DNA of 63,955 bases, the filler included, from Reclinomonas americana ATCC 50394 (taxonomy: Eukaryota), in NCBI GenBank assembly GCA_048213135.1. It is 8 parts of 4 records of this genome, joined end to end, with 100 filler letters (N's around TTAATTAATTAA, not from the genome) between each part and the next. Parts side by side here need not be neighbours in the genome. Positions count along the whole stretch, not along the records: positions 58,980 to 62,803 come from PS015614.1; 7 more parts are not named here. One strand, 5' to 3'. The first letter of the stretch is position 1. Each line of letters begins with the position of its first letter. This document shows positions 1 to 63,955 of this stretch, in pieces. Under the pieces are notes generated by a model, which did no database searches, was not told the DNA's origin, and saw nothing but the letters and a program-made list of their open reading frames with translations. Position numbers and translations under genes: made by a program.

Positions 1-1635
1 TCGACACATTTACTTGCTGCAAAATCATTGAGGCACACACTCGTACCAAACAGCAAGATGTGCACGTTGCACAGCAAGCACAGCACGATCAGCCACATAG
101 CTGAACGCAACCCGCTGGCGCCAGCATCGCAAACACACGTCGTGTCACACGGCGCGATGAATACCACCGCTGGTGTGCGGAGTGCCGAAATCCGCGAACA
201 TTGGATGTCGCGTCTCGGGTCGCTGCCAAGTCGACCATGATGGCGGTCTCCGCTCACACACCGGGCGCAACTGCAACACTTGCACGGAGCAGGCATGTCG
301 TAGACGCAAACTGCAGTCGTCGACAGCTGCTCCGTGTTGCAGTTGCTCACGCAGGGCCAGTCGTGGCAACAGTCGTGGTGAATACGGTGAGCTGCCACCC
401 ACACTGCTGAATGGCTGTAAGCCGAACCTGCCATCGGCTGCGCTAGTGAAACCTTGTTGCAGCGGTGGTACATATCCGTTATTGCGTGGAAACGTGATGA
501 CAGCACCGATCAGTCCGTCGTCAACCCACCAGCAAGAATCTGGGAGCATGCGCCAGGAGGCCAGAGCACCATCGACAGTGTCGGCCGACGCTCCCGTCCA
601 CGCATTCTTCACCAGAGTTCGACATCCACATTGCCGTCGGTGGCCGACCACGCACTGCACTGACACCACGACGTCGTCGCGATCGTCAGCAACGCGCATC
701 GGGTGGGCAGTCGATTGTCAGCGCCACGCGCACTATGCCGACAGTGTCTTGGCGAAGCCGTGTAGCACTCACACTCAACATCATCCCAAGAAGAAAGTCG
801 AGCACAGAAGGCAGCGATTGACCAAGCCGATCCAGCGGTCTCCACAATCCACCAGCAGCTGACTTGTGCGATGCGGAATGCGGCAAGGGAGACAGCCTCA
901 CCAGCGACGATGCGGAGTGAATGTGCGTAAGTTGATGCAAGTGCAAGGCTGACGTGGTATGGGTGCTACGCCTCGAGAGCTGTGCTATACGGAGTGTCAA
1001 CATCGACTCGCAAGCGAGAGCACGCTGATCTGCAGGCGACATACCATCGAGACTGGCACAGCACCGCAGTGCACAGACACAGCGCTAGCGTAGTCATGCT
1101 GTTGCTCCACACCCGTTCCTCATTCTGCTGGNNNNNNNNNNNNNNNNNNNNNNNNNNNNNNNNNNNNNNNNNNNNNNNNNNNNNNNNNNNNNNNNNNNNN
1201 NNNNNNNNNNNNNNNNNNNNNNNNNNNNNNNNNNNNNNNNNNNNNNNNNNNNNNNNNNNNNNNNNNNNNNNNNNNNNNNNNNNNNNNNNNNNNNNNNNNN
1301 NNNNNNNNNNNNNNNNNNNNNNNNNNNNNNNNNNNNNNNNNNNNNNNNNNNNNNNNNNNNNNNNNNNNNNNNNNNNNNNNNNNNNNNNNNNNNNNNNNNN
1401 NNNNNNNNNNNNNNNNNNNNNNNNNNNNNNNNNNNNNNNNNNNNNNNNNNNNNNNNNNNNNNNNNNNNNNNNNNNNNNNNNNNNNNNNNNNNNNNNNNNN
1501 NNNNNNNNNNNNNNNNNNNNNNNNNNNNNNNNNNNNNNNNNNNNNNGCACACGCACACACACACACGCACACAACGCGCATGCGCCAAAGTGAGAGCCAG
1601 TGAATGACTGAGTGGCAGGTGGAAGTCTCTCGTTT

Positions 1636-1802
1636 AGCGGGGGCTGGGCCCCCGCTGACCCCCCACAGGGGCTTCGCCCCTTGACCCCACAGGGGCTTCG
1701 CCCCTTGACCCCACAGGGGCTTCGCCCCTTGACCCCACAGGGGCTTCGCCCCTAGACCCCACAGGGGCTTCGCCCCTTGACCCCACTGGGGCTCCGCCCC
1801 AG
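1636..1802. repeat. GC-rich hairpin minisatellite: 6 x ~24-nt unit GACCCCACAGGGGCTTCGCCCCTT preceded by a separate hairpin
   Basis: Units start at about 1657, 1683, 1707, 1731, 1755 and 1779. Each contains the inverted repeat AGGGGC-TTC-GCCCCT (minus strand GGGGCGAAGCCCC). A leading hairpin AGCGGGGGC-TGG-GCCCCCGCT lies at 1636-1656. Confidence 0.95.
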
Positions 1803-2545
1803 GCCCCGTTGGCCGCCGGCTGCGCCGGCGAGAGTCCCAGGCTGCACCACCGATCGCTTTTAACACCGCATCACCTCGCACAGCGCAGATCTGCAGCGTA
1901 GCGCAGCGGTGCACATTTCATTCACCCACTGAAACCCTCGAATTCACCATCATCTCACACACAATCACTCCCCCTCACATACACCCTCAACTTTGGTCAG
2001 CAGATAGCCGCTTCCCTGCGCATCACAACGACACCAAGAGCGCGCAACGACATGGGAATCTCAGACCGCAATCTGTTCCACACTGTTTTGGCGCCCAACC
2101 ACCTCATCACACACGACGCCTACCCCATAGCGCGATTCCGGCAAGAAAGAGGAGCAGAATGACCCTCAAACGACCCCACTTGCGTGCAAGATTAACTCGG
2201 TAATCCTTGGTTACGTTCTCAGGGGGGAGAACTCGGATGGGGACATTTGACTGACCATACAGCTTCGCGTATTTTCAATCCGCTCGCAACAAAGAAAATT
2301 AAACTCGCATTGTCTCCTCACATCTCGCGCCATTTCTCTCCCCTGCCCGAGCTGCAGCCGCTTTCACTTCCTGCACCTGATCTTGGTGACGTGCCCTTGG
2401 CACAACGACGCTTGTCTCGGAACAATGAAATACTGACTCAAGAAATTGACACTTCACTTCGAACTCACACTCGCTTGACTCAACTGACGCTGGGGGCGCG
2501 CAGCCTTCGCGTGGCGCGGAGGCCAGCAACAGGCGACACCTTCTA

Positions 2546-3671
2546 TCATGCTTCACGCCACCCAGGGGCCCGACGCTGCACCAACTCTGCATCCTCCAAC
2601 ACAAAACACCGCAGCACGACGTCGACCAGGATCCAGTCGCGATCATCGTCAACAAGGAGCTCGTTGATGGCCTGCACGGCCGAACGTGCTGTCGCGAGCT
2701 CCTGTTGGGCGAGTCCATGCGGTGTGGACCACACTCGTATCATGCCATCTCCGTCTCCACTCACAATGCGCTGGCCACTGGGAATAACAACAACAGATGA
2801 CACCCACTCGGTATGTCCTTCCAGTCGTCGCACCTCTGCGCCGTCGGCAAGTGACCACACCCGCACTGTCTTGTCTTCACCACCACTTACAACAAATTCA
2901 CCATCAGGTGTGATTGCCACACACTGCACCTCTCCAGTGTCCCCTTCAAGCCGCCGCTCCTCCTCACCGGTGGCCAGAGACCACAACCGAATCGTCATGT
3001 CCACGCCCCCACTCACAATGTGCTGACCATCGAGAGTGACGGTGACACACAACACGGTTCCCGCGTGTCCCTCAAGCCGTCGCACCTCCTCGCCAGTGGC
3101 CAGTGACCACAGTCGCACGGTCTTGTCAGCGCTGCCACTGACAACGTGCTGACCATCGGGGGTGATCGCGACCGAGTACACGGTGCCAGTGAGTCCCTCC
3201 AACCGTCGCACTTCTTCGCCTGTGGCCAGTGACCACACACGCACTGTACGGTCAAAGCTTCCGCTCACCACGTGCGAGCTATCGGGAGTGACGGCAACAG
3301 ACAACACCCCCCAGATGTGTCCCTCCAACCGGCGCACTTCTTCTCCACTCGCCAGTGACCACACACGCACAGTTCTGTCATCACCGCCGCTCACAATGTG
3401 CTGACCGTCGGGAGTTACGGCGATGAAATTCACCGCGTCAGTGTGTCCCTCCAACCGTCGAACCTCCTCGCCACTCGCCAACGACCACACACGCAATGCT
3501 TCGTCGCAACCGCCGCTCACAATGTGCCGACCGTCGGGAGTGACGGCGACAGACATTACAATAGCAGTGTGTCCCTTGAAGTTCTGCGCCACCCGCCTGC
3601 AGTGAGATGCACGATGAACAGACAAGAGGGGTGCTTCACACGCACACGCACACACGCACCTTTGTGATCAT
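2546..3671 (-). CDS. WD40-repeat protein, copy 1 (7 repeats + conserved C-terminal tail), apparently intact
   Basis: Seven 42-aa GH...VAVTPDG..IVSG..D..VRVWSL repeats. The likely start is the micro-exon MITK (ATG 3671), spliced GTGCGT...CAG to NFKGHT. Confidence 0.9.
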
Positions 3672-3950
3672 CCTGTTCGCGCGCGTGTGTGTGAGAATAG
3701 AAAGAGAGTGAATTGAGCTCGCATTGTCTCCTCACATCTCGCGCCATTTTATCTTCCCAGTCCAAGCTGCTGCCACCTCAACATTCTGCGCACGTAGATG
3801 CACGGATGTGAGGGTTGGACGAGAGCATCTCTGCAGATTGGCACGACGACAATAATCTCGGAATGCACGCGTACGGAAGAGGGCGGCACTTTACACTCAT
3901 ATGACTTCACTTGTCTGACCGGGCCCGGGAGGCAAGTTGCTTTCGTGTAC

Positions 3951-5043
3951 CTACCACCCGGTGGCCCGACGCTGCACCACCTCTGCGTCCTCCAGCACAA
4001 AACACCGCAGCACGACATCCACCAAAACCCAGTCGTGATCATCGTCAACAAGGAGCTCGTTGGTGGCCTGCACGGTCGAACGCGCAACCGCAAGTTCCTG
4101 TTCGGCAAGGGCACGCGCCGTGGACCACACTCGTATAATGCAATCTCCGCCTCCACTTGCAATGTGCTGGCCATCAGGAGTAACAACAACAGACGACACC
4201 CCAGAAGTGTGTCCTTCCAGTCGTCGCACTTCATCTCCACTCGCCAGCGACCATACTCGCACAGACTTGTCCACGCTGCCACTGACAACAAACTGACCAT
4301 CGGGTGTAATGGCGACAGACTTCACCCGATCAGTATGCCCCACCAGCCGTCGCACTTCCTCACCACTCGCCAGTGACCACACTCGCACAGTCTTGTCGCC
4401 ACTGCCACTCACAATGTACTGACCATCGGGAGTGACGGTGACAGCATACACTATACCTGTGTGCCCCACGCACCGTCGCACATCCTCGCCAGTTGCCAGT
4501 GACCACAGTCGCACAGTGTTATCAATGCTGTCGCTCACAATTTGGAGAACGTCGGAAGTGACTGCGACCGAGTATGCGAGCTCGGTGCCAGTGTGTCCCT
4601 CAAGCCGTCGCACTTCTTCTGCGCCAGTCGCCAGCGGCCACACTCGTATCGTCCAGTCAAAGCCCCCGCTCACTGCGTGTGACCCATCGGGAGTGACGGC
4701 GACAGACAACACGTATGCCATACCAGTGTGCTCTTCCAATCGTCAATGACCACACACGCACGGTATTGTCATCACTGCTGCTTACAATGTGCTCACCATC
4801 GGGCGTGACGGCGACCGAGTGCACACCTCTACTGTGTCCTTCCAAGAGTCGCACCTCTTCACCGCTCGCCAGCAACCACACGCGCACTGTGTTGTCGTAA
4901 CTGCCGCTGATTATGTGCCGTGACGGCGACCGAGTTCACACAGTCAGTGTGCCCCTTGAAGACCTGCACCTGCGGTGAGACGCACCAGGAACAGACAAGA
5001 AGGCGCCACCAGCACACACACACGCACGCACCTTTGTGATCAT
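3951..5043 (-). pseudogene. WD40-repeat copy 2, disrupted
   Basis: Same architecture, but split across three ORFs by deletions or frameshifts near 4740 and 4915-4920. Confidence 0.7.
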
Positions 5044-5342
5044 CCTGTTTCGCGTGCGTGTGTGTGAAAGACAGAGAGTGCATCGGACTCGCATTGTCTC
5101 CTCACATCTCGCGCCATTTTCTTTCGCCATGCAAGCTGCAGCCACGTCAACTGCCGCACGCGTTCATAAGTGGACGTGAAGGCGAATCTTTGCAGGCTGA
5201 CACGACAATGATCGTCTCGGAACATTGGCATGCAATTGGTCGGGCGAGGGTGGCACTTCACTTTACGTTCATCAGCACTTCACTCAGTCCACCGCGGGTG
5301 CGTAGCCTTCGTGTGGTATGCGATCGACAACAACGGACAGCC

Positions 5343-6213
5343 TTACCAACCAGGGGCACGGTGTTCAATCACCTCTGCATCCTCCAACACAAAACACCGC
5401 AGCACGACGTCGACCAGGATCCAGTCGCGATCATCGTCAACAAGGAGCTCGTTGATGGCTTGCACGGCCGAACGCGCGACTGCAAGCTCCTGCTGGGCGA
5501 GCGCATGCGCCGTGGACCACACTCGTATCGTGCCATCTCCGTCTCCACTCACAATGCGCTGGCCATTGGGAATAACAACAACAGATGACACCCAGGCAGT
5601 GTGTCCCTCCAGTCGTCGCACCTCCTCACCACTCGCCAGTGACCACACTCGCGCGGTCTTGTCATCACTACCACTCACAACACATTGACCATCAGGTGTG
5701 ATTGCCACACACTGCACCTCTTCAGTGTGCCCATCCAGCCGTCGCTCCTCCTCACCGGTGGCCAGTGACCACACTCGCACTGTCTTGTCCTCGCTCCCAC
5801 TCACAATATGCTGGCCATCGGGGGTGATGGCGACAGACAACACGGTTCCCTCGTGTCCCTCAAGCCGTCGCACCTCCTCGCCATTCATCAGTGACCACAG
5901 TCGCACGGTCTCGTCCCGACCCCCACTGACAACGTGCTGACCATCGGGAGTGATGGCGACTGAGAACACGGTGACAGTGTGCCCCTCAAGACGTCGCACC
6001 TCCTCGCCAGTCGCCAGTGACCACAATCGTATTGTCTTGTCAGAGCTTCCGCTCACCGCGTGTGAACTATCGGGAGTGACGGCGACACAGAACACCGTTC
6101 CATCGTGTCCTTCCAACACATGCACTTCCTCGCCAGTCGCCAGTGACCACACTCGCATTGTCTCGTCATCACCGCCGCTCACAATGTGCTCACCGTCGGG
6201 CGTGACAGCGATC
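5343..6213 (-). CDS. WD40-repeat protein, copy 3 (5' end in gap)
   Basis: Open frame with about 6 WD40 repeats and the tail ending ...EHRAPGW*. Confidence 0.85.
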
Positions 6214-6721
6214 NNNNNNNNNNNNNNNNNNNNNNNNNNNNNNNNNNNNNNNNNNNNNNNNNNNNNNNNNNNNNNNNNNNNNNNNNNNNNNNNNNNNNNN
6301 NNNNNNNNNNNNNNNNNNNNNNNNNNNNNNNNNNNNNNNNNNNNNNNNNNNNNNNNNNNNNNNNNNNNNNNNNNNNNNNNNNNNNNNNNNNNNNNNNNNN
6401 NNNNNNNNNNNNNNNNNNNNNNNNNNNNNNNNNNNNNNNNNNNNNNNNNNNNNNNNNNNNNNNNNNNNNNNNNNNNNNNNNNNNNNNNNNNNNNCACCTC
6501 GCGCCATTTCTCTCCCCTGCCCGAGCTGCAGCCGCTTTGACATTCTGCACCTGGTCGTACGTGGTTGCGGAGGTTGGGTGATGTGCCGGTTGTGACAAAG
6601 ACGCTTGTGAAACACTGACTCAAGAAATTGACACTTCACTTAACACTCGCTTGATTCAACTGACGCTGGGGGCGCGCAGCCTTCGTGTGGCGCGGGGGTC
6701 AGCAACAGGCGACACCTTCTA

Positions 6722-7848
6722 TCATGCTTCACGCCACCCAGGGGCCCGACGCTGCACCACCTCTGCATCCTCCAACACGAAACACCGCAGCACGACATCC
6801 ACCAGGATCCAGTCGCGACCATCGTCAACAAGGAGCTCGTTGATGGCCTGCACGGTCGAACGCGCAACCGAGAGCTCCTGTTCGGCGAGCCCGCGCGCCG
6901 TGGACCACACTCGTATCGTGCGATCTGCGCCTCCACTCACGATGTGCTGGCCATCGGGGGTGACGGCAACAGACGGCACCCAGGCAGTGTGTCCCTCCAG
7001 TCGTCGCACCTCCTCCCCGTTGGCAAGTGACCACACTCGAGCGGTCTTGTCATCACTACCACTCACAACAAATTGACCATCGGGTGTGGTGGCGACAGAA
7101 TACACTGCATTAGTGCGCCCCTCCAGCCGTCGCACCTCCTCACCGGTGGCCAGTGACCACACTCGCACTGTTTTGTCCTCGCCCCCACTCACAATGCGCT
7201 GGCCATCGGGAGTGATGGCGACGGCATGCACTATACCTGTGTGCCCCACGCATCGTCGCTCTTCCTCGCCAGTGGCGAGTGACCACAGTCGCACCGTCTT
7301 GTCAGCGCTGCCACTGACAGCGTGCAAACCGTCGGGGGTGACGGCAACAGACCACACCGTGTAAGTGTGCCCCTCAAGACGTCTCACCTCCTCGCCAGTC
7401 GCCAGTGACCACACTCGAATTGTCTTGTCATCGCCCCCGCTCACCACGTGTGAACCATCGGGAGTGGTGGCAACACAGAACACCAACCCATCGTGTCCTT
7501 CCAACACATGCACTTCCTCGCCAGTCGCCAGCGACCACACACGTACAGTACTGTCATCACTGCCGCTCACAATGTGCTCACCGTCGGGCGTCAGGGCGAC
7601 TGAATTCACACATTCTGTGTATCCTTTCAGCCGCCACACCTCGCCGCCACTGGCTACACACCACACTCGTACTGTGTCGTCGTAACTGCCACTCACAACG
7701 TGCTGACCATCGGGAGTGACGGCGACAGACAGCACGCTGAAAGTGTGTCCCTTCAGAATCTGCGCCCGCGCAATGGCGGTGAGATGCACCAGGAGCAGGC
7801 AACAAGGCGCCACCAGTCATACACACACGCACGCACCTTCGAGATCAT
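6722..7848 (-). CDS. WD40-repeat protein, copy 4 (7 repeats + tail), apparently intact
   Basis: Micro-exon MISK (ATG 7848), then an intron, ILKGHTFSV and seven repeats, ending ...RRAPGWREA*. Confidence 0.9.
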
Positions 7849-8154
7849 CCTGTTCTCGCGCGCGTGTGTGTGTGTGTGTGAAAGACAGAGAGTGCATCGG
7901 ACTCGCACTGTCTCCTCACATCTCGCGCCATTTTCTTTCGCCATGCAAGCTGCAGCCACGTTAACTGCCGCACACGTTCATACGTGGACGTGAATGTAGA
8001 TGAGTGCATCTTTGCAGGCTGACACGACATCTGTCGTCTCGGAACAATGATACATTGTAACACTTCTTGACCCTCGAGCTCGCTTGACTAAAGTGACGCT
8101 GGGGGCGCGCAGCCTTCGCATGGCGCGGAGGCCAGCAACAGGCGACACCTTCTA

Positions 8155-10006
8155 TCATGCTTCACGCCACCCAGGGGCCCGACGCTGCACCACCTCTGCG
8201 TCCTCAAGCACGAAGCACCGCAGCACGACATCGACGAGAACCCAATCGCGATCATCGTTGATGAGCAGCTCGTTGATGGCCTGCACGGCCGAACGTGCTA
8301 CCGAGAGCTCCTTTTCGGCGAGCCCGCGCGCCGTGAACCACATGCGCACCATCTTGTCTCGACCACCACTCGCAATGTGCTGACCAGCGGGAGTGACGGC
8401 GACAGAATTCACCACGTCCGTGCACCCGTCGACGTCCAGTCGTCGCACCTCCTCACCACTCGACAGTGACCACACTCGCAACGTCTTGTCATCACTGCCA
8501 CTGACGACAAACTGACCGTCGGGTGTGGTGGCGACAGAATACACTGCATTAGTGTGCCCCTCCAGCCGTCGCATCTCCTCACCGGTGGCCAGTGACCACA
8601 CTCGAATCGTCATATCTTCGCCTCCACTCACAATGTGCTGACCATTGGGAGAGACGGCGACAGACAACACGTTCGCAGCGTGTCCCTGACACCGTCGCAC
8701 CTCCTCGCCAGTGGCCAGTGACCACAGTCGCACGGTCTCGTCCCGACTGCTACTCACAATGTGCTGGCCGTCAGGGGTGACGGCGACCGAGAACACGGTG
8801 CCAGTGTGCCCCTCAAGAAGTCGCACCTCCTCGCCTGTGGCCAGTGACCACACACGGNNNNNNNNNNNNNNNNNNNNNNNNNNNNNNNNNNNNNNNNNNN
8901 NNNNNNNNNNNNNNNNNNNNNNNNNNNNNNNNNNNNNNNNNNNNNNNNNNNNNNNNNNNNNNNNNNNNNNNNNNNNNNNNNNNNNNNNNNNNNNNNNNNN
9001 NNNNNNNNNNNNNNNNNNNNNNNNNNNNNNNNNNNNNNNNNNNNNNNNNNNNNNNNNNNNNNNNNNNNNNNNNNNNNNNNNNNNNNNNNNNNNNNNNNNN
9101 NNNNNNNNNNNNNNNNNNNNNNNNNNNNNNNNNNNNNNNNNNNNNNNNNNNNNNNNNNNNNNNNNNNNNNNNNNNNNNNNNNNNNNNNNNNNNNNNNNNN
9201 NNNNNNNNNNNNNNNNNNNNNNNNNNNNNNNNNNNNNNNNNNNNNNNNNNNNNNNNNNNNNNNNNNNNNNNNNNNNNNNNNNNNNNNNNNNNNNNNNNNN
9301 NNNNNNNNNNNNNNNNNNNNNNNNNNNNNNNNNNNNNNNNNNNNNNNNNNNNNNNNNNNNNNNNNNNNNNNNNNNNNNNNNNNNNNNNNNNNNNNNNNNN
9401 NNNNNNNNNNNNNNNNNNNNNNNNNNNNNNNNNNNNNNNNNNNNNNNNNNNNNNNNNNNNNNNNNNNNNNNNNNNNNNNNNNNNNNNNNNNNNNNNNNNN
9501 NNNNNNNNNNNNNNNNNNNNNNNNNNNNNNNNNNNNNNNNNNNNNNNNNNNNNNNNNNNNNNNNNNNNNNNNNNNNNACTGTACGGTCAAAGCTTCCGCT
9601 CACCACGTGCGAGCTATCGGGAGTGACGGCAACAGACAACACCCCCCAGATGTGTCCCTCCAACCGGCGCACTTCCTCGCCTGTAGTCAGTGACCACACA
9701 CGCACGGTTCTGTCATCACCGCCACTGACAATGTGCTGACCGTCGGGAGTGACAGCGACCGAGTTCACCGAGTCAGTGTGTCCCTCCAACCGTCGCACCT
9801 CCTCGCCACTCGCCACCGACCACACACGCAATGCTTCGTCGCAATCGCCGCTCACAATGTGCCGACCGTCGGGAGTGACGGCGACAGACATTACAATAGC
9901 AGTGTGTCCCTTGAAGCACTGCGCCACCCGCCTGCAGTGAGATGCACGAGGAACAGACAAGAAGGGTGCTTCACACGCACACGCACACACGCACCTTTGT
10001 GATCAT
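8155..10006 (-). CDS. WD40-repeat protein, copy 5 (gap inside; may be halves of two copies)
   Basis: Three repeats 5' of gap 8858-9577, and four repeats plus the tail 3' of it. The gap edges abut in repeat register. Confidence 0.75.
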
Positions 10007-11137
10007 TCTCTTCGCGCGCGTGTGTGTGAGAAAGAGAGTGAATTAGGCTCGCATTGTCTCCTCANNNNNNNNNNNNNNNNNNNNNNNNNNNNNNNNNNNN
10101 NNNNNNNNNNNNNNNNNNNNNNNNNNNNNNNNNNNNNNNNNNNNNNNNNNNNNNNNNNNNNNNNNNNNNNNNNNNNNNNNNNNNNNNNNNNNNNNNNNNN
10201 NNNNNNNNNNNNNNNNNNNNNNNNNNNNNNNNNNNNNNNNNNNNNNNNNNNNNNNNNNNNNNNNNNNNNNNNNNNNNNNNNNNNNNNNNNNNNNNNNNNN
10301 NNNNNNNNNNNNNNNNNNNNNNNNNNNNNNNNNNNNNNNNNNNNNNNNNNNNNNNNNNNNNNNNNNNNNNNNNNNNNNNNNNNNNNNNNNNNNNNNNNNN
10401 NNNNNNNNNNNNNNNNNNNNNNNNNNNNNNNNNNNNNNNNNNNNNNNNNNNNNNNNNNNNNNNNNNNNNNNNNNNNNNNNNNNNNNNNNNNNNNNNNNNN
10501 NNNNNNNNNNNNNNNNNNNNNNNNNNNNNNNNNNNNNNNNNNNNNNNNNNNNNNNNNNNNNNNNNNNNNNNNNNNNNNNNNNNNNNNNNNNNNNNNNNNN
10601 NNNNNNNNNNNNNNNNNNNNNNNNNNNNNNNNNNNNNNNNNNNNNNNNNNNNNNNNNNNNNNNNNNNNNNNNNNNNNNNNNNNNNNNNNNNNNNNNNNNN
10701 NNNNNNNNNNNNNNNNNNNNNNNNNNNNNNNNNNNNNNNNNNNNNNNNNNNNNNNNNNNNNNNNNNNNNNNNNNNNNNNNNNNNNNNNNNNNNNNNNNNN
10801 NNNNNNNNNNNNNNNNNNNNNNNNNNNNNNNNNNNNNNNNNNNNNNNNNNNNNNNNNNNNNNNNNNNNNNNNNNNNNNNNNNNNNNNNNNNNNNNNNNNN
10901 NCATCTCGCGCCATTTTCTCTTCCCAGTCCAAGCTGCTGCCATCTCAACATCCTGCGTACGTAGATGGACGGATATGAGGGTTTGGCGAGAGCATCTCTG
11001 CAGATTGGCACGACGACAATAATCTCGGAATGCACGCGTACGGAAGAGGGCGGCAATTCACTTTTGCACTATAGCTAACATGCATATATATGCACTTCAC
11101 TCAGTCTGGCACCGGGAGGCAAGTTGCTTTCGTGTAC

Positions 11138-12237
11138 CTACCACCCAGTGGCCCGACGCTCCACCACCTCTGCATCCTCCAACACAAAACACCGCAGAAC
11201 GACGTCGACCAGGATCCAGTCGCGAGCATCCTCGTCAACAAGGAGCTCGTTGACGGCTTGCACGGCCAACCGTGCGACCACGACCTCCTGCCCGGCAAGC
11301 GCACGTGCCGTGGACCACATTCGTATCGTGCAATCTCCGTCTCCACTCACAATGCGCTGGCCATTGGGAGTAACAACAACAGACGACACCCCAGAAGTGT
11401 GCCCCTCCAGTCGTCGCACCTCTTCGCTACTCGCCAGCGACCATACTCGCACAGACTTGTCCACGCTGCCACTGACAACAAACTGACCATCGGGTGTGAT
11501 GGCGACAGAAAACACTGCACGAGTGTGCCCCTCCAGCCGTCGCACCTCCTCACCGGTGGCCAGTGACCACACTCGCACTGTCTTGTCCTCGCCCTCACTC
11601 ACGATGTACTGACCATCGGGTGTGACGGTGACAGCTTGCACTACATCTGTGCACCCCACGCATCGTCGCACCTCCTCGCCAGTTGCCAGTGACCATAGTC
11701 GCACGGTCTTGTCAGCGCTGCCACTGACAGCGTGCAAACCGTCGGGGTTGACGGCGACCGAGAACACGGCGCCAGTGTGCCCCTCCAACCAGTGACCACA
11801 CACGCACTGTACGGTCAAAGCTCCCGCTCACCACGTGCGAGCTATCGGGAGTGACGGCAACACACAGCACCCCCCAGTTGTGTCCCTCCAGCCGATGCAC
11901 TTCCTCGCCAGTCGCCAGTGACCACACACGCACAGTTCTGTCATCACCGCCACTGACAATGTGCTGACCGTCGGGAGTGACGGCGACCGAGAACACACCT
12001 CTACTGTGTCCCTCCAACCGTCGCACCTCTTCGCCTGTGGCCAGTGACCACACACGCATTGTTTTGTCGTATCCGCCGCTCACAATGTGTTGACCATCGG
12101 GAGTGACAGCGACAGTCGTCACCACATTGTGGTGCCCCTTGAAGATCTGCACCACCCGCCACATGTGAGATGCACCAGGAGCAGGCAACAAGGCGCCACC
12201 AGCACACACACACACACGCACGCACCTTCGTGATCAT
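11138..12237 (-). pseudogene. WD40-repeat copy 6, frameshifted
   Basis: A deletion near 11790 (the ATGEEVRRL segment is lost) splits the gene into ORFs 11712-12221 and 11138-11818. Confidence 0.7.
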
Positions 12238-12479
12238 CCTGTTCGCGCGCGCGCGTGTGTGGTGAGAGAGAGAGAGAATTGGGCTCGCAGCGCATTGTCT
12301 CCGCGCCATTTTCTCTTCCCTGTCCAAGCTGCTGCCACCTCAACATTCTGCACACGTAGATGCACGTATGTGAGGGTTGGGCGAGAGCATCTCTGCAGAA
12401 TGGCACGACGACAATAATCTCGGAATGCACGCGTACGGAAGAGGGCGGCACTTTACTCTNNNNNNNNNNNNNNNNNNNN

Positions 12480-57000: not shown

Positions 57001-58879
57001 TACAACTCGCTGGAGACGGATGCGGCGGGTGGCGAGGATGTTGCGTCGTGCTCTTGTTCACATTCGATTTTAACGTGAACTTGTCTTGACTCATTAGTTC
57101 ACAGGCCTCTGGTGGTTCGTCTGCTGGCAAGAGCAACGACTTGTTGATGGGCGCGTGGACGCGCGACCAGTACTTGGCGTTGGTGAAGGAGGAGCTGGAT
57201 GCGTTTGAACGCGACAGCCGCACCCTCGACCTGTGCTTCTTCCCTGAGGTGGTCGGCCACTTGTCACACATGCAGCGAGTGCTGAGTCGCACATTTGGTG
57301 TGTGCAATCTGCACTTTTCCCTCCTCTCACGCTGTCTCCGCCACTGCTCATTACCGTTTGCTTTTTTGTTTTCTCTCACAGGCCACCTCTTGCTGTGCGG
57401 TCGCTCTGGTGTGGGTCGCCGCAGTCTGCTGCAGCTGGCTGCGCACGCCCTCCGACTCACCGTCTTTACGCCGGTGCTGACCAAGGACTACGGCGTCAAG
57501 GCCTTCCGCGGCGATCTCAAGTCCCTGTGCAAGATGCTCACGCTCGAAAACAAGCGTGTCGTGTTCTTCATCGAGGACCATCACATCACCGATCCGCTGT
57601 TTATGGAGCTGGTGAACAGTTTGTTGAGTGCCAGCGAGGTGCCTGGACTGTACACACCCGAAGAGGTTTTGTGAAACGAAGACTAGCAGAAGCTATGTGC
57701 ATGTGTGTGCAGTTGTGCTGACTCCCCCATGCACAGTTTGCCAAGGAGTACGACAATCTGAAGAAGCAGCAGGCCGCCGAAGGACATGGTGGCACTCTGC
57801 ACACGTTCTTCGTCAACCGCATTCGCCGCAACTTGCACGTGGTGCTGTCGCTCGATCCGGGCCATCCGCACTTTGTCAACATTACGCAGAGCAATCCGGC
57901 TCTCTTTACTCGCTGCGCGATTCTGTGGCTCGACACCTGGTCCAAGGACGGCATGCGTGCCGTGCCCCTGGCGTCGCTGGAGGAGCTCTTGCAGGGTCAC
58001 GATGTTGCGTTTTCATTCTTTCCGCGTTCGTCTATCACTCCCGCCTCACCCGCTCCCCCACCGCATCAGGAAATGGACACGGAGCAAATGCTGAAGCACA
58101 TCAACACGATTCACGCTTCGTGTGTGCAGAGTGGCGCCACCCCGCGCCACTTTGTGTCGTTCATCAAGTCGTTCAAGCGCATCTTTGACGAAAAGTACTC
58201 GGCGCTGAATCACCAGACCAAGCGCCTGCAAAAGGGTCTGGACAAGCTCAACGACGCCGCCTCGCACGTCGACAGTCTGGCGTCGAATGCGCGCGAGAAG
58301 CGTGTGATTCTCGCGCAGAACGAGGAGGAGGCGAACCATGCGCTGAACGAGATCTCGGCTGCCATGGAGGCCGCCCGCGTCAAGAAGAAGGAGGTGGAGG
58401 AGCTGACGGAGAAGCAGCAGGGCAAGGAGGAGGAGATTGCCAAGCGCAAGTCGCACATTGACGTGCAAATGGCCGACGTGTACCCGATTCTGGAGGCGGC
58501 CAAGAAGGCCGTCGGAGGAGTGCGTCTTCATTTGTCTCTCTCATTTTCTGTTGCACACTCGTTCACTCACTTTCCTCATCTACCTGCGTTCTCCACACAG
58601 ATCAACCCGAAGGACTTGCAGTACATCCGCTCGCTGCGTGCCCCGCCCGACACGATTCGCGACATTCTGCAGGGCGTCATGACGCTGCTGGGTGACGCCG
58701 ATACGTCGTGGAGTGGCATGCGCAAGCTGCTGTCGGATCCGAGTGTGCAGCAGCAAATCATCTCGTTCGACGCGCGCGCCATTCAGCAGAACACGCGTGA
58801 CGAGGTGCAAGCGCTGCTCGCTCGCAATGCGACCTCGTTCGAGCCGGAGGCCGCCAAGCGTGCGTCGGCCGCCGCCGCC
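46224..58879 (+). CDS. DYNC2H1: Cytoplasmic dynein 2 heavy chain (retrograde IFT motor), partial at both ends, at least 26 introns
   Basis: [38 protein letters not shown]1 GPAGTGKTE with [11 protein letters not shown]2 [11 protein letters not shown]3 GPAGCGKS and the dynein-2-type AAA4 GRSGVGRR, followed by the start of the stalk. Confidence 0.96.
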
Positions 58880-59040
58880 NNNNNNNNNNNNNNNNNNNNN
58901 NNNNNNNNNNNNNNNNNNNNNNNTTAATTAATTAANNNNNNNNNNNNNNNNNNNNNNNNNNNNNNNNNNNNNNNNNNNNCGGAATCGATCGCTTCGCACA
59001 AAACGCCGAAATCGTGCCCGGTCGCCCGCACGCGCAAGCC

Positions 59041-60965
59041 ATGTCGTCGAGCAAGAATAGCGCGAGGTGCAAGCGCTCGGGACGCGGTCCAGCTGGTGCA
59101 CCCGCCGCCGCCGCCGCTGCGCCAGAAGGTGGTGGTGGCTTGTCGACGTATGCTGTGGTGGTGAGTCGGCGGTTGGGATGTGGTGAAGGAGGAAGTGATG
59201 GTTGTCTCACGGGGTGCTTTGGATGCAGGCCCTCCCACCCGGCAACTACGTGGCGGTGAACAATCTGCCGCTCACAGTCACACCCGATGCGTTGCGCGAG
59301 TTCTTCTCCAGTGTTGGAGAAATTGAGGATGTGCAGGTGCGAGGCGGAAGGGGGATTTGGAGAAGGGATATCACACCATCGAATGGTCGTCTTTGCGTGT
59401 CAGCGAGAGAGAGAGAGGGACCAACAGAGGGTGTCAGAGCAGTGGAGTTCGTATTTGCGCGTCACATGTTGCAGCCAGAGAGATGGACAGAGAGCCAGCT
59501 GTGTGAGAGAGATGAAGAGAGAAGAAGGTATGAATTCCAAGGACACCGTGCTGCAGAGACAGAGGTTCACAAGACTGAGAGAGAGAGAGAGAGAAGAGAT
59601 ATGTGTCCATTTGTTCTCGCGCGAGTTCTTCTCCAGTGTTGGAGAAACTGAGGACGTCTGGATATGTGGCAGAAGAAGAGCGGGATGGGAGTGTCAGAAC
59701 TTCAAGCATTTCCATGCTCCCATGTCCCACTCTCCTTATTCCTTTCCCTCCTCCTTCTCCCTCTCCCCCTCCTCCTTCTCCCTCCCTCCCCAGGTACGAC
59801 CCTGCACACGAAACGAGCGACAATGCAAGGCACTTCTTCGCTTCCGCGAGAGNNNNNNNNNNNNNNNNNNNNNNNNNNNNNNNNNNNNNNNNNNNNNNNN
59901 NNNNNNNNNNNNNNNNNNNNNNNNNNNNNNNNNNNNNNNNNNNNNNNNNNNNNNNNNNNNNNNNNNNNNNNNNNNNNNNNNNNNNNNNNNNNNNNNNNNN
60001 NNNNNNNNNNNNNNTCCACACGCCCTCTCTTACAAACACACATCTGCAAGCGTAGTAATTCTGCATTTCTCTCTCACTCTCTCTCCTTTCTCTTCCCCTC
60101 TCCTTTCCCTCCCACCCCCTTTCCCCCTTCCCCCTTCTCCTTTCCCTCTAACCCCCCTTCTACCCCTTCCCAGATCCATGCCACCCCACCCCCCCGCGTC
60201 CTCCAGCGCCCCTCCTCGGGCCAGTACGCCCCCCTCGATGTGGCCGCCGCCGCCCCACCCTCTCGGCATGCCGCATCAATCCTACCCGCACCTGAGCAAC
60301 ACAGTCGCTACGGTGCATCGTACACTGGTGCGTCTTTCTCTCTCCCTTCTCTCTCCTTCCCCCTCCTCCTCCTTACCCTCTCACCTCCCCCTCTGGCAGC
60401 CAACGCCTACCGCGAAATCAGTGCCACCAACATTGGAATGTATGAACAAGATCGCCCGGAGCAGCCGGTCGCCCAAGCTGTCCGCCCCCCTCGCCAACCC
60501 TCGCCTACCGCCACTCAGGCACCCTCTCATCTTTCGTCCTCTTTCTCCTCCTCCTCTTCCTCCTCTTCCTCCTCCGTGCATCCGGGCCACGACGAACGCG
60601 TGTGGACTCGCCTTGCCGTGTCGACCCCGCCAGCCTCCATACAACCGCCTTCGCAGGCCGCCTTGGACATTGCCGCCCGCGCCGGCTACGTGATTGTCGA
60701 TCCGCCGGCGAGACCACCACCGCCGCCCTATCAAAAGGCCGACCCGTTCCCTGCTGTATTTGGTGGCGGTGTTGGCGGCCACGAGGCGGCACCGCCCGAC
60801 CCGCAAGTCAATCAGGCGGAGGCCGTCCGCTGGCTGATGCAAAAGATGGCGGAGTTGGCGGTGTCGGGCGTGACTGAAGACTTGTGCCGCACGGCGTTGC
60901 ACAGCAACGAGAACCAGATGGAGGAGGCCGTCATATGGTTGATCTCGATGCAAGCACATGAATGA
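59041..60965 (+). CDS. RRM + Pro/Ser-rich + C-terminal UBA-like domain protein
   Basis: YVAVNNLPLTVTPDALREFFSSVGEIEDVQ (RRM) and GVTEDLCRTALHSNENQMEEAVIWL (UBA). There is a gap inside the gene. Confidence 0.7.
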
Positions 60966-61040
60966 ACAGCTGCCATTCATTCAGCAAGATGACCAAGCAT
61001 CAACGCAGATAACAGTAGCGGTAGGGTTTCTTGTATGCGT

Positions 61041-62219
61041 TCAGCTTCTTCCCTTTCGCGGCGGAGCCACAAACGTGTGAAACCCATATCCCTCGCCAGC
61101 ATCTACACCCTCCACTCGCACGCGACACACTGGACACTCGCCGCTCTTGCTCACCAGCCGCTCTGCGCACTCCCGACACAACACCTGGTGCATGCACGGA
61201 CGCAGTCGCGTCTCGCGCAGTCCATCGCACACCATGCACGCCCGTCGGCACGACAGCACAGTGAGATCACTCAACTCGCTCGCCAGCTGTTGTGCTGTTG
61301 GACGGCGTGCTGGGCGACCATCCAGACATCTGCAGATTGGTCAGTCAGCGTGTTTCCTCGCAACTCTCGTGGACAGAGACACACAAGTACCTCAGTGCCA
61401 ATCGCACAATCCGCTCACACACAGGAGCCGGCCACGGTCGACCGACAGCACCATCCGCCAGATCCACCGCGGCGTCGAGCAATGCTTCGCCATCAACGTC
61501 GTCCATCTCCTCCAGTGCCTCCACTCGCCGGTGTACCTCCTCAATCGGTAGCCCGCTGAACACTTGCAGGAGGACGAGACCAAGCGAGAACACATCCGAG
61601 CTCGGTCGCAGCTGGCCGTGCATGGCCTTGGGGTCGGCGTATTTCGGGTCGCCAGCAAAATGCACTGACAGATGCGTCTGTGGCACGAGAAGGGGAAGGA
61701 GAGAGACAGGGTGAGGAGAGGAAAGGAGACTGGGCAGGAAAGAGTCACTCACCCCCTCGGTGCGGAACCAGTGCGCCAACCCCAGGTCCGAGATGTAAGC
61801 CATTCCACTGTGGTTGAACAGAATGTTGGCTGGCTTCAGGTCGCGATGGATCACTGTGTGAGAGAGAGAGAGCATATGAGCGGGAACAAAATGAGCAGAG
61901 GATGGAAAGCAGACACACGTACCGTTCTGTGCACACCGACAAGCGCACAGAACGACACGAGTCAGTCAACGAAGAGAATGATAATGGAAATACACGCACG
62001 ATCTCTCTCACTCACATGCCTGCATCATCAGCAACGACAAAGTGAGTCCAAAAAGAATGGAGAACAAAGCACTAGACAGCCAGGCATGTGACACGCAACT
62101 TATGCAGCGAAGCAACAGCCTCGGCACATCGCAGCATGCATGTCATGCGTGCCTCAATCGACATGGCCGGCAGTCCGCGCTCCGCCCACTGCAGCAGTCG
62201 GTGCTCCAAGTTGTGCTCA
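61041..62219 (-). CDS. IRAK/Pelle/RLK-like kinase fused to C-terminal C3HC4 (IAP-type) RING, 5' partial
   Basis: LHKHNVIHRDLKPANIL, ISDLGLA, GDPKYADP, SDVFSLG, LLD..WP..RLALRCLD..RRP, then CMVC..LRPCMHQVLCRECAERL..CPVCR. Confidence 0.85.
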
Positions 62220-62662
62220 CTGTAAATCACGAGAGAGTGAGTGCACGAGCATAAGCCATCTCCCCTACGGAAAGACAGTGAGATGGTGGTGATAATCGAT
62301 CAAGACAGAGAGAAGCATGCTAAGTCGAATGTAGAGTAAACAAGCTGGGAGCACACGCTCCCACTCTCAAGATCTCAATCTCTCTCTTTCTCTCTCTTCT
62401 CTCACGCACACACACTTTTTTCCTTCACCCACAGCCGCAGTTTTCCGTCTCTGCGTTTGCATTCTTACTCTCCCTCTCTCTCTCTCTCTTCCTTTCTCCA
62501 ATTGTCTCTCTGCATCACACACATCAACATGCTCACCGTCACGACAGAAGATATCTGGTTCTCTCTCTTTCTCTCTCACGCACAGCACACACACTCTCCC
62601 TTCACCCTGCTGCTCGCTCTGTTACCCACAGCCGCAGTTTTCCGTCTCTACTTTCGCAATCT

Positions 62663-62707
<45 letters not shown>

Positions 62708-62904
62708 CTACTACTACTCTACTACCTACGTACTACGTACGTACTACGTACGTTACGTTACCGTACGACGTACGTAACGTTACGTACGTACGTACGTACG
62801 TACNNNNNNNNNNNNNNNNNNNNNNNNNNNNNNNNNNNNNNNNNNNNTTAATTAATTAANNNNNNNNNNNNNNNNNNNNNNNNNNNNNNNNNNNNNNNNN
62901 NNNA

Positions 62905-63018
62905 GCCAACGGTACCGGCCTTGACGACGTCGTAGTTCTTGCAGGTGTAGTTGCAGCTGTTGGCCAGCGCGACCGCCACACACAGAGAGAGGACAGCGAT
63001 GAAGAGGGTCTTGGACAT
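62905..63018 (-). CDS. N-terminus of a secreted or membrane protein (signal peptide), cut by gap
   Basis: MSKTLFIAVLSLCVAVALA|NSCNYTCKNYDVVKAGTVG from ATG 63018. Confidence 0.6.
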
Positions 63019-63955
63019 TTTTCTAATTCTACGAGAGAAAAAGGAGGGTTGTTGGGGGCTTGTTTTTCTACGCTCACGGGGGAGACGAAACTGTAGGATA
63101 CTTTCTGATGTGGCAGGTGTCGCCTTTTATGCTCCGGCGTGCCCGGGATAATCACACGCGCCCCTCACCCCCGATGCTGCCTTGACGGAAGAACATTCAC
63201 AGTTAATATTCCGCGATTGCTGACCGTAGTCGCAGCTCTCGCGCGCGGCGCTCGACTACGATGATAGTGTAGGGCACTTCATACGTCTGTCTTCTGAGTC
63301 TTTAGAATGGTCGTCGTCTACCGGCCTGTGGCCACCCACGTGCACGTGCACGGTCGGGCAGTAGTTGTCATGCAGATTCAGAGATTCTGCGTCTGCATTC
63401 TTACAAACCGCACGCGTGTAGTATTGGTTTCGGTGCCGGTGGCTGGCCGAAGAAGGGGGTGGCAGTGAGAGAGTGCCACGAGTGAACATGTTGCGACTCA
63501 TTGGTGTGTGTGGGAGTGTTGTGATTACAGTGGCGCGTGTTCGGTTCGGATTGCGGTGGTCAATTTCTGAACCACTTGGAGAATTTGTCAGGCATGCAGT
63601 TGTCATTGTGAGTGCGTGAAGTTGTCTTCTAGATGTGTGTTATTCTTCATTCATTAATGGTTCTGTCTATATATGATTACAAAGATCTCGCACGCGCTTG
63701 GTGGTGGTGCGCGTGCGGTGTACGCGCTCCCCGAGTTCCTCACGGGCGGCGTGGCAGGTGGCTCGTCGGCAGTCCTGGGCCGGTCTCGTTGCGATCGCTG
63801 GCACGCATGTAGCGCGCCGGTGCCGCAGCACCACGTGGAGGCGGAACAGGCGGCTTCGGTCGTCCGAACAGCGGTGCACTGCTGGCACCACCGTTCTCCT
63901 CGATCGCCGACATCGCCGCCGTCGCCGGCACATGCATCGGCAGCAACGCCGATGG

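What the first reader, a model, noticed from the sequence alone, without database searches (positions are those of the whole stretch)
61854..62099. Two consecutive 4-nt micro-exons build the kinase segment just before HRD
On the minus strand the path is CAT AA|GTTGCGT...CAG|GCAT|GTGAGT...CAG|AACG|GTACGT...CAG|TG ATC CAT CGC. Exons 62019-62016 and 61926-61923, with introns of 80, 89 and 69 nt (typical sizes here), restore a textbook LHKHNVIHRDLKP. Tandem 4-nt exons are extreme and invisible to ORF tracks, and they imply pure intron-definition splicing. Skipping either one would frameshift the gene, which could act as an on/off switch (inference).
Basis: partly seen in the sequence, partly recalled or inferred. 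Interest (0 to 1): 0.7.

Follow-up and report, generated by a model that had tools for sequence, protein, structure and literature searches.

The report
Two 4-base exons in a kinase gene
A protist kinase-plus-RING gene most likely needs two exons of only four bases each, between three ordinary short introns, to encode its catalytic loop, but no RNA data could be found to confirm this.

Summary
The sequence is exactly as described. On the minus strand lie exon...CAT AA | 80-nt intron | GCAT (62019-62016) | 89-nt intron | AACG (61926-61923) | 69-nt intron | TG ATC CAT CGC.

The host is an IRAK/Pelle/RLK-like kinase C-lobe with a C-terminal RING finger.

I trained splice-site matrices on 21 homology-anchored introns from the window. 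Twenty of them are 60-95 nt long. All six proposed sites score in the normal range, including the odd donor GTTGCG, which is a recurrent donor here.

Of 130 in-frame GT-AG paths, the two-micro-exon path ranks first. It stays first unless each extra intron costs more than about 17-21 bits. None of 1000 shuffled or substituted interiors reached its score.

It gives the canonical H-x5-HRD spacing, seen in 163 of 259 homologue segments.

Skipping either micro-exon creates an immediate TGA.

No RNA run, orthologue or annotated protein was available, so splicing remains predicted.

Verdict: real, well beyond chance, and an extreme member of a known kind (ultra-short micro-exons). The switch idea is untested.

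The parts
62100..62219 (-). Upstream coding exon (kinase helix E region, ...RCAEAVASLHK; ends with two bases AA of a split codon). Its 5' edge is uncertain. An acceptor at 62220 scores 8.7 bits, but the frame stays open up to a second acceptor at 62265 (6.8 bits), and that extension reads like kinase subdomain V.
   Evidence: one homologue alignment (P0004) starts at 62251 and reads through 62220
62020..62099 (-). Intron 1, 80 nt, GTTGCG...GCAG; donor 4.4 bits, acceptor 8.6 bits; CTCAC branch-like motif 23 nt from the 3' end
   Evidence: GTTGCG is the donor of 4 of the 21 training introns
62016..62019 (-). Micro-exon 1, GCAT (completes AAG = K, then CAT = H)
61927..62015 (-). Intron 2, 89 nt, GTGAGT...CACAG; donor 6.8 bits, acceptor 5.2 bits; CTGAC 35 nt from the 3' end
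61923..61926 (-). Micro-exon 2, AACG (AAC = N, then G starts GTG = V)
61854..61922 (-). Intron 3, 69 nt, GTACGT...CACAG; donor 6.4 bits, acceptor 9.0 bits; CTCAT 23 nt from the 3' end
61753..61853 (-). Exon with the catalytic loop and the DFG-equivalent (IHRDLKPANILF...SDLGLA...)
   Evidence: Pkinase E 1.6e-07, 31.4 bits against a cut-off of 31.7 for this 33-residue piece
61678..61752 (-). Intron 4, 75 nt, GTGAGT...CACAG, in frame and without a stop
61391..61677 (-). Exon with the activation segment through the kinase C-lobe (Y-A-D-P, SDVFSLG...)
   Evidence: best solved relative IRAK4, E 4.1e-13
61330..61390 (-). Intron 5, 61 nt, GTACTT...TGCAG, CTGAC branch-like motif
61041..61329 (-). Last exon: end of the kinase domain, C3HC4 RING finger, stop codon at 61043-61041
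   Evidence: zf-C3HC4_3 E 2.2e-10, 40.6 bits, cut-off 27

Best explanation
The productive mRNA of this kinase-RING gene is made by removing three ordinary short GT-AG spliceosomal introns (80, 89 and 69 nt). These leave two constitutive 4-nt exons, GCAT and AACG. The eight bases, with the split codons on either side, encode K-H-N-V and so connect the end of helix E (..SLH) to the catalytic loop (IHRDLKP) at the canonical spacing.

Inferred, not shown: each intron is recognised across itself (intron definition), as expected for a genome whose introns are 60-95 nt. A 4-nt exon leaves little room for factors at the upstream 3' splice site and U1 at the downstream 5' splice site at once. The three introns are therefore probably removed one after another, most simply 5' to 3' as they are transcribed.

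Shown from the sequence: omitting either micro-exon places TGA in frame at the junction, so a mis-spliced mRNA encodes a protein that ends before the catalytic loop.
For: (1) Coordinates, GT-AG boundaries and frame are verified.

(2) Splice-site matrices were trained on 21 homology-anchored introns: 19 in the neighbouring dynein-2 gene and 2 in this gene. They give donors 4.4, 6.8 and 6.4 bits and acceptors 8.6, 5.2 and 9.0 bits. The leave-one-out medians for true sites are 5.1 and 6.5. The three acceptors are the only ones above 1 bit in 62130-61830.

(3) GTTGCG, the donor of intron 1, is used by 4 of the 21 training introns.

(4) The lengths 80, 89 and 69 lie in the 60-95 nt range of 20 of the 21 training introns.

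(5) Each of the three introns has its own YTSAY branch-like motif, 23-35 nt from its 3' end. 18 of the 21 training introns have such a motif in their last 55 nt.

(6) Protein fit: H lies six residues before HRD in 163 of 259 non-redundant homologue segments. At position -2, V occurs in 81 and M in 4. At position -3, N occurs in 13 and V in 8. The HMM gives 73.9 bits for this model, 71.5 for the 8-nt model and 63.7 for the no-micro-exon model. Homologue P0003 reads H-A-H-K-F-I-H-R-D at the same place.

(7) This model ranks first of 130 in-frame, stop-free GT-AG paths. Under five matrix variants it stays first unless each extra intron is charged more than 17-21 bits.

(8) 0 of 500 plus 0 of 500 null sequences reach its score.
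Against: No RNA, no orthologue and no annotated protein could be found, so nothing shows the splice junctions directly.

Spliced alignment guided by homology alone, with a flat intron penalty, did not favour this path. Over about 255 of the 259 homologue segments at four penalties, it was not among the eight most frequent outcomes at any penalty. Most runs found no junction, the 241-nt intron, or at low penalty the 8-nt model. The case therefore rests on splice-site, length and profile scores combined.

The matrices come from only 21 introns, nearly all from one gene, and are not very selective: donors of at least 6.4 bits occur 3.5 times per kb and acceptors of at least 5.2 bits 5 times per kb across the window.

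The smallest exon between the homology-anchored dynein introns is about 100 nt by my subtraction of the coordinates, so micro-exons are not shown to be common in this genome.

The N-lobe of the kinase was not found; it lies beyond a scaffold gap. An incomplete or dead gene therefore cannot be excluded.
Confidence: 0.62

Rival explanations
1. One 8-nt micro-exon. Intron 1 (80 nt) is removed as above. The exon is GCATGTGA (62019-62012), and a 158-nt intron runs from the donor GTGAGA at 62011 to 61854. This gives LHKHVMIHRD with the canonical spacing. The AACG arrangement would then be a coincidence inside the intron.
For: In frame and stop-free, with the canonical H-x5-HRD spacing and an HMM score of 71.5 bits, only 2.4 below the best model. 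It was found by the homology-guided aligner with P0003 at penalties 5-15, and it was the outcome for 16 query segments at penalty 8. It needs one micro-exon instead of two. GTGAGA is a donor type seen in a dynein intron at 51714.
Against: Donor 62011 scores 1.3 bits against 6.8 for the donor 4 nt upstream. A 158-nt intron lies outside the 60-95 nt range of 20 of 21 training introns. M at position -2 occurs in 4 of 259 segments and V at -3 in 8 of 259. The combined score is 76.4 against 97.4. A score of at least 76.4 for a two-intron path arises in 6 of 500 and 14 of 500 null sequences, so it is less exceptional. The model also leaves a 5.2-bit acceptor followed at 4 nt by a 6.4-bit donor unexplained.
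Confidence: 0.12
2. Other micro-exon combinations. Either a single 8-nt exon AACGGTAC (61926-61919; introns of 173 and 65 nt; LHKTVLIHRD), or GCAT plus a 10-nt second exon (donor at 61916; LHKHNGTLIHRD).
For: Both are in frame. The combined score is 89.1 for the 4+10 nt version, which ranks second. The single AACGGTAC exon has an HMM score of 70.0 bits.
Against: Their donors are weaker: 61918 scores 3.8 and 61916 scores 4.1, against 6.4 for 61922. The second adds two residues and drops the HMM score to 68.5.
Confidence: 0.07
3. No micro-exon. The donor is GTGTCA at 62094 and a single 241-nt intron runs to 61854, giving LHKLLIHRD.
For: This is the simplest structure. It was the commonest junction chosen by flat-penalty homology alignment at penalties 12-20: 24, 12 and 8 query segments. 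One of the 21 training introns is long, at 282 nt.
Against: The donor scores -3.2 bits, and -0.7 to -3.1 under the other matrices. The spacing is one residue short, which puts L where 163 of 259 homologue segments have H. The HMM score is 63.7 bits, 10 below the best model. The model reads the recurrent donor motif GTTGCG as coding sequence. The combined score is 56.3 against 97.4.
Confidence: 0.05
4. The locus is not a working gene. It could be a truncated or decaying kinase copy on a small, gap-flanked contig, or a local assembly error. The apparent splice path would then have no biological meaning.
For: No N-lobe exons were found in the 580 nt upstream, which are GA-repeat rich and end at a scaffold gap. 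No relative or annotated product was found in three protein searches and two metagenome scans.
Against: The four larger exons are open and show intact HRD, DLG, Y-x-D-P and SDVFSLG motifs and a complete C3HC4 RING. All five introns have normal-scoring sites. A decaying copy would not be expected to keep a 0-in-1000 splice configuration.
Confidence: 0.1

Closest known systems
Ultra-short plant micro-exons: the 1-nt exons of APC11 and VPS55, and a conserved 4-nt phase-2 micro-exon in RECQ3 (PMC4674806, abstract and introduction read; PMC8831610, passages read)
   Same: These are coding exons of 1-15 nt flanked by normal GT-AG introns. They are missed by annotation and read mappers, needed to keep the frame, and have strong donors directly after the micro-exon.
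   Different: The plant cases are proven by RT-PCR or RNA-seq and conserved across land plants. This one is a prediction in an unidentified flagellate with 60-95 nt introns and has no known orthologue.
Adjacent micro-exon pairs: rice peptidase M1 with 5-nt and 12-nt exons validated by RT-PCR (PMC8831610, passage read), and human RPS24 with 3-, 18- and 22-bp micro-exons (PMC12207440, abstract in the search listing only)
   Same: Two or more micro-exons in a row within one gene.
   Different: Here both exons would be only 4 nt, 8 nt in total, and both would be obligatory for the frame. The RPS24 micro-exons are alternative and lie at the 3' end of the coding region.
Recursive splicing and spliceosomal twin introns (stwintrons; PMC6616335, abstract in the search listing only; the rest recalled)
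   Same: A stretch of non-coding RNA is removed in several ordered spliceosomal steps, with a 3' splice site lying next to a 5' splice site.
   Different: At ratchet points no exon bases remain, and in stwintrons an intron interrupts another intron's splice signal. Here 4 nt of coding sequence remain after each step and no splice signal is interrupted.
IRAK/Pelle/plant receptor-like kinase group (best solved relative IRAK4, E 4.1e-13, then SYMRK, Pto, BRI1 and FERONIA), and kinase-E3 fusions such as Arabidopsis KEG (recalled, not tested)
   Same: The catalytic loop is HRDLKxxN, the activation segment has the Y-x-D-P motif typical of this group, and a RING finger sits in the same polypeptide.
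   Different: No death domain or receptor part was seen. The RING is C-terminal here, whereas in KEG it is N-terminal as recalled. The best real homologues are only about 35-45% identical over the matched stretches.

Membership tests
Spliceosomal (U2-type GT-AG) introns flanking micro-exons | GT at the 5' end and AG at the 3' end of each proposed intron, with contexts like those of other introns in the genome | tested here: met
   Donors score 4.4, 6.8 and 6.4 bits and acceptors 8.6, 5.2 and 9.0 bits on matrices from 21 other introns. The leave-one-out ranges are 0.6-9.5 and -3.8-10.5. The result is robust to five matrix variants.
Spliceosomal (U2-type GT-AG) introns flanking micro-exons | Branch-site-like motif upstream of each 3' splice site, and an intron length within the genome's range | tested here: met
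   CTCAC, CTGAC and CTCAT lie at 23, 35 and 23 nt. 18 of 21 training introns have such a motif. Lengths 80, 89 and 69 compare with 60-95 nt in 20 of 21.
Spliceosomal (U2-type GT-AG) introns flanking micro-exons | Spliced junctions seen in mRNA | not testable with these tools
   No RNA run could be listed for the gene, so no reads could be laid.
Spliceosomal (U2-type GT-AG) introns flanking micro-exons | Micro-exon and flanking intron positions conserved in orthologues | tested here: inconclusive
   No orthologue was found. Protein searches gave nothing close, metagenome scans gave none, there is no paralogue in the window, and no whole genome is held.
Protein kinase domain (Pfam PF00069) | Catalytic loop HRDxKxxN, DFG-type motif and activation segment | tested here: met
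   The exon reads IHRDLKPANILF...SDLGLA. Pkinase gives E 1.6e-07 for the 33-residue exon, 31.4 bits, just under the whole-protein cut-off of 31.7. IRAK4 is the best solved match.
Protein kinase domain (Pfam PF00069) | N-lobe with glycine loop and the VAIK lysine | tested here: not met
   Not found in the 580 nt upstream of the exon, which end at a scaffold gap at 62804. It may lie beyond the gap.
RING finger, C3HC4 type (Pfam PF13920) | Profile match above the curated cut-off | tested here: met
   zf-C3HC4_3 gives E 2.2e-10, 40.6 bits against a cut-off of 27, over profile positions 3-48 of 49.
Recursive-splicing ratchet point | 3' and 5' splice sites directly juxtaposed, with no exon base retained | tested here: not met
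   Four bases lie between AG and GT at both places, and they are needed for the frame.

The most novel reading that the evidence does not exclude
The two 4-nt exons enforce an obligatory order of splicing, because each is too short for splice-site factors to sit on both of its sides at once. Any lapse yields an immediate in-frame TGA. The amount of this kinase-E3 protein would then be set by splicing fidelity or kinetics, making a built-in splicing-dependent switch. It would also be the shortest tandem pair of constitutive coding exons described.
Probability: 0.15. Interest if true: 0.65.

Novelty: new member of a known kind. Interest (0 to 1): 0.45.

Why it matters
If confirmed, this would be one of the most extreme exon arrangements known: eight coding bases split into two exons inside the most conserved part of a kinase. 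It would show that, in a genome of 60-95 nt introns, exon size places almost no limit on splicing. It would also be a warning for annotation. ORF-based and homology-only gene finders miss it; my own flat-penalty aligner did. They would then report a truncated or one-residue-short kinase. The approach used here could find more such cases: local splice matrices, an intron length model, a family profile, and enumeration of all paths with shuffles as a control.

Tried and rejected
RNA evidence: for window 61000-62330 no RNA holder was listed, so read laying could not be used.

Whole genome: none is held.

Earlier scan notes: none for this genome or sequence. The notes found by words concern phage group I introns and are irrelevant.

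Homologues of the 96-residue C-lobe exon: none among longer proteins (1964 candidates) and none among proteins of similar length (29 candidates). The full HMMER scan gave 4731 kinases but nothing close. The top hit (E 4e-46) is an artefact made of repeated kinase fragments.

Related loci in metagenome contigs: none with either the C-lobe exon or the RING exon.

Paralogue in the window: none.

Homology-only spliced alignment with a flat penalty gave scattered outcomes and was not decisive.

Introner-like origin: the five introns resemble neither each other nor other places in the window beyond CT/GA low complexity.

Rfam: no family matched anywhere in the window.

U12-type introns were rejected by eye, because the donors do not resemble the ATATCC/GTATCC consensus as I recall it.

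GC-AG donors were not enumerated for the kinase junction. None of the 21 training introns uses one. One low-support call (1 of 8 queries, 557 nt) did begin with GC and was not included.

The organism was not identified. The dynein-2 exon is at most 50% identical to anything returned.

Literature: searches for '4-nt exon' and variants, for consecutive or tandem micro-exons and for micro-exon with intron definition found no report of two consecutive exons of 4 nt or less. These searches cover only the open-access library.

Full report
**What is there**

An exon ends ...GCT TCG CTG CAT AA at 62100. Next come an 80-nt stretch (62099-62020, GTTGCG...GCAG), then GCAT (62019-62016), then 89 nt (62015-61927, GTGAGT...CACAG). 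After that come AACG (61926-61923), 69 nt (61922-61854, GTACGT...CACAG), and finally TG ATC CAT CGC from 61853. A script that cuts these pieces out by coordinate prints GCAT and AACG. It shows that the join is in frame and open to a stop codon at 61043-61041.

**The gene**

Downstream, two further introns (61752-61678, 75 nt; 61390-61330, 61 nt) join exons that encode three parts:
- the catalytic loop and a DLG motif;
- an activation segment with Y-A-D-P and SDVFSLG;
- a C3HC4 RING finger.

Pfam gives zf-C3HC4_3 at E 2.2e-10 (40.6 bits, cut-off 27). It gives Pkinase at E 1.6e-07 for the 33-residue catalytic-loop exon alone (31.4 bits, cut-off 31.7). The best solved relative is IRAK4 (E 4.1e-13), followed by plant receptor-like kinases. 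The gene is therefore an IRAK/Pelle/RLK-like kinase fused to a C-terminal RING.

Its N-lobe was not found. The 580 nt upstream are rich in GA repeats and end at a scaffold gap at 62804. The upstream exon may begin at 62264 rather than 62219.

**The genome's introns**

The window also holds a cytoplasmic dynein-2 heavy-chain gene on the plus strand. Its exons are collinear with homologues even across a linker of N44-TTAATTAATTAA-N44. The linkers are therefore scaffold gaps and not joins of unrelated contigs.

A spliced aligner I wrote, run with eight dynein homologues, gave 19 usable introns. Sixteen were each called by at least 4 of the 8 queries. I added the other three by eye because they looked canonical, although only 1 or 2 queries called them. 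With the two clear kinase introns, this makes a training set of 21.

The lengths are 60, 61, 61, 63, 65, 65, 66, 66, 69, 71, 74, 74, 74, 75, 78, 81, 81, 84, 91, 95 and 282 nt. The donors are GTGCGT, GTGAG(T/A/C), GTACG(T/G), GTGTGT and, four times, GTTGCG. The last is the donor proposed for intron 1, which I had first taken to be weak. Eighteen of the 21 carry a [CT]T[CGA]A[CT] motif in their last 55 nt.

**Scoring the proposal**

On matrices from these 21 introns:
- the three proposed donors score 4.4, 6.8 and 6.4 bits (leave-one-out median of true donors 5.1);
- the three acceptors score 8.6, 5.2 and 9.0 bits (median 6.5).

No other acceptor in 62130-61830 exceeds 1 bit. Each proposed intron has its own branch-like motif: CTCAC at 23 nt, CTGAC at 35 nt and CTCAT at 23 nt.

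**Rival paths**

A single 8-nt exon GCATGTGA, with a donor at 62011 and introns of 80 and 158 nt, gives LHKHVMIHRD.

I then enumerated all GT-AG paths between the two exons that meet three conditions: up to two internal exons of 1-30 nt, introns of at least 40 nt, and an open frame through IHRDLKP. This gave 130 paths: 2 with one intron, 38 with two and 90 with three. Each was scored as splice-site bits, plus the log probability of its intron lengths, plus bits from a profile HMM. The HMM was built from 259 non-redundant kinase segments, taken from the 150 best hits of a full HMMER scan.

| Path | Combined score |
|---|---|
| Two 4-nt exons | 97.4 (sites 40.3, lengths -16.8, HMM 73.9) |
| 4-nt + 10-nt exons | 89.1 |
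| One 8-nt exon (GCATGTGA) | 76.4 |

Under five matrix variants the two-micro-exon path stays first unless each extra intron is charged more than 17-21 bits. The variants were dynein-only training, three pseudocounts and two backgrounds.

**Protein fit**

H lies six residues before HRD in 163 of the 259 segments. The two-micro-exon and 8-nt models keep this spacing, and the 241-nt model is one residue short.
- At position -2, V occurs 81 times and M 4 times.
- At position -3, N occurs 13 times and V 8 times.

Homologue P0003 reads H-A-H-K-F-I-H-R-D at the same place.

**Chance**

I replaced the 217-nt interior with 500 dinucleotide shuffles and with 500 random stretches of the window. No three-intron path reached 97.4 (maxima 89.5 and 97.2; the locus itself was not excluded from the sampling). 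A two-intron score of at least 76.4 arose in 6 and 14 of the 500.

Across both strands of the window (2 x 56,356 nt), an acceptor of at least 5.2 bits followed at exactly 4 nt by a donor of at least 6.4 bits occurs at two places. One is micro-exon 1. Micro-exon 2 sits at the threshold. With both thresholds at 4 bits there are 14 such places.

**Results against my reading**

- Spliced alignment by homology alone, with a flat intron penalty, did not favour the two-micro-exon path. I ran about 255 of the 259 segments before the time limit, at four penalties. The path was not among the eight commonest outcomes at any penalty. The commonest were no junction, the 241-nt intron, and at penalty 8 a path with a 3-nt exon (19 segments) and the 8-nt model (16 segments).
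- The matrices rest on 21 introns and are only moderately selective.
- The exons between the homology-anchored dynein introns are all about 100 nt or longer, by my subtraction of the intron coordinates. Micro-exons are therefore not shown to be common here.
- No RNA, orthologue or annotated product exists in what I could search.

**Mechanism**

Shown:
- the splice signals, lengths and frame;
- skipping micro-exon 2 gives ...K H stop, and skipping micro-exon 1 gives ...K T stop, in both cases at the TGA that begins the next exon;
- skipping both shifts the frame to a stop 118 codons into the test construct.

Inferred:
- recognition across each short intron;
- stepwise removal of the three introns, because a 4-nt exon cannot easily hold factors on both of its sides at once;
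- degradation of skipped forms. The switch idea has no support beyond this.

**Comparison with what is known**

Exons of 1-15 nt are documented in plants, including a 1-nt exon in APC11 (PMC4674806, abstract and introduction read). PMC8831610 (passages read) reports a conserved 4-nt micro-exon in RECQ3 and an RT-PCR-validated adjacent pair of 5 and 12 nt in a rice peptidase gene. Human RPS24 has three micro-exons in a row (search listing).

My searches of the open-access library found no report of two consecutive exons of 4 nt or less.

**Verdict**

The two-micro-exon model is the best-supported reading (about 0.6). A single 8-nt exon is the main rival. The finding is an extreme new member of a known kind, and it is still a prediction that awaits cDNA.

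Noticed in passing
window 51228-58600 (+), e.g. donors at 52248, 56857, 57040, 58004; also 62099 (-): GTTGCG is a recurrent 5' splice site in this genome (4 of 21 homology-anchored introns), alongside GTGCGT, GTGAGT and GTACGT. By my recollection of the U1 5' end it would pair poorly with canonical U1, which hints at relaxed or divergent 5' splice-site recognition.
   Followed up: partly
window 47556-58879 (+): A cytoplasmic dynein-2 (IFT) heavy-chain gene with about 20 short introns runs across several assembly gaps, so the organism is a flagellate or ciliate. The best database identity for a 303-residue exon is only 50%, which suggests a poorly sampled lineage.
   Followed up: partly
window 23624-23723, 32294-32393, 40170-40269, 44706-44805, 53704-53803, 58880-58979, 62804-62903: There are seven pairs of 44-N runs set 12 nt apart. 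The one I read has TTAATTAATTAA between the runs, which is a stop in all six frames. The dynein gene is collinear across the pair at 53704-53803, so these mark scaffold gaps between ordered contigs.
   Followed up: partly
window 2546-11827 (-): A tandem array of at least six long open frames encodes near-identical WD40-repeat proteins (repeat unit ...TPDGQHIVSG..D.T.RVWSLATGEEVRRLEGH...), each with the same conserved non-WD C-terminal tail.
   Followed up: no
window 59000-60968 (+) versus 61041 (-): A plus-strand gene has RRM-like pieces and a UBA/TAP-C-like C-terminus ending at about 60965. It converges on the kinase gene, and the two stop codons are only about 75 nt apart, so the 3' UTRs probably overlap.
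   Followed up: no
window 62220-62265 (-): The kinase exon may start at 62264 (acceptor 6.8 bits) instead of 62219 (acceptor 8.7 bits). The frame is open between them, the extra residues (...SLVIYSEH...) resemble kinase subdomain V, and the 45 nt are too short to hold an intron of the local type.
   Followed up: partly
window 62904-63017 (-): An ATG-initiated open frame with a signal-peptide-like start (MSKTLFIAVLSLCVAVALA...) runs into the gap just upstream of the kinase exons. Whether it is the 5' end of the same gene, which would make it a receptor-like kinase, is unknown.
   Followed up: no
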